Positions 1-64,000 of a stretch of 64,000 nucleotides of DNA are shown one piece after another; the stretch's first letter is position 1; every line of letters starts with the position of its first letter. The position numbers were made by a program, and so were the translations under genes. Source of the DNA: Candidatus Saccharimonadia bacterium (GTDB lineage: Bacteria > Patescibacteriota > Saccharimonadia > UBA4664). The notes below the pieces were generated by a model. It was not told the DNA's origin. It ran no database searches and was given only the letters and a program-made list of their open reading frames with translations. The stretch is taken from assembly GCA_035479295.1 (NCBI GenBank), contig DATIIV010000033.1, forward strand, positions 2,901 through 66,900. The letters are read 5' to 3'.

Positions 1-396
1 GATGCTACGCCCAGCATCGGCCTGCCAATTCTCGGTCTTGTCGCTGCCGGTCAGCCAATCGAGACTCTAGGTACGCACGCCGAGACACTTGAGGTGCCGC
101 CATTTATGGTGGGCCGGCGCAACTCGTACGTGCTCCAGGTTAAAGGTGATTCTATGATCGACGAGGGCATCAATAACGAAGACTTCGTCGTAGTTCAAGA
201 GAAAGAGGTGCCCTCAAACGGCGAGATGGTCATTGCGCTCATCAATGGTCGCGAGGCCACCCTCAAACGCTACTACAAAGAGAAGGGTCATATCCGGCTG
301 CAGCCATCCAACGCTGCCATGGAGCCTATCATCATTAAGCCGGGCACGCCAATCGAGATCCAGGGCGTGGTGATCGGCCTGATTCGGAAGTACTAG
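1..396 (+). CDS. lexA: LexA repressor, 5'-truncated at window edge (S24 peptidase C-terminal domain present)
   Basis: Frame 1 is open from nt 1 and reads GLPILGLVAAGQPIE...VKGDSMIDEGI...GEMVIALINGREATLKRYY, a LexA linker plus catalytic Ser/Lys domain signature. Confidence 0.85.
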   Translation, partial: DATPSIGLPILGLVAAGQPIETLGTHAETLEVPPFMVGRRNSYVLQVKGDSMIDEGINNEDFVVVQEKEVPSNGEMVIALINGREATLKRYYKEKGHIRLQPSNAAMEPIIIKPGTPIEIQGVVIGLIRKY

Positions 397-613
397 AGAT
401 GCTGCCCGATCTTGTAAACTCTTTTCGCTGTCGTATCTACATCTCGCCGGCCGATAGTTTTCAGCCCCTCTTGCCGACGAGTGTACGGCCGCGACGAGTC
501 GCAGCCTTTGAGCCCATCACGTACGAGGAGCTCTTCAGCTCAGGGCTACAGCCGCTACTGGTGGTATTTAATAGCCTCCAAGAGGCGGCTTCCTAATTTT
601 TGTGCAGGTAGAA

Positions 614-1000
614 TTAAGTGGCCGGAGCTAAGCGCTCCATTACTTTGCGATAGAGATCTTCGATGGTCCAGTCGGCCTTAACCAGAAAATCATAGGCGTC
701 ATTGTTGACCGCCTCGTAGACCTTCTCGGAGTCGCTCAGGTTTGTCAGAACGATTACTGGCAGTTTGCGGCCCTCTGGGTGCTCACGTAGTTTCTGTAGC
801 ATGGTCATGCCGTCCATTTTGGGCAGAACAATGTCGAGCAGAATGATATTTGGCTTTTTGGTCAAGGCTGCGTCGAGTCCGGCTTGGCCGTCCTGGGCGG
901 TAACCACCTCAAAGTTCTCACTCTTAAACTTATCGCTTAACACACTCAATAGCTCAGACTCGTCCTCAACGATTAAGATGGTGCGGGTGATGGGGGTCAT
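614..1000 (-). CDS. Single-domain response regulator (CheY-like receiver)
   Basis: ILIVEDE...LLDIVLPKMDG...VIVLTNLSD receiver motifs. It overlaps the histidine kinase gene by 4 nt, indicating one operon. Confidence 0.8.
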   Translation of the reverse strand: MTPITRTILIVEDESELLSVLSDKFKSENFEVVTAQDGQAGLDAALTKKPNIILLDIVLPKMDGMTMLQKLREHPEGRKLPVIVLTNLSDSEKVYEAVNNDAYDFLVKADWTIEDLYRKVMERLAPAT

Positions 1001-2499
1001 AGGGATCTCCTTATGGTTGCCAGTGGCGGCTTAGGTTTGGGCGGTTTGACGGAATCGTGAGCCAAGGCCAGAGGCAGTGCCACATAAAAGGTCGAGCCGT
1101 GATCTTCCTCTGACTCAAACCATATACGCCCTTGGAGCTTTTCGACAATAGCTTTTGCTACATATAGCCCCAATCCGGACCCATCGGTAACGAGCGCTCG
1201 AGCGTTATCGGCTCGAAATAACTTGGTAAATATCTTGCGCTGGGCCGGGCGGGGAATGCCGCAGCCTGTATCGGCCACGCTAATAACCAGATCTTGGCCC
1301 TGGGTGGCGATTCTTATATTAACGCTGCCTGGCTCCGGAGTGTAGTGAAGAGCGTTGGATATGAGGTTCTGGAGCACCACGCGGATTAACTCGGGGTCGG
1401 TTTGGAGGCGCGGCAGATGCTCGGCCGAGGTTAAGGTGAACCGAATAGCTTTGTGCTCAAGCATGGCGGCTAAGTCGCGAGCTAAGGTTTCGGCTACCGC
1501 CGTGATATCGGTGGGCTTGGGGTGAACCTTAAGGCTACCCATCTCTATGCGCGAGACATGCAGCAGCACATCGATCTGTTCGATCATGCGTCGGTTGGCG
1601 GCATGGATTGTGAGTAAGTACCGGCGCAGGTCGGGATGAAGCTCATGTTTGGCCAGATCAAGGGCCGCCTCGGCATACCATTTAACGGTAGTAAGCGGGG
1701 TACGCAGCTGATGAGAGGCGATAGAGATAATCTCGGTTTTGGCGCGGTCCAGATTGACCTCTTGGCTAATATCGCGCAAGAGACAGACCGCGCCAACAGT
1801 GCGCCGGCCAAAAATAACGGGCGCGGCCGCAATAGCCACCGCGACGGGCGAAACGGAGCTGGGCGAGGGCGGGGAAGACTTGGCGGACTTGCGGGGGCTT
1901 TTAGTGTGCACGGAGCCGCCCGGCACCGGCACTAAATACAGTTGTGCCGCCATGCCGCAGTCCACCTTGCGCCCGGTTGTGAGCGCCATAGCGGCTGGCT
2001 GCTCGGTTGTCGGTCGGCGATGGCCGGCCTGATCCTGCAGAGGCGCCAGTTCAAAGTACGACTGGCCCAGTGCTTGCTCTCGCGGGCAACCTAGCAGCAC
2101 CGCCGCCGGCTCATTAATAAAAGTAACGCGGCCGGTCTTATCGATCATCACTAGGCCATCGCCGATACCACCCAGAATAGCCTCATCGATGGCCTTCTCT
2201 TGCTCGAGCGCTCGATTGGCCGCACGCAAGTGGCGTATGGCATTAGTGTTCTCGGTAATCTTGCTGCGGATAACGCCGAGCATGAGCTGAACCCCCACAA
2301 ACAGCTCGGTTAGCTCCCCTTGCTGGTGCGGCCGAGGCACATTTTGTGAAAAGTCACCAATGGCTGCTTTGGCAAAGATGGGAAGGAGAAGATCAAGCTT
2401 AGCCATAACTGACTGTTGGTAGCGCTCCAGCTCGGGATTTGGCTGGCTGGTCACAAGATAACCGAGGCGAGACGAGTCTGCCGCGACGAAGAAGCGCAA
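997..2499 (-). CDS. Sensor histidine kinase (PAS, HisKA, HATPase_c) with Ala/Pro/Ser-rich linker
   Basis: H-box HQLRTPLTTVKWYAE and G-boxes DTGCGIP...GSGLGLYVAKAIV. A PAS-like segment lies upstream of a low-complexity SPPSPSSVSP linker. Confidence 0.8.
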   Translation of the reverse strand: MRFFVAADSSRLGYLVTSQPNPELERYQQSVMAKLDLLLPIFAKAAIGDFSQNVPRPHQQGELTELFVGVQLMLGVIRSKITENTNAIRHLRAANRALEQEKAIDEAILGGIGDGLVMIDKTGRVTFINEPAAVLLGCPREQALGQSYFELAPLQDQAGHRRPTTEQPAAMALTTGRKVDCGMAAQLYLVPVPGGSVHTKSPRKSAKSSPPSPSSVSPVAVAIAAAPVIFGRRTVGAVCLLRDISQEVNLDRAKTEIISIASHQLRTPLTTVKWYAEAALDLAKHELHPDLRRYLLTIHAANRRMIEQIDVLLHVSRIEMGSLKVHPKPTDITAVAETLARDLAAMLEHKAIRFTLTSAEHLPRLQTDPELIRVVLQNLISNALHYTPEPGSVNIRIATQGQDLVISVADTGCGIPRPAQRKIFTKLFRADNARALVTDGSGLGLYVAKAIVEKLQGRIWFESEEDHGSTFYVALPLALAHDSVKPPKPKPPLATIRRSL

Positions 2500-2655
2500 C
2501 GACCTTGGCGTCTAGGAGGAAGGTTAGGGCTTGGCATACTAAAACGGCGTCTCTCTAATAAAGCTTATGGTTAAGATAGCACGTTACAGCTAGCCGCAGA
2601 CAGGCGCTTTGCCAGCTTTTTGCCCACTAGACCAAACCAAAACTAGAGATTTGCA

Positions 2656-3606
2656 TCAAGCCGCAGTTAATGTCGGTCGATCCGGCATGGCCAACGCCTG
2701 CATGAGCGCCCGGGCCAGGCGGTAGCGGCCAGCTTCCTGATGATGCGCGATGAGCCGACCAACCGGTTGACGGTGCTGGGCGTCGTGCAAAAAGAAGGTG
2801 TCGTCGGCATAAGTCTTAAGAAACTGAGCCGGCGCCGCACCGGGCGTGAGCGCCTGAACATGATGGGCCAGGAGCACAAAAGCGTCGTAGCAGTCGCGTT
2901 GAGGCTTGCTGGCATTGCGCAGGGGCCGAGCCAGATCCAGTGCATACTGAAAGGTGCGAGCCAGCTGCAGAAACTCGTCGGTGTCGAGCAGGATGTCGAG
3001 AGCGTTATCGAGTGCATCGGCGTAGCCTGCCGAGGCCGGGGCCAGCTGCTCAATCTTAACCTCGTGCTCCTCGAGAAACAGCTCCACGGCCTGCCACGTA
3101 GCAGCTAGTTTGGTCTCTAGCGCGGCCTTGGCTTTAAGGCCAAAGTCGCCGGTCTGGACCTGGCCCAGATAGTCCACTAGCAGGCTGGCCGGTGGCAGCT
3201 CGTCCAATAATTGAGCCAGATCGGTCACCGACAGCTTGGTGGTGAGGTAGACACTGAGGCAGTTAGCCGGCAGCAGCCGTAGCTGGTTTGGCCGTACAAA
3301 GTAAGCTTGCGCGCCCGGCTCTTCGTGCGGCGGCCCGGTTACAAAGCTCATATGCTGCATGTGAGTAATGGTGTGGGTGTACTTTAAAATATCGTCGGCA
3401 CTTATGGCTGTTAGTCGCCGCCGTTGCAATATTCTGGCTATCTTAAGCCATTGCTTGTGAGCTAGGGCCATCATAGCGGCCGGCTCTTCGCACACGATCA
3501 GCGCGGTGCCTAGGTGCTGTCGGGCGTGTAGGTGGCGCATTACGTCGGCCGCCAGGTTAGTCTGCTCTAAGTGAATCCGTCGGCGAGTCTCTAGATATCG
3601 CGCCAT
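2656..3606 (-). CDS. Hypothetical protein (316 aa)
   Basis: Long ORF with GC3-rich codon usage. No motif recognised. Confidence 0.4.
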   Translation of the reverse strand: MARYLETRRRIHLEQTNLAADVMRHLHARQHLGTALIVCEEPAAMMALAHKQWLKIARILQRRRLTAISADDILKYTHTITHMQHMSFVTGPPHEEPGAQAYFVRPNQLRLLPANCLSVYLTTKLSVTDLAQLLDELPPASLLVDYLGQVQTGDFGLKAKAALETKLAATWQAVELFLEEHEVKIEQLAPASAGYADALDNALDILLDTDEFLQLARTFQYALDLARPLRNASKPQRDCYDAFVLLAHHVQALTPGAAPAQFLKTYADDTFFLHDAQHRQPVGRLIAHHQEAGRYRLARALMQALAMPDRPTLTAA

Positions 3607-3636
3607 TGTGCTGTGCCTCCAACCATTTGTTCTTTT

Positions 3637-4305
3637 TTATAGTAAATGGTGCTGTCGAAAACTAAAATAGTCTGTTTTGCTAATAATCAGATGATCGCGC
3701 AGAGCCACCCCCAGGAGCTGCCCGGCCGCCGCCAGTTGTTGCGTAAGTGTGATGTCTTGCGCGCTGGGGTTAAGGTCGCCCGACGGATGATTGTGGGCCA
3801 CAATCACGCTGGCGGCGCGGTCTACAATGGCGTCGGCGAAGACCTCGCGCGGATGAGCCAGCACCGTGTCGAGCGTGCCGATGGTAACGATGCGCTGAGC
3901 GATCAGCCGCTGGCCGCCGTCGAGCGATAGCGCCACCACGTACTCTTGCTGCTTGGTGCGAATATCGTCGAGCCGAGCCACGATGTCGCTCATGGTGCGC
4001 AGCGGCTCGATGTCTTTGATGAGGTGGCGCTTGGCTAGCTCCATGGCGGCCAGCAGCTTGCCGGCGTGGGCCGTGCTGACGCCATGAAGGTTAGTAAGAG
4101 CCTCGTAGCTGAGGCCCGAGGCGCCTTTTTGCAGGAGCTTCTGCACCTGTCGGGCGATCTGGCCGACGTCGGCGCCGGCCGTACCGTTACCAATGAGTAC
4201 CTCGAGCAGCTCGAAGTCGGACAGGGCGGCCGCGCCCTTGCGCCGCAGCTTTTCGCGCGGACGGTCGAGGGCGGGTAATTCGTGGATGCGGCGGCGTTTT
4301 GGCAT
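3637..4305 (-). CDS. radC: RadC-like JAMM family protein (UPF0758)
   Basis: N-terminal LPALDRPREKL... HhH region and C-terminal JAMM motif HNHPSGDLNPSAQD. Confidence 0.8.
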   Translation of the reverse strand: MPKRRRIHELPALDRPREKLRRKGAAALSDFELLEVLIGNGTAGADVGQIARQVQKLLQKGASGLSYEALTNLHGVSTAHAGKLLAAMELAKRHLIKDIEPLRTMSDIVARLDDIRTKQQEYVVALSLDGGQRLIAQRIVTIGTLDTVLAHPREVFADAIVDRAASVIVAHNHPSGDLNPSAQDITLTQQLAAAGQLLGVALRDHLIISKTDYFSFRQHHLL

Positions 4306-4519
4306 ACCATGCAGTGTAGCAGAGGCTGCCGGCTGCGACCATCTCAGCGCTTCCTCAGCTGGTCTTGGTACGATCTGCTCGTCGATTCTTGCCCAACCAC
4401 TCCCTTAAGGTGAGCTTCGGCATAACACCATCGGCCCCTCGCGGGGCCGATTTTTTGGTTGAGCCAGCATATTATTGACAAATCCGGTCATTAGATAGAG
4501 CATAAGAAGTAAGCAATTT

Positions 4520-4966
4520 ATGGTGGGCACTATGTTCAAACATCTCCGCAGCAAGCAAGGTTTTACGCTCCTCGAGCTCTTGATCGTCATCGTCATCATT
4601 GGTATCTTGGCGTTGTTGATCATTCCTAATATCACCTCGGCGCCCAAGAAGGCGCGCGACACCCAGCGCAAGACCGACCTTAAGGCCATTCAAAAGGGCC
4701 TCGAGGAGTACTTTGTGTCGAATAACGTCTACCCCAACGCTCTCAGTGATCTCACGGCCAGCAACCCGCCGATCCTGAAGACGGTGCCGACCGACCCCAA
4801 GAATAGCGGCGAGTACGTTTACACCTACACTCCAGCTAACACCAACAGCACCTACACGCTGCACGGTTGTTTGGAGAATGGCGGTGATTCGGGCACCGGT
4901 GTGGTGAGCGGCGACTCGGCCTGCACCAGCACTAGCAAGGGCTTCCAGCTGGTTAACAACAACTAG
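4520..4966 (+). CDS. Type IV pilin / pseudopilin with prepilin-type N-terminal cleavage/methylation domain
   Basis: MFKHLRSKQG|FTLLELLIVIVIIGILA is a classic class III signal. Start is ATG at 4520 or 4532. Confidence 0.75.
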   Translation: MVGTMFKHLRSKQGFTLLELLIVIVIIGILALLIIPNITSAPKKARDTQRKTDLKAIQKGLEEYFVSNNVYPNALSDLTASNPPILKTVPTDPKNSGEYVYTYTPANTNSTYTLHGCLENGGDSGTGVVSGDSACTSTSKGFQLVNNN

Positions 4967-4985
4967 TGGCCAGCGCTCTCCGGCG

Positions 4986-6056
4986 CTACGACGAGCGGCC
5001 CTGGCCTGACGGCTGGGGCCGCTTAAGTTTGCGGGCTACTTGCCGCATATCCTCGTGCTGATCAAACTCGTCGCGAATCTCCCGGTCGATGATCTCCTCG
5101 AGCACATCCTCGATGGTGACGATGCCGAGCACTTCAGAGAACTCATTGATCACGACCGACAGGTGGCTGCGCGACTTGAGAAAGGCGTTGAGGGTGTCGT
5201 CGAGGTGGTCGTTCTCGTTAACGAAGCGGACGCTGGGCCGGGCGATCTCGGCCACGGTTTTGGCGCCCAGCTTAAGGCCGATGAGGTCCTTGGCGTAGAG
5301 GATGCCGATGATGTTATCTTGGCTGGCCCGATATGCCGGCAGCCGCGAGAAGCCGGCCTGTTTGAGCTCCTTGATGAATTTGGCGTCGATGAGCGCCTCG
5401 GCCGGGAGCATGCGGGCGACGCTTCGTGGCGTCATCACCTCGCGAATGAGCCGGTCGCCAAAGTTGAGCGCCCCGGTGGCGATACGCACCTCGTCTTGGT
5501 CGAGGCCGCTCTCATGGTGGTCGCGGTGCTCCTCGATGATGCGCGCCAGCTCGGGCTTGGAGTAGACGGTGGGCAGCTCGTCGCCCAGGATTCGGTCGAG
5601 CGCCCAGGCAATCGGCGCACAGACGGGGTAGAGCACGATCATGAGTAGGCGCACCAGGCCGGTAAACTGCGCGCCGATGCGCAGAGCGTAGCGAGCCACG
5701 ATGGCCTGCGGCACAATCTCGCCAAAAACCGTGATGAGCACGGTGGTGAGCAGGCCGGCCACCACGCCGTGGTAGACCGAATCAAGCACGATCGACAGTG
5801 CCGAGATGGCCGCCACGTTGCCCGTTAGGAGCGTTACGAGCAGCAGATTGCCACGCACCCGCACGCGGTAAACCTTGCGAGCGTCCTTGTCGCCCAGTTC
5901 GGCTTTGCGCCTAAGCTCGAAGGTATCGAGGCTCATCAGACCCAGATTGAGGCCGGAGAAAATTGCCGCGAGCACTACCAGTGTCGCTGCGATCACAATT
6001 AACATAGTGAGTATTGTAGGCCAGGCGTGGCGGCTATACAAATGAGCATTATCCAA
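4986..6056 (-). CDS. HlyC/CorC (CNNM) family transporter: DUF21 membrane domain, CBS pair, CorC_HlyC C-terminus
   Basis: TM-rich N-terminus, CBS-like ...IARMLPAEALIDAKF..., and a C-terminal transporter-associated domain. The start is a TTG at 6056 or an internal ATG at 6005, and neither has a clear SD. Confidence 0.75.
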   Translation of the reverse strand: MDNAHLYSRHAWPTILTMLIVIAATLVVLAAIFSGLNLGLMSLDTFELRRKAELGDKDARKVYRVRVRGNLLLVTLLTGNVAAISALSIVLDSVYHGVVAGLLTTVLITVFGEIVPQAIVARYALRIGAQFTGLVRLLMIVLYPVCAPIAWALDRILGDELPTVYSKPELARIIEEHRDHHESGLDQDEVRIATGALNFGDRLIREVMTPRSVARMLPAEALIDAKFIKELKQAGFSRLPAYRASQDNIIGILYAKDLIGLKLGAKTVAEIARPSVRFVNENDHLDDTLNAFLKSRSHLSVVINEFSEVLGIVTIEDVLEEIIDREIRDEFDQHEDMRQVARKLKRPQPSGQGRSS

Positions 6057-6315
6057 ACCCGTTTGATCGCAGGATTGGCTTCATCTACAATGGGGCCAAC
6101 GAATGAAGCCTCGCAATAAATTACCTTTATACACGGTAGTGGTAGCGGCGGGCCGGGGATCGCGCATGGCGAGCGCGACTCCGAAGCTGATGGTATTTTG
6201 ACTCAACAATCTAACTTCTATGTAGACTCACTCTGACAGAATGTGACTCTGGGCAAAGGGTTGTAGGCTGCTTCGTGGCCTAGACAACCAGATTACCGTC
6301 CCTTACAATCCGGTC

Positions 6316-7392
6316 ATGAGACTTGCAATTATCGTTGGTACGCGGCCCGAGATCATTAAGATGAGCCCAATTATTGTAGCCTGCCAGGAGCGTGGCCTGG
6401 ACTTCTCGGTTATTAATACCCGACAACATTTTTCGGACAACATGAACACTAGCTTCTTCCACGATCTAGAGCTGCCGCCCCCGGTCTTTACTCTAGAGAC
6501 TGCCTCAGGATCACATGGCACGCAATTTGCCTCCATGCTGCCAAAGCTCGAAGAGCTTTTTGAGACAAATTCCTTTGATATTGTCCTGGTGCAAGGTGAC
6601 ACTAATACGGTATTTGCGGGTGCGTTTATGGCGAGCAGGCAAGGTATTGCCATCGGTCATGTCGAGGCAGGGCTGCGCTCTGGTGATAAGTCAATGCCAG
6701 AAGAAACCAATCGCATAATGGTCGATCATATCGCAGATTTTTGTTTTGCCACGAGCGAGACTACGCTAAACAACCTGCATCTTGAAGGCCTTAAAGGTCC
6801 GCATATCCTCAATGTAGGCAATACGGTAGTTGACGCGACGATGCGCGGACTTGAGCTTGCTCGTCGCTCCGTGGAAAAAGCTGCATTCTCACCACCGAAG
6901 CAGCCCTATATGCTGGTCACTATTCATCGAGCCTCAAATGTCGACAACCCGGAGACACTGCAGGGTATCATGGATGGCATACATGAATCGCTTGAGCGTC
7001 ATGGCTTAGTAGCTATCTTTCCAGTTCATCCGCGAACAAATAAGCAGATCATAGCAAACAACATCAAGCTGCCCAGTAAAATGAAGCTTATAGAGCCTCT
7101 AGGCTACTTGGATTTTTTGCGGCTTCATTCAGGGGCAACTATTATGCTAACCGACTCTGGCGGAGTTCAAGAAGAGGCTTGTATTATGCATGTGCCTTGC
7201 GTGACGGTGCGCGAGAATACCGAACGTCCGGAAACGATTGACATAGGTGCAAATTTGCTAGGAAGGACAGACCCTAAGTCGATCGTTCACGCTGTAGATC
7301 ATATGCTAAAAGCGCCGAAGAACTGGGACATACCCTATGGCGATGGAACTGCTGGCGCAAAGATAGTTGACGCGATCTTAAATTCTAAGTAG
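6316..7392 (+). CDS. wecB: UDP-N-acetylglucosamine 2-epimerase (non-hydrolysing)
   Basis: MRLAIIVGTRPEIIKMSPII... HVEAGLRS... TDSGGVQEEA match the WecB/MnaA signature. About 48% GC, well below the window average. Confidence 0.85.
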   Translation: MRLAIIVGTRPEIIKMSPIIVACQERGLDFSVINTRQHFSDNMNTSFFHDLELPPPVFTLETASGSHGTQFASMLPKLEELFETNSFDIVLVQGDTNTVFAGAFMASRQGIAIGHVEAGLRSGDKSMPEETNRIMVDHIADFCFATSETTLNNLHLEGLKGPHILNVGNTVVDATMRGLELARRSVEKAAFSPPKQPYMLVTIHRASNVDNPETLQGIMDGIHESLERHGLVAIFPVHPRTNKQIIANNIKLPSKMKLIEPLGYLDFLRLHSGATIMLTDSGGVQEEACIMHVPCVTVRENTERPETIDIGANLLGRTDPKSIVHAVDHMLKAPKNWDIPYGDGTAGAKIVDAILNSK

Positions 7393-7419
7393 TTCTCTTC
7401 ATTTTGCTATAATCATGGC

Positions 7420-8208
7420 GTGCCAAAACCTATGCTGCACGCCATACCCGACCATGTACTGTCGGGCACGTTCAAAACCGCTTTTGTGTCTCGATCGGAA
7501 TCAAACTGGGTCGATCAAATCATCGAAAAGCTCAACTGTGACGGTCTTGCTACCTTTGATGGTGTGACCTCCACTGCAGAATTCCTTGAGTTTGCGGCCT
7601 GCTTTGGTGAGGTACGAGTCCATCCTCAGACGGACCAGCACGGCATAACAACTATGACTACAAGCGATAAATACCACATTCAGAGTGGTATTGTAGAGAC
7701 GCCGTTCGCAAAAGAGCAATTGTTCCATACGGATGGGTCAAAGATGGTTGATCCTCCTGGAGTGGTGGCAATTTATTGCGAGGCTCCCGATCCCAACACT
7801 CCGAGAGTCAACGTTTTTGCCCATGGCGGAACTTTGTTTGAGAGGCTGGTCGAGGAGAATCCCAATCTGCTGGAGGTGCTTCGACAGCCGATCGATTTTG
7901 GTGAATTCAGAAGCCCTGTCTTTACAACCCGTGAGGATGGTCTCACTAGCGTCCGTTTTAGGCAGGCGCCTGAACCTCCCAAGATGGATCTTCCCGATGA
8001 AGTTCGCTTTGCGGTTGATGCCAGACTGCGGCAGCCTGATCTGCTACTTGGCGTTACGCTATCTCAGGGGCAAGGTGTTATATTTAATAACCACATTATG
8101 CTCCACGGCCTAGGGAGGTCATTCGGCATAGGTCGGGTTGCAAAGCGGGTTCAGCTTACAACTGGCCCGGATTCGCCAATAAAGGCGGGGTTTAGGCTAC
8201 AAGCCTAG
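7420..8208 (+). CDS. TauD/TfdA-like Fe(II)/2-oxoglutarate-dependent dioxygenase (putative)
   Basis: HTDGS (HxD) followed downstream by HIMLHG, compatible with a 2-His-1-carboxylate facial triad. Low GC. Start is GTG at 7420 or ATG at 7432, immediately after an extended -10 (TGcTATAAT, 7405-7413). Confidence 0.5.
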   Translation: MPKPMLHAIPDHVLSGTFKTAFVSRSESNWVDQIIEKLNCDGLATFDGVTSTAEFLEFAACFGEVRVHPQTDQHGITTMTTSDKYHIQSGIVETPFAKEQLFHTDGSKMVDPPGVVAIYCEAPDPNTPRVNVFAHGGTLFERLVEENPNLLEVLRQPIDFGEFRSPVFTTREDGLTSVRFRQAPEPPKMDLPDEVRFAVDARLRQPDLLLGVTLSQGQGVIFNNHIMLHGLGRSFGIGRVAKRVQLTTGPDSPIKAGFRLQA

Positions 8209-8289
8209 AGCAAGCATGTGAATATAAGTTCTCGCCTACCCAGTAGGGGTGACCACTCAGAGCTTTGCCTTGAGCAGTGAGCTTCACAA

Positions 8290-8324
8290 GCGCTCCATGC
8301 CATCGGTATGGAGCGCCTTTTTTG
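8290..8324 (+). terminator. Rho-independent terminator after the TauD-like gene
   Basis: GCGCTCCAT-gccatcggt-ATGGAGCGC stem followed by TTTTTT. Confidence 0.5.
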
Positions 8325-8490
8325 GGCCCTGAGTGCCGGCAAAACTTGACCTCATGCCGGTTATGATTGATAAAATTATTGAACAAACGCCGGGCATACT
8401 TTATACTCGGTCACGGCGTGTACGCGCTGTGCCGCCACAAATGGCCCTTTCAGACTCAGACCATGTTCCCGAGGATAAGGGATTGATCTC

Positions 8491-9516
8491 GTGTCGACGA
8501 CGTCAACACTGGAACGCAACGAGTCGAGTGTAGGTTCCTTAGGAGACGCCCCGGCTGTGCCGGCAGTCGAACTCCCGCAAGTCTCCCGCCGAAAGCTGCT
8601 GAAGAGCCTGTTGGCCCCGGAAGCGCTCTTGGCTACCGATGTTGCTCTGCATGAGCAGGCCAACCGCCCGCCCCGCGTTGACCAGTTTCGCCTCTGGGCG
8701 GTGGCTGCCAAGCAGCGCTTTAGCCCCTGGATGGCACTGGTGGCCGGCTTAGCGGCGCTAGTGTCATGTAGTGCTCAGGTGATCCGCTGGGTCTTGGTGA
8801 GCACTCAGGGCGTCACGCTGGGCTGGCCGCTGACCGCGCTGATCTTTGCTGCCATCAAGTATGGCCGGCAGAGGCCTCATCGCACAAGCGGCGGGGCCAC
8901 CTACCGCCGTCAGGTGCGGCTCAGCCTTGCCCTGTCGTTCGAGCTTATATGCACGAACGCGGTGTTGCTAGGGGTGTTGCTGTGCTACGGCGCCAACCTC
9001 TTCAACGGGATATTCTACATCACGATTGGCCTGTGGGTCTTCGGTGCGCTTAGGACAGTGAGGCGCTGGAACCGAGAAACGAGTAATCACCGGTTCGTCC
9101 GCGCCGGCATTCTGGTGAATATTGTGCCGATGTATCTGCAGGCGGCCAACTACCTCATCGTCGGGGTTGGCGGTATGCCGCTGTGGAATCTGGCGGTGCT
9201 CGAAGCACTCACGCTGGGCGCCTTTGTCATCTCCACCTGGCCCTTCGATGACGGCCGCCGCGGCCGTCTGAACCGAAAAAGGGCATTCCAGGCCGGCAGT
9301 TACGTCACCTTTAGGCTGACGCGCCACGAGTTGGTGGCTCAGAGTACGCTCGGCCTTTGCGGCCTGATCAGCTACTTCTGGCTGCCGGGCGGCCATCTGG
9401 ATGTGCCATGGAACATTTTGGAGGGTTTGATGCTGCACGCCTGGGACAGCCTGAACGCCTATCTGTCCTCGTTCCATCTCCATTTTCTGGGGGATCCCGC
9501 ACAAGTTATCGCCTAG
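8491..9516 (+). CDS. Hypothetical polytopic membrane protein
   Basis: 341-aa ORF with multiple hydrophobic helices. No recognised motif. Confidence 0.45.
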   Translation: MSTTSTLERNESSVGSLGDAPAVPAVELPQVSRRKLLKSLLAPEALLATDVALHEQANRPPRVDQFRLWAVAAKQRFSPWMALVAGLAALVSCSAQVIRWVLVSTQGVTLGWPLTALIFAAIKYGRQRPHRTSGGATYRRQVRLSLALSFELICTNAVLLGVLLCYGANLFNGIFYITIGLWVFGALRTVRRWNRETSNHRFVRAGILVNIVPMYLQAANYLIVGVGGMPLWNLAVLEALTLGAFVISTWPFDDGRRGRLNRKRAFQAGSYVTFRLTRHELVAQSTLGLCGLISYFWLPGGHLDVPWNILEGLMLHAWDSLNAYLSSFHLHFLGDPAQVIA

Positions 9517-9605
9517 GAGGCACTGGGGACTGGGGAACATTTTGCACCACTCTAACGTGGCTCCACGGGCCGGCGGACAACGATGTCTGCCGGCCCGCAA
9601 CCGTT

Positions 9606-10145
9606 TTAATCGCGCAAAACGGTGATGTGGCCCGTCTCGGCGATCTGAATAAGTTTGGAGGCGCGAGTGCTGGTGCGGCCGCGGCGATAAAAATCGACCG
9701 CGTCGCCAAAGTAGGCCCGCGCCTCGGCCAGCGTGGCAGCCGGCGGCAGCCCCTCAGGGTTGGCGCTTGGCGCGATCAGCGGGCCGGCCTGCCGCAAAAA
9801 CCGCCGTAGCGCCGGCTTGCCCGGCAGCCGAAACGCCAGGCTGCGTGTGCCACGGTGCAGGTACGCCAGGTCGGCCCGCGGGCAGGGCAGAATCACGCTG
9901 ACCGGCCCCGGCCAGTAGGCGCTTAGCTGCTGCCGGAGCTCGGCCGTCGGCTCGATGCCGAAGCCCGCCAGATCCTCGTAGCGGCCAATCAGGATGATGC
10001 ACGGCTTGCTCGGCCGGCGGTGCTTGAGCTGATAGACCCGCTCTACGGTCGCGCGGTCCAGCGCCGGCGCTACCACGCCGTACAACGTGTCGGTGGCCAA
10101 GACGCCCACGCCACCCGCCCGCAAAATACCGATTACCCGTTTCAT
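9606..10145 (-). CDS. tsaC: L-threonylcarbamoyladenylate synthase, TsaC/YrdC family
   Basis: VLATDTLYGVVAPALD...VYQLKHRRPSKPCIILI matches the YrdC fold signature. Confidence 0.8.
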   Translation of the reverse strand: MKRVIGILRAGGVGVLATDTLYGVVAPALDRATVERVYQLKHRRPSKPCIILIGRYEDLAGFGIEPTAELRQQLSAYWPGPVSVILPCPRADLAYLHRGTRSLAFRLPGKPALRRFLRQAGPLIAPSANPEGLPPAATLAEARAYFGDAVDFYRRGRTSTRASKLIQIAETGHITVLRD

Positions 10146-10400
10146 TTATTGCGCCAGGTCTTTCTTAATAATCTCTTTGCGAAGCCACATCCGATCAGCC
10201 CTAGCTACGTTGCCATCGAACGTTACGCCCAATAACTCACTAATCCAGGCCCGCACCTTAGCCGGAATGCTCTCGTTCCACGGCGCCGCACTAGCGGCCT
10301 GAGCCGACTGGCCTTGCCGTTGCAGTAGCTCCGCGTAGGCAATGATGCCGGCGTAGGCGTCTATATCTAAATAACGCGAGCCCGAGGTAACGATGCGCAT
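10146..10400 (-). CDS. Small hypothetical protein, possible DHH-phosphoesterase N-terminal fragment
   Basis: IVTSGSRYLDIDAYAGIIAYAELL resembles the DHH motif I/II region (DxD...AYG) but the ORF is only 84 aa. It abuts the tsaC start. Confidence 0.25.
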   Translation of the reverse strand: MRIVTSGSRYLDIDAYAGIIAYAELLQRQGQSAQAASAAPWNESIPAKVRAWISELLGVTFDGNVARADRMWLRKEIIKKDLAQ

Positions 10401-10521
10401 GGTGCTTTCTGACCGTGATTAATGTCGGGCACAATAGTACCATTGGTTACGAGTTTTTGCACGTGCACACATAGGAATACATTGAGCAGTAGGCCCGACG
10501 TGCCGTATAGTTAATACACTT

Positions 10522-11358
10522 ATGCTTAAACCACGACCAGCCTGGCACATTGACGCAAAATGGGTCTGCGCCATCTTGCTCATGGGTTTGCTGGCGGTGA
10601 CATTGCCGGTGGTGGCGCTCTTTCGGTTGACGCAGATGGGGCCGGCCACCACCATCATTGCCTATACGCTGGTGGGGCTCACCAGCCCGCAGGGGATCGA
10701 TAGTCCGGCCGGCCTCGAAGAGCTGACGGCCAAGGTAGCGGCGACGGGTAGCGAGACGTTAACGGTGAGTGGTGTGGCGGTGACGATCACCCGAGCCGAC
10801 GTCCAAAAGCTGTCGCCGCGGCAGTTGCGGCTCAAAGTGTTTGGCGCCTTTGCAGCCGAGTTTTACCGGCTGGGCGCCAAAGGCGTGGCCGCGAGCCACC
10901 AGGCCAGCCCGGCCGACGCCACCAAGCTCCAGAGCGATGCGACCGCGCTCAGCTTCTTTACCAGCCAGAACCACGCGCGGATTGGCCTCGTGGCGGCGCT
11001 GCTAGTGGGCCTTAGCGCGCTGCTGACCGGGCTGCTAGTGCTCTTTAGTTACCGGGTGGGTCGGCTCGTGAGCCCCGGCCTGGTGCTTGGCTGGATGGGC
11101 GCGTCCGGGTTGGCGCTGGCGGCCGTAGCTACACACCTGGGCGCTCTACCGGCCGGCACCGCTCGTCCCGCCAGCGCCGACGGCCCCCTGGCGCTGGCCA
11201 GCGGCTTTGCTAACTATTTGGCGCCATTGGTGGTGCCGTACCTGGCTAGTACCTACCTGGCAGTGCTCGGCGCCGGGTTATTCCTGCTGGTATTGGCCGT
11301 GCTCGTTCGCCTGGTGATAGCAGTTAAGCGCCGCCGCTCGCCTCATTTACCCGCCTAA
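10522..11358 (+). CDS. Hypothetical membrane protein
   Basis: 278-aa ORF with several TM segments. No motif. Confidence 0.45.
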   Translation: MLKPRPAWHIDAKWVCAILLMGLLAVTLPVVALFRLTQMGPATTIIAYTLVGLTSPQGIDSPAGLEELTAKVAATGSETLTVSGVAVTITRADVQKLSPRQLRLKVFGAFAAEFYRLGAKGVAASHQASPADATKLQSDATALSFFTSQNHARIGLVAALLVGLSALLTGLLVLFSYRVGRLVSPGLVLGWMGASGLALAAVATHLGALPAGTARPASADGPLALASGFANYLAPLVVPYLASTYLAVLGAGLFLLVLAVLVRLVIAVKRRRSPHLPA

Positions 11359-11421
11359 GCTCATAATTTTTTATAATATCCTCCACATTACTAGCCACGC
11401 GCCTCCCGCTATAGTTGGGTC

Positions 11422-12324
11422 ATGGAATCGATTGGGCACGAAGCAAAGACCGTTCTGGTCACCGGTGGCGCCGGCCATGTGGGATCGCACGTCATCGAGC
11501 AGCTGCTGGCCCAGTATCCGGCCTATCGCGTCATCTCGCTCGACAACTACTCCAATGGCCATACCCTCAATCATATTGCCGGCGCCGAGTATCGGGCCGG
11601 CGACACCAAGAACATCGCTCGCGAGGTGCCGGAGCAGCCCGACATCGTCTACCACCTGGGCGAGTACGCTCGCATTGCGCCATCGTTTACTGAACCCGAG
11701 CGCGTCTACGAGCTCAATGTGCAGGGCACTTTTGCCGTCGCCGAGTTCTGTCGGCAGCGGGGCGCCAAGCTAGTTTATGCCGCCTCGAGCACCAAATTTG
11801 CCATTGAGGGCGATGGCCGCCACCAAAATCCGTACTCGTTTACCAAGGCCACCAATGTCGATCTGATCAACGATTATGGCCGTTGGTACAACCTGCCCTA
11901 TGCCATTTGCTATTTTTATAATGCTTATGGTCCGCGCGAAAAGGGCACCGGCCAGTACGCCACCCTCATCGCCAAGTTTGAGCAGAAATATCTGCGCGGC
12001 GAGCCGTTTACAGTGGTGCGTCCAGGCACGCAAAAGCGCAACTTTACCTATGTAGGTGATCTGGCGCGCGGCCTCATTCTAACGGGCGAGCGTGGCCAGG
12101 GTGATGGCTATGCGCTTGGTAATACCAACGGATTTTCCATTGTAGAAATAGCCGAAGCCTTTGGTGGGCCCATCGAGTACATCGACGGCTACCCAGGCCG
12201 GGCCGAGTCGGGCCAGGCGCCCACCAAGGCGCGCCAGGAGCTGGGCTGGGATACCACGGTGGATATTCTGGACTACATTCGCGACTTTGTGCGGGAGCAC
12301 CCGCGGGCGGGGATTAACCGCTGA
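11422..12324 (+). CDS. NAD-dependent epimerase/dehydratase (extended SDR)
   Basis: VLVTGGAGHVGSHVIEQLL Rossmann motif plus Y...K catalytic region YSFTKA. Confidence 0.8.
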   Translation: MESIGHEAKTVLVTGGAGHVGSHVIEQLLAQYPAYRVISLDNYSNGHTLNHIAGAEYRAGDTKNIAREVPEQPDIVYHLGEYARIAPSFTEPERVYELNVQGTFAVAEFCRQRGAKLVYAASSTKFAIEGDGRHQNPYSFTKATNVDLINDYGRWYNLPYAICYFYNAYGPREKGTGQYATLIAKFEQKYLRGEPFTVVRPGTQKRNFTYVGDLARGLILTGERGQGDGYALGNTNGFSIVEIAEAFGGPIEYIDGYPGRAESGQAPTKARQELGWDTTVDILDYIRDFVREHPRAGINR

Positions 12325-12865
12325 TCGCTATCAGTACAATGCTTAGGTGCGATAGATAGATGTAAGCCAGTTCGTAAATAATAAAGCGAGGTCGGTTTAC
12401 CATCATAGCAACAAAGAGGAGGGCCATGACTACCGCGAGTGTATACTCGGCCCAGCCCACCAGGCCGCTCTGTATCTGGGCAAAGAGAACAGCCAGCACG
12501 AACATAGCCACGCCCATGAGATAGGCAAAGATGCTGTGCGCTCGGCGAATCCAGCCATAAGTGGCCGGAAGTATACCCAGTACTATCTCGCTGAGGCACA
12601 TAACGAGAGCAGCGGCGCTAATCCCCGCCGAGGTGTGGCTGCGTGGCGCTACATAGAGCAGGAGCGTTAGCCCAAATAAAACTGAGCAGGGAAACAGAAT
12701 GAGCCGGAACACCAGCAGTCCTCGTGGTGATGCCGCGGCCATGTCGCTGAGTGGCCGTGGCTGAGCTGAATCATGCAGCCTCAGCGCGAGCCAAGTTAGG
12801 CCGGTCATCGAGACGATAGTGGCCAAAACGGCCGGATAGATCCAAATGGATGAGCTGAGCCTCAA
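12314..12865 (-). CDS. Hypothetical 6-TM membrane protein
   Basis: Hydrophobic 183-aa ORF, tightly packed with the two downstream minus-strand genes. Confidence 0.4.
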   Translation of the reverse strand: MRLSSSIWIYPAVLATIVSMTGLTWLALRLHDSAQPRPLSDMAAASPRGLLVFRLILFPCSVLFGLTLLLYVAPRSHTSAGISAAALVMCLSEIVLGILPATYGWIRRAHSIFAYLMGVAMFVLAVLFAQIQSGLVGWAEYTLAVVMALLFVAMMVNRPRFIIYELAYIYLSHLSIVLIAISG

Positions 12866-12866
12866 T

Positions 12867-13400
12867 TTACCGCCGCCGTTGATAGACCAGCAGACTTACT
12901 ATCGTCAGCGCCGTTACTGCAAAGCCAATTGCGGCCGCCATCACCACTGGAGAGGTTGACGGTGCAGCGCCCCGGCCCACGCGCACATCGTAAGCCAGGC
13001 TAAACGGCTGAAACTCTCCTGCCTGCCGCGGCTTGCTCTGGAGTGTTATATCGTAGACTACCGGCCGCGGAAAGGTGTAGACGACCTCAAGCATTGACGT
13101 TCGCGGAGCCTCCTGGGCCGTAATTGGCCGGTCCATCAGGGTGCGATCGCCGTCCTTAATAACGAGGCGGCAGTCGCAGGCGGCGGCGGTAAACTTATGC
13201 TCAGAATCGGTTAGGCTAAACCACAGTCCTGTTTTCTGCCCGGCCGTCGGCTCGTCATCTGGGTTAATGTGGAGCAGCGCCTTAATGGCGCCATCGGCCT
13301 CCAGCGTGTGAGCCGATGCCACCAGCGGCCAGCCAGCACCCCAAATTATGGCTATGAGGAGCCCGAGAATGGCAAATTGACGTAGCTTCATGTCTGGCAT
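12867..13400 (-). CDS. Secreted, C-terminally anchored hypothetical protein, possible CopC/YcnI-like metal-binding fold
   Basis: Signal peptide ...LVASA|HTLEADG leaves an N-terminal His after predicted cleavage, and there is a C-terminal TM helix. The assignment is weak. Confidence 0.35.
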   Translation of the reverse strand: MPDMKLRQFAILGLLIAIIWGAGWPLVASAHTLEADGAIKALLHINPDDEPTAGQKTGLWFSLTDSEHKFTAAACDCRLVIKDGDRTLMDRPITAQEAPRTSMLEVVYTFPRPVVYDITLQSKPRQAGEFQPFSLAYDVRVGRGAAPSTSPVVMAAAIGFAVTALTIVSLLVYQRRR

Positions 13401-13424
13401 TGTAGCAAGCGGGCCAGAATGTCG

Positions 13425-13736
13425 CTAACGAATGACCAGCAGAGCCACAAACGTCAGCATGAGCAGCACCAAGAACGATGCCATGGTGTAGCCCAGCAAC
13501 TCCAGCGCCGCTCGCTTCTTGCCGTCGATGTACCACATGAGTGGTTGGCCAAATACCAAAATGCCCATTAACGCCGCTGAAAAGACCAGCAGCATAAGTG
13601 CCGCGACCGGTGCTAGCGCCGTGTCCTTCTGCCCAAAGATGCGCGAGGCGTTCGACATAAAGAGCCCCACCGCCGTAATGTAGGCGAATGCCGCCAAGGC
13701 ATTGGTGGCTGCTCGTTTGACGATAGTTGATTTCAT
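13425..13736 (-). CDS. Small 3-TM membrane protein
   Basis: 103-aa hydrophobic ORF. Confidence 0.4.
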   Translation of the reverse strand: MKSTIVKRAATNALAAFAYITAVGLFMSNASRIFGQKDTALAPVAALMLLVFSAALMGILVFGQPLMWYIDGKKRAALELLGYTMASFLVLLMLTFVALLVIR

Positions 13737-13837
13737 GGGCTTATTATAGCGGCAAAGCGATAAAGAGACTATAAGGAAGTCCTTGCGTTCGATAAAATAT
13801 AACCGAAACTAACCACCCACCAAGGACAACAACCTCC

Positions 13838-14272
13838 ATGCCAACGATCAACCCCTACATCAACTTCAACGGCAATGCCGAAGAAGCCTTTAATTTTTAC
13901 AGATCGGTGTTCGGGGGAGAGTTCGAAACGATTATACGCTTCAAAGATCTCAAAAGCCCGGAGCTTCCTATAGCCGAAAACGAGGCCAATAACATTATGC
14001 GCATTACGTTGCCTATCGGAGAAAACACGCTCATAGCCAATGATGTGCCCGAGAGTATGGGGCCAGTCAATGAGCAAGAGAATCGGTCTAAGATATCGGT
14101 TAGCGCGCAAAGCCGGGCCGAAGCCGACAAAATCTTCGCGGGGCTTACGCCGGGCGGAACGATTGAAATGCCGCTGAGCGATAGTCCGTGGGGTACTTAT
14201 TTTGGAATGTTTAGGGACAAATTTGGTATTGAGTGGACGGTGGAATTCGAAGGAGACAAGAAAGAAGCCTGA
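13838..14272 (+). CDS. VOC-family (glyoxalase/PhnB-like) protein
   Basis: INPYINFNGNAEEAFNFY...GIEW matches the PhnB-like VOC fold. About 45% GC. Confidence 0.75.
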   Translation: MPTINPYINFNGNAEEAFNFYRSVFGGEFETIIRFKDLKSPELPIAENEANNIMRITLPIGENTLIANDVPESMGPVNEQENRSKISVSAQSRAEADKIFAGLTPGGTIEMPLSDSPWGTYFGMFRDKFGIEWTVEFEGDKKEA

Positions 14273-14299
14273 TTGAGGCTTCTTTTCGTTGGATAGTTC

Positions 14300-14330
14300 C
14301 TGGCTCCGCATAGTGAAGGACGTTAGAACC
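14300..14330. repeat. Direct repeat copy A, tRNA-3'-end-like att-type sequence
   Basis: ctggctccgcatagtgaaggacgttagaacc matches the 16972-17002 copy at 28 of 31 positions. It shares ttcctggctccg with the 3' end of tRNA-Asn at 17438-17449. Confidence 0.5.
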
Positions 14331-14449
14331 GTTGTGTCGTCTTTAGCGCTTAACATAAGCAAAATATTTATTTGTTTACATTCAACTTGCCAATGTAAAC
14401 AAAACAGGCTATTCTGTTTACGTTAACTAACGAGATGTAAACAAACCGT

Positions 14450-15610
14450 ATGAGTGTCATAGGCAACTACCGAAAGCAGCCGAAAGGCTTTAACGCTTTT
14501 ATTCCTAATTCATTTCCCCCGACGGAAGAGATTGCGATATCAAGGGAATTGTCTCAGAAACATACTGAGGCCGTTAGGCTCGTGGGCAAGCTAGACGGTA
14601 TTACCGAATTGCTCCCAGACAAAGATTATTTCTTGGAAATGTTTGTTCGCAAAGATGCATCTTCTTCAAGTCAGATAGAGGGAACAAAAGCCACGATGAT
14701 GGACGCCATTGAAGCGGCCAACATCGAGCGTGGATCAGATCTTCCCGATGACGTTGATGATATTCTTCATTACATTAATGCATTAAATTTCGGGCTCAAG
14801 CGCGCAAAGGAGCTCCCATTAAGCCTGCGGCTTATTCAGGAGCTGCATGAAAAACTCATGACCGACGCGCGAAGCACACATAACGCTTATCCGGGAGAAT
14901 TCCGCCGTAGCCAAAACTGGATTGGTGGAACAAGACCAGATAACGCCCGATTTGTGCCGCCTCCGGTTCATGAAATGAAGCAAGCGCTAGGCGAGCTTGA
15001 GAACTTCGTGTATGGAGAAGACAACTACCCTCCACTCATCAAGGCGGGACTGATTCACGCTCAATTTGAGACTATCCACCCTTTTGCAGATGGTAACGGG
15101 AGAACGGGGCGTATGCTGGTCACTATGTATTTATGGCAGCTTAAGCTACTTGAGATGCCGCTCCTATATCTTTCGGCTTACTTCAAGCAGCACCAGGACG
15201 CGTATTACGAGCGGCTCAATGGCTACCATTCGAAGGACGGGCATATCGATAGGTGGTTAGATTTTTTCATGGACGGGCTGATTGACACTGCCAAGTCGGC
15301 TATTACGACGTGCCAGAAAATCACCGCTTTGCGGGAGGAAGATATGCGTAAGGTGCAGCAACTCGGACGCGTATCGGCCCCGACCACAATCGAAGTGCTC
15401 AGAAACCTTTACAGGTTGCCCACCGTGGGCGTCGCAGATATTGCGGAGTGGACGGGCTTCACGCGCCCTGGAGCCTACAAGATGATAGATCGATTGGTAA
15501 AGATGGAAATACTTAGCCCCATCAAGGAACCGGGTTCTTATGGGCAGAAGTATACATATCGCAGATATGTCGAACTGTTTACTGATGAATCAAACGAAAA
15601 AGAGGCTTGA
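14450..15610 (+). CDS. Fic family protein (class II: internal inhibitory motif plus FIC core)
   Basis: FIC motif HPFADGNGRTGR. Upstream SSQIEG fits the [ST]xxxE[GN] inhibitory helix. Low GC. Confidence 0.85.
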   Translation: MSVIGNYRKQPKGFNAFIPNSFPPTEEIAISRELSQKHTEAVRLVGKLDGITELLPDKDYFLEMFVRKDASSSSQIEGTKATMMDAIEAANIERGSDLPDDVDDILHYINALNFGLKRAKELPLSLRLIQELHEKLMTDARSTHNAYPGEFRRSQNWIGGTRPDNARFVPPPVHEMKQALGELENFVYGEDNYPPLIKAGLIHAQFETIHPFADGNGRTGRMLVTMYLWQLKLLEMPLLYLSAYFKQHQDAYYERLNGYHSKDGHIDRWLDFFMDGLIDTAKSAITTCQKITALREEDMRKVQQLGRVSAPTTIEVLRNLYRLPTVGVADIAEWTGFTRPGAYKMIDRLVKMEILSPIKEPGSYGQKYTYRRYVELFTDESNEKEA

Positions 15611-15756
15611 AAAAGCCTCTTTTTAAACATAAGTTCTTTGGCTCCCCCTAGCCAACTTGTTCCCGAACCGAGAGGTTGAGCTGGAAAGCGACCTGTCCGC
15701 AACGGAAAAGCTAATTTCCAGCCTCGGCCTGGCTCTAAGCTGATAAAATCAATCCT

Positions 15757-16257
15757 ATGAAAACTATCTGCTCACTCGTAATTTCTGCCGACGGCCTCAT
15801 CGCCTATCCCGATGGCCGAAGCGTCTCATCCGACTACAACTGGCAAGTCTTCCAGCGTGAGGCTCACGACCACAACAACTTTATCGTCGGTCGGCGCACT
15901 TTTGAGCTGGCTACAGATGCGCTGGCCCAAGTTAAGTGCGACCACAAAATCATCGTTTCATCTCGCGCCGATCTGACTATCCCGCCAGGCTTCACTGTAG
16001 CCGCCACACCCCAGGCTGCCCTTGGCCATCTCAAAGACAAGGTCGAAGCCACCTACCTCGTCGGCGGTGCGGGCATCAATACTAGCTTTGCGGCTGCTGG
16101 TCTCATTGATGAGCTGGTCCTAACGGTCGAGCCAAAAGTGATTGGAGCAGGGGAGCATATGTTTTCGAGCGCCTTGAATGATGTAAAGCTGGAATTGCTA
16201 GAGTCTGAGCCTTTGCCAGACAATCGCATCCGCCTAAGCTATAGGATTGCCAAATGA
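15757..16257 (+). CDS. Dihydrofolate reductase family protein (RibD C-terminal domain-like)
   Basis: MKTICSLVISADGLIAYPDG...FIVGRRTF matches the YwjB/RibD_C pattern. Confidence 0.7.
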   Translation: MKTICSLVISADGLIAYPDGRSVSSDYNWQVFQREAHDHNNFIVGRRTFELATDALAQVKCDHKIIVSSRADLTIPPGFTVAATPQAALGHLKDKVEATYLVGGAGINTSFAAAGLIDELVLTVEPKVIGAGEHMFSSALNDVKLELLESEPLPDNRIRLSYRIAK

Positions 16258-16850
16258 CCAAATACGTCGTAAATTCTGGCGGCATCTTTAATGGCGGCGA
16301 CATGGGCCGCGCCTTTTTCAACGAGGTCATCAAAGGCTTAGGCTCAAGCCCCATCATCCTCATGTGCTTTTTCGCTAGCCCACGCGAAGAGTGGCAAGAG
16401 AGGTTTCCTAAATACACCGATGGCTTTAAGGCTGTTCTCTCGGATAGGGTTGACCCAACGTTTGAATTAGCCTTGCCCGAAAAGTTCGCGGCGCAAGTAG
16501 CCGCGTGTGATGCCCTCTACATGCACGGCGGCGACAACGACCGCATTATGACTGCATTGCGCCAATACGACCTGCCAAAAACGTGGGACAACAAGGTTGT
16601 AGCCACCAATTCGGCCAGCTCAATCGCTTTAGCGGCCCACTCATGGACCTGCGACGAGCGCAAATGTGTTAATGGCTTGGGCATCTTACCTATCAGGTTC
16701 ATCGCCCATTACCAATCAAATTATGGGGCTGACGACCCACGCGGGCCGATCGACTGGCAAAAAGGCTACGATGAATTGGCCGCCTATGGCGGTCAAAGCC
16801 TCCCCATCTACGCGCTCAAAGAAGGCGAGCTTAAAGTATTTGAGGGTTAG
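16254..16850 (+). CDS. Peptidase E-like / class I glutamine amidotransferase-like protein (S51 family, putative)
   Basis: LYMHGGDNDRIM...ATNSASSIALAAH nucleophile-elbow-like region. Translationally coupled to the upstream gene through an ATGA overlap. Confidence 0.5.
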   Translation: MTKYVVNSGGIFNGGDMGRAFFNEVIKGLGSSPIILMCFFASPREEWQERFPKYTDGFKAVLSDRVDPTFELALPEKFAAQVAACDALYMHGGDNDRIMTALRQYDLPKTWDNKVVATNSASSIALAAHSWTCDERKCVNGLGILPIRFIAHYQSNYGADDPRGPIDWQKGYDELAAYGGQSLPIYALKEGELKVFEG

Positions 16851-16971
16851 CCACTCGACTAGAGTGAGCTAGCGCGACACGGCTCGTTTTATAGCCTCAA
16901 AGACGACGCTGAAATAAGTGTTGCCATGAGGCACATATCGATTTGATGGCTTCTTGCGTAAAAAATGATAA

Positions 16972-17002
16972 CTGGCTCCGGATCGTGGAGGACGTTAGAA
17001 CC
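16972..17002. repeat. Direct repeat copy B, tRNA-3'-end-like att-type sequence
   Basis: ctggctccggatcgtggaggacgttagaacc, paired with 14300-14330. Confidence 0.5.
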
Positions 17003-17034
17003 ACCGGAAAACGATCGTTGATACCCCCTCATGG

Positions 17035-17388
17035 CTATATAAGCATGTAGGAATATGCCAACAGCGTTACCGTGCCACCTAGGAGCGCTGCCAGGCCAAG
17101 AATTACGAGGGTCACGAACTTATCATCACGCATAGTTTTCTTGCTCGTTAGCACCAGCGGCAATGCCCCCAGGAGCGCAAATCCCCAGTAAACGACTTGC
17201 GCCAGGCCATCGCTACTATGATAGGGGGCAACTGCGCTACTGCAGTGATTGCCGCAATCGAGGTGACCTATGTCGGCGCCCCAAATGATCAAAAAGAAAG
17301 CCAGAGCGCCCACCGCCAAACAGCAGGCAAACAAAAAACCGAGGGATAAGAGGATGCCGAGAACAGAGGGTTTCTGAGGCTCTTTCAT
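17035..17388 (-). CDS. Hypothetical small membrane protein (low GC)
   Basis: The longest ORF would overlap the tRNA, so the start is placed at the internal ATG at 17388 (MKEPQKPSV...). About 45% GC. Confidence 0.4.
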   Translation of the reverse strand: MKEPQKPSVLGILLSLGFLFACCLAVGALAFFLIIWGADIGHLDCGNHCSSAVAPYHSSDGLAQVVYWGFALLGALPLVLTSKKTMRDDKFVTLVILGLAALLGGTVTLLAYSYMLI

Positions 17389-17443
17389 TATGGTTAAGTA
17401 TAGCAAAAAAGAGACCTTAAGCCTCTTTTTGATAAATAATTCC

Positions 17444-17518
17444 TGGCTCCGGAGGTCGGGCTCGAACCGACGACCCAACGGTTAACAGCCGTTTGCTCTA
17501 CCACTGAGCTACTCCGGA
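17444..17518 (-). tRNA. tRNA-Asn (anticodon GTT)
   Basis: Reverse complement folds as a cloverleaf: acceptor TCCGGAG / CTCCGGA, D-arm TAGCTCAGTGGTAGAGCA, anticodon loop CTGTTAA, T-arm GTCGGTTCGAGCCCGAC, discriminator G, encoded CCA. Confidence 0.85.
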
Positions 17519-17537
17519 TCACCTTTTGTACCAGCCG

Positions 17538-17566
17538 ATTATACCTAGGGGTGGGCGATTGGTCAA
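17538..17566 (-). promoter_or_regulatory. Sigma-70-like promoter for tRNA-Asn
   Basis: On the minus strand TTGACC-17nt-TATAAT sits about 17 nt upstream of the tRNA 5' end. Confidence 0.45.
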
Positions 17567-17637
17567 TGTGGTGGGGCGGCCGAGTGGCCGGCGCCTCGCA
17601 ACTTTACAGTCCCGCTCCAACCGGCTACGATTCAGAT

Positions 17638-18171
17638 ATGTCAAAGCGGTTGTTGTTAATTTTGGCCATTGTATTAGTGGCGGGCGGATTGTATGTGCGC
17701 GCACAGAACCAACGCCAGGCGCAGAAGCTGGCCGATGTGCTGGTGGCGGCCGATAAAGCCGCTCAGGATACCAAGGTGCCGCTGCAGAGCCTACGTGATT
17801 ACGTGGCGGCGCACATGGGCGCTCGGACTACGGTGACGCTGCAGGCGGCCTACGACCGAGCAGTGGCCGCGGCCAAGGCCCAGGCCAACGCGCAGGCGGC
17901 CAACGATCAGGTGTATGCCGACGCTCAGCGAGCCTGCATGAGCAAGGCCGACTCATTGGTGCAGGCGCACTGCAATCAGCAGTATTTGGCCAACCACCTG
18001 GTGGCCCTGCCGCCGGCCGGCCCTGTAGCGGCGCCCAAGCTGGCCGATTATCGGTACAATTTGCGCGCACCACTGTGGACGCCTGACTTGGCTGGCGCGC
18101 TGCTGCTGGGCGCCGCCGTGGCGCTGGCTTGGCTTGGCCTTAAGCTGCTGCGGCTGAGGCGCCGACGATGA
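17638..18171 (+). CDS. Hypothetical N-terminally anchored protein
   Basis: MSKRLLLILAIVLVAGGLYV TM anchor then an Ala/Gln-rich region. An upstream in-frame extension to 17551 is possible. Confidence 0.4.
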   Translation: MSKRLLLILAIVLVAGGLYVRAQNQRQAQKLADVLVAADKAAQDTKVPLQSLRDYVAAHMGARTTVTLQAAYDRAVAAAKAQANAQAANDQVYADAQRACMSKADSLVQAHCNQQYLANHLVALPPAGPVAAPKLADYRYNLRAPLWTPDLAGALLLGAAVALAWLGLKLLRLRRRR

Positions 18172-18770
18172 CCTGGCAAGATCTGCTGCGCCGGTTTGGG
18201 CGCGTACTGCGGCCCACCTTGGCGCAGGCGCTGGGTGCCATCTTTTTGGCGCTGGCCACACTCACCTTGGCTCAGACTCAGTCGATCTTTGCCCGGCTCG
18301 GTATTAGCCAGGAGGCCGTGACCGCCACCCATAACCAGGTGTTGATGCGGTTTGGGGTGATTCTGGAGTCGTCGATTACGGCCAACGTGGCGCTGGTGAC
18401 GTTCTGGGCCACCGTCGGCCTCATCGCCTATCTGGTGTGCTGGGGGCTGTACAACGTTATCATCGAAGCGCGCAATGAAGTGACCCTGGAGACGCAGTAC
18501 ATGAACCGCGGTCACTGGCATGGGGCAGTGGAGACGCTGGCGCTCAAAGCCGTGGCCGGGGTGATTCTCATGCTCTACGTCGGCGCCTTTAAGTATGGCC
18601 TCTCGCTCTGGCTGGCCCTGGCGTCGGCGCCGTTGGATGACCTTTCGACCATGAGTGTGCTTATGGCGGTCCTCGGCGTTCTTGGTTTTGCATCGCAATT
18701 ATATGGCCTTTTAGTGCTCGTTCAATTGACAATTACCCCCTGGTATCGCAAAAAAGCGTTTACAGCGTGA
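18168..18770 (+). CDS. Hypothetical membrane protein
   Basis: ATGA overlap with the upstream gene. About 5 TM helices. Confidence 0.45.
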   Translation: MTWQDLLRRFGRVLRPTLAQALGAIFLALATLTLAQTQSIFARLGISQEAVTATHNQVLMRFGVILESSITANVALVTFWATVGLIAYLVCWGLYNVIIEARNEVTLETQYMNRGHWHGAVETLALKAVAGVILMLYVGAFKYGLSLWLALASAPLDDLSTMSVLMAVLGVLGFASQLYGLLVLVQLTITPWYRKKAFTA

Positions 18771-18872
18771 CGAATATAGGCTACACTTTCACCCGTAAGT
18801 ATTAATCGTCCCGAAGACGATCGTCGTCCCAGCCCTGAGCTTGGCGATACATAATAAGCGGAGCCAAGTTAC

Positions 18873-19133
18873 GTGGCCAAGAAACTGTTCGTCGGCAACC
18901 TGCCGTATACACTAACCAATGAGGAACTCGCCGAGTTCTTCGCTAAGTTCGGTGAGGTCGAGGAGGCTACGGTCATCATGGACCGTGCCACCGGCCGCTC
19001 CAAGGGCTTTGGTTTCGTCTCGATGCCTGACGACAACGCCGCCGACACCGCTATCGCCCAGGGCGACGGTGCCGACCTCGACGGTCGCAAGCTGACCGTC
19101 AGCGAGGCCCGTCCCAAGGCCGACGCTCGCTAG
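18873..19133 (+). CDS. RNA-binding protein with RRM domain
   Basis: RNP2 KLFVGNL and RNP1 KGFGFVSM motifs. GTG start. Confidence 0.8.
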   Translation: MAKKLFVGNLPYTLTNEELAEFFAKFGEVEEATVIMDRATGRSKGFGFVSMPDDNAADTAIAQGDGADLDGRKLTVSEARPKADAR

Positions 19134-19150
19134 GTTAACGCCTCAGCACT

Positions 19151-19176
19151 AAAAAAGACCCGCCAGGGTCTTTTTT
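19151..19176. terminator. Bidirectional rho-independent terminator
   Basis: AAAAAA-AGACCC-gcca-GGGTCT-TTTTTT between convergent genes. Confidence 0.6.
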
Positions 19177-19195
19177 AGTTGGGCCGGCTGGTATT

Positions 19196-20998
19196 TTAAG
19201 CAGCTTGATTGAGATGCGGTCGAGTCCGATCAAGGACGGCCATAACCCGGCGCCGAGTCTGCAGCACGATATCCTGAGCGGCCTGCTGAAACTGGCGGCC
19301 GCGATCTTCGCCTTGCTCGGCCGAGCGCAGAAGGTCGGCCAGGGTTAGGAAGTCGGGGCTTAGTGCGAGACCCTTGCCTGCCGAAAACCGGGCGGCCCAC
19401 GGGTCGTCGGAGGGGCGAGTCATTTGGTGGCTGGCAAATAAATCGTTCATTTGGGCGGAATATTGCTGCCAGGCGGCCGCTAGCTCGGTCTTTGACGGGT
19501 CCGCCGCCTCTTTGGGATGCTCCAAGAGCTGAGTGTGTGCTTTAAGGGCGCTAAAGAGAGCACTGGCGCTGCGCATCGTACGGTTAAGCCCTGATAGGCC
19601 TTTAGCCTCCAGCGTTCGTAACTCCACCGCGGTGGAAGCATCTCCCTGGATGTCTTCACTGCTTCGTTCCATAATGCCGCCGTTACCCTTGCAGGCCCAG
19701 CCGCCCTCAGGAGCGGTTGATGCTTGTTCCAGCCGTTCGGCACTACAGCTCCAACCGGTAGCCTCCAGCCCGTGCAATAAGGTATACACCTCATTGCCGG
19801 CCGGGCCGTTAGTACTGACTTCGGCGCCCGTAAGATGCAGCGGATACGAATACTCATTGCGGAGAAGGTCGGCCTGCATCAGGGCCTGGACTTCGCGCGT
19901 GTGGGTGAGGTAGCTGTAAGCCGGGCGAGGGGCGAATTCCCACATGGCGTCGCTACCCGCTGGTATACCCAGTTGCTCGCTGTGGCGATAATTGGCTTGT
20001 CGCTGGTAGGCTCGAGCCTCTCGCTCCTCACTAGAAAGGTTCAAGTTGTCATCAACTAATAATGACTCTTCTTCGATCTCTACTTCTATGCCTAGCGTGG
20101 TGCTATAAGGCGAGGGATTGTCCTCTTGATAGGCGGCAATAATTAGTCGCTCTTTAAACTGCTCAGGAGTGTGCGACGATAAGGGGCGCTCCATCAGAAC
20201 CCAGAGATTCTGGAGCGTCTCCGAACGCTTACCGGAGCCCTGGGAACTAACCATAAGATCAGGTTTTCGGCGAAGGCTCTGCCCAAAGTCTGGGTCGTTC
20301 ACGCTGTCATTAAAGAATTCTTGGGCATAGGCCAGAGCCAGGACTTCGGGACGAGATATCGTCCGGAAGTAGTTGAGAGCTTCTGCCCGCTGGCCGCGGT
20401 GACGAACGCCTTTAACATACTCATCGAGCCAGCCCTCTACGTGCTGCTGCCATTGTTCCCGGCTCGCCTCCGAGGTGGCTCGGTGCTCAATGGCCGAGGC
20501 TACGAACAGCGCATCGTTCATCTTGTAACTGCGGTACTCTGGGTCTGGTTCGGTGGCGATAGCATGGGACGCATAGGCAGCGAGGTGGGGTAGTAGCTGG
20601 TCGTCACCCAATCGAGCTAGGGCGACACGCAATGGTTGTTCCATTTTGCCCTGTTGAACAACATAATCAGCAATCTCGGGCACATTTTCCCTCGTAGCAG
20701 CGGCGTTTACCAGACTGGCACTAAGCTCCGGTATAAGCCTGCCTTGGCTAAGTTCTTGGAGTACGGCATGGGCGGCTGGAGCTCCTTCTTGTCGAAACTG
20801 GCGTAGTAAGGCTACGGCACGTGTCTTCTCGGCGTCACTGGGCTTCAGCTTTAATTGGATAGCTGCAAACTCGTGAGTCAGGGCCGTCAGATCCTCCTGG
20901 TTCGTCTCACTGGTGTTGGCTGTGAGGTCGCGGTAGGCGTCGGCGCCCTGAAAGTCCGGCTTGTCACCATGATGGGGCGAGTGGTGCTCGTAGTTCAT
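19196..20998 (-). CDS. Large hypothetical protein (600 aa)
   Basis: Long GC3-rich ORF with no recognised domain. Confidence 0.45.
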   Translation of the reverse strand: MNYEHHSPHHGDKPDFQGADAYRDLTANTSETNQEDLTALTHEFAAIQLKLKPSDAEKTRAVALLRQFRQEGAPAAHAVLQELSQGRLIPELSASLVNAAATRENVPEIADYVVQQGKMEQPLRVALARLGDDQLLPHLAAYASHAIATEPDPEYRSYKMNDALFVASAIEHRATSEASREQWQQHVEGWLDEYVKGVRHRGQRAEALNYFRTISRPEVLALAYAQEFFNDSVNDPDFGQSLRRKPDLMVSSQGSGKRSETLQNLWVLMERPLSSHTPEQFKERLIIAAYQEDNPSPYSTTLGIEVEIEEESLLVDDNLNLSSEEREARAYQRQANYRHSEQLGIPAGSDAMWEFAPRPAYSYLTHTREVQALMQADLLRNEYSYPLHLTGAEVSTNGPAGNEVYTLLHGLEATGWSCSAERLEQASTAPEGGWACKGNGGIMERSSEDIQGDASTAVELRTLEAKGLSGLNRTMRSASALFSALKAHTQLLEHPKEAADPSKTELAAAWQQYSAQMNDLFASHQMTRPSDDPWAARFSAGKGLALSPDFLTLADLLRSAEQGEDRGRQFQQAAQDIVLQTRRRVMAVLDRTRPHLNQAA

Positions 20999-21031
20999 GC
21001 TACTTATGGTAGTTCAGCTAGGTACTCTTGG

Positions 21032-21358
21032 CTAGGCGGCCGGGCGCCAGGTGCGCTGATCGTTAACCGCTTCTTTGTCGCGAAAGGCTCGTTCTAGGTC
21101 CACCTCATAATGATTGGCGATGGCAGTGAGCACAATTAAGATATCGGCCAGTTCCTCGGCGATAGTGCCAACTTTGGAGTGCTCATCCACCCGCAGCTGC
21201 TCTTGTTTGCGCACGGCTTTGCTGAGCTCGCCGACCTCCTCGGTCAGCAACAGGCACTCTTGTAGTACCGAATTACTACTAAAGCCGCGCTCCTGGGTCA
21301 TTTGGCGAACGTAGCGTTGCAGATCTTGAACGGTAGCGTGGGCCGGTAGGGTAGCCAT
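21032..21358 (-). CDS. MazG-like nucleotide pyrophosphohydrolase
   Basis: ...LLLTEEVGELSKAVRK...ELADILIVLTAIANHYEVDLE matches the MazG EExxE/ExxD helix pattern. Confidence 0.7.
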   Translation of the reverse strand: MATLPAHATVQDLQRYVRQMTQERGFSSNSVLQECLLLTEEVGELSKAVRKQEQLRVDEHSKVGTIAEELADILIVLTAIANHYEVDLERAFRDKEAVNDQRTWRPAA

Positions 21359-21455
21359 AAAACCTCACAATCTTAGGCCGTTATTATACCGAACATGATT
21401 AGAACAAACAAGGAGCCCGGAGGCTCCTTGCGGTGGACGGCGCGGAGAGACGAGC

Positions 21456-21968
21456 CTACTTGTTGCCCTGAGCAATGTAGTCTTTAATGGCCTTAACGAC
21501 CTTACCGTCGTCCTTGAGGTTCTCCCAGAACAGGACCTGTGAGCGGCTGATGAACATCGAGTCCTCGGGCCCATGCAGCTCGCCGCCAAGCTTGGCCAGC
21601 GAGACCTGCTGGTTATTATTGGCCGATGAGCTGCTATCCTTGGGCTGAACGGTCTGCTGGACCTGCAGGTAGTAGATGTTGCTGAGCTTAACGTAGCTTG
21701 AATCGACGCTCGAGACCTTGCCAAAGTAGACCTGACCATTGGTGAGGAAGACGGCTTGGTACTGCTTGCCCTTAACGGCGCTATCGGCGGTGAGGCTACC
21801 GATGGCCCGCGTGGCGTAGTAGCCCATAAAGGTGAGCGCGGCCAGAATGAGGGCGATCGAGAGTAACTTGTTGAGCAGCGAGCTGCTCGCGTTGGCGACC
21901 GAGGCGAGAGCCGGGCTGTGCTCGGCTGGGGCCGCTCCTCTGCTTGGCATCTGAGAACGCATTTCCAT
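21456..21968 (-). CDS. Hypothetical N-terminally anchored protein
   Basis: One TM helix (LLSIALILAALTFMGYY) then a soluble domain. Start chosen at the MEMRSQ ATG, but an upstream extension to 22034 is possible. Confidence 0.4.
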   Translation of the reverse strand: MEMRSQMPSRGAAPAEHSPALASVANASSSLLNKLLSIALILAALTFMGYYATRAIGSLTADSAVKGKQYQAVFLTNGQVYFGKVSSVDSSYVKLSNIYYLQVQQTVQPKDSSSSANNNQQVSLAKLGGELHGPEDSMFISRSQVLFWENLKDDGKVVKAIKDYIAQGNK

Positions 21969-22108
21969 GAGGCTTAAACTCCACCTATCATTAGCAATTA
22001 AGCTTATGGTACAGGAGCAGGGCAGTCGAGGCAAGTTCGTCGCGGGCGGTCTGATCTAGCGGTGACGGCTGGCGGGCGCTATAATCATAACAACTATCGA
22101 GGTGAACG

Positions 22109-22954
22109 ATGCGGGTCCGCCGCCCCAACTTAATCCGACGAGCCATAGTCGTGGCGGCTTGGGCGGCCGTGGCGTTGGCAGGATTGGGAGCAGCGCCGGC
22201 GGCTCTGGCTAGCCTGTCGCAGGCCTACGCCACTACGGCCAGCATTCCCGACGGCAGCTTGGTGGCGCTGGATACCAAGTCGGCCGGCAGCGTGGTAGTG
22301 GCCGACCTCACCAACGCCGGCCGACTCTTTGGTGTGACGGCGCCACCGTCCTCGGCGCTGGTGTCGTTGGGCGGCAGCAATAGTAGCGGCCAGGTGCAGG
22401 TAATCACTACCGGCACGGCCAACGCGCTGGTGACGACGTCCGGCGGCGACATTCACGTGGGCGACGCTATCGCTGTCTCGCCGATCGCCGGGGTGGGCCA
22501 GAAGGCTAGCGGCAAGGTGCGCATCATCGGCACGGCCCAGAGCGACTTTAGTGCCGCCACTCCCGGCGCCGCCAAGCGCACTATCACCACCGCCACCGGG
22601 AGCCAGCAGGAGGTGGCGATCGGCCAGATTCCCCTCGTGGTAGCCGTAGCCACCTACAATCAAGACACCAGCCAGGCCTACACCGTGCCGAGCTGGCTGC
22701 AAAATTTCTCTAATGCGCTGGCCGGCAAGAACGTCTCGCCGGTACGCATTATTATTGCCGGCCTGATTCTGCTAATATCGTTAGTAAGCGTAAGTGTGTT
22801 GCTGTACGCGGCGGTGCGTAATAGCATCATCTCGATCGGCCGCAACCCGCTGTCGCGCGGCTCGGTCTTGCGCGGCCTGCTGCAGGTTACGCTGATCGCC
22901 TTTGGGATTCTAGGCCTAGCTGCCGGTGCGATGTTCTTGGTGATTACGAGGTGA
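22109..22954 (+). CDS. Hypothetical secreted protein with a C-terminal two-helix membrane hairpin, translationally coupled to atpF
   Basis: N-terminal signal-like region, Gly/Thr/Ser-rich beta-like domain, and a C-terminal TM-IGRNPLSRG-TM hairpin. Its stop overlaps the atpF ATG (ATGA). Confidence 0.45.
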   Translation: MRVRRPNLIRRAIVVAAWAAVALAGLGAAPAALASLSQAYATTASIPDGSLVALDTKSAGSVVVADLTNAGRLFGVTAPPSSALVSLGGSNSSGQVQVITTGTANALVTTSGGDIHVGDAIAVSPIAGVGQKASGKVRIIGTAQSDFSAATPGAAKRTITTATGSQQEVAIGQIPLVVAVATYNQDTSQAYTVPSWLQNFSNALAGKNVSPVRIIIAGLILLISLVSVSVLLYAAVRNSIISIGRNPLSRGSVLRGLLQVTLIAFGILGLAAGAMFLVITR

Positions 22955-23547
22955 GTATGGAAGTCCTTATTTTAGCTGGTTTGGTGCTGCTGTTTACGAT
23001 CGTAACAGTGGTGCAGAGCTACCAGCTGCGGGCGCTGCACAAGCGCGAGGCCGAGCTGGCTGGTAAGCCCAAACCGATTCGCGTAGGCGAGCCGACTGTG
23101 GCCGAGCTCGAGGCCAAGCTCAAGGCTGCCTACGAGGCTCAGATTGCGACCTCCGTGCAGGTCTTTGGCGACGACCTAAAGACTACCTCAGCCAAGTTAG
23201 GCGAGCAGGTGTCGCGACTCACCACCACGGTAATTGAGGAAGAGTTGACGGCCTACCAGAAGACCCTAGAAGAGGTGCGGGCCGCCGCCACCGAGGCCAT
23301 GGACAAGATTCGGGCGGCCGTAGAGCAGCAGCGCGTCGAGTTGCGCCAAGGCATGGAGGCCGATCTGGCCGCCGAGCGCCAGCGCCTGGCCGACAAGTTT
23401 AATGCCAAGCTCGGCGACGTGGTGAGCAGCTACATCGCCGAATCGCTGGGCGGCGGCGTTGATCTGGGCGCGCAGATGCAGTACATTCTGGCCTCGCTCG
23501 AGGCGCACAAGGATGACATCAAGAAGGATCTGACCGGTGGCGTTTGA
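22951..23547 (+). CDS. atpF: F-type ATP synthase subunit b
   Basis: Single N-terminal TM followed by a long charged coiled coil. Its operon position precedes the delta subunit. Confidence 0.7.
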   Translation: MSMEVLILAGLVLLFTIVTVVQSYQLRALHKREAELAGKPKPIRVGEPTVAELEAKLKAAYEAQIATSVQVFGDDLKTTSAKLGEQVSRLTTTVIEEELTAYQKTLEEVRAAATEAMDKIRAAVEQQRVELRQGMEADLAAERQRLADKFNAKLGDVVSSYIAESLGGGVDLGAQMQYILASLEAHKDDIKKDLTGGV

Positions 23548-24019
23548 ATTACCTAGCGCCGTCTACAGCCCCGAGCTGCTTGATAGCGTGAGCTATGAGC
23601 TGGAGCAGTATCTAGCCTGGTACCAGCAGGCGCGCGTGCAGCACCGTTCGGGCGTGGCGCCGGCCGCCGAGCCCTCGTACTCGGCCGAGACCGCTCAGAC
23701 CATTGAGGCTTGGCTAGCGGCCAGCGGCAAAAAGCCGACCATCGAGACCATTGAGGCGCTGCTGGCCCACCTGCGTGGCCTTAAGCTGCCCACGGCCCAC
23801 ATTATGCTGGCCACCTTACCCAACCACGCTCAACGCGCTCAGCTGGTCGACTGGTTTCGGCGCTTGGCCGGCCGGCCCCTGCTGGTGGCCTTTGTGGCCG
23901 ATCGCAATCTGGGCGGCGGCATCGTGGTGCGCACACCCAATCGCATCTTCGATTACTCCTGGCGGCAGCGCTTAACCGAGGGGCGCAGTAAATTGGCGGA
24001 GATTGTAAACCGTGCTTGA
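23537..24019 (+). CDS. atpH: F-type ATP synthase subunit delta (OSCP)
   Basis: C-terminal ...GGGIVVRTPNRIFDYSWRQRL resembles OSCP. Sits between atpF and atpA. Confidence 0.7.
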   Translation: MAFELPSAVYSPELLDSVSYELEQYLAWYQQARVQHRSGVAPAAEPSYSAETAQTIEAWLAASGKKPTIETIEALLAHLRGLKLPTAHIMLATLPNHAQRAQLVDWFRRLAGRPLLVAFVADRNLGGGIVVRTPNRIFDYSWRQRLTEGRSKLAEIVNRA

Positions 24020-25535
24020 TGATAACCCCAAATTTGCCAAACTGGTAGCGGCCGGCAACGCCACCGGGGAGGTCATTGGTGTGGACCGCTTTATTGTAAC
24101 GGTGCGCGGCCTCGGCGAGGTCTCAGTAAACGCGCTGATCTACTTTAGTAACGGCCACCAAGGCCTGGTGCGCGAGGTTCACGAAGAGACGGTGATGGTG
24201 CTCAACATGACGGCCGAGTCGATCGAGCTGGGCACGCTGGCCGTCATTGAGGCCGAGGAGCTGGTGACTGGTGTGGGCGAGGGGCTGGTCGGCCGGGTGC
24301 TATCGGTGCTGGGCCAACCGCTGGACGGCAAAGGTCCGCTCAATATTGCCCAGTACGACCCGGTCTTTAAGGTGGCGCCCGGCATCATTGAGCGCAAGAT
24401 GCTGAGCGACCCGCTGACCACCGGCGTGGCCATCGCCGATCAGCTGTTTCCGCTGGTAAAGGGCCAGCGCATCGCCGTGCTGGGTGATAACAAGGTGGGT
24501 AAGAGCGCCTTTACCACTCAGCTAACGTTGGCGCAAAAGGATACGGGTCGCATCGTCATTCACGTGCTGATCTCCAAGCGTAAGTCCGATGTGGACCGGC
24601 TGATCGCCAAGCTCAACGAGACTGGCGCCATTAAGTACTGCGTCATTATTGTGGCCACGGTCTTCGACTCGCTGACTCAGTCGTACCTGGCGCCGTACGT
24701 GGGCGCTAGTGTCGCCGAGTTTCTGTGGCGGGGCGGCAAGGACTGCATTATCGTGTACGACGATCTGAGTAACCACGCCAAGGTCTATCGCGAACTGTCG
24801 TTGCTGCTTAAGGTGAGCCCCGGCCGCGCTAGCTATCCAGGCGATATGTTTTATGCCCACTCTAGTCTGCTAGAGCGGGCCGGGCGGCTAGCCAGCAATG
24901 GCGCCACGCTGGCCTCGATTCCGGTGGTGCTGACGCCCAACAATGACATTACGGCGCCGCTGCCCACCAGCATCATGTCGATCACCGACGGCCAGCTGAT
25001 CTTTGACACCGACGCCTTTCGCTCCGGCATCCGGCCGGCCATCTCGGTGGGTCTATCGGTGTCGCGCGTCGGCGGCGTGGGCCAGAACAAGCGCCAAAAG
25101 AAGTTGACGGCTAGCCTGTTCAAGAAGCTAGCGCTCTACCGTCAGGCCGCCGAGTTCTCGCACTTTGGCTCCGAGCTGGCCATCGACTCCAAGTACGATC
25201 TGGAGCTGGGCAAAAAGATCTACGAGGCGCTCAAGCAGCCGCCGGACGTCATTTATACTGCCAACGAGCAGGATCTTATTCTGGGCACCGTTATGAAGAC
25301 CGAGGGTAAAATTAGCATTAACATTGATAGCCTTAAGCGCAAAGCCACCGAACTAGCGCCGACTATGACGGCCGACAGCGACTGGGAGGCCACCATTACC
25401 CAGCTGCTGGCCGAGGTAACCGTGCAGGCGCCCAGTGCGCCCCAGCCGGCGCCGCAACCTGGGCCGCAAAACCCCGCGCCGTCCGCCGAAGCTGGCGCCG
25501 CCGCCGCGCCGCCGCCGGCCGGAGCTAAGTCCTAA
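24012..25535 (+). CDS. atpA: F-type ATP synthase subunit alpha (divergent, Pro-rich C-terminal extension)
   Basis: Walker A GDNKVGKS and Walker B/DELSKQA-like region IIVYDDLSNHAKVYRELSLLL. The C-terminus carries a PQPAPQPGPQNPAP tail. Confidence 0.85.
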   Translation: MLDDNPKFAKLVAAGNATGEVIGVDRFIVTVRGLGEVSVNALIYFSNGHQGLVREVHEETVMVLNMTAESIELGTLAVIEAEELVTGVGEGLVGRVLSVLGQPLDGKGPLNIAQYDPVFKVAPGIIERKMLSDPLTTGVAIADQLFPLVKGQRIAVLGDNKVGKSAFTTQLTLAQKDTGRIVIHVLISKRKSDVDRLIAKLNETGAIKYCVIIVATVFDSLTQSYLAPYVGASVAEFLWRGGKDCIIVYDDLSNHAKVYRELSLLLKVSPGRASYPGDMFYAHSSLLERAGRLASNGATLASIPVVLTPNNDITAPLPTSIMSITDGQLIFDTDAFRSGIRPAISVGLSVSRVGGVGQNKRQKKLTASLFKKLALYRQAAEFSHFGSELAIDSKYDLELGKKIYEALKQPPDVIYTANEQDLILGTVMKTEGKISINIDSLKRKATELAPTMTADSDWEATITQLLAEVTVQAPSAPQPAPQPGPQNPAPSAEAGAAAAPPPAGAKS

Positions 25536-26389
25536 TGGCTCGCCAAGCGCTCGGCATCCAAAAGGAGGCCGGCCAGGTCGGCACCATCTCGGAGCTCACC
25601 GGCATCTTCGAGAGCATCGCCAGTATGCGCATCGGCAAGATCAAAGACAAAGTAACGCGCAGCCAAAAGTTCTTCGACGAACTCTGGCAGATCTACACCC
25701 AGTTGCGCGTCGACCCCACCGAGCGCCTGCAGACTCACCGCACCACCAAGCGCGACAAGCCCAACGTCTACCTGGTGCTCACCAGCGAGGGCGGCCTGTC
25801 CGGCGACATCGACCAGCGCATTGTGCACACGGTTCTCGAGAACTTTGATCCCGCTACCACCGACCTCATCGTCATCGGCGCTCACGGTGCTACTCAGTTT
25901 GTGCAGGCCAAGACCCACATTAAGCGCTACTTCCGCCTGCCCGACGTCGATCAGGCCATCGATGTCTCGCCGATCGTCCAGGAGCTGATCGGCTACAAGC
26001 AGTCGACCGTCTGGTTTCAGCGCTACATCAGCCTGAGTGTGCAGGAGGTGGGCCGCATCGACCTGATCAATCGGGTTAAATCGCTGGGCTCGGATGCCGA
26101 GGCTCGCCAAGCTGATATAATTAGCCCGCGCGAGTACCTGTTTGAACCCAACGTCGATGAGGTGGTGCGCTATTTAGAGAGCGTGATGATGGAGATCGCG
26201 CTGTCACAGGTGATCTTAGAGTCGCGGCTGGCGCAGTATGCCTCGCGATTTACGGCCATGAGCGCGGCCAAGAAGCGCTCGCAAGAGATGAAGCTAGCGC
26301 TAGTGATGTCGTTCAACCGGGCCAAGCGCGGCGAAGCCGACGACCGCATTAAAGAGATCGTGAACGCCATGAACGCGCTGAGTATGTAG
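25535..26389 (+). CDS. atpG: F-type ATP synthase subunit gamma
   Basis: N-terminal ...ISELTGIFESIASMRIGKIKDK and C-terminal ...ITKEIVNAMNALSM helices typical of gamma. Confidence 0.8.
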   Translation: MARQALGIQKEAGQVGTISELTGIFESIASMRIGKIKDKVTRSQKFFDELWQIYTQLRVDPTERLQTHRTTKRDKPNVYLVLTSEGGLSGDIDQRIVHTVLENFDPATTDLIVIGAHGATQFVQAKTHIKRYFRLPDVDQAIDVSPIVQELIGYKQSTVWFQRYISLSVQEVGRIDLINRVKSLGSDAEARQADIISPREYLFEPNVDEVVRYLESVMMEIALSQVILESRLAQYASRFTAMSAAKKRSQEMKLALVMSFNRAKRGEADDRIKEIVNAMNALSM

Positions 26390-26424
26390 TGAAGCTATGC
26401 CGAACAAAGAACGAGGGATAGATA

Positions 26425-26598
26425 ATGAAGGCAGCAGAGGTCACTCCGGGTAAGGCTTTTTCCTACGAGGGCAAGGCCTACATTGCTCAGAACGTTACTA
26501 CTAGTAGCCTGCCCGATCATGTCGATATCTACGCTACAAATCCAGCTACTGGCGAGTCGGTCATCCTCCAGGCCATTCCTGCAGACAGGGATGTTTAG
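26425..26598 (+). CDS. Small ORF (57 aa) inserted between atpG and atpD
   Basis: A GAGGGA SD lies 6 nt upstream of the ATG. MKAAEVTPGKAFSYEGKAYIAQNV... The local GC is lower than the rest of the operon. It is absent from the ORF track because it is under 60 aa. Confidence 0.3.
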   Translation: MKAAEVTPGKAFSYEGKAYIAQNVTTSSLPDHVDIYATNPATGESVILQAIPADRDV

Positions 26599-26615
26599 TT
26601 AGCTAGTGCGCTCCC

Positions 26616-26647
26616 GGCGTCCCTTGTCGATGTTGGCAAGGGACGCC
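26616..26647 (+). promoter_or_regulatory. Stable hairpin (attenuator or terminator-like) inside the atp operon
   Basis: GGCGTCCCTTG-tcgatgttgg-CAAGGGACGCC forms an 11-bp perfect stem. It is followed by aatttgttgt, a weak U-tract. Confidence 0.35.
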
Positions 26648-26684
26648 CCAATTTGTTGTATGATAAGGGTAAGCATTATCGTAG

Positions 26685-28004
<1,320 letters not shown>

Positions 28005-28018
28005 GGCGGGTCGGGTAG

Positions 28019-28333
28019 ATGGCGGTCGATGCCAAAGGCAGCCCCACCTACGCCGGCGCCTATGAGTCGCAAGGCGCGGCCAAGGAGTATCAGCATTTTC
28101 ATGTCAAAATCTTTAGCCCCTACGAGACCTATTACGAGGGCGAGGCGGTGAGTTTGAGTGCGGCCAACCGTACCGGGCCGTTCGACATTCTACCCGGCCA
28201 CGTTAACTTCTTCTCGCTGTTGACGGGTGGTCAGGTGGTTATTAACACCGGCTTTCAGCGACTGGAGTTTCAGGTAGCGCGTGGCATTATTCGGGTTAAC
28301 CGAGATACCGTGACGCTCTTTGCCGACGTGTAG
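28019..28333 (+). CDS. atpC: F-type ATP synthase subunit epsilon
   Basis: ...FHVKIFSPYETYYEGEA...GPFDILPGHVNFFSLL matches the beta-sandwich N-domain pattern. Confidence 0.75.
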   Translation: MAVDAKGSPTYAGAYESQGAAKEYQHFHVKIFSPYETYYEGEAVSLSAANRTGPFDILPGHVNFFSLLTGGQVVINTGFQRLEFQVARGIIRVNRDTVTLFADV

Positions 28334-28339
28334 TGGCGG

Positions 28340-28765
28340 CTAGAGGGGATGCACTGGTAGTATTGTGGGCGTTGAGTAGGGCAGATATACTCGGCCAGTA
28401 AAGCACTGATAGCCTCGCCCGTGCTCGACGGCATTGATAGAGCCGATCGGACTGGAGTGAGCCGATTGATTTGACGGCAGGGTAGACGTCGCAAAGGTAG
28501 CGCACAACTGGAAGTCCGTGGCATTGACGGTGTGGTAGCTAAGGCCGGTGTGGTCGCCCGAGACCCGGTCAAGGCTAGTCGGCAACTGGTCGTGATCATT
28601 AACGTAGGTCTGCAGTGCAACGTTGATGTTGTCGAGCCGCAGGGCCAGGGCCTCGTCGGCCCGCGCCGGAATATTAAGCTGTGTCTCGGCGACTACGGCA
28701 CCTCCGCCCACCATGATAATCAGCGCCATCGCCAGGTAGTAGGGCTTCATGTTGCTCGTGGCCAT
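28340..28765 (-). CDS. Hypothetical N-terminally anchored secreted protein
   Basis: MKPYYLAMALIIMVGGGAVVA anchor. Confidence 0.35.
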   Translation of the reverse strand: MATSNMKPYYLAMALIIMVGGGAVVAETQLNIPARADEALALRLDNINVALQTYVNDHDQLPTSLDRVSGDHTGLSYHTVNATDFQLCATFATSTLPSNQSAHSSPIGSINAVEHGRGYQCFTGRVYLPYSTPTILPVHPL

Positions 28766-28768
28766 CGG

Positions 28769-29479
28769 CTACTGCCCCTTGTGGTGTTCATCGCGCCAGT
28801 AGTAGGCAAAGATGCTGCCGGCGATGCCGACCGTAACGAGAGTATGCAAGAAGCTGGCGAAGGCCGGAGTATTGGCTGCTACGCCCAGGAAGTAATCGGA
28901 GCTCGTGCCATTCATGAGGCTGTAAATGTAGGTGACGAGGCGGAAGAGACCCCAAATAAAGGTGACGATGAGCGTCAACTGCACCGCGTGTCGGCGCGAG
29001 GCATCGGCGCGAATGCCCGGTTCGGCCAGCTCGGCGCGCTTAAGGCGCAAGAATAGCAGGGCAAAGATGGGCAAGCCTACGATGAGCGCCGAGGCGGCAA
29101 ACGAGATGAAGCTATCGTTGGCGTTGTCGCCGCGACCAAAGCCTAGGTCAACCACATTGTGCAGCAGCGCGCCCAGCGACACGGCCGTGACGCCGAGCGC
29201 CAGGAACATAATGGTGTACTCCAGGCCGCGCGTGGTGCGCTGCTGCACCACGGCAATAGGCGCGACCGACCGATGGCGGTCACCTAGCTGACTGCCGGCG
29301 TCGTGGTCGGCGACTCCGGGCGGTGGTGGCGGCATCAGCAGGGCCTCGTCGCCGGCCTTAAGCGCCGCGGCCACCTGCCCGGCCTCCCAGCCGGCGCCCA
29401 CCAAGTTATCGCGAATATCCTGGTCGCTCAATTTGCGCGATCGGGCAAAGGTAATGTATTGCAGCAGCTGCTGGTTCAT
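28769..29479 (-). CDS. Hypothetical membrane protein with soluble N-terminal domain and PPPPP linker
   Basis: About 45-aa helical N-domain, a proline linker, then 4 TM helices. Confidence 0.4.
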   Translation of the reverse strand: MNQQLLQYITFARSRKLSDQDIRDNLVGAGWEAGQVAAALKAGDEALLMPPPPPGVADHDAGSQLGDRHRSVAPIAVVQQRTTRGLEYTIMFLALGVTAVSLGALLHNVVDLGFGRGDNANDSFISFAASALIVGLPIFALLFLRLKRAELAEPGIRADASRRHAVQLTLIVTFIWGLFRLVTYIYSLMNGTSSDYFLGVAANTPAFASFLHTLVTVGIAGSIFAYYWRDEHHKGQ

Positions 29480-29587
29480 AAATGCTCCGGCTTAGGTTAA
29501 TGCAAGTATCTAGCGACGCTACTCAGGAGTCAATGCAAGAAATTGCAGAATCATGATCAGATAATTCCTTGGCAAAAGCCAATTATG

Positions 29588-29616
29588 GTTGACATGATCT
29601 CAAGCATAAGCATAAT
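29588..29616 (+). promoter_or_regulatory. Strong sigma-70-like promoter in an AT-rich intergenic region
   Basis: TTGACA-17nt-ATAATA. Serves the small ORF at 29649 and probably the downstream ABC genes. Confidence 0.45.
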
Positions 29617-29648
29617 ACAGGTAAGAATATAATTAAACAGGAATTGTT

Positions 29649-29876
29649 ATGGCTTTTTCCCACACCAATTCAAAGGGGCAGCAGTACTTTCTGCATATGA
29701 AAGATGTGACGCTCAAGGGTGGTCGGTTGCAGCGCATCTACTACTTCGCCAAACTGCCAAACCATCCCAAGGGCACCCCGGTGGACGAGCTGCCGGTTGG
29801 ACGCATTGTCGTGGAGAATCTACGCACGGGCTTGCCGGTACTCAAAAAAGACGTGGCCTTGGGGGCCGCGGCGTAA
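29649..29876 (+). CDS. Small hypothetical protein (75 aa)
   Basis: ORF immediately downstream of a consensus-like promoter. No motif. Confidence 0.35.
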   Translation: MAFSHTNSKGQQYFLHMKDVTLKGGRLQRIYYFAKLPNHPKGTPVDELPVGRIVVENLRTGLPVLKKDVALGAAA

Positions 29877-29973
29877 CGCTCTGATTCGAGACCGATAAAC
29901 CAACGAACCGTCGCCTGGCGGTTTTTTGGTGTGGTTGAAGCGAGACTGGCCAAAGTGCTAAGGTAGGAACATT

Positions 29974-30738
29974 ATGACGCAAAAACCACTCCTGGAGATC
30001 AAAAACCTCCGTAAGATGTATGATGATGGTTTTGAGGCCGTTAAAGGCATATCGTTTAGCGTGCGCAAAGGTGAGGTGTTCGGCATTCTGGGCCCCAACG
30101 GCGCCGGCAAGACGACCACACTCGAAATGATCGAGGGCATGCGGCCTATTACTGGCGGCACAGCGCTGCTGGACGGTCTCAATGTGCAAGAGGAGCCTTA
30201 CGCGGTTAAGGAGCGCATTGGGGTGCAGCTGCAGGCCTCATCGTTCTTTCCCAATTTGAGCCTACTGGAGCTCCTCAAGCTCTTTAGCGATCTGTACGCC
30301 GAGTCGACCAATGCCATGGAGCTACTGCGCGAGGTGGGACTCGAAGAGAAGGCCAAGTCGGCCGTTAAGGAGCTGTCTGGCGGCCAGAAGCAGCGCTTTA
30401 GCATCGCCACCACGCTGGTGAACAACCCCGTGGCCGTCTTTCTCGATGAGCCTACCACCGGCCTCGATCCGCAAGCGCGGCGTAACCTGTGGGACCTGGT
30501 GCAGCAGATCCAAAAGCGGGGCACCACGGTTATTATCACCACTCATTATATGGAAGAGGCGCAGGTACTGTGCGACCGAGTGGCCATTATGGACGAGGGT
30601 AAGATTATCGCTCTGGATACGCCCGATAAGCTCATTCAGCAGCTGCTTGATCGCGGCTTTAAGCCGCAGACCAAGGTCGCCCCGGCTACCCTCGAGGATG
30701 TCTTTATCGACCTAACCGGCAAGGAGCTGAGGGACTAG
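29974..30738 (+). CDS. ABC transporter ATP-binding protein
   Basis: Walker A GPNGAGKTT, signature LSGGQKQR, Walker B VFLDEPTTGLD. Confidence 0.85.
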   Translation: MTQKPLLEIKNLRKMYDDGFEAVKGISFSVRKGEVFGILGPNGAGKTTTLEMIEGMRPITGGTALLDGLNVQEEPYAVKERIGVQLQASSFFPNLSLLELLKLFSDLYAESTNAMELLREVGLEEKAKSAVKELSGGQKQRFSIATTLVNNPVAVFLDEPTTGLDPQARRNLWDLVQQIQKRGTTVIITTHYMEEAQVLCDRVAIMDEGKIIALDTPDKLIQQLLDRGFKPQTKVAPATLEDVFIDLTGKELRD

Positions 30739-30739
30739 C

Positions 30740-31843
30740 ATGAAACGTACACTGATTTCGCTCTGGAGCCTCACGGTGGCTTCGACTAAGATGTACTTCC
30801 GTAATAAGTCGGCCGTCTTCTTTACGCTGTTCTTGCCACTGGCGTTCATTGGCGTGTTTGGGCTGCTCAGTCAGTCGGGCAATAGCTCGTTTACGCTCGA
30901 TGTCACTAATCACTCGACCACACCGCTAGCCAAGAATGTAGTGACCGGGCTGGGTAAGGTGAGCGCCTTTAAGGTTAATCAGGTGAGCGAGGCCGACGGC
31001 GCTACCCAGCTGGGCAAGGGCAAGGCCGATCTGCAGGTGATCATTCCAGCCGGCTTTGGCCAGATTGACCCAGCCACGCATCGCGTGAGCGCCACCAAGA
31101 TCATTACGCACTATAATGCCGGCAAGCCGCAGAACGGCCAGGCCGCCAACCTGGTGCTGGGCCAGATTGTGGCTGGGCTCAACGACCAGGTGACGCAGAC
31201 GCCGCAGATCATTAGCCTCGAGTCGAGTGGCGTTAAGACCAACAACCTCGGCACCATCGACTTCTTGCTGCCGGGCATCCTGGCCATGAGCATCATGCAG
31301 CTTGGTATCTTTAGCGTCGCCTTTGCCTTCGTTAGCATGAAGACCACCGGGATGCTGCGGCGCATTCAGGCTACGCCCACGCATCCCATTAACTTCGTTA
31401 TCGCTCAGGGCGCCACCCGGCTGCTGATCGGTCTGCTGCAGGTGGTGCTGCTGACGGTGCTGGGCGTGTGGTTGTTTGGCTTTCATATGCTGGGCAACTG
31501 GCTAACGTTCTTGTTGATGGCCATTCTGGGCACGCTGGTATTCTTAGGCTTTGGCTTTACGGTAGCCGGCTGGGCCAAGGACGAGAACCAGGCCGCTCCT
31601 ATCGCCAACATCTTCTCGTTTCCAATGCTGTTTCTCAGCGGCATCTTCTTCCCCCGCGATGCGTTCCCGGACTGGCTCAAGCACATCACCGACTTCTTCC
31701 CGCTGACATACCTGGCCGACGCCATGCGCAGTATTGCCAACGAGGGGGCGCATTTGGCGCAGCTGAGCGGCGACATTTTGGGTCTCGTGGTGTGGGGCCT
31801 CATTATGTTTGCTCTGGCGGTGAAGGTCTTTAAGTGGGAGTAG
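30740..31843 (+). CDS. ABC-2 family transporter permease
   Basis: N-terminal TM, large extracytoplasmic loop, then 5 TM helices. Starts 2 nt after the ATPase stop. Confidence 0.75.
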   Translation: MKRTLISLWSLTVASTKMYFRNKSAVFFTLFLPLAFIGVFGLLSQSGNSSFTLDVTNHSTTPLAKNVVTGLGKVSAFKVNQVSEADGATQLGKGKADLQVIIPAGFGQIDPATHRVSATKIITHYNAGKPQNGQAANLVLGQIVAGLNDQVTQTPQIISLESSGVKTNNLGTIDFLLPGILAMSIMQLGIFSVAFAFVSMKTTGMLRRIQATPTHPINFVIAQGATRLLIGLLQVVLLTVLGVWLFGFHMLGNWLTFLLMAILGTLVFLGFGFTVAGWAKDENQAAPIANIFSFPMLFLSGIFFPRDAFPDWLKHITDFFPLTYLADAMRSIANEGAHLAQLSGDILGLVVWGLIMFALAVKVFKWE

Positions 31844-31895
31844 GCCGGGGCGGCGCTTCAGCTAGCTCTCAGCCCATAGCGATTACACTAGAGCC

Positions 31896-32345
31896 ATGAA
31901 ACGCGCCATTGCTGCTACGCTTAAGCCGCTGAGTCTGTATGGCCACTATGCGGCCTGGACCATCGCGCTGCTGGCTACGGTTATCAGCCTGTACCTCAGC
32001 GAGGGCCTCCATCTGGTGCCATGCGTACTGTGCTGGTACACCCGCGTGCTGATGTACCCGCTGGTGGCCATCATTGGTCTGGGCGTGCTGCGGCGCGAGC
32101 AGCAGTGGGTCTACTATGCCGCACCGCTGGTGGGGGTAGGGCTACTCATTACGGCCTACCACTCGCTGCTGCAGTGGGGCATCATTCCCGAGGCGGTGGC
32201 ACCGTGCATGAACGGTATGTCGTGTGCCACGCGGCAGGTTAATTTACTGGGCTTTGTGACCATTCCGTTCCTGGGATGGCTGTCCTTTGCCGCAATTGCT
32301 GTATGCTTATACCTATACTGGAAGGAGACAAGACGTGTCGCGTGA
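31896..32345 (+). CDS. Disulfide bond formation protein B (DsbB/BdbC-like)
   Basis: 4 TM with periplasmic-loop cysteines VPCVLCWYTR and CMNGMSC. Confidence 0.7.
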   Translation: MKRAIAATLKPLSLYGHYAAWTIALLATVISLYLSEGLHLVPCVLCWYTRVLMYPLVAIIGLGVLRREQQWVYYAAPLVGVGLLITAYHSLLQWGIIPEAVAPCMNGMSCATRQVNLLGFVTIPFLGWLSFAAIAVCLYLYWKETRRVA

Positions 32346-32997
32346 AGCAAAAATTCTGATTGGGATCTTGGTGGTAGTAGTGGGTGGCATGATTGGGCTG
32401 TTTATATATGCTAATCAGGGCTCATCGTCGTCGGCGGGAGTGGGGCCGGCGGTGTCGGACCAGACGCTGCTTAAATCTGATACGCATCATGAGGGCAATG
32501 GCTCGGTTAAGCTGGTGGAGTTCGGCGATTATCAGTGCCCGGCCTGCGGGGCGGCCTACCCCGTGGTCAAGCAAATTATGAAGGAGTATAACGGTAAAGT
32601 TACGCTCTACTTCCGCAACTTCCCGCTCACCAATCTGCACCCCAACGCTATGGCAGCGGCCAATGCGGCCGAGGCGGCGGCCGACCAGGGCAAGTTCTGG
32701 GAGATGCACGATGCGCTATATGAGCATCAAGACGATTGGGCCAAGTTACCGACCGACCAAGCGGCTGATAAGTGGGCTAGTTACGCCACGGCGCTCGGCC
32801 TGGACGGCGACAAGATTAAGGCGGCGGCCGTCGGCGAGACCAAGAAGGATCGCATCGCTGCCGACATTAACGACGGCAATACGTTGCAGATTCAAGGTAC
32901 GCCAACCTTCTTCGTTAACGACCACCAGGTGACGGCCGGCAATAGTTACGATGACCTGAAGGCGGCCATTGAGGCGGCGCTGCACTCCGGCAAATAG
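32335..32997 (+). CDS. DsbA-like thioredoxin-fold thiol:disulfide oxidoreductase, membrane anchored
   Basis: CPAC active site in FGDYQCPACGAAYP. GTG start with a GGAAGGA SD. Overlaps the DsbB stop. Confidence 0.75.
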   Translation: MSREAKILIGILVVVVGGMIGLFIYANQGSSSSAGVGPAVSDQTLLKSDTHHEGNGSVKLVEFGDYQCPACGAAYPVVKQIMKEYNGKVTLYFRNFPLTNLHPNAMAAANAAEAAADQGKFWEMHDALYEHQDDWAKLPTDQAADKWASYATALGLDGDKIKAAAVGETKKDRIAADINDGNTLQIQGTPTFFVNDHQVTAGNSYDDLKAAIEAALHSGK

Positions 32998-33073
32998 CTT
33001 TAGCAGTAGATAATAAAAACGGTGAAGGGCGCCTCGCGAACGAGGCGCCCTTTGCGGCATCGACCTTCGCCAC

Positions 33074-33736
33074 CTACATCTCGACCTCCCGAGAGTCGGA
33101 ACAGTTCGCGGTGGGGCATAGCGGCTGCAGGTGTCGGCGCGATTGCCAGAGCTCGCGAATCGTTTTGCCGATGGGCGGCACCACGGTTAGAGAGATCAAC
33201 CCAAAGATCAGCCAGGCGGCCAGGTTGATGAGATACGGTTGGTTGAAGAGCCAGGCCGTCAGGCCGCCGAGGGCCACCAGTAGCGAAGCCCCAAAGTCGC
33301 AGGTAAAGTGGAGCCGGTTGGCCTCGTGACGCTCCAGTCGCGGTGTGCGCCACAGACCGTAGGCGTTGATGGCCAGACCGGTGAGGCCGGCGCTCAGGCT
33401 AACCAGCAGCTGGGCTGTGCCCGCCGTGTCGGTGTGCTCCCACAGCGGCGCCACGCCCACAAACGCCAGCGTTACCACGTAGATGGCCAGCTTGAGTCCG
33501 CGCTGGCCGTGGTAATGCAGGCCATGGTGCTTGGTGCGAGCCAGGCGTCGACCAATAGCGCTGGCGGCCAGCAGGGTCGGGCCATCGAAGGCGTTGTGAA
33601 TACCATCGCTGGTCACGGCGGCATTGTGCAGCCAGAAGTGGCCGAGAAACAGCTCGATGGGTGCGAACACCAGGAACATCAGACCGACTTGCGTTACGGC
33701 GTCGGCCTGGCGTAACTGGCGCCAAACAGCGTTCAT
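33074..33736 (-). CDS. Cation diffusion facilitator-like membrane protein (TM domain only, putative)
   Basis: Two HxxxD motifs in TM helices (IHNAFD and HFTCD). No cytoplasmic C-terminal domain. Confidence 0.45.
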   Translation of the reverse strand: MNAVWRQLRQADAVTQVGLMFLVFAPIELFLGHFWLHNAAVTSDGIHNAFDGPTLLAASAIGRRLARTKHHGLHYHGQRGLKLAIYVVTLAFVGVAPLWEHTDTAGTAQLLVSLSAGLTGLAINAYGLWRTPRLERHEANRLHFTCDFGASLLVALGGLTAWLFNQPYLINLAAWLIFGLISLTVVPPIGKTIRELWQSRRHLQPLCPTANCSDSREVEM

Positions 33737-33897
33737 GGCAACCCTTCCGAATCAACGTGGTGGGAGAGGTACGGGAACGGCGTAGTTTAGTGTAGCGGCC
33801 GAAGCCCATTTTAGCAACTAAAAAAAATGAAGTGCGGCAGTTGTATGTTAAGCATGAGTGGTATGGGAGTGGCATTTGGCGTATAAATGTAACCATG

Positions 33898-34392
33898 AAG
33901 CGATGGCTTGCGAGGGGAATAATGTGGGGTGTGGCGGCGGCCGCGGGCTGTGGGAGCGGCTGGGCAACGGCCCAGGCGAGCTTGCCGGGTGCCTCGGCCC
34001 AGCCCGGCCGCTGTGTCGCGGTGCAGGCAGCAATTACGCAGCGGGTCGGCACGCTGGGCCAGCAGCAGGCTACGGCCAATGCGGCCCTGCAGCGGTTAGA
34101 TGCCCGACTGACCGACCTGGTGGGTCGGGCTGACGCCCGCGGTTACGATATCGGCCGCCTCCAGGCTGACCAGACTGAGCTAGAGCACCGAGCCGCCGCC
34201 ATCAAGGACGATTATGCCGCGCTCCTGACCGCCACTAAGGCGGCGGCGGCCCAGTGCGGCGCAACCGGATCGTTGGCGCCGGCTCGCGCCAAGCTAGCTC
34301 GCCTGCGCGCTGACGTGGCCGCGCTGCAAACCTGGCGCCAGGCCAGCCTTGCAGTCGATCTGCAGACACTCAGTAAGGCCTCGTCATCATGA
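33898..34392 (+). CDS. Hypothetical secreted coiled-coil protein
   Basis: MKRWLARGIMWGVAAAAGCGSGWATAQA signal/lipobox-like N-terminus, then an Ala/Gln-rich region. Confidence 0.4.
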   Translation, partial: KRWLARGIMWGVAAAAGCGSGWATAQASLPGASAQPGRCVAVQAAITQRVGTLGQQQATANAALQRLDARLTDLVGRADARGYDIGRLQADQTELEHRAAAIKDDYAALLTATKAAAAQCGATGSLAPARAKLARLRADVAALQTWRQASLAVDLQTLSKASSS

Positions 34393-34721
34393 CTCATCAC
34401 CGTACTGCCGCTACTCGGCCTACCGCGGCCGATGTCCTCGAGCCGTCCGCCCCAGTGTCTCATTCAGCTCATCCTCGTCATCGGCCGCACAAGCATCACC
34501 GCGCGCTCACCTGGGTGGTCGCTCTCCTGAGTTCAGCGCTTATCGTGGCGCTGGTCTTGGCCTTTGGCAGTGGTCCGTCCGTACCGCATTTGGTAGCCCC
34601 CAGCGGCTCCATGGCTGGTGATATCAAGGCCGCCAACCTCGGTCTCGGTCAAGATTTTGATCAGCTCTCGGCTGGCCTCCCGACCAACGACCAGCTTAAT
34701 GAAGCCAGCCTAACTCAATAA
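34389..34721 (+). CDS. Hypothetical His/Arg-rich N-terminus plus TM protein
   Basis: ATGA-coupled to the upstream gene. Confidence 0.35.
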   Translation: MTHHRTAATRPTAADVLEPSAPVSHSAHPRHRPHKHHRALTWVVALLSSALIVALVLAFGSGPSVPHLVAPSGSMAGDIKAANLGLGQDFDQLSAGLPTNDQLNEASLTQ

Positions 34722-34803
34722 ATTCTAGCCCTAAACGATTTTGCCCCGCCGAAACCACCAACCACTCCTGCGGTCAGCTGTCTCGGCGGGGCTCCTGGCT
34801 TGA

Positions 34804-34941
34804 TCAGTCGTCGACACCGGCGATCTTGCGGGTTACAGCGGCGGCCCTTGCGGCGCAGCCACTGCAGATAGTGCCCGCATCCTTTACTTCAACCTGCTTG
34901 CAGTTCTCGTACTTGGGCTTGGCCGGGGGCATATTAACCAT
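34804..34941 (-). CDS. Small Cys-containing peptide (45 aa), hypothetical
   Basis: MVNMPPAKPKYENCKQVEVKDAGTICSGCAARAAAVTRKIAGVDD. It lies 20 nt downstream of the sigma-r4/alpha-CTD-like gene on the same strand, with GGAAG about 10 nt upstream. Not in the ORF track (under 60 aa). Confidence 0.3.
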   Translation of the reverse strand: MVNMPPAKPKYENCKQVEVKDAGTICSGCAARAAAVTRKIAGVDD

Positions 34942-34960
34942 GGTGACTCACTTCCGTTCA

Positions 34961-36106
34961 TCAGCTAGCAATAATCTCTTCGTCGACAAGCTGGACGAGC
35001 GGGCTCGATGGGTTCTCGCCCCGCAGAGCCAGCCCCTGGTGAAATAGAGCTAGCCGAACTGCATCAAGGTACACGGGACCAAAGCTGGGCCAGGCCTTCA
35101 ACCAGTCGGCCGTCACATCGCGCAGATCCTGCGCCGAGGCGATGTTCATTTTGGCCAACAGCGGTAGAAGCTGATGTTTCAGGTAGCCTCCCAGGGGCGT
35201 CAGCAAATCCTCGATCGGTATATCTCGAGGCGTCGCCAGATACATACTAGCAACTGCCAGTCGGCCTCGTTCCAGCAGGCTTTTGACCGCCCGAGGCGTC
35301 AGACTGGTGGCCTGCGCAATCTCGCCGAGTGGCTGATGGCTCAGCCCGTCAAGGCCGTAGTACAGCTTAAGGACGCGCTGAACCGTCTCGTCCAGCCTGT
35401 TGACCAGACTCAGCCTGGTCTGCCACCAGGCTGGGCTGTAGCAGTTTGGCAGCTCGGGGTTTCGGGCCAGCGTGACCTTTTGTGGCCGCCACACCTCTTC
35501 TCCGGCCAGGGCCAGACCATGATAGCTCAGGCTCACTCGAACGAGGTCGACAAACGCCTTGCTAAAGCCGGGCCAGACGAGAAGCCAGTCTTTGGCGGTG
35601 CCCGTGAGGTCACGAAGGGTATGAATGCCCATGTCGTGAAGCAAGTCCAGAATCCTAGCAGCCTCAAGCTGCCGGTGGGTAGCAAATTTTAGCTCCCGAA
35701 TCGATCGGCAGGCCGACAGCTCATCGGTTGGCCTTGCCTTATCCTGAGCTTGAGCGGCTACATATGCTCGCTGAATCCGCTTTTCGATGGTCCTGCGGCT
35801 TAGCCCAACTTGCCTTTCTAGCTGAAGATAGGTAAGAGCGGGCCCGTCCAGGCCATAATAGCGGCGGATGAGGCTTTGCACCTGGGGGTGAAGTCGCTCG
35901 AGAAGCTCCTGATGTGCCTCCCACCAGCGACCAGTAATCTGCTTGATCTGGGTAGGAGACAGCGTAGGCACAGCACCTGGTCCCTTCGCACATAGAGGCG
36001 TCCCGGACTGGACGCCAGGACGACTATACAATAAATTCCATAGAAAAGTGAAGCAGCATCTCGCCAGGGGCTTATCTATTGCCTGTCCTTGACTCTTCCG
36101 CAGCAA
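34961..36106 (-). CDS. Protein with tandemly duplicated module: sigma-70 region-4-like HTH plus RNAP alpha-subunit C-terminal-domain-like HhH (putative transcription regulator)
   Basis: Module 1 is VQSLIRRYYGLDG...LSRRTIEKRIQRA followed by GIHTLRDL...DWLLVWPGFSKAFVDLVRVSLSYHGLAL. Module 2 is VQRVLKLYYGLDG...LTPRAVKSLLERGR followed by NIASAQDL...DWLKAWPSFGPVYLDAVRLALFHQGLAL. Confidence 0.55.
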   Translation of the reverse strand: MLRKSQGQAIDKPLARCCFTFLWNLLYSRPGVQSGTPLCAKGPGAVPTLSPTQIKQITGRWWEAHQELLERLHPQVQSLIRRYYGLDGPALTYLQLERQVGLSRRTIEKRIQRAYVAAQAQDKARPTDELSACRSIRELKFATHRQLEAARILDLLHDMGIHTLRDLTGTAKDWLLVWPGFSKAFVDLVRVSLSYHGLALAGEEVWRPQKVTLARNPELPNCYSPAWWQTRLSLVNRLDETVQRVLKLYYGLDGLSHQPLGEIAQATSLTPRAVKSLLERGRLAVASMYLATPRDIPIEDLLTPLGGYLKHQLLPLLAKMNIASAQDLRDVTADWLKAWPSFGPVYLDAVRLALFHQGLALRGENPSSPLVQLVDEEIIAS

Positions 36107-36183
36107 TCAGCATATTAAATAAGCCCTCGGATGAGCGCGCTCGAGGCGCCCAGTTTAATCGGAACCAGCAAGGAGCCCCATTT

Positions 36184-36381
36184 ATGGCGGAGATTCCTGA
36201 CGAAGAGACCAGCCCGCGACCTAACCGGTTGACGTTCGAACAACAGCAAGCACGGCAGGCCGCTGCCCCGGTCGATGCCGGTGGGAATCCGCGGCTTCCA
36301 CGCTGCAAGAACTGCGTATGCGGCGGCTGTACCCTCGGCATAGGCTGTGAGGGTTGCACGACCTGTAATCCACCGAGCTAG
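36184..36381 (+). CDS. Leader plus Cys-rich-core small peptide (65 aa), candidate RiPP precursor or metal-binding peptide
   Basis: An AAGGAG SD lies 8 nt upstream of the ATG. MAEIPDEETSPRPNRLTFEQQQARQAAAPVDAGGNPRLPR-CKNCVCGGCTLGIGCEGCTTCNPPS has 7 Cys in the last 25 residues. A terminator follows. Confidence 0.5.
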   Translation: MAEIPDEETSPRPNRLTFEQQQARQAAAPVDAGGNPRLPRCKNCVCGGCTLGIGCEGCTTCNPPS

Positions 36382-36457
36382 TCTGCCGCAGCACACACTG
36401 TCGTAATGATCGCTCGGCGCCGGGTGGCGTCGATTACTAGTTGCGATAGGCTCAGTC

Positions 36458-36492
36458 GGGATTGGGCAAGACCTCGCCCAATCCCGGCTTTT
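36458..36492 (+). terminator. Rho-independent terminator after the Cys-rich peptide gene
   Basis: GGGATTGGGC-aagacctc-GCCCAATCCC followed by GGCTTTTGTT. Confidence 0.5.
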
Positions 36493-36505
36493 GTTGGAGG
36501 CGACT

Positions 36506-36670
36506 CTAGGATAGCCCTAGCTCGCGCCAAAGCGCTTCATCGTGCCTTTTCAGGTCATTTTTCGCGTTACGGAGACGGATTTCCAGCCTGTAACGATCTC
36601 CTGGCCCGAGACCAGCCTCTTGTAGTTTCTCGGTAGCCGCCTCAATCACACCCACGAGGTGCGTGGCCAT
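36506..36670 (-). CDS. Small helical hypothetical protein (54 aa)
   Basis: An AGGAAG SD lies 6 nt upstream of the ATG. MATHLVGVIEAATEKLQEAGL... Convergent with the peptide gene. Confidence 0.3.
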   Translation of the reverse strand: MATHLVGVIEAATEKLQEAGLGPGDRYRLEIRLRNAKNDLKRHDEALWRELGLS

Positions 36671-36734
36671 CGGGTCTTCCTGATGCGACTCGCCGCTAGC
36701 GTCTGACACGACCCATTCCTTTGCTCCGCGATTT

Positions 36735-36758
36735 CTGTCCTGCGGGCATGCAGGACAG
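36735..36758. other. Perfect 9-bp-arm palindrome
   Basis: CTGTCCTGC-gggcat-GCAGGACAG. On the minus strand it lies just downstream of the tRNA-Ile 3' end. Confidence 0.3.
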
Positions 36759-36823
36759 AAGGGCAGAGTAAAAGCTTGGCTGCTTACCATCGGCCGCCTG
36801 GGCAATAGTTAAGAATAATTCCT

Positions 36824-36899
36824 TGGTAGGCCCGGCTGGATTCGAACCAGCGACCAGTACCTTATAAGAGTACCGCTCTAACCGCTGAGCTACGGGCCC
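36824..36899 (-). tRNA. tRNA-Ile with anticodon TAT (UAU)
   Basis: Reverse complement is GGGCCCGTAGCTCAGCGGTTAGAGCGGTACTCTTATAAGGTACTGGTCGCTGGTTCGAATCCAGCCGGGCCTACCA. It folds as a cloverleaf with anticodon loop CTTATAA, U33, A37 and discriminator A73. Confidence 0.7.
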
Positions 36900-36927
36900 G
36901 GATTGAATCAGTATATAATACTTTTGT

Positions 36928-37335
36928 ATGAAGATGGCCAACCTCGGGCGCAAGCTCCTCAAGTTTCGGTTTAATCTCGTCAACGCACTCAATGTGGCGG
37001 GGGCGGTGGTGATTGTGTATTTGCTGGTGACGCTGATTCAGACGATTAAGCAAAACTACGACCTAAATATGCAGAGTAATCAGCTAAAGTCGGAGATATC
37101 GCTACTGCAAGACCAAAACGACGAGCTAAGCTATAACATTCAGTACTACAAGACCGACTCGTTTAAGCAGCGCGAGGCACGCTCCAAGCTGGGCTTGCAG
37201 CTGCCCGACGAGCACGAAGTGGTGCTGCCCGAGCCAACGGCCACCCCGGCGCCGGCGGCCGACGCCCAGACCAAGTCGACCAAGAAACGCTCAAACGTGC
37301 AGCAATGGCTCGACTTCTTGGCCGGCAATAGCTAA
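36928..37335 (+). CDS. FtsB/DivIC-like septum formation initiator (putative)
   Basis: N-terminal TM then a coiled coil with heptad Leu/Gln (SEISLLQDQNDELSYNIQYYKTDSFKQREARSKLGL). A TATATAAT box ends about 8 nt before the ATG. Confidence 0.5.
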   Translation: MKMANLGRKLLKFRFNLVNALNVAGAVVIVYLLVTLIQTIKQNYDLNMQSNQLKSEISLLQDQNDELSYNIQYYKTDSFKQREARSKLGLQLPDEHEVVLPEPTATPAPAADAQTKSTKKRSNVQQWLDFLAGNS

Positions 37336-38474
37336 GATTTAGCGCGCGACGCTCGCAGAGTGAGCATGAGTGCACCAGCGGCCCACCACCAAGCGGCTAG
37401 CCCAAGCACAAAACCCACTACCGGTACGCTACAGACGAGCAACAGGGCGGGCACGCCGATAACGCCGGCCCAGGCCACCGAGCCTTGGTGCCACTTAAAT
37501 TGGTTGAGTAGCCAAGCGCCCACTGCTATGGCCGCCTTGGTGAGCAAGAATGGAATCAGTACCAACCAGCCGACGCCGGCCAGTAGCGCTAGTGGCGCGC
37601 CCACTACCGTGAGACTCACCACTATCAGCACGAACGGCAGCGCCAGTGCCATTAGTGCGCCCCAGCCTAGGCTGACCCAAGGCCGCTGGCGCATGGTGGT
37701 GGTAACGCCAGCCAGACGGCGTGGCGCCAGCTTGGCTAGCAGTAGGGCCAGAATAATACCCACCACCGACCAATACAAGTAATTGCCCAGCCAAGCCATA
37801 AACAGTTGGCGTGGCTCCGGGTGTTGCGGCTGCGGTGGCAGATGATGGTGAACGTCGCCCTTCACCTTATTAGGCGCCAGGGTGACAGCGTTGGTGCTGG
37901 TGTAGTCCAGGTCGCCGGCCACGCGCGCGCTGGCGCCAAGCGTCAGGTTCTCGATTTGGGTGGTAACGCTGCCGCTGACCGGCGCGTTAATGGTGAGGTT
38001 CTGGCCGGCGCCGTAGGCGTCGTGGCTAATGGGGCCGTTCAGGGTGGCCGTTTGGGCCGCAAAGCCCACCTCGCCCAGCACCCGACTGGCCGCCTGCAGA
38101 GCCAACGACTGAGCGGCCACCGTGACATTGCGCCCCACCGAGTTGCTAATGCTTACGCTCTGGCCCACCGCTCGCACGCTGCCGGCCACCGGCCCGTTAA
38201 TCGTGACTGTCTGGCCGGCGCAGAGCACGTCGCCATGGACCGAGCCGTTTACGGTGATGGTCTGGCCGCCGCAGACCAGATCGCCCTCCACATCGCCGTC
38301 GATGCTCACCGTTTGGCCGCTGGCATACAGTGTGCCTTGGTGCGTTTTGCCCTTAGCTAAGGTTACGCTATCGCCCGTTAGAGTGCCAAAGGCTAGCGCC
38401 AAGCCGGGCACAAAGGCCAGCATTGCCACCAACGCACCCACCTTTAGCCATGAGCTAAATCGCTTTGTCATCAT
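37332..38474 (-). CDS. Bactofilin-like beta-helical repeat protein fused to a C-terminal polytopic membrane domain
   Basis: Repeats GDVEGDLVCGGQTITVNGSVHGDVLCAGQTVTINGPVAGSV... are typical of polymer-forming cytoskeletal (DUF583) proteins. There are about 5 C-terminal TM helices. Confidence 0.45.
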   Translation of the reverse strand: MMTKRFSSWLKVGALVAMLAFVPGLALAFGTLTGDSVTLAKGKTHQGTLYASGQTVSIDGDVEGDLVCGGQTITVNGSVHGDVLCAGQTVTINGPVAGSVRAVGQSVSISNSVGRNVTVAAQSLALQAASRVLGEVGFAAQTATLNGPISHDAYGAGQNLTINAPVSGSVTTQIENLTLGASARVAGDLDYTSTNAVTLAPNKVKGDVHHHLPPQPQHPEPRQLFMAWLGNYLYWSVVGIILALLLAKLAPRRLAGVTTTMRQRPWVSLGWGALMALALPFVLIVVSLTVVGAPLALLAGVGWLVLIPFLLTKAAIAVGAWLLNQFKWHQGSVAWAGVIGVPALLLVCSVPVVGFVLGLAAWWWAAGALMLTLRASRAKS

Positions 38475-38567
38475 CGTATCCCACTTTATAGTGCTACCAT
38501 AGGTTAATTTGAACGATGATGATAGTGGTATTTCTTCCAACAAAGCCTCGCCGCCGCGAGTGCCACC

Positions 38568-38596
38568 TTGACGATGATGGACTAATCTGCTAAATT
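38568..38596 (+). promoter_or_regulatory. Sigma-70-like promoter for the initiator tRNA
   Basis: TTGACG-17nt-TAAATT about 16 nt upstream of the tRNA 5' end. Confidence 0.45.
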
Positions 38597-38612
38597 AATC
38601 AGCGGTAGACAA

Positions 38613-38689
<77 letters not shown>

Positions 38690-38703
38690 GATATGTATCT
38701 TTC

Positions 38704-38743
38704 AAACCGCCCCTGACCAGAGAAATCTGGTCAGGGGCGGTTT
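38704..38743 (+). terminator. Terminator hairpin after tRNA-fMet
   Basis: AAACCGCCCCTGACCAG-agaaat-CTGGTCAGGGGCGGTTT is a 17-bp perfect stem. Confidence 0.6.
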
Positions 38744-38903
38744 GATGTGCGCCGTCCGTGCCGTCATCGCCAAGCGTCGCCAGAATCGCGCAGAGGTTTT
38801 CGTTGCAGGTATTAATTTTCTACTATCTTTCTTTCGCGTTTTTAATCCTTTACTTCTCAAACCGCTAGGCTTATCCTGGGGTACGGTAAACAGAGGTCAG
38901 ATC

Positions 38904-39251
38904 ATGGCTCGTTCGGCAAACAACTCCTCTCGCTCGACGCGCACCTATGCGCTTCTGGGCATAGGCGGGGCCTCGGTGCTCCTAAACGTGGCGTTGCTCA
39001 GCTATTGGTACTACCTGGTCAATATCAACCAGGCGCCACTCGCTCAGATCGTGGTCACGCACCGCTGCAACGAACCCGGCTACTCGCAGTGGATGCACCA
39101 GATCGACCAGACCAGTAGTAATCCAACTCAGGACAAGAAGTTTGGGGCAGCCGCAGAGTGCTTTACGGACTACCAGACAGGCAAGCAGCTTGATCTAGGC
39201 AGCTTGCGGCCGCAGACTGGCGGAATTCAGGTGCTGCCAGCGCATCCGTAG
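38904..39251 (+). CDS. Hypothetical N-terminally anchored protein
   Basis: MARSANNSSRSTRTYALLGIGGASVLLNVALL anchor. An upstream extension in the ORF track is less likely. Confidence 0.35.
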   Translation: MARSANNSSRSTRTYALLGIGGASVLLNVALLSYWYYLVNINQAPLAQIVVTHRCNEPGYSQWMHQIDQTSSNPTQDKKFGAAAECFTDYQTGKQLDLGSLRPQTGGIQVLPAHP

Positions 39252-39412
39252 TAGCACATCTGTGTAAAGTGGTAAATCGGGTAAGGCTTCAAGATCGATA
39301 GCCGGGCAGAATCAGAATCCGATGGGGCGCAATCAGAGCGGTAGTGTAGCCGGAGGAGTCGGCGATGAACTCCTCCGGCCACAGGCGCGACGGTTTGTGG
39401 TTGTGGCGTGGG

Positions 39413-40234
39413 TTAGCGCAGGACGGCTCGCACCGCGTTGGCGATGATGGTCTGGCCGACTGCGGTGGGGTGGAGCTGACCCGGAGTGCCGGGTAGCTGC
39501 AGCGGCACCGGCATCTCGAGCGGCACCACGGTGACGTGCGGGAAGTGGCTGCCGACCTCAGCGATCATGCTGTTGAGGGCGCCCCGCCAGAGCCGATATT
39601 GGTCCTGCTCGTCGGGCGTAAAGCCCAACTGGGCCGGCGTGAACGGCAGACCGGCAAAGATGTCGTAGTACTCCAAGAGTACGATCTGCTGCGGTTGGGC
39701 CAGCTCCAGGCCGGCCAACGAGATGGCCAATCCCACCCGCGCTCGCTCCAGGTTGGCGGCAAAGGCGGCTCGGTTCTCCGGCGTAGCGCAATTGGTCGCC
39801 ACGCACTGAGCGATGAGGCCGCTCCAGTTCACATCGTTCGCCCCGACGATGCCCACGGCCACGCGTGCCCGCGGCTGCTGATAGGTTTGCAGCAGCTGCG
39901 ATGGCACGGTGGTGCCGTTGGCCATTTGGTTACCCACTACGCCGTGCCAGGTGGTGGCGCCGGCGCAGGCCAGGTTGGTGGTGGGCGCGTGGAGCGCTGC
40001 GCCCAATTGCGCCACAAACGATTGTGGCGATCGCCCGCAGGCCGCATCGAACGGCCCGGCGGGGCTCGTGGATCCCAGGCCGACGCCCGCCGCTATCGAG
40101 TCGCCCCAGCCCAGGATGCTGATGGCCTCCTCGGTCGCGACCGCTCGTATCGGCGCCGCTTGAGCAGGCGCTGCCGCTGCGGCCATTACTCCTAGTGTGA
40201 GCGCCAGCGCGGCCAGTATTCTCCTTGCGCGCAA
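39413..40234 (-). CDS. Secreted SGNH/GDSL hydrolase
   Basis: Signal peptide then block I GWGDSIAAG. Catalytic-triad region near the C-terminus. Confidence 0.7.
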   Translation of the reverse strand: MRARRILAALALTLGVMAAAAAPAQAAPIRAVATEEAISILGWGDSIAAGVGLGSTSPAGPFDAACGRSPQSFVAQLGAALHAPTTNLACAGATTWHGVVGNQMANGTTVPSQLLQTYQQPRARVAVGIVGANDVNWSGLIAQCVATNCATPENRAAFAANLERARVGLAISLAGLELAQPQQIVLLEYYDIFAGLPFTPAQLGFTPDEQDQYRLWRGALNSMIAEVGSHFPHVTVVPLEMPVPLQLPGTPGQLHPTAVGQTIIANAVRAVLR

Positions 40235-40346
40235 CAGCCTCTCCTCTTTTTGTCGAAGGTTGCGGAATCCCGCTCTCGCATTGTAGAGGCTGCCTGGGGT
40301 CTCGCCAAATCGGCCAAATGCCGCTATAATGGTCAGGTTAAAACCT

Positions 40347-40421
<75 letters not shown>

Positions 40422-40432
40422 GAAATTATGAC

Positions 40433-40460
40433 AAAAAAGACCCCGAGCCGGGTCTTTTTT
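40433..40460. terminator. Bidirectional rho-independent terminator
   Basis: AAAAAA-GACCC-cgagcc-GGGTC-TTTTTT. Confidence 0.6.
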
Positions 40461-40548
40461 GTACGTTAGCAAGCAGAAGCCCTGGTGTGCGTTGGGAGCA
40501 CACCAGGGCGGTGGGTGGGAGCGAGCTCGCGAACGAGTCTGCGCTACG

Positions 40549-41208
40549 TTAGAGTCCATGTCTCCTCATCATTACGGGGATGGTGACAACCATCACCTTG
40601 AGCAGGCCGAGAATGGTGCGGGTGGCGGCAAACTCCTCGTCGAACTGGCGAGCCAGTCGGAGCATCGTCTGATGGTCGCTGGGCGTCTCGATGACCGCCC
40701 GCTCGACCTCCGGTCTGGTCTGGGCGTAGCCGGTGATGCCGGGGCCCTGGCGGAACATGTGGGGATACTGGCTCAGCGCCAGCTCGATGCCGCCAGGTAA
40801 CTCCGTCTCGGGCATCGGCCGATAACCCACCACGTTCATCTGGCCCGCGAGGACGTTGAAGAACTGTGGCAGTTCGTCGAGATGGCTCGGTCTCAGAAAG
40901 CGCCCCAGCCAGGTACGGTTGTCGTCGTTTGAGGTGACGAAGCCGCCGTCGAGGTGCTTGAGCGTCCGGAACTTGATGGGCCGGAAGAGCCGGCCGTCAC
41001 GGCCGACGCGCTCGGGGCGAAAGAATAGCGGCCCAAAGTCGCCGCTGAACCACATGGCCAGCCGCACCAACAGGCAGGCCACCACGGCGACCAGTGCGCC
41101 CATGGCGGCGACGCTGTAGTTGAGCGTCCAGCAGGCCGCGGCGTTGGTCGCGACGCGCCAGGTGTGCGACTCGATCTGAGCAGTGGGCGCGTAGCCAGAG
41201 ACGGACAT
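40549..41208 (-). CDS. Monotopic phosphoglycosyl transferase (bacterial sugar transferase, WbaP/WcaJ C-domain type)
   Basis: ...SGDFGPLFFRPERVGRDGRLFRPIKFRTL...DELPQFFNVLAGQMNVVGYRP signature. Confidence 0.8.
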   Translation of the reverse strand: MSVSGYAPTAQIESHTWRVATNAAACWTLNYSVAAMGALVAVVACLLVRLAMWFSGDFGPLFFRPERVGRDGRLFRPIKFRTLKHLDGGFVTSNDDNRTWLGRFLRPSHLDELPQFFNVLAGQMNVVGYRPMPETELPGGIELALSQYPHMFRQGPGITGYAQTRPEVERAVIETPSDHQTMLRLARQFDEEFAATRTILGLLKVMVVTIPVMMRRHGL

Positions 41209-41339
41209 CGAGGCCTCCCAGTAGGGTAGGAAGATGGGAAAGGACGTTTGTGAATTATAACATATATCACTAATTATGCAATGGTTTTAATATTGACATT
41301 CAACATAGGGCGTGTCAGTATAGGAAATAATCTACTGCT

Positions 41340-41985
41340 CGTGGGTAGGTCTTTGACGGTAAGAGAGTAACTAGCTCCCGGATGCGAGCCGCCGGCCAGA
41401 ATGTGGCGATTGGCACCCGGGAGCTATAGAATCTGAGGAGGCGTCATGAGCAACCGCGACAGCTAGCACTGGCAGCTTCCTCAGGACCGGGATCCTGGTC
41501 CCCCGACGAAGGGAGGAGGGGCAGGTGCCACCACTGCACGACACGTAGGTGCCGCCATGGTTTCCGTAGCGCCCGCGGCAATGGGCGCAATGCAAGTGGT
41601 ACCCCCTGTGCTACCGCAGGGAGCGGTAGCGCAATTTAAGGACGTGGCCGAAGGCCGCCATAGAGCGTTGATCTCTCGAGCCACGCGCACGCTTGCTGGG
41701 CTACCGTTCACGGGTTTGGCCCCCTGAGTTTGAAGGGAAACCAGATGAGGCGAAGACAGGCATCGCTCCGCTAGCAGCGAAGCTTCCGGTGCTGGCACCG
41801 GAGATTTCACTGCTTTGCGACCCGTACTGGCGTTGGGTCGCCGCGTGGCGGAGGGCCTCCCCGGGTCCTCCGCCACACCGCCAACCTCATTCTCGGCTGT
41901 TTTACTGCTATTATTCATGACCAAACGGCCCTTATGGGCTGTTTTTTTAGTGCCCGGCGGCCGGCAATTGTGTATGATAGGATCC
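41340..41985 (+). other. About 650-nt GC-rich non-coding region with multiple stable hairpins, candidate structured RNA or long leader
   Basis: No ORF has plausible composition. Hairpins include AGCTCCCGG...CCGGGAGCT (41373-41425), the near-palindrome GGACCGGGATCCTGGTCC, GCTACCGC-aggga-GCGGTAGC, and a terminal GGCCC..GGGCTGTTTTTTT. Confidence 0.3.
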
Positions 41986-42771
41986 ATGGAAACCGACGCT
42001 CCAGTTACCAAGGCCCGCGCCGACCGTGCCACCGTGGTGCTGCGCTGGGCGGTGGGCGTGGTGCTGGCGGCCGTGGTGGTGCTGGCCGGGTTGGCGGCTG
42101 TTGCTTACGCACAGACTCCCGAGGGCATTCGCCATCCCGCCGGTACGCACTATCACTTCCGATTGCAGCTTATCGTGGGCGGCCAGGCGGTCAATTTTGG
42201 CTCGGCCGCGTACCAAACGCCGCTCAATCACGACATCTGCACCGCCAAGCTCACTAATGAGCCGATCCATTTTCACGATAATCTCGACCAGTTTGCTCAT
42301 ATTCATTGGGCACATATTACCGGCGGCCTTTTTCTCAAGAATTACGGTTGGAATCTGGTGGGCGGGCTGTCCGGTGTGCTTGGCTATCGATTCGACCAGT
42401 TGCCCAAGGTGACTGCTGTGCCAATTCACGGCCACGTCCTGCCCGCGCCGCCGGCCGGGGCTCATTACTATATTTACACCGGCGATCAAACCAGCTATCA
42501 GCAGCGCAATTGGAACGATTTCTTGCATCAAGACATTAACGTGTTCTTTGGCCACCCCACCATCTCGGCGGCTCAACCAACCAGCCAGAGCTGGTGGTTA
42601 TGGCTGGTGCCAACCGCCTCCGCTCACGGCGACGAGACTGAGCTGACCGAGCTCAATCATGTCGTGGGCAGCGCGGTTATTTTTGTTCAGCCAGAGGCGC
42701 CGACCGCCGCCCAGATCAAAGACCGCTTTAACCACCTGATACCGCTGCCCACGAGTACTTGTGGTGGCTAA
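41986..42771 (+). CDS. Hypothetical N-terminally anchored His-rich protein
   Basis: TM anchor then a domain rich in His clusters (HYHF, HFHDN, HIHWAHI, HGH). Alternative ATG at 41974. Confidence 0.4.
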   Translation: METDAPVTKARADRATVVLRWAVGVVLAAVVVLAGLAAVAYAQTPEGIRHPAGTHYHFRLQLIVGGQAVNFGSAAYQTPLNHDICTAKLTNEPIHFHDNLDQFAHIHWAHITGGLFLKNYGWNLVGGLSGVLGYRFDQLPKVTAVPIHGHVLPAPPAGAHYYIYTGDQTSYQQRNWNDFLHQDINVFFGHPTISAAQPTSQSWWLWLVPTASAHGDETELTELNHVVGSAVIFVQPEAPTAAQIKDRFNHLIPLPTSTCGG

Positions 42772-42865
42772 GCCGCGCTCGGCAGCGTATACTAGATAGG
42801 TATTCCGAACGGCCGCTCGTAGCCACCAAGCCGCGGGCAGGCCCCATTGCTGTAATAAACGTAGG

Positions 42866-44782
42866 ATGAATATGAAGTTGAAGAAGAGTACTCGAGGCTT
42901 TCTGTTTTTGATAGGAGCGATCCTGGTGGCGGCCGTGCTGCTGGTAATCTCGCTGCCTAGCACTCGCACCGAGCAGGTCTCGTTGTCGCAGATCGTCGAT
43001 GAGGCCAAGAATGGCAAGGTGGATCGCATTCAAGTGGATGGCGCCACGCTCACTGCCACGCTCAAGGATGCCAGTGCCCCCAAGCAGATTGCCTACAAAG
43101 ATAGCGCCCAGGCTAGCCTGGTAAAAGACTACGGTCTCGATCCGAGCAAGGTTACGATCGACCCCAAGAACCCCGATAACGGCAATAGCCGGCTGCTCGA
43201 TGTGGCGCTAACGTTGCTGCCAGTACTCATTATCGTGGGCTTCTTCTACTTTATGATGCGGCAGGCTCAAGGGCAGGGTAATCAGGCCATGAACTTTGGC
43301 AAGAGCCGCGCCCGGCTGTACGGCAGCGACAAGAAAAAGGTGACCTTTAAGGAGGTAGCCGGCGCCGACGAGGCTAAGCAAGAGCTAACCGAAATTGTAG
43401 AGTTCCTTAAGTATCCCGCTAAATTTGAGGCGCTGGGAGCCAAGATTCCCAAGGGCGTGCTGTTGTTTGGCCCTCCCGGCACCGGCAAGACGCTGCTGGC
43501 GCGGGCCGTAGCAGGCGAGGCTGGCGTGCCGTTCTTCTCCATCGCTGGGTCGGACTTTGTGGAGATGTTTGTGGGTGTGGGTGCTAGCCGTGTGCGCGAT
43601 CTCTTTATGAAGGCCAAGAAGAACGCGCCTTGCATCATCTTTATCGATGAGATCGACGCCGTGGGGCGCCAGCGTGGCACCGGCATGGGCGGCGGTCACG
43701 ATGAGCGCGAGCAGACGCTTAACCAGATTCTGGTGGAGATGGACGGCTTTGAGCAGGGCACCAATGTGATTGTGATGGCGGCCACCAACCGGCCCGATGT
43801 GCTCGACCCGGCACTGCTGCGGCCCGGCCGGTTCGACCGCCGCGTCACGCTCGACTCGCCCGACTACAAGAGCCGTCTGGCCATTCTCGAGGTTCACTCG
43901 CAGGGCAAGCCGCTCAGCTCGGACACCGATCTGGATGAGATCGCCAAGAAGACGCCTGGTTTTAGCGGCGCCGACCTCGAGAACCTGATGAACGAGGGCG
44001 CCATTCTGGCCGCGCGCCACGACAAAAAGAAGATCAATCAGCACGACCTGACCGCCTCGCTCGAGAAGGTGCTGATGGGTCCCGAGCGCAAGACGCACAT
44101 TATGAACGCGGCCGAGAAGAAGATCGTGGCCTACCACGAGGCCGGCCACGCCATCGTGGCGCATATGTTGCCGCACTGTCACCCCGTTAATAAGGTCTCG
44201 ATCATCTCGCGTGGCCGAGCTGGCGGCTTTACCTGGACGCTGCCCGAGGACGATCGTCACCTTAACTCGGTGGCCGACTTTAAGGATGATCTAGCTCAGC
44301 TGGTGGGCGCCCGATTCGCCGAACAGATCGTCTTTGGCGAGAGCGCCGTTACCACCGGCGCCTCCGATGACCTACAGAAGGCCACTCAGCTGGCCCGCCA
44401 CATGATCATGGACTACGGCATGAGCGAGAAGCTGCCCAACCGCGTCTTTGGTTCGCAGAGCGACGCCGTGTTCTTGGGCCGCGAGCTGGGCGAGCAACGC
44501 AACTACTCCGAGGATGTGGCCAAGATCATCGACGAAGAAGTAGCTAAGCTCATCAACGAGGCGGGCGAGCGGGCCCAGGCTGTCATCACCGCTAACCGCG
44601 ACAAGCTCGATAAGATCGCCGCCAAGCTCATCAAAGATGAAGTGATCGACAAAGACGAGTTTATCGAGCTGGTCGGCCCGCGGCCGCACGAGCCCAAGAA
44701 GGCCGATCCGCGCGAGCCCGGTGCGCCCGAGCAAGAGATCGGCCCCGGTATCACCGGCGCAGCGGCCACTACGGAGCAGTAG
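42866..44782 (+). CDS. ftsH: ATP-dependent zinc metalloprotease FtsH
   Basis: Walker [12 protein letters not shown] region, and HEAGHA zinc motif. Confidence 0.9.
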
Positions 44783-44804
44783 GTAAGTACATCAAGGAGG
44801 CCAC

Positions 44805-45080
44805 ATGGCGGACAAATCATCGACTCGCGAAGAGTTTCAGCTGAATGGCGAACAACTGATCGCTAAGGTCAAGGAGCTCATCAAAGAGGGTAACGTTCGG
44901 CGCATTAGCATTAAGAGCAAAGAGGGTAAGACGCTGGTAGAGATGCCCCTAACTATTGGCGTGGTGGGTGCGGCTGTGGCACCGGTGCTGGCGGCTGTGG
45001 GTGCCATCGCGGCGCTGGTTACTGAGTGCAGCATTGTGGTGGAGCGCGATGAGGCACCCACCGAGGGCCACCGGGGCTAA
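44805..45080 (+). CDS. DUF4342-like small protein
   Basis: ISIKSKEGKTLVEMPLTIGVVGAAVAPVLAAVGAIAALVTECSIVVER matches that family's conserved core. Confidence 0.55.
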   Translation: MADKSSTREEFQLNGEQLIAKVKELIKEGNVRRISIKSKEGKTLVEMPLTIGVVGAAVAPVLAAVGAIAALVTECSIVVERDEAPTEGHRG

Positions 45081-45083
45081 CCA

Positions 45084-46673
45084 ATGGTAAACCAGGCTAA
45101 GCGGCTGCTGGGCCGAGCCAATCAGCGTCAAACCGTGGGTGCTGCGGCGCTGATGATCTCGGCAGCGTACTTGCTGTCGCGACTGCTCGGCCTGCTGCGC
45201 GATCGCCTGTTGGTAACCCACTACGGCATTGGCCCAGTGGCCGATGCCTACAATGCCGCCTTTCGGCTACCCGAGATGCTCTTTACACTACTGGTATCAG
45301 GCGCCTTTGCGGTTGCCTTTATTCCGATTCTGGCCAAGCACCTGCAGACCGAGCAGCGTAAGCAGGCGTGGGAGCTCACCTCCACGCTGCTCAACTTGTT
45401 GGTCCTGGCTACGGTTGGTGGCGGCATCATCATTGGCATCTTTGCCGATCCGCTCACCACGCTGATTAGCCCTGGCTTCGACCCATTCCGTCACCAGCTG
45501 GCGGTTAATCTAACGCGCATCATGCTCATTTCGCCGGTGATGTTTGCTGTCTCGAGCGTGTTGGGGAGCGTGCAGCAGGCCTTCAATCGGTTCCTCATCT
45601 TCTCACTCGCTGGAGTCTTCTACAACGTTGGCATTATCGTGGGCATCCTGTGGTTGTCGCCGCACGCGGGCATTTATGGTGTGGCCTGGGGCGTGGTAAT
45701 CGGCGTGGTATTGCAGGCGCTGCTGCAGGGGCTGGGGCTGATGGGGCTCGGCTTCCGTTATCGGTTGCAGTTAAATCTGCGGCTGAGCGGCGTGCGCCAG
45801 ACGCTCAAGTTGATGTTGCCGCGCAGCATCGATCAAGGCATCGACCAGATCAACTTTGCGGTCGGTACCATCATTGGCTCAACGCTGCACGAAGGCTCGA
45901 TCGCAGCCTTTACCTATGCCAATAATCTTAAGAACGTGCCGCTGGTGCTGATCGCTAGTTCTATTACGACGGCAGTGTTTCCCCGGCTAGCGACGCGGGC
46001 GGCCGAGGGCGCGCGGACCGAGCTGATCGAAACCTATGTGCAGACCGCCCGGCTGATTCTGTTTATGGCCGTGCCGGCGGCCGTCTTTACGGTTATCGGC
46101 CGGGGGTATTTGGTGCGCTTACTGTATGCTTCGGGCAGTCTGGAAACGGCCAACACACTGGGCTGGTTCGCTGGTACCATTATTTTTACCAGCTTGTTCT
46201 TTCTGGTGTCGCGTATTTATTACGCCATGCAGGATACGCGTACGCCGCTGTACTTGAGCTTGGCGAGCGTGCCGATCGATATTGTGCTAAGTATTGTGCT
46301 GGCGCGGCGCTACGGCGTGGCCGGTCTGGCCATGAGCGCCAGCATTGTGGCGGCGCTCGAGACTATAGCGCTCATGGTGATTCTGCGGTTGCGTCAAGGC
46401 CGCTTTGGCGAGCGCGCCATCTGGAGCGGGGCCTGGCGCATGGGTATCGCAGCGGCTATTATGGCGCCGGTGCTGTATCTGTCCATTAGTCACTTATTGC
46501 CACTCTATGCCATTGACCGTGGCTTCTGGGTGCTGGCGCCCAAGTTCGCCTTATTACTTATCATTGGCTTAACGGCTTATTTGGCGCCATGTTACATTTT
46601 GGGCCTTAAAGAAGCCAGTAATATCGTGGCTCGCATTAAGGACATCATGGTTCGATCGCTTAACTTGACTTAG
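45084..46673 (+). CDS. murJ: Lipid II flippase MurJ
   Basis: N-terminal ...AAALMISAAYLLSRLLGLLRDRLLVTHYG and 14-TM architecture. Confidence 0.85.
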   Translation: MVNQAKRLLGRANQRQTVGAAALMISAAYLLSRLLGLLRDRLLVTHYGIGPVADAYNAAFRLPEMLFTLLVSGAFAVAFIPILAKHLQTEQRKQAWELTSTLLNLLVLATVGGGIIIGIFADPLTTLISPGFDPFRHQLAVNLTRIMLISPVMFAVSSVLGSVQQAFNRFLIFSLAGVFYNVGIIVGILWLSPHAGIYGVAWGVVIGVVLQALLQGLGLMGLGFRYRLQLNLRLSGVRQTLKLMLPRSIDQGIDQINFAVGTIIGSTLHEGSIAAFTYANNLKNVPLVLIASSITTAVFPRLATRAAEGARTELIETYVQTARLILFMAVPAAVFTVIGRGYLVRLLYASGSLETANTLGWFAGTIIFTSLFFLVSRIYYAMQDTRTPLYLSLASVPIDIVLSIVLARRYGVAGLAMSASIVAALETIALMVILRLRQGRFGERAIWSGAWRMGIAAAIMAPVLYLSISHLLPLYAIDRGFWVLAPKFALLLIIGLTAYLAPCYILGLKEASNIVARIKDIMVRSLNLT

Positions 46674-47559
46674 CCAGCTCGATGAATCGGGCGACCAGAG
46701 CGGGCCAATCGAGGCCGGCGGTGGCGGCAGCCTTGGGGAAGAGGCTCTGAGCCGTGAGACCAGGTAACGTGTTGGTCTCTAGGATAAAGAGGCGGTGGTC
46801 GGCCGTAATCATGATGTCGGTGCGGGATAGGTGGCGGCAGCCGGCCAGGCGATGGGCGGCCTCGCCTAGCTGCTGAGCGGCGCGCTGATCGGCGGGGGTG
46901 ATGTGCTGAGGCGGACAGAGTTCGGCCGTGGCACCGTTGTATTTATTGTCATAATCGAACTCTTGCCCCTGCGGCGGAATAATCTCAACTACCGGCAGCG
47001 CGGTGTCGTCGAGCACGGCCACGGTGGCCTCGGTGCCGTCGATGAGCTCTTCGAGCAGCATGGTGGGGTAGCGATCAAAGGCGGCGGTCAGGCCCGTGGG
47101 GAGATGAGCTGGGTTGCGAACGATAAAGGTATCGACGCTTGAGCCGCCGTCGGTTGGCTTGAGGACAAATGGCCGTTTCGCTAGCGGCGAGCTGGCCAAG
47201 CCAGCCGCATCGACCACCGCCGCGGCAGGCGTGGGTAGCTGATGCCGGCGCAGCAACGTCTTAAAGGCCGATTTATCAAAGCAGAGTCGCGAGGCCGCCG
47301 GTCCCGAGCCTAGATAGGGTATGCCGGCGGCCTCCAGCTGGTCTTGAATCTGGCCGTCTTCGCCGCCCACCCCATGCAGAATCGGCAGTACCACATCGGC
47401 GGCTTTTATGGCTGTCGATAACTGGGCAGCTTGATCGCGCGGATCGAGCTCCGTCACCTCGTGTCCCAACTGCCGGGCCGCCGCCGCTACGGCCGCACCC
47501 GACCGCAACGATACCTCTCGTTCGTCTGAACTGCCGCCGCAAAGCACTAAAATCTTCAT
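46660..47559 (-). CDS. ddl: D-alanine--D-alanine ligase
   Basis: MKILVLCGGSSDEREVSLRSG... and ATP-grasp motifs. Confidence 0.85.
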   Translation of the reverse strand: MKILVLCGGSSDEREVSLRSGAAVAAAARQLGHEVTELDPRDQAAQLSTAIKAADVVLPILHGVGGEDGQIQDQLEAAGIPYLGSGPAASRLCFDKSAFKTLLRRHQLPTPAAAVVDAAGLASSPLAKRPFVLKPTDGGSSVDTFIVRNPAHLPTGLTAAFDRYPTMLLEELIDGTEATVAVLDDTALPVVEIIPPQGQEFDYDNKYNGATAELCPPQHITPADQRAAQQLGEAAHRLAGCRHLSRTDIMITADHRLFILETNTLPGLTAQSLFPKAAATAGLDWPALVARFIELAKSS

Positions 47560-47621
47560 AGCGTCAGCATATCAAATAGCCCGGCGACCTGCACGCACGG
47601 CTGGTCTGCTACAATTGGGAC

Positions 47622-48593
47622 ATGACGGCACAAACAGGTATTCCAGAATCGCAGTGGGACGAGCAGGTGGCGCGGCTCGGTGGCCACTTGTACCAGAGCC
47701 GGGCGTGGGGGCAGTTTCAGGCAGCTCAAGGGCGAGCGGTCTGGACCGAGGCGGCGGCCGACTGGAGCTGGCTGGCGGCTCTGCGGCGCGGCCGCGGCGG
47801 TATCACATACTTGTATGCTGCCTACGGTCCAACGGTGCGCCAGAGTGGCCTAGCTGACGCCCTAGCCTCACTGGCCGCGGCTGGCCGGGCGGCCGGCGCT
47901 GACTTTGTGCGCCTGGAACCGATGGGTCAGGTTGAGGCAGACCAGCTGATCGCCGCCGGTGCTCGCCCTGTAGCCGACGTCCAGCCGCGCTATCGGCTGG
48001 TGCTAGACATCACCGCCTCCGAGGCCGACTTGCGCCACAACATTTCGTCCAGCAATCGTAATCTCATCAACACAGCCGAAAAGCGCGGCTTATCGTTTGT
48101 AATCAGCCAAGATCCGGCTCAGATGGCCGACTACCTGGCCATGCAGCGCGAAACTGCCGCTCGCGATGCCTTTAGGCCTCAATCTGACCAGTACTATGAT
48201 CACTTAGCGCAGAGTCTTCTACCAAGCGGAGCGGCCAAACTCTACTTTGTCTATTACGAGGGCCAGCCTGTCGCCAGTGCCATCTGCGCCGATTTTGCTG
48301 GCACGCGCTACTACGTGTATGCCGCCACTTACCCCCAACAAAACCGGCAGCTCAAGGCCGCCATCGCCTTGCTTTGGTGGATGATTATGGACGCTAAAGC
48401 CCAGGGCCTAACCCACTTTGATTACGGCGGCATCGCGCCCGACGATCAGCCCAACCACGCCTGGGTCGGCCATACCAAATTTAAGCGTTCGATCGGTGGC
48501 GAGACCGTTGCTACTATCGGCACATGGGACCTACCTCTGAAAGCTGGCAAATATCGGCTCTACCAGCTGGCTCGCAAGGTGGTGCCATTATGA
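47622..48593 (+). CDS. FemAB-family peptidoglycan aminoacyltransferase, paralog 1
   Basis: Acetyltransferase-like FemABX fold motifs (QSRAWGQF..., ...YYVYAATYPQ). Confidence 0.7.
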   Translation: MTAQTGIPESQWDEQVARLGGHLYQSRAWGQFQAAQGRAVWTEAAADWSWLAALRRGRGGITYLYAAYGPTVRQSGLADALASLAAAGRAAGADFVRLEPMGQVEADQLIAAGARPVADVQPRYRLVLDITASEADLRHNISSSNRNLINTAEKRGLSFVISQDPAQMADYLAMQRETAARDAFRPQSDQYYDHLAQSLLPSGAAKLYFVYYEGQPVASAICADFAGTRYYVYAATYPQQNRQLKAAIALLWWMIMDAKAQGLTHFDYGGIAPDDQPNHAWVGHTKFKRSIGGETVATIGTWDLPLKAGKYRLYQLARKVVPL

Positions 48594-49633
48594 GATATGC
48601 TACCGGCGAAGAGCTAGCGCGTTGGGATGAGCTAGTGGCGGCCAATCCCGATGGGGGTAATGTGCTGCAGACGCAGGTTTATGGCGAGTTTAAGGCCGCT
48701 TACGGCTGGCGCCCCCAGCATATTATTCATCAGCTGCCGGAGGCCACCGTGGCGGCGCTGTATCTGGCGCGAACCGTACCGGGCCTCGGCGAGCTGTGGT
48801 ATGCGCCCAAGGGCCCCGGTGTGGTGTCGGTGGTGCAGCTACAGGCGGTGTTGGCTGACCTTCAAGCGCCTCGGGCCTTCATGCTCAAGCTCGAGCCAGA
48901 CCTGGCGGCCGAAACTACGCGTGTGTCCGAGCTTCAGCATCTGGGTCTGGTCAAGGCCAAATTTGATTTGCAATGGAATCGCTATACAGTAGTTATCGAC
49001 CTGCGCCCCAGCGAAGATGACATCTTGGCCGGCTTTAAGCAGAAGACGCGCTACAACATTCGCCTGGCCGAGCGCAAAGGCGTGCAGGTGCAGCCGGTGG
49101 AGTTAACCGAGGCCAATATTACTCAAATGTATGACCTGATGCTGGCGGTACAGGCACGAGCGGGCTTCTACATGCGCTCACGGGATTACTTGGCTCGGTT
49201 CTGGCAGATGCATACGGAAGCCGGCCATGGGCAGCTCTTTTTTGCCACCTACCAAGGCCAGGTGCTGGCGGGCATCTTTGCTCTGTACGAGGGTAAGCAG
49301 GGACTCTACAAAGACGGCGGCTCCGTTCGCGACCACCCCGAGTTGCAGGCGCCCTACCTGCTGCAGTGGGAGGTGATGCGCTGGCTGAAGGCCCAGGGCT
49401 GTCGTGAGTACGACCTGCACGGAACGCCACCGCGCCACCGCCTCGATGACCGCAGTCATCCGCTGGCCGGGCTAGCTCAATTTAAGACCGGCTTCAATCC
49501 TGGCCACCTCACCGAGTACGTTGGCGTCTACGACCTGCCGCTCAAGCCGTTGCAGTACCAGCTGTGGCAGCGCGCGGGCGAGAAACTGGTGGCTGGCTAC
49601 TCGTTTCGGGTTAAGCACGAGTTGTACTACTAA
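48590..49633 (+). CDS. FemAB-family peptidoglycan aminoacyltransferase, paralog 2
   Basis: ATGA-coupled to paralog 1. QTQVYGEFKAAYGW... is the FemAB pattern. Confidence 0.7.
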   Translation: MRYATGEELARWDELVAANPDGGNVLQTQVYGEFKAAYGWRPQHIIHQLPEATVAALYLARTVPGLGELWYAPKGPGVVSVVQLQAVLADLQAPRAFMLKLEPDLAAETTRVSELQHLGLVKAKFDLQWNRYTVVIDLRPSEDDILAGFKQKTRYNIRLAERKGVQVQPVELTEANITQMYDLMLAVQARAGFYMRSRDYLARFWQMHTEAGHGQLFFATYQGQVLAGIFALYEGKQGLYKDGGSVRDHPELQAPYLLQWEVMRWLKAQGCREYDLHGTPPRHRLDDRSHPLAGLAQFKTGFNPGHLTEYVGVYDLPLKPLQYQLWQRAGEKLVAGYSFRVKHELYY

Positions 49634-49670
49634 TAGCCTTAACCGTGAGTTCGGGGTATAATCAATCATC

Positions 49671-51596
49671 GTGAATCAAGCCCATACCCGAAATTTTTGT
49701 ATTATTGCGCATATCGACCACGGCAAATCGACGCTGGCCGACCGTATGCTCGAGCTTACCGGCACGGTAGAGAAACGCGCCATGCAGGCTCAGCTGCTCG
49801 ATAGCATGGATCTGGAGCGCGAGAAGGGCATCACCATTAAGCTGCAGCCGGTGCGCATGCGGTGGACGCCAAGCATGCCTGGTGGTGAGAGTGGGGCCGA
49901 CGCAGAGGCGATTAATGCTGCGCCCGCCGGCGTTGGTAAAGACGATGCTTCGAGGGAAGAGGTGCCTCAAGTTCGCCGGCCAGCAGCGTTAATTGGCTCG
50001 GAGCAACCTACCTACACCCTCAACCTCATCGACACCCCCGGCCACGTTGACTTTAGCTATGAGGTCTCGCGTAGCCTGGCCGCCTGCGAAGGCGCCGTGT
50101 TGGTGGTGGACGCTTCGCAGGGTATTCAGGCGCAGACATTGGCCAATGTCTACCTGGCGATCGAGGCCGGCCTCACTATTATCCCGGTGCTCAATAAGAT
50201 TGACCTGCCGGCGGCCGATCCGGAGCGAGTGGCGGCTGAGGTCTCCAGCTTGCTTGGCTGTGATCCAGATAGCATTCTGCGCGTCTCGGGCAAGACTGGC
50301 GCTGGCGTAACCGAGTTGCTCGATGCTATCGTGGCGCAGATTCCGGCGCCTCAGGGTGAGGCGGAGGCGCCGCTCCGAGCGCTCATCTTCGACTCGATCT
50401 ACGACGAGTACCGCGGCGTTATCCTGTTTGTGCGCGTCGTCGATGGCGCGTTGCACAAGGGCGACACACTCAAGCTGATGGCCACCCGCGCCACCGGCCT
50501 GGCCGTTGAGTCTGGCATTTTTATGCCCAAGCAGACGCCGACGGCCGAGATCGCCACTGGCCAGATCGGCTACGTTGTCACCAACCTTAAATCTATCGCC
50601 GAGGCTCGGGTGGGCGATACCGTTACACTGGTGGCTGCGCCGGCTGTCGAGGCGTTGCCGGGCTACCGTCAGGTTAAGCCGTTTGTATTTGCCGGCTTCT
50701 TCCCCAGCTCGGGCGAGCAATACCCCGACCTCAAGGACGCGCTCGAGAAGCTTAAGCTTAACGATGCGGCGCTGCTGTACGAGCCCGAGTCGTCGCAGGT
50801 GTTGGGCTTTGGCTACCGCGTCGGCTTTTTGGGCCTGCTCCATCTCGATATTATCAAAGAGCGCCTGGAGCGCGAGTACGGCCTCGACCTGGTCGTTACC
50901 AGCCCCAGCACCGACTACATTGTGCACGAAACCGATGGCAGCGAGCGTACCATTCGCAGCGCCGCTGAGCTGCCCGACGCCTCCAAGATCGACTACATTC
51001 GCGAGCCGTGGATTGGTGGTGAGGTGGTGGTGCCCAACGAGTACGTCGGCGGTGTCATTCAGCTGATCAACCGCGTTCGTGGTCGTCAATCCAACCTGAG
51101 CTACCTCGACGAGACACTCGCATTGGTTGCCTTTGAGGCGCCGCTAGCCAACGTACTCACCGACTTTTATGACGCACTCAAGTCGATTACCTCGGGTTAT
51201 GGCAGCTTTAACTACGAGTTGGGCGATTACCGCCGCGAGAACTTGGTGCGGCTCGATATTTTGGTAGGCGGTGAGATGATCGATAGTCTCAGCCTGGTCA
51301 TTCACCGCGATGAGGCCTATCGCGCCGGCAAAGAGATCGTCGACAAGCTCAAAGAGATCATCCCCAAGCAGCTCTACGAGGTCAGCCTGCAGGCGGCCAT
51401 CGGTGGCAAGATCATCGCTCGCGAAGACGTTAAGGCCATGCGCAAAGACGTGACGGCCAAACTCTACGGCGGTGATGTCACCCGCAAAAACAAGCTGCTG
51501 GACAAGCAAAAGAAAGGCAAAAAGCGCATGAAACGTATCGGCAAGATCGATATCCCGGCCGAGGCGTTTATGGTGCTGGTGCGCAAGGATGGATAA
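49671..51596 (+). CDS. lepA: Elongation factor 4 (LepA) with an insertion in the G domain
   Basis: NFCIIAHIDHGKST, DTPGHVDF, NKID and C-terminal LepA_C motifs (KQKKGKKRMK). Confidence 0.9.
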   Translation: MNQAHTRNFCIIAHIDHGKSTLADRMLELTGTVEKRAMQAQLLDSMDLEREKGITIKLQPVRMRWTPSMPGGESGADAEAINAAPAGVGKDDASREEVPQVRRPAALIGSEQPTYTLNLIDTPGHVDFSYEVSRSLAACEGAVLVVDASQGIQAQTLANVYLAIEAGLTIIPVLNKIDLPAADPERVAAEVSSLLGCDPDSILRVSGKTGAGVTELLDAIVAQIPAPQGEAEAPLRALIFDSIYDEYRGVILFVRVVDGALHKGDTLKLMATRATGLAVESGIFMPKQTPTAEIATGQIGYVVTNLKSIAEARVGDTVTLVAAPAVEALPGYRQVKPFVFAGFFPSSGEQYPDLKDALEKLKLNDAALLYEPESSQVLGFGYRVGFLGLLHLDIIKERLEREYGLDLVVTSPSTDYIVHETDGSERTIRSAAELPDASKIDYIREPWIGGEVVVPNEYVGGVIQLINRVRGRQSNLSYLDETLALVAFEAPLANVLTDFYDALKSITSGYGSFNYELGDYRRENLVRLDILVGGEMIDSLSLVIHRDEAYRAGKEIVDKLKEIIPKQLYEVSLQAAIGGKIIAREDVKAMRKDVTAKLYGGDVTRKNKLLDKQKKGKKRMKRIGKIDIPAEAFMVLVRKDG

Positions 51597-51622
51597 TCGG
51601 GAGGAGAGCAACAAGGCGCCTT

Positions 51623-52000
51623 ATGGAAAGTCAATCAAGTAATAAATTTAGCAAAAATGCTGAAGTTGCTGTGCAGCTTGCCACTGACCGGCGTGTGTCA
51701 ACTAGGGCTCTTATCGAAGCTTACGTATCAGAAAGAATCAAGTTCCTGGCAGACCTTGCGGGTTACTCACTTGCGGGGTTGGGAGGGTCTCTTATGATAG
51801 TGACTACCAATCCAGGCCCTATTATTAAACCCCCCCCAGCACTTTTCTATGTAGCATCAGCTGGCTTCATACTAATTATCGCGATCACACTTATTATGCG
51901 CGGAATATGGATTGGGTACTTAATGAGTGCTTACACGTACATTGAATTAAGATATGGATGGTTAGCCGGAGCGGCAAGGGGGTCAGTTACTCAGTCCTGA
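51623..52000 (+). CDS. Hypothetical membrane protein (low GC, contains C8 homopolymer tract)
   Basis: 125-aa ORF, about 45% GC, two TM helices. CCCCCCCC at 51830-51837 encodes KPPP. Confidence 0.4.
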   Translation: MESQSSNKFSKNAEVAVQLATDRRVSTRALIEAYVSERIKFLADLAGYSLAGLGGSLMIVTTNPGPIIKPPPALFYVASAGFILIIAITLIMRGIWIGYLMSAYTYIELRYGWLAGAARGSVTQS

Positions 52001-52193
52001 CGATCCAGTTGTCCAGGCGAGGCTTAGTGAGGAGCTGGGTGCACCCCACGAGGTTCCGGTGGCCTCCTCGGTAGTCGAAGGTATTACGAATAGCATTAGC
52101 GCCCTCTTTATTGGTTCACTTCTTTTGTTTGTAATGGCATTGGTTTTTAAAATTCAGGCTTGATTAAATCCTCAGTGTAATTACAATGTAATC

Positions 52194-52478
52194 ATGAACA
52201 AGCTCGCCGTGGCCGCCAAGTTAATCCAGATCGGTAACTCGCGCGGGGTGCGGTTGCCCAAGGAGCTGATTGAGCAGGCGGGCCTGGGCGATGAGATAGA
52301 GCTAGTGGTACGCGACGGCGAGATTCTGATTGCTAATCGCCGGCGGCCGCGCCAGGGCTGGGCCGAGATCTACGAGGAGCTAGCACGGACGGGTCAGCTA
52401 GCGCTGACGGAGGAGGACCAAGAGTGGCTGAATATGCGCTCCTTGCCCGAAGAGGAGGCCGATTGGGAGTGGGAGTGA
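52194..52478 (+). CDS. mazE: MazE-like antitoxin (SpoVT/AbrB swapped-hairpin)
   Basis: ...IQIGNSRGVRLPKELIEQAGL... AbrB-type N-domain and acidic C-tail EEEADWEWE. Stop overlaps the mazF GTG. Confidence 0.65.
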   Translation: MNKLAVAAKLIQIGNSRGVRLPKELIEQAGLGDEIELVVRDGEILIANRRRPRQGWAEIYEELARTGQLALTEEDQEWLNMRSLPEEEADWEWE

Positions 52479-52792
52479 GGCGTGGCGAAGTCTACTTGGT
52501 GCGATTTGGCCCCGCCGTTGGCAGTGAGGTTGTAAAAGACCGGCCGTGCGTGGTGGTCTCGCCCGACGAGATGAACGCCAAGGCTGCGACCTTTATTGGC
52601 GTGCCGCTTACGACCAAGTATCGGCCCTATCCCAGTCGGATTCGTTGTGAAGTGCGCGATAAAGTTGGCTATGCTATGTTGGACCAGGTTCAAGTATTGA
52701 GTCCGCAGCGGATTATCAGCCAAATAACTCAGCTTCATCAAAGTGAGCTGGAACGAGTGCTTGACCGCTTAGCCGAGATGTTTGCATTGTGA
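52475..52792 (+). CDS. mazF: MazF/PemK-family endoribonuclease toxin
   Basis: RRGEVYLVRFGPAVGSEVVKDRPCVVVS...GVPLTT signature. GTG start with a GGGAG SD (GTGA overlap). Confidence 0.8.
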   Translation: MRRGEVYLVRFGPAVGSEVVKDRPCVVVSPDEMNAKAATFIGVPLTTKYRPYPSRIRCEVRDKVGYAMLDQVQVLSPQRIISQITQLHQSELERVLDRLAEMFAL

Positions 52793-52820
52793 ATGAAGTT
52801 AGTGCCAGAGAAGGAGAATT

Positions 52821-53555
52821 ATGCGCACACCCTTGAATGATAGCGCTATGGCGCCGGCTCGCCAGTACGTGGAGCGGGAGCTGAGGCGGCTGGAGTGGAC
52901 CGAGTCACTGACGAGCGAGGAGCTGTGGGGCTGGCTGAGCGCGCTATCGGCGCGGCGGCTCAACGATGTGGGCACGGTGTTGTCGGATGATTCGTTCACC
53001 TGGAAGCTCGAGGAGGTGCCGCTGGAGCAGTTTGTGTTGACCGGCGTTAATCCTCAGGTGAATGCGCTAACGATTGAGCGGGCCAAGGGCCAGCCACTGG
53101 CGCTGCGTCAGCTGGCGCGACAAGAGCCGACAGTGCGGCGGCTCTTGCTCGATGAGGGGGTTGAGCCGGCGCTGAGGCCAGATTACGAGCCGCTGCTGTG
53201 CGCCGAGTCGCGGCCGAGCGAGACCAAGTACGCCGGCAAGCTGCGCGTTTTTGACGGCATGCACCGGCTGCTCGCGGCGGTGCTAGGCAACGAGATGACG
53301 CTGCAGGCCTGGGTAGGCCGCCTTACCAATGAGGCCGGCCGGCCGTTCGTGAGTCCGGCGGCGGTGCGAGCGTTGCTTAAGCTGTGGCGCGAGTGCCCGC
53401 CCAGCATCGACAAAGCAGCACTGGCGGCGGCACTACAGCAGGTGGCGCGCAGCTACGTGGCCACCTACGCCAACGCTCGTCACGTGTTGACCGAGCAGGT
53501 GGCCGGCGCCCGTCAGGATGTGCAGGAGGTCTTTGCGCCGGCGCTCCAGGAGTAG
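52821..53555 (+). CDS. Hypothetical protein (244 aa)
   Basis: An AGGAGAA SD lies upstream. No motif. Confidence 0.4.
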   Translation: MRTPLNDSAMAPARQYVERELRRLEWTESLTSEELWGWLSALSARRLNDVGTVLSDDSFTWKLEEVPLEQFVLTGVNPQVNALTIERAKGQPLALRQLARQEPTVRRLLLDEGVEPALRPDYEPLLCAESRPSETKYAGKLRVFDGMHRLLAAVLGNEMTLQAWVGRLTNEAGRPFVSPAAVRALLKLWRECPPSIDKAALAAALQQVARSYVATYANARHVLTEQVAGARQDVQEVFAPALQE

Positions 53556-53576
53556 CGCGGCAGGCAAATCGAGACG

Positions 53577-53607
53577 GCGCAGCCCGATCCGGGCTGCGCC
53601 GTTTGCA
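53577..53607 (+). terminator. Terminator-like hairpin
   Basis: GGCGCAGCCC-gatcc-GGGCTGCGCC then GTTTGCAT. Confidence 0.4.
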
Positions 53608-53668
53608 TCTAGCGACACCCGCAAGCATTAGTGGTATAAAAGAGATACACAGCTAAAGCGGGAACGCT

Positions 53669-54142
53669 ATGCCAGAGCCAAATCTGAACTCAACGCCGCC
53701 GAGCTCGCCGACCACCCCGCCGGCGCCCGGCAGCGTGACGCAGCCCAATGTGACCTCGCCGCTGGTGCCGGGCGCCGTACCGGGTCGACCGGCCGGCCCG
53801 GTAGTAACGCCACCCGCCCAACCACCGGTTGCCGTCTCCACCTCGGCGCCACTGCCGGGCCCGATGCGGCCCGACTTGCCGGAGCCGCCCAGCGGTCTGC
53901 GGGCCAGGCTGGCCGTGGTCATCTTAGTTATGCTCGTGCTGGTGGCCGGTGGCGTAGCCCTCTATCAATTCGGTCCGTTTAAGCCGGTGGCTCGGCTGCC
54001 TAAACCCACTGCCACTCCTATTATCACTAGCGATATCCAATCTGAAGTAACTGATGTCAATGCTGCACTACGGGCTGCCGATGCCAATCTAAGCGGTCTA
54101 ACGGCCGGCCTGGCCGATCAGCCGGGGAGCCTGAGCGAATGA
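53669..54142 (+). CDS. Pro-rich N-terminus plus TM hypothetical protein
   Basis: PPSSPTTPPAPG... low-complexity region then one TM helix. Confidence 0.35.
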   Translation: MPEPNLNSTPPSSPTTPPAPGSVTQPNVTSPLVPGAVPGRPAGPVVTPPAQPPVAVSTSAPLPGPMRPDLPEPPSGLRARLAVVILVMLVLVAGGVALYQFGPFKPVARLPKPTATPIITSDIQSEVTDVNAALRAADANLSGLTAGLADQPGSLSE

Positions 54143-54933
54143 GCCGTTTTACGCGTAGCCTCCTCATCGGCATGGTGGCAGCGGCCGTGCCGAGCCTCGT
54201 ACTGGCGGCCGACATTCTGCCGAGCCCCACGCCCACGCCGGGTCCGGTCTCGTCGGCGCAGCAGTCGGCTCACCTTAATCGCCTCAAGACCAACGGTGCC
54301 GCCGAGGCCGACCGCCGCCGCGCCGCCTTGCAGGATGCACTCAGCAAAGTTCAGGGCAGCACCAAGCTCGACGCTGCTACCAAGAAAGCGCTCACCGATC
54401 AGCTCCAGGCTGAGATTACCAAGCTCACCACTACCGAGTCTAAGCTAGGCTCTGAGACCGACTTGACCTCGGCCCGCATCGACGCCCAGACTATCTTTGC
54501 CGAGTATGGTGCTTATGCTTTACTCCTGTCTAAGGCTCAATTACTAGCTGCCGCCGACCGGCTGGTGTTAGCTGGCGGTAAGCTGCAGGTTATTACCGGC
54601 CATCTGGAGGCCAAGATAAATGGCGCACAAACTCAGGGCAAGGACGTAACGGCCGCTCAAAAACGTTTAACCGATCTTAAGGCCAAATTAGCCCACGCCA
54701 AGCTCCAATACGACGGCCTAGCCGCTAAGGCTATGCCATTAACCGTGGCCGACTATGCCAATAGCCATAAGGCGCTCGCGACTGAGGCCGTTGGTCTTGC
54801 TACCGCTCGCAGCGACTTTCAGGTTGCCTTAGATGATGTCAATGGAATTGTCTCTGAGTTGAGCAACCTCAAGACCGCTACTCCCACGCCGAGCCCTTCG
54901 CCATCGGCGAGCCCCAGCCCGGCCGCTCACTAG
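54139..54933 (+). CDS. Secreted Ala/Lys-rich coiled-coil hypothetical protein
   Basis: Signal peptide plus PTPTPGP and PTPSPSPSASPSP end-linkers. ATGA-coupled to the upstream gene. Confidence 0.4.
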   Translation: MSRFTRSLLIGMVAAAVPSLVLAADILPSPTPTPGPVSSAQQSAHLNRLKTNGAAEADRRRAALQDALSKVQGSTKLDAATKKALTDQLQAEITKLTTTESKLGSETDLTSARIDAQTIFAEYGAYALLLSKAQLLAAADRLVLAGGKLQVITGHLEAKINGAQTQGKDVTAAQKRLTDLKAKLAHAKLQYDGLAAKAMPLTVADYANSHKALATEAVGLATARSDFQVALDDVNGIVSELSNLKTATPTPSPSPSASPSPAAH

Positions 54934-54940
54934 CGTTGGC

Positions 54941-55108
54941 TTACTTAACCTTGGGTGTGCCCGAGCCGGGATTTGAGCCACTGACGAGACGGTACAAGAA
55001 TAACACCACGGCTACCACGAGCAGCAGATGAATCAGCGCCCCGCCCAAGTGAATGAGGAGCCCAATTAGCCACAAGGCCAGCAGTACGGTAATAATAGTG
55101 TAGAGCAC
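54941..55108 (-). CDS. lmo0937-family-like small membrane protein (55 aa)
   Basis: VLYTIITVLLALWLIGLLIHLGGALIHLLLVVAVVLFLYRLV. GTG start with an AAGGAG SD. Not in the ORF track frame list. Confidence 0.5.
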   Translation of the reverse strand: MLYTIITVLLALWLIGLLIHLGGALIHLLLVVAVVLFLYRLVSGSNPGSGTPKVK

Positions 55109-55185
55109 GGTACGTTCTCCTTAGTAGAACCAGTTTGGCTGCTGGGCTAGCTCTTGGCATTATGCAAAGCTCCAGACCGCCGCTG

Positions 55186-55212
55186 TTTGGCACTCTTGAG
55201 AAAAGAGTGCCA
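55186..55212 (+). promoter_or_regulatory. CIRCE operator (HrcA site) upstream of hrcA-grpE
   Basis: TTGGCACTC-ttgagaaaa-GAGTGCCAA (arms extend to 11 bp). The -35 TTGAGA sits in the spacer and TAAAAT lies 17 nt downstream. Confidence 0.7.
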
Positions 55213-55230
55213 AACAGCTAAAATAGCGCC

Positions 55231-55923
55231 ATGACACCACGCCAACAACAGATTCTCACCGCTATCGTTGAGCTCTATGCCCAGACGGCTGAGCCGGTTG
55301 GCTCGCTGGCGCTTTGCCGACAGTTCGAGATGAGCAGCGCCACCATTCGCGCCGAGATGGCCGAGCTGGAACGCCAGGGGTTCATTATGCAGCCGCACAT
55401 CTCGGCTGGGCGGGTGCCGACCGACAAAGGCTATCGTTTTTATGTAAATGGCTTGGGTGAGCGGCCGGCCGACAGCCGCACCGAACAGGCGCTGGCCAAG
55501 CGCGTCCGTAGCGCCGGTCAAGCCGAGCAATCTATCAAGAGCGCCGTCGAGAGCTTGGCACATGTTACGCACAACCTAGGGTTGGGTACCATCGGTCGCA
55601 ACCTCTATCTTAGTGGCATGGCCAGCCTGTTTCAGCAGCCTGAGTTCTATGGCGGCGCGCAGGCCTATGAGGTGGCACGGCTGCTCGACAGCCTCGAAGA
55701 GTGGCTGGCTGAGGCAGCACCAAACGATCCGATCAGCGTCTACATTGGCCAAGAGAACCCGATCGGCCGCTCCAGCGGCGCCACGCTCATCATTAGCCGG
55801 TTTGAGTCGCCCTACAGCGATCGCAGCTACATTGGCGTGCTTGGCCCCACGCGCCAGCATTACGATTCGGTCATTGGCCTGGTAGAATACACCGGAAAGC
55901 TATTGGAGGAGGCGCTAAATTAA
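55231..55923 (+). CDS. hrcA: Heat-inducible transcription repressor HrcA (short form)
   Basis: N-terminal wHTH ...ILTAIVELYAQTAEPVGSLAL...SSATIRAEMAELE. Confidence 0.8.
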   Translation: MTPRQQQILTAIVELYAQTAEPVGSLALCRQFEMSSATIRAEMAELERQGFIMQPHISAGRVPTDKGYRFYVNGLGERPADSRTEQALAKRVRSAGQAEQSIKSAVESLAHVTHNLGLGTIGRNLYLSGMASLFQQPEFYGGAQAYEVARLLDSLEEWLAEAAPNDPISVYIGQENPIGRSSGATLIISRFESPYSDRSYIGVLGPTRQHYDSVIGLVEYTGKLLEEALN

Positions 55924-56492
55924 TGAGCAAAAAAACTACTCAGCCCGATGACCTCGCCACCCAAGTCGAGGAGTTGACGCAAGATTTGCAACGGGTGCAG
56001 GCCGAATTTATGAACTTTAAACGCCGGGTCGAAGAGGAGAAGACCGAGCTGTTGGGCTTTGCTAAAAGTCGAATTGTGCGCGAATTCTTGACGGTGCGCG
56101 ATAATTTTGACCAAGAGCTGGCTCATCGTCCGGCCGGCATCGACGCGCAGTGGGCTGCCTCGATCGACGCCATTCGCAAGCAGTTCGATGCCGTGCTCAC
56201 GGGGCTTGGGGTGCGGCGATTCGACAGCCAGGGCCACGCTTTTGATCCCCGCCGCCACCAAGCTGTCACCATGGAAGACGGCGCTGGCGAGCACGAGGTG
56301 GTGCTCGATGAGCTGCAGCCGGGCTACGAGCGCGATGGTGTGGTGCTGCGGCCGGCGGTGGTTAAGGTGGGCCACAGCGACACGCCGCCGCCCGAGGCCG
56401 CCGGTAACGCCCAGGCCGCCGAGATCATCGAGGCCGAGCAGACGGAGCCTGAGGCGGTGCAGCCGCACCACCGCGACACCGAGGCCGATTAG
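55923..56492 (+). CDS. grpE: Nucleotide exchange factor GrpE
   Basis: ...VQAEFMNFKRRVEEE... coiled coil and C-terminal beta domain. Overlaps the hrcA stop by 1 nt. Confidence 0.85.
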   Translation: MSKKTTQPDDLATQVEELTQDLQRVQAEFMNFKRRVEEEKTELLGFAKSRIVREFLTVRDNFDQELAHRPAGIDAQWAASIDAIRKQFDAVLTGLGVRRFDSQGHAFDPRRHQAVTMEDGAGEHEVVLDELQPGYERDGVVLRPAVVKVGHSDTPPPEAAGNAQAAEIIEAEQTEPEAVQPHHRDTEAD

Positions 56493-56691
56493 CGAAAGCC
56501 CCCGACCGCCAGCCGGCAAAGGGCTTTCGGTCGGGGGCGGTGGCCATTAGCCCAGGTGCCGCCAGTGTTGTCGGTCGCGGCGGTGAGCAGCGCGCCGGTC
56601 TCGCAGCGAATCCTGCCATATGGCTACAAGGGTGCGGTGGTCTTGCGCGGCTCACGCATCAGGCAGGCCAATAGGCCGGTGGCCGAGAAGA

Positions 56692-57672
56692 TCACGTAGC
56701 CTCCGGGTGGTCGGGCCGAATGGACGATGTTGGTTCCGGCGCCAGCTCCGGCAGACTGCGCATGAGCAGCGTTCCCCCCAGAACCTGGGGCCGAACCTCC
56801 TCCGGTAGCAGGCTCAGCCAGAAGTTAGCAGGCTTTGCTTCGCCTCGCATAAGCAGCTGCCGGTAGTCGGCTGGCATCAGCGCTAGCACGATGTGGCCTA
56901 GCGCCCGCACGGTGTGCAGTCGAGGCTGTTGCTGCCCATACCGCACTGATCGAACGAGGTTGGCCAGCAGCGACGGCCACAGTCGCCACAGCTGCCAGCC
57001 CTGCCCGCCGCTCACATACAGGTAGAGCTCATTATAGTCCAGGCCATGGTAGAGCCGATAATGCTGGTTCTTAGCCCAGAACAGCAGCGTTTTGACCTGG
57101 GTAAGGAGCGCCAGGGCTTTCAGAACGTTGCCCTGAGTGACATAGAGCCGGGCCCTCATGCCCAGCGACGCACCCAGATCAGCTTGCGCCAGTCGTCGGT
57201 CGTACGCATAAGCCACATAGGCGCCGTTGCAGGCCTGGCGAAGGCGCTCGTCGGCCTCATCTAGCAGTGCTGTTCGCTCCGGTCCCACGCAAAGCGTGGC
57301 AGCCTGATGGCGACGCCACTCGGCGCCGTCGCGCCACAGCCGAAGCTGAAGCTGTCGCTTCATTGTGCAGTCAGGTACAGCAGAAAGGGCAGTCTTGGCC
57401 TGACGTTCGTGAGCCTGAGCTCCCTCATAGTCGCCCCGCAGCCGTGCCGTGATCATCTGGTCGATCAGGGTATTGGCGTAGATGCTGGACATAGTGGCTC
57501 CGGTCGGCGCCGGCCGCTGGCTCAAGAACTGGCGTAGTAGCCAGGACGTACCCGTGTGGTTGCGGCGGGGTTTTATCTCGTAATGAAACCGCAGCCCTCT
57601 CTGGGCCTTCCAGCCGTGCGGCGTCTGTCTCATCAGGTACTCCTTGTCTGTGCGGGCTGTAAATTGACTCAC
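56692..57672 (-). CDS. Hypothetical protein
   Basis: 326-aa ORF between grpE and dnaK on the opposite strand. The start may be internal (MRQTPHG). Confidence 0.4.
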   Translation of the reverse strand: MSQFTARTDKEYLMRQTPHGWKAQRGLRFHYEIKPRRNHTGTSWLLRQFLSQRPAPTGATMSSIYANTLIDQMITARLRGDYEGAQAHERQAKTALSAVPDCTMKRQLQLRLWRDGAEWRRHQAATLCVGPERTALLDEADERLRQACNGAYVAYAYDRRLAQADLGASLGMRARLYVTQGNVLKALALLTQVKTLLFWAKNQHYRLYHGLDYNELYLYVSGGQGWQLWRLWPSLLANLVRSVRYGQQQPRLHTVRALGHIVLALMPADYRQLLMRGEAKPANFWLSLLPEEVRPQVLGGTLLMRSLPELAPEPTSSIRPDHPEAT

Positions 57673-57725
57673 CAGACGAAGCTGCCGATTACTATACCAT
57701 GAAATTAGTTGTTACTCTATGGACG

Positions 57726-57752
57726 TTAGCACTCTTGACGTCCGAGTGCTAA
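57726..57752 (+). promoter_or_regulatory. CIRCE operator upstream of dnaK (perfect consensus)
   Basis: TTAGCACTC-ttgacgtcc-GAGTGCTAA, with TTGACG (-35) in the spacer and TACAAT 17 nt downstream. Confidence 0.8.
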
Positions 57753-57772
57753 CTTTCTACAATAGAATCAAC

Positions 57773-57799
57773 TTAGCAAGCGTTCCCAGCGAGTGCTAA
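57773..57799 (+). promoter_or_regulatory. Second, degenerate CIRCE-like element upstream of dnaK
   Basis: TTAGCAAGC-gttcccagc-GAGTGCTAA. Confidence 0.4.
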
Positions 57800-57825
57800 C
57801 ATAGCTTTAGAAGGAGATCTTATTC

Positions 57826-59757
<1,932 letters not shown>

Positions 59758-59778
59758 CTCACCTGCTACAATTGCCTC

Positions 59779-60189
59779 ATGTATACACCTTACCTCGTGC
59801 CCATCTCTTGCAAAGGAATCGTCTGGGAAGGCGGCAAAGTCTGGCTACGCAAGAACGAGCGCAATGAGTGGGAGCTACCCGGCGGCAAACTTGATCCCGG
59901 CGAACAACCGGCCGAAACGGTGGCGCGCGAAATGCTCGAAGAGCTGGGCGTGAAGGTGCACGTGGGCCGGGTGGTTGACAACTACTTGTACACCATTCAC
60001 ATGAGCGTCGATGAGAATCGCGGTGTGCTGGTAGCTAGCTACGCCTGCGAATTTGTAGAGCGGGTTGGCCAGGTCGAACACATCGGCGAAGCAGGCCGAG
60101 CGGAGTTTCGCCAGTTTCCGCCGGGGGAGATCGAGGCGCTGAACATGCCAGAGTTCTACAAACGAGCCATTAAGCTGGTCCGGTCATGA
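59779..60189 (+). CDS. NUDIX hydrolase
   Basis: Nudix box GGKLDPGEQPAETVAREMLEELG. Confidence 0.8.
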   Translation: MYTPYLVPISCKGIVWEGGKVWLRKNERNEWELPGGKLDPGEQPAETVAREMLEELGVKVHVGRVVDNYLYTIHMSVDENRGVLVASYACEFVERVGQVEHIGEAGRAEFRQFPPGEIEALNMPEFYKRAIKLVRS

Positions 60190-60454
60190 TCAAGCTCCTT
60201 AACCCAACTGATCGCCGCGAGCGCCGTCAGCTCTATAAACTGGTGCACGAGTCGCAGCGCTTCAGCGCGTCACCCTGGACGGCCTGGAGCGCGATGACGA
60301 GTCGTTCGCGAAGTTAGTGCACAGCATCATTCGCCACAATCTGCGCGATCCCAAGCTGGCCTACTATTTGAACTGGCGCGACGACCGAGCGGTGGGCCAT
60401 ATTCTGCTGCGCGAGCTAGCCACAGCCACTGGTAATCGGCGCGAACGTGGTTGA
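60186..60454 (+). pseudogene. Possible frameshifted small gene
   Basis: Frame A reads MIKLLNPTDRRERRQLYKLVHESQRFSA and stops after 43 codons. The -1 frame continues protein-like (VTLDGLERDDESFAKLVHSIIRHNLRDPKLAYYLNWRDDRAVGHILLREL) but has no start codon. Confidence 0.3.
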
Positions 60455-61669
60455 GTGCGCTGGGTCGCCCAGCACATTAGCCGTAGCCGTAATGGTATAC
60501 AGGCCGCTGGGCAAATGGGCTATGCGTATATATGAGCTATCGGTAGCCGTTCCGGGCCCGCTGAACGTCTGTTGAACCAGGGAATAGAGTGTGGCCCCAA
60601 TCGAGCTGGCGCTCGTAATGGTATAAACGACCTGCACGCTGCTGGCCGTGCCGGCACTAAAGGTGGCCTGGACATTCATCTCGCAATCGTTCACGAAGCC
60701 TGGGTCTTGGCGCTGATTGTCTATGAGACTGACAGGTGTAAGCGGGCTCGTCAAGAAAGACGTTCGTTGGGGCGATTGCAGCGGCTGTGGGCTGGCGCAG
60801 GTACTAAAGATAGCTGGGCTGGCGGTGACGCTAATGCTGGGATTGGCAGTATCGGTGATAGTAACACCAATGCGATAGCTGTCTCCGGGCTCCAGGCCTT
60901 GTAGTGGGTAAGCAGGGGGGTGGTCAGTTTGGCTGCCGGCGGCAGAGAAATTGTAGGGGTAGGGATTCTCTATACCGTTGTCGGTTTTAGTGCTGAGCTC
61001 CTCCCAGGTTACATTGACGCTACCACTACCATTGACGCTAAAGGTGACGTATTCGTTGAGGATGCAGTTATGGGCACCGCCGGGGGTGATGGTGGGTGCA
61101 AAATTGGTAATGTTAATGGCGGTCATTGGTCCGGGCGGCGGCGGAGTTGGGGCAGGTGTCGGGGCGGGCGTGGGCGCTGGTGTTGGTGAGGGCTTGGAAG
61201 TTGAGCCGCCCGAGCTGCCGGAACCGCCCGATTTTGTAGTGGTTTTCGTAGCCGGATTGGTAGTTTGGCCCTGCGTGGTTTGTTGCAATTGCGCCACCTG
61301 GGACTGGAGCGCCGTTGAGCCTGTGTCACCGATGCCCTGCAGTAAGGCCGCTGCCGCCGCCGGATTGTGCTGTTGCAACAGTTGTTGCGCTTGCGCCAGC
61401 TTTTGGGCGACCTGCTGAAAGTGCTGATTGCGCTGTTGTTCCGCTCGGATCTGTTGAGCAAGCCCAGGCCAAACGCCCAGCTGGTTAATGGACTGCAGCT
61501 GCTGGGCCGCGGTCACGTAATGTCCAGCCGTATCGAGCTGTTGAGCCGTGCGCAGCTTATGCGTGGCTTGATAGTTCTGGTATCCTAACCAACCGGCCAG
61601 GCCAAGGAGCACCATCATGAACGCCAAGAGGAGTTGCCATCGGCGCGTTTTTAGGGCAGTCAGGAGCAT
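60416..61669 (-). CDS. Hypothetical surface protein with N-terminal TM, Gln-rich coiled coil and PTPA-repeat linker
   Basis: 417-aa ORF with a Ser/Thr-rich beta-like C-terminal domain. Confidence 0.45.
   Translation of the reverse strand: MLLTALKTRRWQLLLAFMMVLLGLAGWLGYQNYQATHKLRTAQQLDTAGHYVTAAQQLQSINQLGVWPGLAQQIRAEQQRNQHFQQVAQKLAQAQQLLQQHNPAAAAALLQGIGDTGSTALQSQVAQLQQTTQGQTTNPATKTTTKSGGSGSSGGSTSKPSPTPAPTPAPTPAPTPPPPGPMTAINITNFAPTITPGGAHNCILNEYVTFSVNGSGSVNVTWEELSTKTDNGIENPYPYNFSAAGSQTDHPPAYPLQGLEPGDSYRIGVTITDTANPSISVTASPAIFSTCASPQPLQSPQRTSFLTSPLTPVSLIDNQRQDPGFVNDCEMNVQATFSAGTASSVQVVYTITSASSIGATLYSLVQQTFSGPGTATDSSYIRIAHLPSGLYTITATANVLGDPAHSTTFAPITSGCG
61148..61195. repeat. Tandem 12-nt repeat (4 units) encoding a TPAP linker
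   Basis: ggggcaggtgtc / ggggcgggcgtg / ggcgctggtgtt / ggtgagggcttg on the plus strand correspond to PSPTPAPTPAPTPAPTPPPP on the minus strand. Confidence 0.3.
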
Positions 61670-61868
61670 AAAGGCAGTCTCGCTAGGCGTTTTTATAATG
61701 CTTGGGTTAATTATAGCAGAATGATTAATCCCGGGGATTTTCCGCTCAGACGAAGTGGTGAATGGCCTGATTTATACCTGGAAACTGTAGCCACGAAAAG
61801 GCCGCCAAGGCCGGCGTCCGGGAAGAGCGCGGGGGCCTTGGCGGCGGTTGGAGCGGTGACCGGCGTCG

Positions 61869-62036
61869 TCAGCTGGCGGGCTGGTCGTCGGGGTCGGTCG
61901 CGGTGTCCGGCTGGTCGTCGGCCGGGGTCGCTCCAGCGGTTGTGCCCAGATTGGGCAGACCGCTGGCCTGAGCGGTCCGGCCGAGGAAGTTGAATAGAGT
62001 GTCCAGGACGTTGTCCGACTTGCCGGGGGTGCTCAT
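61869..62036 (-). CDS. Small acidic Pro/Thr/Asp-rich ORF (55 aa)
   Basis: A GGAGGA SD lies 5 nt upstream of the ATG. MSTPGKSDNVLDTLFNFLGRTAQASGLPNLGTTAGATPADDQPDTATDPDDQPAS. Confidence 0.3.
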   Translation of the reverse strand: MSTPGKSDNVLDTLFNFLGRTAQASGLPNLGTTAGATPADDQPDTATDPDDQPAS

Positions 62037-62055
62037 CGATCCTCCAGGAGTGTCG

Positions 62056-62226
62056 TTACTTGCTGTCGCCAGGGATAATCCCCTGGCTTCTCAAGGCCTG
62101 TCTGAGAGAGGCAGCTACTCTGTCCTCCACATTGCGGAGGGCTACCGCATCCCTGACGTCTCGGTCGGTTGCCGCTAACAGGGCTTCGGCGCCGTCCACG
62201 ATATCGGCAGCGTCGTCGACAAACAT
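62056..62226 (-). CDS. Small ORF (57 aa), upstream partner of 61869-62036
   Basis: MFVDDAADIVDGAEALLAATDRDVRDAVALRNVEDRVAASLRQALRSQG... There is no clear SD. The longer 62316 start is in the ORF track. Confidence 0.25.
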   Translation of the reverse strand: MFVDDAADIVDGAEALLAATDRDVRDAVALRNVEDRVAASLRQALRSQGIIPGDSK

Positions 62227-62309
62227 GGGGCCTGGGCAGTGTGGGCGAAAATACGGCGCATCTGTCACGATTAATATTATAACAGATTTAACAAAGCAAT
62301 ACAATGCTC

Positions 62310-62336
62310 CTGGCACTCTTGATATACGAGTGCTAG
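62310..62336 (+). promoter_or_regulatory. CIRCE-like operator upstream of dnaJ
   Basis: CTGGCACTC-ttgatatac-GAGTGCTAG, with TTGATA (-35) in the spacer and CATAAT 17 nt downstream. Confidence 0.65.
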
Positions 62337-62355
62337 CAAGGCATAATGGAGCGAG

Positions 62356-63471
62356 ATGGCAACCAAGCGTGATTATTATGAAGTTCTGGGAGTGAGCAAG
62401 TCAGCCTCGGCCGAGGAGATTAAGCGCGCCTATCGCAAGCTGGCCATGGAGCACCATCCGGATAAGCACGGCGGCGATGACGCCAAGTTTAAGGAGCTGG
62501 GCGAGGCCTACGAGGTGCTGAAGGATCAGCAGAAGCGGGCGGCCTACGATCAATTTGGCCATGCCGGTGCGCAGGGCAATCCGTTTGGCGGCGGAGCTGG
62601 TGGGCCGGGGGCCGGCGGTTTTGGGGGTGGCTTTGGCGGCGCTGAAGGCTTTGATTTTAGCGATATTCTCAATCAGTTTATGGGCGGCATGGGCGGTCAG
62701 CAGGCCGGCGGACACGGACCGGCGCGCGGACGCGACCTGGAGGTGCTGCTGACGATCGATTTTATGGAGGCGGTGACGGGCGTCGAGAAAGAAGTGACGT
62801 TATCGCTTGATGATACCTGCGAGCACTGCGGTGGCAATGGTGCCGAGCCGGGTTCTACCCTTAAAACCTGCGGTACCTGCAAGGGCCAGGGACAGATTCG
62901 GCGGGTGCAGCAGACGATTCTGGGCGCGATTCAGCAGGTGAGCACCTGCCCTACGTGTGATGGTCGGGGCAAGGTGCCCGAAAAAGTCTGCACCGTTTGC
63001 CATGGCAATGGTGTAATGCGGCGGCAGCGCACGCTGACGATTAAGGTGCCGGCGGGTATTGATGATGGGGCGACCATGCGGCTTGCCGGTAAGGGTGCCG
63101 CGCCCAAAGGCGGCGGAGCCAAGGGTGACCTGTATGTGCAGCTGCGCGTGCGGCCGGATCGTCGATTTGTGCGCCGCGGCCACGATATTTTGAGCGAGGC
63201 AACCGTGCCGATGGCGGCCGCAGCCCTTGGCACCGAGGTGTCGGTAGTGACGGTGGACGGGCCAGTTACGCTTAAGGTGCCAGCCGGAACGCAGTCGGGC
63301 AAGGTCTTTAAGCTCAGCGATCGCGGTATGCCCGATGTGCATGGGCGCGGCCGGGGCGATCACCTGGTGACGGTGGTGGTGGAGACGCCCACTAAATTAT
63401 CGGCTCGGCAGCGCGAATTGCTTGAGCAGTTCGCTCAAGAAGGCGGCAAAAAAGGTTTTTGGCACAAGTAG
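62356..63471 (+). CDS. dnaJ: Chaperone DnaJ
   Basis: J domain with HPD (YRKLAMEHHPDK), G/F region, and four CxxCxGxG zinc-finger repeats. Confidence 0.9.
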   Translation: MATKRDYYEVLGVSKSASAEEIKRAYRKLAMEHHPDKHGGDDAKFKELGEAYEVLKDQQKRAAYDQFGHAGAQGNPFGGGAGGPGAGGFGGGFGGAEGFDFSDILNQFMGGMGGQQAGGHGPARGRDLEVLLTIDFMEAVTGVEKEVTLSLDDTCEHCGGNGAEPGSTLKTCGTCKGQGQIRRVQQTILGAIQQVSTCPTCDGRGKVPEKVCTVCHGNGVMRRQRTLTIKVPAGIDDGATMRLAGKGAAPKGGGAKGDLYVQLRVRPDRRFVRRGHDILSEATVPMAAAALGTEVSVVTVDGPVTLKVPAGTQSGKVFKLSDRGMPDVHGRGRGDHLVTVVVETPTKLSARQRELLEQFAQEGGKKGFWHK

Positions 63472-63511
63472 TTCCAGCCCTGTAACATGAGGGCATAAGG
63501 GAGCGGGCCGC

Positions 63512-64000
63512 ATGAGATTACTGGTTTTGGGGGCGGCCGGCCGAACCGGTCAAGAAGTAGTAAGCCAAGCCTTGGCGCGCGGCCATGAGGTGGTGGCGTT
63601 TGTGCGCCGCTCAGATGTGGCGCTCGCGCCGCAGGAGCGGTTAACGATCGTGGTGGGCGACGCCGAGGACGAGGCAGCGGTCGCGCAGGCGGCGGCCGGG
63701 TGCGATGCGGTAGTGAGCGCGCTAGGCCATACCTCGGTGCGGCGTTCGTCGGCGCAGACTACGGCGGTGGCGGCTCTGGTCAAAGCCCTGCCAGCTGGCA
63801 CGCGCGTGATTAGCCTGACTGGCTTTGGCGTGCCCGACCCCAAGGATCCGTCGCTGCCGTGGACCGGCCGCCTCATGAATCTGGCTATTCGGTGGGTGCC
63901 CGGCGGCCTCTACCATGACGGCGCCGAGCACGCGCGCGTACTGCGCGAGAGTCAGCTGGACTGGACCCTGATCCGGGCGCCGCGCCTAAGCACCGCTCCC
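63512..64000 (+). CDS. NAD(P)-binding oxidoreductase (NmrA/atypical SDR-like), 3'-truncated at window edge
   Basis: An AAGGGAG SD lies upstream. MRLLVLGAAGRTGQEVVSQALARGHEVVAFVRR has a Rossmann GxxGxxG. Confidence 0.6.
   Translation, partial: MRLLVLGAAGRTGQEVVSQALARGHEVVAFVRRSDVALAPQERLTIVVGDAEDEAAVAQAAAGCDAVVSALGHTSVRRSSAQTTAVAALVKALPAGTRVISLTGFGVPDPKDPSLPWTGRLMNLAIRWVPGGLYHDGAEHARVLRESQLDWTLIRAPRLSTAP

What the first reader, a model, noticed from the sequence alone, without database searches (positions are those of the whole stretch)
36184..36381. Cys-rich peptide with precursor-like leader, divergent from an unusual regulator: candidate novel RiPP or metallopeptide locus
The 65-aa product has an acidic or Gln-rich N-terminal half with no Cys. 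Its C-terminal 25 residues carry seven Cys (CKNCVCGGCTLGIGCEGCTTC), including CxxC, CGGC and GCxGC spacings. The gene has a consensus SD and its own terminator, and is transcribed divergently from the sigma-r4/alpha-CTD-repeat gene, which suggests dedicated regulation. The neighbourhood contains a minimal CDF-type metal transporter (33074-33736) and a DsbB/DsbA pair. This fits either a Cys-crosslinked ribosomal peptide (SCIFF/ranthipeptide-like Cys density) or a metal-sequestering peptide. No maturase (radical SAM, YcaO, LanB/C) is visible within the window.
Basis: partly seen in the sequence, partly recalled or inferred. Interest (0 to 1): 0.75.

Follow-up and report, generated by a model that had tools for sequence, protein, structure and literature searches.

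The report
Orphan cysteine-rich small gene, function unproven
A 65-residue open reading frame with seven clustered cysteines and good expression signals really exists in this Saccharimonadia (candidate phyla radiation) genome, but it has no relative anywhere and no peptide-modifying enzyme nearby, so it is best read as a lineage-specific, possibly metal-binding small protein rather than a demonstrated natural-product precursor.

Summary
ORF 36184-36381 (+) encodes 65 aa, with Cys at 41, 44, 46, 49, 55, 58 and 61. It has an AAGGAG Shine-Dalgarno 8 nt before the ATG, a sigma-70-like promoter and a 14-bp intrinsic terminator. It sits back-to-back with the promoter of a protein made of two sigma-region-4 repeats.

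The peptide has no homolog in 5.8 billion clusters, in an exhaustive phmmer of 1.84 billion representatives, or in DNA-level scans. It matches no Pfam, NCBIfam, PHROGs, PADLOC or PDB entry. No known RiPP maturase domain occurs in the 64 kb.

The peptide, the regulator and two small ORFs fill a variable slot (34722-36823) just 3' of tRNA-Ile(UAU). Six relatives keep the DUF8173-DivIC-tRNA backbone, and five also keep DsbA, but all carry unrelated content in the slot. The Dsb and ABC-transporter neighbours are therefore backbone genes, not partners.

Coding statistics are inconclusive, and equally Cys-dense stretches arise by chance in off-frames. My estimates:
- A real orphan gene whose Cys cluster binds metal, loosely like smtA/smtB: about 0.4.
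- A non-functional ORF or non-coding RNA: about 0.27.
- A RiPP precursor: about 0.1.

Interest is modest.

The parts
36184..36381 (+). 65-aa ORF (pep65) including the TAG stop. Residues 1-40 are Cys-free, acidic and Gln/Pro/Ala-rich.
   Evidence: Called as a gene in the NCBI and Logan annotations.
36304..36366 (+). Cys-rich segment, residues 41-61: CKNCVCGGCTLGIGCEGCTTC (7 Cys in 21 residues).
36170..36175 (+). Shine-Dalgarno AAGGAG, 8 nt upstream of the ATG.
36089..36116 (+). Sigma-70-like promoter TTGACT-16 nt-CATATT (9 of 12 matches).
36454..36499 (+). Intrinsic-terminator-like hairpin (14 pairs) plus TTTTGTTGG. The T-run is on the + strand only.
36023..36052 (-). Promoter-like TTCACT-18 nt-TATAGT for the divergent regulator. 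Its -35 lies 36 bp from the -35 of the peptide promoter.
34961..35971 (-). Divergent 336-aa orphan DNA-binding protein. It is a tandem duplication of a sigma-70 region-4 HTH plus a weakly alpha-CTD-like helical module.
34804..34941 (-). 45-aa ORF with 3 Cys, immediately downstream of the regulator on the same strand; orphan.
36506..36709 (-). 67-aa orphan ORF convergent with pep65.
34722..36823 (.). Lineage-specific variable slot holding the four ORFs above. It is bounded by the hyp110 gene (which has a homolog in L003) and by tRNA-Ile.
36824..36899 (-). tRNA-Ile(UAU). This is the conserved backbone gene that marks the slot boundary.

Best explanation
pep65 is a real but lineage-specific (orphan) small gene in a hypervariable slot just 3' of tRNA-Ile in a Saccharimonadia genome. 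It is transcribed from its own sigma-70-type promoter, translated from a strong SD and ATG, and terminated by its own hairpin. Its promoter sits back-to-back with that of an equally orphan DNA-binding protein built from two sigma-region-4/alpha-CTD-like repeats, which probably controls both promoters (inferred). The product has no signal peptide, so it stays in the cytoplasm. Its C-terminal heptacysteine cluster most likely coordinates metal, either Zn/Cu thiolate or an Fe-S cluster (inferred from composition only). On this reading it works loosely like a mini-metallothionein or metal-cluster peptide under a divergent regulator, as smtA/smtB does. It is not a demonstrated RiPP precursor. Shown here: the ORF, its expression signals, its orphan status, the slot architecture, and the absence of recognisable maturases in 64 kb. 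Inferred: translation, metal binding and regulation.
For: Expression signals: promoter and terminator and SD. AAGGAG-ATG marks long-ORF starts in the five other cases in the window. Without this ORF the regulator-orf67 gap would be 534 bp, against typical spacings of 200 bp or less. Orphan status does not argue against the gene being real. The adjacent 336-aa regulator has Pfam sigma-r4 hits and an internal protein-level duplication (E 8e-22), yet it is equally without homologs. Synonymous codon use (0.025) is similar to the regulator (0.052) and to hyp110 (0.022), which has a homolog in L003. For metal binding: 7 Cys in 21 residues with CxxC and CxC spacings, no aromatic residue or His in the cluster, an odd Cys count, and no signal peptide. 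The same chromosomal position holds Zip and Fur genes in relatives and a CDF gene here. A divergent regulator plus a Cys-rich metal protein is an established layout, as in smtA/smtB (PMC4353254).
Against: There is no homolog anywhere, so there is no evidence of purifying selection. The codon log-likelihood is -0.10 per codon. That is below 99% of real-gene windows and within the range of spurious ORFs, and GC by codon position is flat at 0.63/0.62/0.65 against 0.64/0.44/0.71 for genes. Comparable Cys density arises by chance in off-frames. Pfam lists no metallothionein model at E <= 0.1. AlphaFold gives no confident fold, with pLDDT 55.6. The regulator is not an ArsR/SmtB, Fur or MerR-type metal sensor. 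Two conserved hypothetical genes separate the CDF gene from the slot, so the metal context is circumstantial. No expression data are available.
Confidence: 0.4

Rival explanations
1. The ORF is not a functional peptide gene. It is a chance open frame in young, lineage-specific, GC-rich DNA. Any transcript from the promoter to the terminator would be non-coding or would make no selected product.
For: There is no homolog in any database. The codon log-likelihood lies in the spurious range and GC is flat across codon positions. The Arg/Pro/Ala/Gly-rich N-terminal half is typical of random frames in 60% GC DNA. Equally Cys-dense off-frame stretches exist in the same window. The same frame stays open for 85 more codons after the stop, which shows how easily open frames arise here. 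The promoter-to-terminator RNA folds slightly better than shuffles, z = -1.95.
Against: The ORF has the strongest class of SD in the window at ideal spacing before an ATG. The five other AAGGAG-ATG sites all open long ORFs of 91-643 aa. A correctly oriented promoter and a strand-specific terminator bracket exactly this ORF. No Rfam family matches the gap. The fold z-score comes mostly from the terminator hairpin. Synonymous codon use is compatible with neighbouring real genes.
Confidence: 0.27
2. It is a RiPP precursor (ranthipeptide/SCIFF-like, sactipeptide, lanthipeptide or thiazole-type). Residues 1-34 or 1-40 would be the leader, and the Cys/Thr-rich core would be cross-linked by a maturase encoded outside this window.
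For: The layout is a leader-like Cys-free N-terminal part followed by a Cys/Thr/Gly-rich C-terminal part. A Gly-Gly occurs at residues 33-34. SCIFF-type precursors are likewise short with C-terminal Cys clusters (PMC8326336).
Against: No NCBIfam or Pfam precursor family matches at E <= 1. The Pfam annotations covering the 64 kb list no radical-SAM/SPASM, YcaO, LanB/C/M or C39-peptidase transporter, and RiPP precursors are normally adjacent to their maturase. The nearby ABC transporter is an ABC-2 type backbone gene conserved in relatives that lack the peptide. The residues before the GG do not fit my recollection of the double-glycine leader consensus.
Confidence: 0.1
3. It is a metal- or Fe-S-bearing partner of the divergent sigma-region-4 repeat protein, following WhiB-like logic. 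The Cys cluster would hold a cofactor, and the peptide would dock on the region-4 domains to modulate DNA binding in response to redox state or metal.
For: Wbl proteins are small [4Fe-4S] proteins that bind sigma region 4 (PMC6954389 and PMC10245118). WhiB1 has Cys at 9, 37, 40 and 46, that is C-x2-C-x5-C (PMC6282962). The peptide contains the same spacing at C46-x2-C49-x5-C55. Its only linked gene is a protein with two region-4 domains. The two promoters are back-to-back.
Against: Pfam lists no Whib match at E <= 0.1. The G[V/I]WGG motif is absent, and the peptide is 65 aa against 81-139 aa for Wbl proteins. Wbl proteins are reported only from Actinobacteria and their phages. The matching spacing could easily be coincidence among seven Cys. 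No interaction test was possible.
Confidence: 0.08

Closest known systems
smtA/smtB-type bacterial metallothionein locus (Synechococcus PCC 7942)
   Same: Both have a small cytosolic Cys-rich protein with CxC and CxxC motifs, transcribed divergently from a dedicated DNA-binding regulator (PMC4353254; PMC8790569).
   Different: There is no sequence similarity to any metallothionein model. Cys residues are confined to the last third of the peptide. The regulator is a sigma-region-4 repeat protein, not ArsR/SmtB. Metal binding is untested.
SCIFF / ranthipeptide precursors
   Same: Both are short peptides with a Cys-free N-terminal part and a C-terminal cluster of six or seven Cys interspersed with Thr and Gly.
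   Different: NCBIfam lists no matching family. There is no adjacent radical-SAM/SPASM maturase in 64 kb. The organism is a Saccharimonadia bacterium, whereas SCIFFs are described as widely spread among Clostridia.
WhiB-like (Wbl) [4Fe-4S] proteins
   Same: Both are small Cys proteins with a C-x2-C-x5-C spacing, and both have a link to sigma region 4. For pep65 the link is genetic; for Wbl proteins it is physical.
   Different: The G[V/I]WGG motif is absent and Pfam gives no Whib match. The peptide is shorter than any Wbl protein and has seven Cys rather than four.
Double-glycine-leader bacteriocins
   Same: A GG occurs at residues 33-34, ahead of a 31-residue Cys-rich C-terminal part.
   Different: The leader lacks the conserved hydrophobic and acidic positions of the double-glycine consensus (from my own knowledge). 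No C39-peptidase ABC exporter occurs in the window.

Membership tests
SCIFF / ranthipeptide precursor | Sequence match to a curated precursor family model (NCBIfam, which I recall holds a SCIFF model, or Pfam) | tested here: not met
   The peptide hit 0 families in NCBIfam at E <= 1 and 0 in Pfam at E <= 0.1.
SCIFF / ranthipeptide precursor | Radical-SAM/SPASM maturase encoded next to the precursor | tested here: not met
   The Pfam annotations of called genes and ORFs covering the 64 kb show no Radical_SAM or SPASM hit. The rest of the genome could not be reached.
SCIFF / ranthipeptide precursor | Thioether cross-links in the mature product | not testable with these tools
   This needs mass spectrometry or NMR.
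Lanthipeptide / LAP / thiopeptide precursor | LanB/C/M/KC or YcaO-type enzyme in the gene cluster | tested here: not met
   No such Pfam domain occurs in the window.
Bacterial metallothionein (SmtA/BmtA type) | Homology to a metallothionein family model | tested here: not met
   Pfam lists no family for the peptide, and the best PDB hit is at E 1.7.
Bacterial metallothionein (as a functional class) | Low mass, high Cys content with CxC/CxxC motifs, and few aromatic residues | tested here: inconclusive
   The C-terminal 21 residues meet it: 33% Cys, no aromatic residue, no His. Over the whole peptide Cys is only 10.8%, and the first 40 residues have none.
Bacterial metallothionein (as a functional class) | Stoichiometric metal-thiolate cluster formation | not testable with these tools
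   This needs metal titration with ESI-MS.
Bacterial metallothionein (as a functional class) | Control by a metal-sensing regulator | tested here: inconclusive
   A divergent regulator is present, but it is a sigma-r4 repeat protein with no recognisable metal-sensor family.
WhiB-like (Wbl) | Four invariant Cys including C-x2-C-x5-C | tested here: inconclusive
   C46-x2-C49-x5-C55 is present among the seven Cys.
WhiB-like (Wbl) | G[V/I]WGG motif after the last Cys, length of about 81-139 aa, and a Pfam Whib match | tested here: not met
   The motif is absent, the peptide is 65 aa, and Pfam gives no hit.
Double-glycine leader bacteriocin | Consensus leader plus a C39-peptidase ABC exporter | tested here: not met
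   Only the GG is present. The window's ABC system is ABC-2 type with no peptidase domain.

The most novel reading that the evidence does not exclude
The peptide and the sigma-region-4/alpha-CTD repeat protein form a previously undescribed two-component regulatory or biosynthetic module in a CPR episymbiont. One version has a cofactor-bearing (Fe-S or metal) mini-protein docking on region-4 domains, analogous to WhiB-like proteins but evolutionarily independent. The other has a new Cys-cross-linked RiPP whose maturase lies elsewhere in the genome.
Probability: 0.12. Interest if true: 0.7.

Novelty: new variant of a known kind. Interest (0 to 1): 0.3.

Why it matters
If the peptide is made and binds metal, it would be a metallothionein-like or cofactor peptide in Saccharimonadia, paired with an unusual regulator assembled from RNA-polymerase-derived DNA-binding modules. 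I know of no such case, but I did not search the literature systematically for one. It would also illustrate how tRNA-adjacent slots in these tiny genomes acquire lineage-specific genes. The case rests on one genome, with no conservation and no expression data. Its practical value is therefore as a cheap candidate for synthetic-peptide testing, not as an established discovery.

Tried and rejected
- **Homolog searches for the peptide.** The word-indexed search returned only the peptide itself. The exhaustive phmmer of 1.84 billion representatives returned itself plus one hit (P0003) to the Cys-free residues 7-39, which BLASTP with composition-based statistics does not support (E 66).
- **Profile libraries.** Pfam, NCBIfam, PHROGs, PADLOC and PDB gave nothing for the peptide.
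- **DNA-level searches.** tblastn against plasmids and phages found nothing. Back-translated pattern scans of GTDB genomes and IMG/VR found nothing.
- **Cys-spacing DNA pattern in the metagenome collection.** It returned 120 loci, all TGC/TGY simple repeats.
- **Regulator.** No homolog was found in proteins, viral contigs or PDB sequences.
- **First genome scan.** Using the DUF8173 neighbour as query, it found nothing. Relatives were reached instead through protein homologs and their encoding contigs.
- **Six-frame comparison of the slot with six relatives.** It found nothing.
- **Known RNA in the gap.** Rfam found none.
- **Integrated island at the tRNA.** There is no integrase. A 14-nt exact repeat links the tRNA to the regulator CDS, but the similarity does not extend beyond those 14 nt, so I treat it as chance.
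- **Frameshift or truncated longer protein.** The in-frame upstream region contains the promoter and the SD. TAG is the commonest stop codon here. No relative has a longer homolog. I rejected this.
- **Structure prediction.** The peptide gave pLDDT 55.6 and the regulator 41.2. Both are too poor for a fold search, so none was run.
- **Strain variation.** The two other assemblies of this locus are 100% identical to the window, so no polymorphism data exist.
- **Sample provenance.** The run accession appears in no held paper.

Full report
**Observation.** The ORF exists exactly as described. It runs from ATG at 36184 to TAG at 36379-36381 on the + strand and encodes 65 residues.
- Residues 1-40 (MAEIPDEETSPRPNRLTFEQQQARQAAAPVDAGGNPRLPR) contain no Cys.
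- Residues 41-61 (CKNCVCGGCTLGIGCEGCTTC) contain seven Cys, spaced C-x2-C-x-C-x2-C-x5-C-x2-C-x2-C.
- AAGGAG lies at 36170-36175, 8 nt before the ATG.
- A sigma-70-like TTGACT-16-CATATT lies at 36089-36116.
- A 14-pair hairpin at 36454-36489 is followed by TTTTGTTGG on the + strand only.
- A second promoter-like site, TTCACT-18-TATAGT at 36052-36023 on the minus strand, faces the divergent gene. The two -35 elements are 36 bp apart.
- The scan found two promoter-like sites against 0.6 expected.

**Organism and uniqueness.** The sequence comes from a metagenome-assembled 'Candidatus Saccharimonadia bacterium' (GCA_964451975.1; also Logan SRR9179560). The three available assemblies are identical over this locus.

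The peptide has no relative:
- The 5.8-billion-cluster search found only the peptide itself.
- An exhaustive phmmer over 1.84 billion representatives found only the peptide itself plus a hit to Cys-free residues 7-39 of a 1095-aa protein. BLASTP with composition-based statistics does not support that hit.
- Pfam, NCBIfam, PHROGs, PADLOC and PDB sequences gave nothing.
- Plasmid and phage records gave nothing.
- Pattern-plus-tblastn scans of GTDB genomes and IMG/VR gave nothing.
- A DNA pattern for the Cys spacing, run on the metagenome collection, returned only TGC/TGY simple repeats.

The divergent 336-aa protein is equally without homologs. It is nevertheless clearly a protein. It hits Sigma70_r4_2 and Sigma70_r4. 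Its two halves align at 32% identity with E 8e-22. A profile built from the two halves weakly but repeatedly matches sigma region 4 (profile positions 21-69) and the RNA polymerase alpha C-terminal domain (positions 93-157), at E 0.3-1.5.

**Genomic context.** Homologs of the neighbouring DUF8173/bactofilin protein, at best 47% identical, led to six relatives.
- All six share DUF8173-DivIC followed by a tRNA. Most also share the wider order: MurJ-FtsH ... DUF8173-DivIC-tRNA-[slot]-(Zip or CDF)-DsbA-(DsbB)-ABC2-ABC.
- In L132 the tRNA is followed directly by Zip. In L133 a 517-bp stretch without called genes separates the tRNA from Zip.
- L131 has DUF2207, a 216-aa gene, Fur and Zip in the slot.
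- L003 is the closest relative, with DivIC 64% identical and a 265-aa neighbour 69% identical. Its slot holds an unrelated 300-aa orphan, followed by homologs of the window's hyp110 and hyp186.
- In the window, the slot (34722-36823) holds orf45, the regulator, pep65 and orf67. None of these has a tblastn or six-frame match in any relative.
- DsbA and the ABC transporter are therefore backbone genes shared with five relatives that lack the peptide, and DsbB with one. They are not its partners.
- The position does recurrently host metal-homeostasis genes: Zip and Fur in relatives, a CDF gene here. That is mild circumstantial support for a metal theme.

**Is it a gene?**

Evidence for:
- The SD is of the strongest class in this genome.
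- Six AAGGAG-N4-9-ATG sites open an ORF of at least 40 aa in the window, and the other five start ORFs of 91-643 aa.
- A promoter and a strand-specific terminator bracket the ORF.
- Without this ORF the gap would be 534 bp, in a genome whose intergenic spacings are mostly 200 bp or less.
- No Rfam family explains the gap.

Evidence against:
- The codon log-likelihood is -0.10 per codon. That is below 99% of real 65-codon windows and inside the distribution for spurious ORFs.
- GC by codon position is flat. Much of this reflects the unusual amino-acid composition.
- A purely synonymous score (0.025) falls at the 18th percentile of real-gene windows. It is similar to the regulator (0.052) and hyp110 (0.022), so it is uninformative.
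- Cys density alone is not significant. About 0.13 such windows are expected per 64 kb, and an 8-Cys off-frame stretch exists at 61323.

I put the probability that the peptide is expressed and translated at about 0.7.

**What it does.**
- There is no signal peptide, and the Cys count is odd.
- The Pfam annotations covering the 64 kb contain no recognisable RiPP enzyme or C39 exporter.
- AlphaFold gives no fold for the peptide (pLDDT 55.6).
- The most economical mechanism is metal or cluster coordination by the heptacysteine segment. Expression would be controlled by the divergent regulator through the back-to-back promoters. This is the same logic as smtA/smtB, but there is no homology to it and the regulator type is different.
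- A more speculative variant notes that C46-x2-C49-x5-C55 reproduces the WhiB C-x2-C-x5-C spacing, and that Wbl proteins dock on sigma region 4. The peptide could then be a cofactor-bearing partner of the region-4 repeat protein. Wbl membership fails, however: there is no GVWGG motif, no Pfam hit, and the peptide is too short.
- The RiPP reading rests only on the leader-and-core look of the sequence.

**Verdict.** The anatomy is confirmed, but the function is not established. My probabilities are:
- Real orphan gene encoding a metal-binding Cys peptide: 0.4.
- Non-functional ORF or non-coding transcript: 0.27.
- RiPP precursor: 0.1.
- Wbl-like partner of the regulator: 0.08.
- Other: the remainder.

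Interest is modest (0.3). The case rests on a single genome, with no conservation and no expression evidence, although the peptide would be cheap to test as a synthetic product.

Noticed in passing
window 36824-36899 (-) and 41974-42771 (+); L003 8466-8541; L131 3338-4252; L132 4620-5231: The tRNA next to the slot is tRNA-Ile(UAU) in the window and in L003. In five other relatives the positionally orthologous tRNA has a CAU anticodon; the acceptor, D and T arms are conserved and only the anticodon arm is remodelled. Two of those relatives, L131 and L132, carry a TilS-like PF01171 gene next to FtsH. The window and L003 have an unrelated 265/260-aa protein there, 69% identical to each other. This suggests a CAU-to-UAU switch of tRNA-Ile2 together with loss of lysidine synthetase in this sub-lineage.
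   Followed up: partly
window 34961-35971 (-): This orphan 336-aa protein is a tandem duplication (E 8e-22). Each repeat has a sigma-70 region-4 HTH followed by a helical module weakly similar to the RNA polymerase alpha C-terminal domain. Two -35-like hexamers lie in inverted orientation (AGTGAA 36047-36052, TTGACT 36089-36094) in the promoter region it shares with pep65. It has no homolog in 5.8 billion clusters.
   Followed up: partly
window 34722-36823 versus L003, L005, L007, L131, L132, L133: The DNA immediately 3' of the conserved tRNA is a hypervariable slot. Its content is unrelated in every relative. Fur occurs in the slot only in L131, and Zip lies at its far end in L003, L131, L132 and L133, where the window has a CDF gene instead. 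No integrase is present.
   Followed up: yes
window 35923-35936 and 36846-36859: A 14-nt exact direct repeat, ACCAGCGACCAGTA, occurs once inside tRNA-Ile and once inside the 5' end of the regulator CDS. About 0.01-0.03 such pairs are expected in 2.7 kb by my estimate. The similarity does not extend beyond the 14 nt, so it is probably chance.
   Followed up: partly
window 34804-34941 (-): A 45-aa orphan ORF with three Cys (C-x11-C-x2-C) starts 20 nt after the regulator's stop on the same strand. It may be co-transcribed with the regulator.
   Followed up: no
window 36382-36636 (+): The pep65 reading frame stays open for 85 codons beyond its TAG. It crosses the terminator and overlaps orf67 on the opposite strand. 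TAG is the commonest stop codon in this genome, so read-through is not expected.
   Followed up: yes
window ~61323 (+ frame 2): An 8-Cys stretch (CSKAAAAAGLCCCNSCCACASFWATC) lies in an off-frame, antisense to a 417-aa gene. It is a useful internal control showing that Cys-dense frames arise by chance here.
   Followed up: yes
window 19196-20998 (-): A 600-aa ORF has no Pfam match at E <= 0.001. Several neighbouring ORFs between 17.5 and 23.5 kb are also unannotated.
   Followed up: no
window ~52194-52792 (+): A MazE-antitoxin / PemK-toxin gene pair.
   Followed up: no

What the first reader, a model, noticed from the sequence alone, without database searches (positions are those of the whole stretch)
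41340..41985. About 650-bp GC-rich, hairpin-dense non-coding stretch upstream of a His-rich membrane protein
This is the longest region of the window without a credible ORF. The overlapping ORFs (41371-41595, 41481-42032, 41693-41920) are low-complexity and Arg/Pro/Ser-rich. The region contains several long-range and local helices, including AGCTCCCGG...CCGGGAGCT, GGACCGGGATCCTGGTCC, GCTACCGC-aggga-GCGGTAGC and GCGCCC...GGGCGC. It ends in a hairpin followed by a T7 run just before the downstream gene. Its size is compatible with RNase P RNA or tmRNA, with a large riboswitch or leader controlling the His-rich (metal-related?) protein, or with an unclassified ncRNA. I could not match diagnostic motifs (P4 helix, tmRNA tag, B12 box) by eye.
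Basis: seen in the sequence. Interest (0 to 1): 0.6.

Follow-up and report, generated by a model that had tools for sequence, protein, structure and literature searches.

The report
New structured RNA gene in Saccharibacteria
The 0.6-kb stretch is a real, heavily folded non-coding RNA gene with its own promoter and terminator. It belongs to a small RNA family of soil Saccharibacteria that matches nothing in Rfam release 15, and its job is still unknown.

Summary
Window 41326-41950 (+) has no conserved reading frame. As a 626-nt unit it has the largest excess folding energy of 51 windows sampled across the 64 kb. It lies between a sigma-70-like promoter and a hairpin followed by seven T.

It is not RNase P RNA, tmRNA or any Rfam 15 family (cmscan and ARAGORN both null).

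Homologues of 350-830 nt occur in six other Saccharimonadia contigs. All sit just upstream of the same operon (DUF4396 / His-rich protein / tilS / ftsH), and one contig has two copies. Shared features:
- a near-consensus promoter;
- a ~21-bp hairpin with 11 compensatory pairs;
- a variable centre;
- a GC-rich 3' hairpin with a C-rich tail;
- an AUUAUY trailer before the terminator, the same motif that follows the CCA end of most tRNA genes in these genomes.

Models built without the window place their best window hits exactly here (E about 6e-4 and 4e-3).

The downstream gene carries its own -10 box 6-8 nt before the ATG, also in relatives that lack the RNA. I therefore read this as a stand-alone stable RNA rather than a riboswitch.

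The window copy is a divergent member: weaker -10, no CCCACC loop, unproven closing helix. Function is inferred only.

The parts
41293..41321 (+). Promoter: -35 TTGACA (41293-41298), 17-nt spacer, -10 CAGTAT (41316-41321). An A/T-rich stretch lies upstream.
   Evidence: Read. It is in the same register as the TTGACA-N17/18-TATAAT promoters of all six homologues. The window's -10 matches only 3 of 6 consensus positions, so the generic scan did not list it. The distance from the -10 to the P2 hairpin is 50 nt, against 46-55 nt in L090, L094, L003b and L093 (read).
41326..41950 (+). Predicted primary transcript of the non-coding RNA, about 620 nt. It would be about 580 nt if it is cut at the AUUAUU trailer.
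   Evidence: MFE -292.5 kcal/mol, z -5.9. Rank 1 of 51 sampled 626-nt windows. No Rfam family. No coding homology.
41330..41346 (+). Small hairpin at the 5' end (AUCUAC/GUGGGU).
   Evidence: 6 bp, P 0.63. An equivalent small 5' hairpin is predicted in L090 and L093 and readable in L094 and L003b.
41357..41367 (+). 5' strand of the possible closing helix P1 (CGGUAAGAGAG). This corresponds to AAGCAAGAGAG in L090 and L094.
   Evidence: The MFE pairs it with 41897-41907 (P 0.69). Duplex energy against shuffles is p<0.002 in L090, 0.002 in L094 and 0.04 in L003b, but only 0.20 in the window. It is plausible here, not shown.
41372..41426 (+). P2, the family's signature hairpin: about 20 bp, UAGCUCCCGGAUGCGAGCCGCCG / UGGCGAUUGGCACCCGGGAGCUA.
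   Evidence: Pair probability 0.96. In a 7-sequence alignment of 21 pairs, 88% of cells pair and 11 pairs have changes on both sides; 0 of 500 shuffles reach this, and slid controls give at most 46% paired. Model R2, built without the window, has its best hit in the 64 kb at 41371-41429 (20.7 bits, E 6.4e-4). The window's apical loop (GGCCAGAAUGU) lacks the CCCACC/CCCGCC hexaloop of the relatives.
41434..41501 (+). Two hairpins, 41434-41483 (16 bp) and 41484-41501 (7 bp). The first buries a GAGGAGG-N4-AUG mini-ORF of 6 codons.
   Evidence: P 0.91 and 0.86. Mini-ORFs at this position differ in length (6, 31 and 71 codons) or are absent in the relatives, so they are not conserved.
41518..41769 (+). 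Variable central domain, closed by 41518-41529 / 41759-41769. Inner hairpins are at 41569-41588, 41607-41633, 41641-41686 and 41698-41722. The CUCGAG palindrome is at 41675-41680.
   Evidence: There is no significant sequence similarity to the centres of other members. CUCGAG is present in 5 of 7 members (1 of 2000 shuffles reach this).
41773..41839 (+). Two hairpins, 41773-41814 (17 bp) and 41819-41839 (8 bp).
   Evidence: P 0.96 and 0.92; inverted repeat I3.
41840..41889 (+). GC-rich 3' hairpin (core GUGGCGGAGGGCC / GGGUCCUCCGCCAC) followed by the C-rich tail CACACCGCCAACC.
   Evidence: 17 bp, P 0.85; I2. The counterparts are read from the sequences and seen in the folds: L090 GUGCGGGAGCC.../...GGCUCCCGCAC+CACCC, L094 GUGGUGGGGGCC.../...CCCCCACCAC+ACCG, L003a, L093. 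The hairpin was not aligned column by column.
41890..41907 (+). 3' strand of the possible P1 (AUUCUC ... UUACUG). This corresponds to CUCUCUUGCUU in L090, L094 and L002.
   Evidence: See the P1 5' strand above.
41907..41916 (+). Trailer motif GCUAUUAUUC, a putative 3'-processing site.
   Evidence: A profile of the 3' tails of L090, L094, L003a and L002 (window excluded) has its best window hit at 41904-41945, E 0.0044. By the scan's pattern, 14 of 17 distinct tRNA genes in these loci carry A(A/U)UUAU or AAUCAU within 25 nt after CCA; in 13 the motif starts 1-3 nt after CCA, and the 14th (L001 tRNA-Ile) matches further downstream. AATTAT[TC] occurs only 12 times in 128 kb of window sequence.
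41923..41948 (+). Intrinsic terminator: AAACGGCCC-UUAU-GGGCUGUUU, then a run of seven U.
   Evidence: 9 pairs, 5 of them GC; P 0.95. Every homologue ends the same way.
41973..42771 (+). Context, not part of the RNA: the -10-like TATGAT (41973-41978), 7 nt, then the ATG at 41986 of the 261-aa His-rich membrane-anchored protein.
   Evidence: P0001, 100% identical. TAnnAT lies 6-8 nt before the ATG in 9 of the 11 loci in the table; L094 also fits when its true start, read, is used; L090 has a longer leader with a GGGGAG Shine-Dalgarno. AF2 model pLDDT 86.6. No Pfam family and no PDB fold match.

Best explanation
Window 41326-41950 (+) is the gene for a stand-alone, heavily base-paired non-coding RNA. 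It is a divergent member of a family confined, as far as I could sample, to a subclade of soil Candidatus Saccharimonadia. The family matches nothing in Rfam release 15.

Proposed anatomy and mechanism:
- Transcription starts from a sigma-70 promoter about 50 nt upstream of the signature hairpin P2 and stops at the intrinsic terminator at 41923-41948.
- The AUUAUY element just before the terminator matches the motif that follows the CCA end of most tRNA genes in these genomes. I infer that the same nuclease removes the terminator hairpin, leaving a stable RNA whose 5' and 3' ends may pair (P1).
- The body is a conserved 5' module (small hairpin, P1 strand, P2), a fast-evolving set of GC-rich hairpins, and a conserved 3' module (GC hairpin, C-rich tail).
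- Most likely mode of action, inferred only: a trans-acting RNA whose exposed C-rich, G-poor loops and tail bind a G-rich partner. In the relatives these are the CCCACC hexaloop on P2 and CACACCNCC at the 3' end. The partner could be an RNA, such as purine-rich translation-initiation regions, or a protein.

I do not think the RNA works by switching termination in front of the His-rich gene.

Step-by-step confidence:
- real conserved structured RNA on the + strand: about 0.85;
- independent transcription unit rather than a leader: about 0.65;
- tRNA-like 3' processing: about 0.4;
- C-rich-loop binding mechanism: about 0.25.
For: Shown:
- Unusual folding at full length.
- No coding signal and no Rfam or ARAGORN match.
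- Homologous RNAs in the same genomic place in six other contigs from different assemblies: L003 (two copies), L090/L097, L093, L094, L085/L086, and the 3' end in L002.
- Each full-length homologue has a TTGACA-N17/18-TATAAT promoter, and each, L002 included, ends in an intrinsic terminator.
- P2 covariation: 11 of 21 pairs have changes on both sides, 88% of cells pair, and 0 of 500 shuffles reach this.
- Two models that exclude the window place their top window hits at the expected 5' and 3' positions (E 6.4e-4, E 0.0044).
- The relatives fold even more strongly: z -5.7, -7.9, -9.7 and -11.1.

Supporting a stand-alone RNA:
- The trailer motif is shared with tRNA genes.
- The downstream gene has its own -10 box 6-8 nt before the ATG, also where the RNA is absent (L001).
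- A second copy sits inside the operon in L003, with its own promoter and terminator.

Supporting C-rich exposure:
- Unpaired positions in the six other full-length copies analysed (from five contigs; L086 is identical to L085 and L002 is only a fragment) are 7-12% G and 30-40% C.
- Their transcribed-strand GC skew is -0.08 to -0.21.
Against: - There are no expression data of any kind.
- The family is small: 7 full copies from 6 contigs. It is patchy. It is absent from this locus in the closest relative L001 (71% identical neighbour protein), and none of the roughly 90 other related loci has a hit.
- Only the 5' module shows significant sequence similarity among members. The centre is not alignable, which fits a loosely constrained RNA better than a ribozyme-like one.
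- The window copy is atypical: -10 CAGTAT, a P2 loop without CCCACC, GC skew +0.04, 19% G in unpaired positions, and a P1 no better than shuffles (p 0.20).
- P2 is nearly palindromic, so it scores on both strands (20.7 against 18.2 bits). The strand call rests on the promoter and terminator.
- All seven copies point towards, and end 20-50 nt before, a gene of the same operon. That pattern is what a cis-acting leader would show.
- MFE-based G depletion of loops is partly a generic effect.
Confidence: 0.5

Rival explanations
1. It is a cis-acting leader or attenuator of the DUF4396 / His-rich protein / tilS / ftsH operon. The strong promoter would drive the operon, and the RNA would decide, through a metal ion, a protein or a leader peptide, how many polymerases pass the terminator.
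For: - All seven copies are co-oriented with a gene of this operon and end 20-50 nt upstream of it. The upstream neighbour differs each time: sugar transferase, tRNAs, NUDIX, DUF6496.
- The second L003 copy precedes tilS.
- The operon products look metal-related: conserved His and Cys, and the DUF4396 proteins of relatives end in His-rich tails. DUF4396 has been noted beside a metal-resistance cluster (PMC7760498).
- A GGAGG-AUG mini-ORF follows P2 in three members.
Against: - No known aptamer matches.
- The region between the conserved ends varies from about 150 to 600 nt and is not alignable.
- I saw no sequence in the conserved linker that could pair with either terminator arm in L090 or L094 (inspection only).
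- The downstream gene keeps a TAnnAT box 6-8 nt before the ATG and has no Shine-Dalgarno, with or without the RNA. Its translation is therefore expected from a leaderless transcript, not from read-through.
- The mini-ORFs are not conserved.
- The 3' trailer resembles that of tRNA genes.
Confidence: 0.25
2. In this genome the element is a decaying or functionless copy: a hairpin-rich spacer or the remnant of a once-functional, possibly mobile, RNA cassette.
For: - The window copy has a degraded -10 (3 of 6), lacks the family's CCCACC loop, has an interrupted P1 and has the opposite GC skew.
- Model R2 scores it at only 20.7 bits, whereas model R1, which was built from them, scores the other copies at 56-79 bits; the two models are not directly comparable.
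- The distribution is patchy, and L003 carries two copies at different intergenic sites.
Against: - The window copy still has the highest excess folding energy of the sampled windows.
- It keeps an intact strong terminator, an intact 20-bp P2 (P 0.96) and the trailer motif.
- Helices of 16-20 bp would not be expected to persist for long without selection.
- No transposase lies nearby. The ends were not specifically searched for terminal inverted repeats or target duplications.
Confidence: 0.15
3. It is a divergent copy of a known housekeeping or regulatory RNA (RNase P RNA, tmRNA, 6S, SRP RNA, a known riboswitch, OLE/GOLLD/ROOL/HEARO/raiA) that the standard models miss.
For: - The size is compatible.
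- The 5' and 3' ends may pair.
- The promoter is strong and the 3' trailer is tRNA-like.
Against: - cmscan against 4227 families finds nothing near a gathering score, even at E<=10, in the window or in L003. At gathering thresholds only tRNAs are found across ten relative loci.
- ARAGORN finds no tmRNA.
- No universal core is conserved among members.
- There are two copies in one contig, and the RNA is absent from this locus in most relatives. Neither fits a single-copy essential RNA.
Confidence: 0.03
4. It is an unrecognised or degraded protein-coding gene.
For: ORFs of 56-183 codons overlap the region on both strands. In L001 a 146-codon membrane-protein ORF occupies the equivalent position.
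Against: - No Pfam hit and no homologue at E<=10.
- No tblastx match to 84 related loci.
- No remnant of DUF4396.
- The ORFs are not conserved among members.
- P2 shows compensatory changes.
Confidence: 0.02

Closest known systems
Large bacterial ncRNAs of unknown or recently glimpsed function (OLE, GOLLD, ROOL, raiA; Rfam families)
   Same: - Several hundred nucleotides long and many-helix.
- A stand-alone gene with its own promoter and terminator.
- Narrow and patchy phylogenetic range.
- Lies in a region that also carries tRNA genes. My recollection, not tested here, is that GOLLD and ROOL are often near tRNAs.
   Different: - No sequence or structure match to any of them.
- Their cores are conserved along most of their length. 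Here only about 110 nt at the 5' end and about 100 nt at the 3' end are conserved, and the centre is free to vary.
- There is no prophage context.
C-rich-loop riboregulators of GC-rich bacteria (6C RNA of Actinobacteria, sX13 of Xanthomonas)
   Same: - GC-rich stems present C-rich loops (CCCACC/CCCGCC in the relatives).
- Unpaired regions are G-poor.
- sX13 is the nominal best Rfam hit (20.6 bits).
   Different: - Those RNAs are 60-120 nt; this family is 350-830 nt.
- The hit is far below the gathering score of 50 and rests on one GC hairpin plus a terminator.
- The window copy lacks the C-rich P2 loop.
- No targets have been identified.
Stable RNAs matured like tRNA (RNase P RNA, tmRNA, 6S, 4.5S)
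   Same: - A strong sigma-70 promoter.
- The 5' and 3' ends pair in some members (P1).
- A trailer element is shared with tRNA genes between the presumed mature end and the terminator.
   Different: - No model matches.
- It is not universal among relatives, and one contig has two copies.
- The length is highly variable.
Terminator-type riboswitches and leaders
   Same: - It lies directly upstream of, and co-oriented with, an operon.
- A closing helix is followed by an intrinsic terminator.
   Different: - No conserved ligand-pocket-sized core and no recognisable antiterminator.
- The downstream gene has its own leaderless-type promoter.

Membership tests
Bacterial RNase P RNA (Rfam RF00010/RF00011) | Match to the covariance model, including the P4 pseudoknot and conserved regions such as GGAAAGUCC | tested here: not met
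   No hit at gathering threshold or at E<=10. The motif is absent on reading the sequence.
Bacterial RNase P RNA (Rfam RF00010/RF00011) | Single-copy gene, universal among relatives | tested here: not met
   Two copies in L003. Absent from this locus in L001, L089, L091 and about 85 other loci. The rest of those genomes was not searchable.
tmRNA | tRNA-like domain (acceptor stem, T-arm, CCA end) together with a tag reading frame | tested here: not met
   ARAGORN finds only tRNAs. No Rfam tmRNA hit.
Known riboswitch classes (cobalamin, NiCo/czcD, yybP-ykoY, M-box and others in Rfam 15) | Aptamer matches the family model | tested here: not met
   cmscan null in the window and the homologues.
Known riboswitch classes (cobalamin, NiCo/czcD, yybP-ykoY, M-box and others in Rfam 15) | Expression platform with mutually exclusive terminator and antiterminator | tested here: inconclusive
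   A terminator is present. I saw no antiterminator in the conserved linker of L090 or L094, but this was by eye only. Long-range alternatives were not modelled.
Large ncRNAs OLE / GOLLD / ROOL / HEARO / raiA | Match to the family covariance model | tested here: not met
C-rich-loop sRNAs (sX13 RF02232, 6C RF01066) | Match to the model; two or three short hairpins with CCCC-type loops | tested here: not met
   sX13 scores 20.6 bits against a cut-off of 50; there is no 6C hit. The window's hairpin loops are not C-rich, except CCCC at 41859-41862.
New family proposed here (Saccharimonadia 'P2-hairpin' RNA) | P2: a hairpin of about 21 bp with base UCCCGGAUGYGAGG / CCUCACAUCCGGGA | tested here: met
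   Model R2, built from six other copies, has its top hit in 128 kb of window sequence (both strands) at 41371-41429 (20.7 bits, E 6.4e-4, rough calibration).
New family proposed here (Saccharimonadia 'P2-hairpin' RNA) | Apical hexaloop CCCACC / CCCGCC on P2 | tested here: not met
   The window loop is GGCCAGAAUGU. The six other copies have CCCACC (four), CCCGCC (one) or, in L085, ACCACCC.
New family proposed here (Saccharimonadia 'P2-hairpin' RNA) | Near-consensus sigma-70 promoter upstream of P2: 46-55 nt in the four full-leader relatives, 8-16 nt in L003a and L085 | tested here: met
   TTGACA-17-CAGTAT, 50 nt before P2, in register with the relatives. The -10 is weaker (3 of 6).
New family proposed here (Saccharimonadia 'P2-hairpin' RNA) | Closing helix P1 (AAGCAAGAGAG / CUCUCUUGCUU) | tested here: inconclusive
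   Significant in L090 and L094, marginal in L003b, absent in L003a, L093 and L085. The window has CGGUAA/UUACUG plus GAGAGU/AUUCUC, no better than shuffles (p 0.20), although the MFE predicts it.
New family proposed here (Saccharimonadia 'P2-hairpin' RNA) | 3' module: GC hairpin, C-rich tail, AUUAUY trailer, intrinsic terminator | tested here: met
   A profile of four other tails has its best window hit at 41904-41945, E 0.0044.
New family proposed here (Saccharimonadia 'P2-hairpin' RNA) | Position immediately upstream of, and co-oriented with, the DUF4396 / His-rich / tilS / ftsH cluster | tested here: met
New family proposed here (Saccharimonadia 'P2-hairpin' RNA) | Actually transcribed as a discrete RNA | not testable with these tools
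   No transcriptome data are available here.

The most novel reading that the evidence does not exclude
This would be a new class of large, modular, stable RNA in Saccharibacteria. It would be matured by the tRNA 3'-processing machinery. Its conserved ends would hold a rapidly evolving bundle of GC hairpins. It would act either as a decoy that titrates a G-rich RNA or a protein through C-rich loops, or as a self-associating scaffold. The CUCGAG palindrome, found in 5 of 7 members and as an apical loop in three, could mediate loop-loop dimerisation. It might be functionally tied to the metal-related DUF4396 / His-rich protein operon beside which it always sits.
Probability: 0.2. Interest if true: 0.75.

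Novelty: new variant of a known kind. Interest (0 to 1): 0.55.

Why it matters
Bacterial non-coding RNAs longer than about 300 nt are rare. My recollection, not checked here, is that those studied so far (RNase P, tmRNA, OLE, ROOL, GOLLD) have turned out to do unusual biochemistry.

Saccharibacteria are reduced-genome epibionts. My literature searches here found no reports of their non-coding RNAs. A 0.35-0.8 kb RNA kept under a near-consensus promoter in such small genomes is presumably costly, so it is likely to matter.

Two by-products are directly usable:
- a covariance model seed for annotating these genomes;
- the finding that tRNA genes and this RNA share an RNAAUUAUY trailer, which points to a common 3'-maturation signal in this lineage.

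The caveat is that the family is narrow, its centre is unconstrained and its function is unknown. It could prove to be an ordinary lineage-specific sRNA.

Tried and rejected
1. Rfam at permissive E-values in the window and in L003 gave only chance-level hits: sX13, HgcG, PVT1, tfoR, isrG, mir-22.
2. Plain sequence searches (nhmmer and blastn) with the window RNA against relatives found nothing. Homology is visible only through structure, position and short blocks.
3. I searched 5.8 billion proteins with the 183-aa minus-strand ORF, hoping that gene callers had mis-called homologous RNA loci. There were no hits.
4. Pseudogene idea: tblastx against 84 loci and tblastn with DUF4396 proteins gave nothing.
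5. 80 metagenome loci and 15 further loci around orthologues of the His-rich gene had no R1 hits other than the seven copies. L098-L101 have a gene directly upstream and were not scanned with R1.
6. Two scans of viral contigs with family motifs each gave one hit, and both hits lie inside coding sequence, so they are chance.
7. The 16-nt complementarity between the window's P2 top (41383-41398) and 41951-41966 (I4) could have meant a loop-to-promoter-region interaction. I found the analogous complementarity only weakly in L094 and L003a and not in L090, L093 or L085, so I treat it as chance in GC-rich sequence.
8. Mini-ORFs after P2 as leader peptides: lengths of 6, 31 and 71 codons, absent in four members, so rejected.
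9. I looked for other copies in the window among strongly folding stretches. 18.9 kb is an RRM-protein gene, 38.7 kb is a tRNA terminator, and 36.1-36.8 kb holds small ORFs.
10. An AF2 model plus Foldseek against the PDB gave no fold match for the His-rich protein, so it offers no help on a ligand.
11. A shared 7-mer search for conserved central motifs was too noisy to use.
Full report
**What is there**

The window comes from a Candidatus Saccharimonadia (Saccharibacteria, CPR) metagenome-assembled genome. The protein encoded at 41986-42771 is 100% identical to an NCBI entry of that name, and its relatives are all Saccharibacteria.

Between the start of a divergently transcribed sugar-transferase gene (40549-41208, minus strand, PF02397) and that protein lies about 780 nt with no credible gene. 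The longest (183 aa, minus strand) has no Pfam family and no homologue among 5.8 billion proteins, even at E<=10. tblastx of the region against 84 related loci finds nothing.

As a 626-nt unit the + strand folds to -292.5 kcal/mol, z = -5.9. Among 51 equally long windows sampled across the 64 kb it has the largest excess stability. In 300-nt pieces it is unremarkable, so the signal is a sum of many hairpins and long-range pairs. I would shift the boundaries to about 41326-41950.

**What it is not**

- Rfam 15 at gathering thresholds finds only four tRNAs in the window.
- At E<=10 on the region the best hits are sX13 (20.6 bits, cut-off 50) and HgcG (18.6 bits, cut-off 77).
- ARAGORN finds no tmRNA.
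- The homologous regions in other contigs are equally null.

RNase P RNA, tmRNA, known riboswitches and the known large ncRNAs are therefore excluded as far as models can tell.

**Relatives**

I fetched loci around orthologues of the downstream protein from genomes, from metagenomes and by exact-protein look-ups. Most orthologues have a gene, often DUF4396, directly upstream.

Six contigs from different assemblies have, in the same place and orientation, a GC-rich, ORF-free stretch. Each of the five fully assembled ones opens with a TTGACA-N17/18-TATAAT promoter preceded by an A-rich stretch, and all six, including the L002 3'-end fragment, end in an intrinsic terminator:

| Copy | Coordinates | Length |
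|---|---|---|
| L003a | 3444-3940 | 497 nt |
| L003b | 4804-5228 | 425 nt |
| L090 (=L097) | 1636-2462 | 827 nt |
| L094 | 296-808 | 513 nt |
| L093 | 786-1138 | 353 nt |
| L085/L086 | 2616-2966 | 351 nt |
| L002 | 3' end only, next to an assembly artefact | - |

. L003b is a second copy in the same contig, between the His-rich gene and tilS.

These RNAs fold even more strongly than the window copy, with z from -5.7 to -11.1. The closest relative, L001 (71% identical neighbour protein), has a small membrane-protein gene at this position instead.

**Shared anatomy**

1. About 50 nt after the -10 box comes P2, a hairpin of about 21 bp with a conserved base (UCCCGGAUGYGAGG ... CCUCACAUCCGGGA). 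In the relatives its apical hexaloop is CCCACC or CCCGCC.
   - In a 7-sequence alignment 88% of cells pair and 11 of 21 pairs change on both sides. No shuffle out of 500 reaches this, and slid registers give at most 46% paired.
2. In L090 and L094, AAGCAAGAGAG before P2 pairs with CUCUCUUGCUU near the 3' end to form a closing helix, P1 (p<=0.002 against shuffles).
   - P1 is marginal in L003b, absent in the three short members, and only plausible in the window (p 0.20).
3. The centre is a set of GC hairpins that cannot be aligned between members.
   - The only recurrent element I found is the palindrome CUCGAG, present in 5 of 7 members (1 of 2000 shuffles reach this). In three members it forms the apical loop of a short stem.
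4. The 3' module is a GC hairpin of 11-16 bp, then a C-rich tail (CACACCGCC, CACCACCC, CACACCCCC), the P1 strand, the element (G/C)NAUUAUY, and the terminator.
5. Except in the window, the transcribed strand is C-rich (GC skew -0.08 to -0.21). Predicted unpaired positions are 7-12% G and 30-40% C.

**Is the window copy really a member?**

To avoid circularity I built a P2 model from the six other copies. Its best hit in the whole window, on both strands, is 41371-41429 (20.7 bits, E about 6e-4).

A sequence profile of the 3' tails of four other members has its best hit at 41904-41945 (E 0.0044).

Both hits fall exactly where synteny predicts, and the promoter is in register with the relatives, so I accept membership.

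The copy is divergent all the same:
- the -10 is CAGTAT;
- the P2 loop is GGCCAGAAUGU;
- P1 is interrupted;
- the GC skew is +0.04.

P2 is nearly palindromic and scores on both strands. The strand assignment therefore rests on the promoter and terminator.

**Leader or independent gene?**

For a leader:
- All seven copies are co-oriented with, and end 20-50 nt before, a gene of the same conserved cluster (DUF4396 / His-rich protein / tilS / ftsH).
- The upstream neighbour differs in each contig.

Against a leader:
- The His-rich gene has TAnnAT 6-8 nt before its ATG and no Shine-Dalgarno in 9 of the 11 loci tabulated (L094 also fits once its true start, read, is used). This includes loci without the RNA and one with only 30 nt of intergenic space. 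That is the signature of a leaderless transcript from its own promoter.
- I see nothing in the conserved linker that could compete with the terminator.
- The variable centre argues against a ligand pocket.
- The second-best hit of the 3'-tail profile was the trailer of a tRNA gene. That led me to check all tRNA genes in 14 loci. By the scan's pattern, 14 of 17 distinct tRNA genes carry A(A/U)UUAU or AAUCAU within 25 nt after the encoded CCA, and in 13 of them the motif starts 1-3 nt after CCA and is usually followed by a terminator. The heptamer AATTAT[TC] occurs only 12 times in 128 kb of window sequence.
- The RNA family carries the same element in the same position relative to its terminator. 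For example, the L090 RNA has UCA|GCAAUUAUCCC and an L085 tRNA-Met has CCA|GCAAUUAUCCC.

I infer that the RNA is matured at its 3' end like a tRNA, which is the behaviour of a stable RNA rather than an mRNA leader.

**Mechanism**

Shown:
- a conserved, structured, promoter-to-terminator unit;
- P2 covariation;
- the trailer shared with tRNA genes;
- C-rich exposed segments in the relatives.

Inferred:
- It is transcribed strongly.
- It is trimmed at the AUUAU element.
- It acts in trans through its C-rich loops and tail on a G-rich RNA or a protein, by analogy with 6C and sX13-type regulators or with decoy RNAs.

I give the last step only about 0.25. The leader model keeps about 0.25. The possibility that this particular copy is decaying keeps about 0.15.

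**Novelty and value**

Nothing in Rfam 15 corresponds to this RNA, and nothing did in the five literature searches I ran. It is a new family within a known general kind: stand-alone structured bacterial ncRNAs.

It is of moderate interest. It is large, GC-rich and strongly promoted in a reduced genome, and it comes with a testable processing signal. It is also narrow in distribution, loosely constrained in its centre, and without expression data.

Noticed in passing
window 36824-36899 (-); L001 772-847 (-): The window carries a tRNA-Ile with anticodon UAU, and so does its closest relative L001. In both, the His-rich gene is followed directly by ftsH. In L089, L090, L091, L093, L094 and L099 a tilS gene (PF01171) sits between them. 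This may mean the lineage lost tilS and decodes AUA with tRNA-Ile(UAU). tilS could still lie elsewhere in the genome.
   Followed up: partly
tRNA genes in window (17444-17518, 36824-36899, 40347-40421) and in L001, L085, L087, L090, L091: By the scan's pattern, 14 of 17 distinct tRNA genes have A(A/U)UUAU or AAUCAU within 25 nt after the encoded CCA. In 13 of them the motif starts 1-3 nt after CCA and is usually followed by an intrinsic terminator. This looks like a lineage-specific 3'-trailer or processing signal. I recall that RNase E prefers RN|WUU sites, but I did not test this.
   Followed up: partly
window 41675-41680; L090, L003a, L003b, L093: The palindrome CUCGAG occurs in 5 of 7 RNA family members (1 of 2000 mononucleotide shuffles reach this). 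In three members it is predicted as the apical loop CUCGA of a short GC stem. It could be a loop-loop dimerisation site, or a DNA-level site.
   Followed up: partly
window 41973-41988 and the orthologous starts in L001, L003, L085, L087, L089, L091, L093, L094, L095: The His-rich protein gene has a TAnnAT hexamer 6-8 nt before its ATG and no Shine-Dalgarno. This suggests leaderless mRNAs in these Saccharibacteria. The protein itself (conserved HxH, HFHD and HIHW motifs and a C-terminal CGG) gives a confident AF2 model (pLDDT 86.6) with no Pfam family and no PDB fold match.
   Followed up: partly
window 18877-19134 (+): A small RRM-type RNA-binding protein ORF (MAKKLFVGNLPY...KGFGFV...) followed by a terminator. 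The mRNA region folds unusually strongly (z -5.4 for 18901-19200).
   Followed up: no
window 36106-36824: A second ORF-poor, strongly folding stretch downstream of tRNA-Ile on the minus strand (z -6.8 for 36317-36942). It contains only small ORFs and a terminator-like hairpin. It has no hit with the P2 models, so it is not a copy of the RNA.
   Followed up: partly
L002 1-115: Long poly-C and poly-G runs directly upstream of the RNA's 3' end in this MAG contig. This is probably an assembly artefact at the strongly structured, GC-rich RNA gene.
   Followed up: no
L087 1140-1500: Another promoter-less, GC-rich, hairpin-dense stretch ending in a terminator, upstream of a 170-aa gene. It has no Rfam hit at gathering threshold and no P2 hit.
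   Followed up: no
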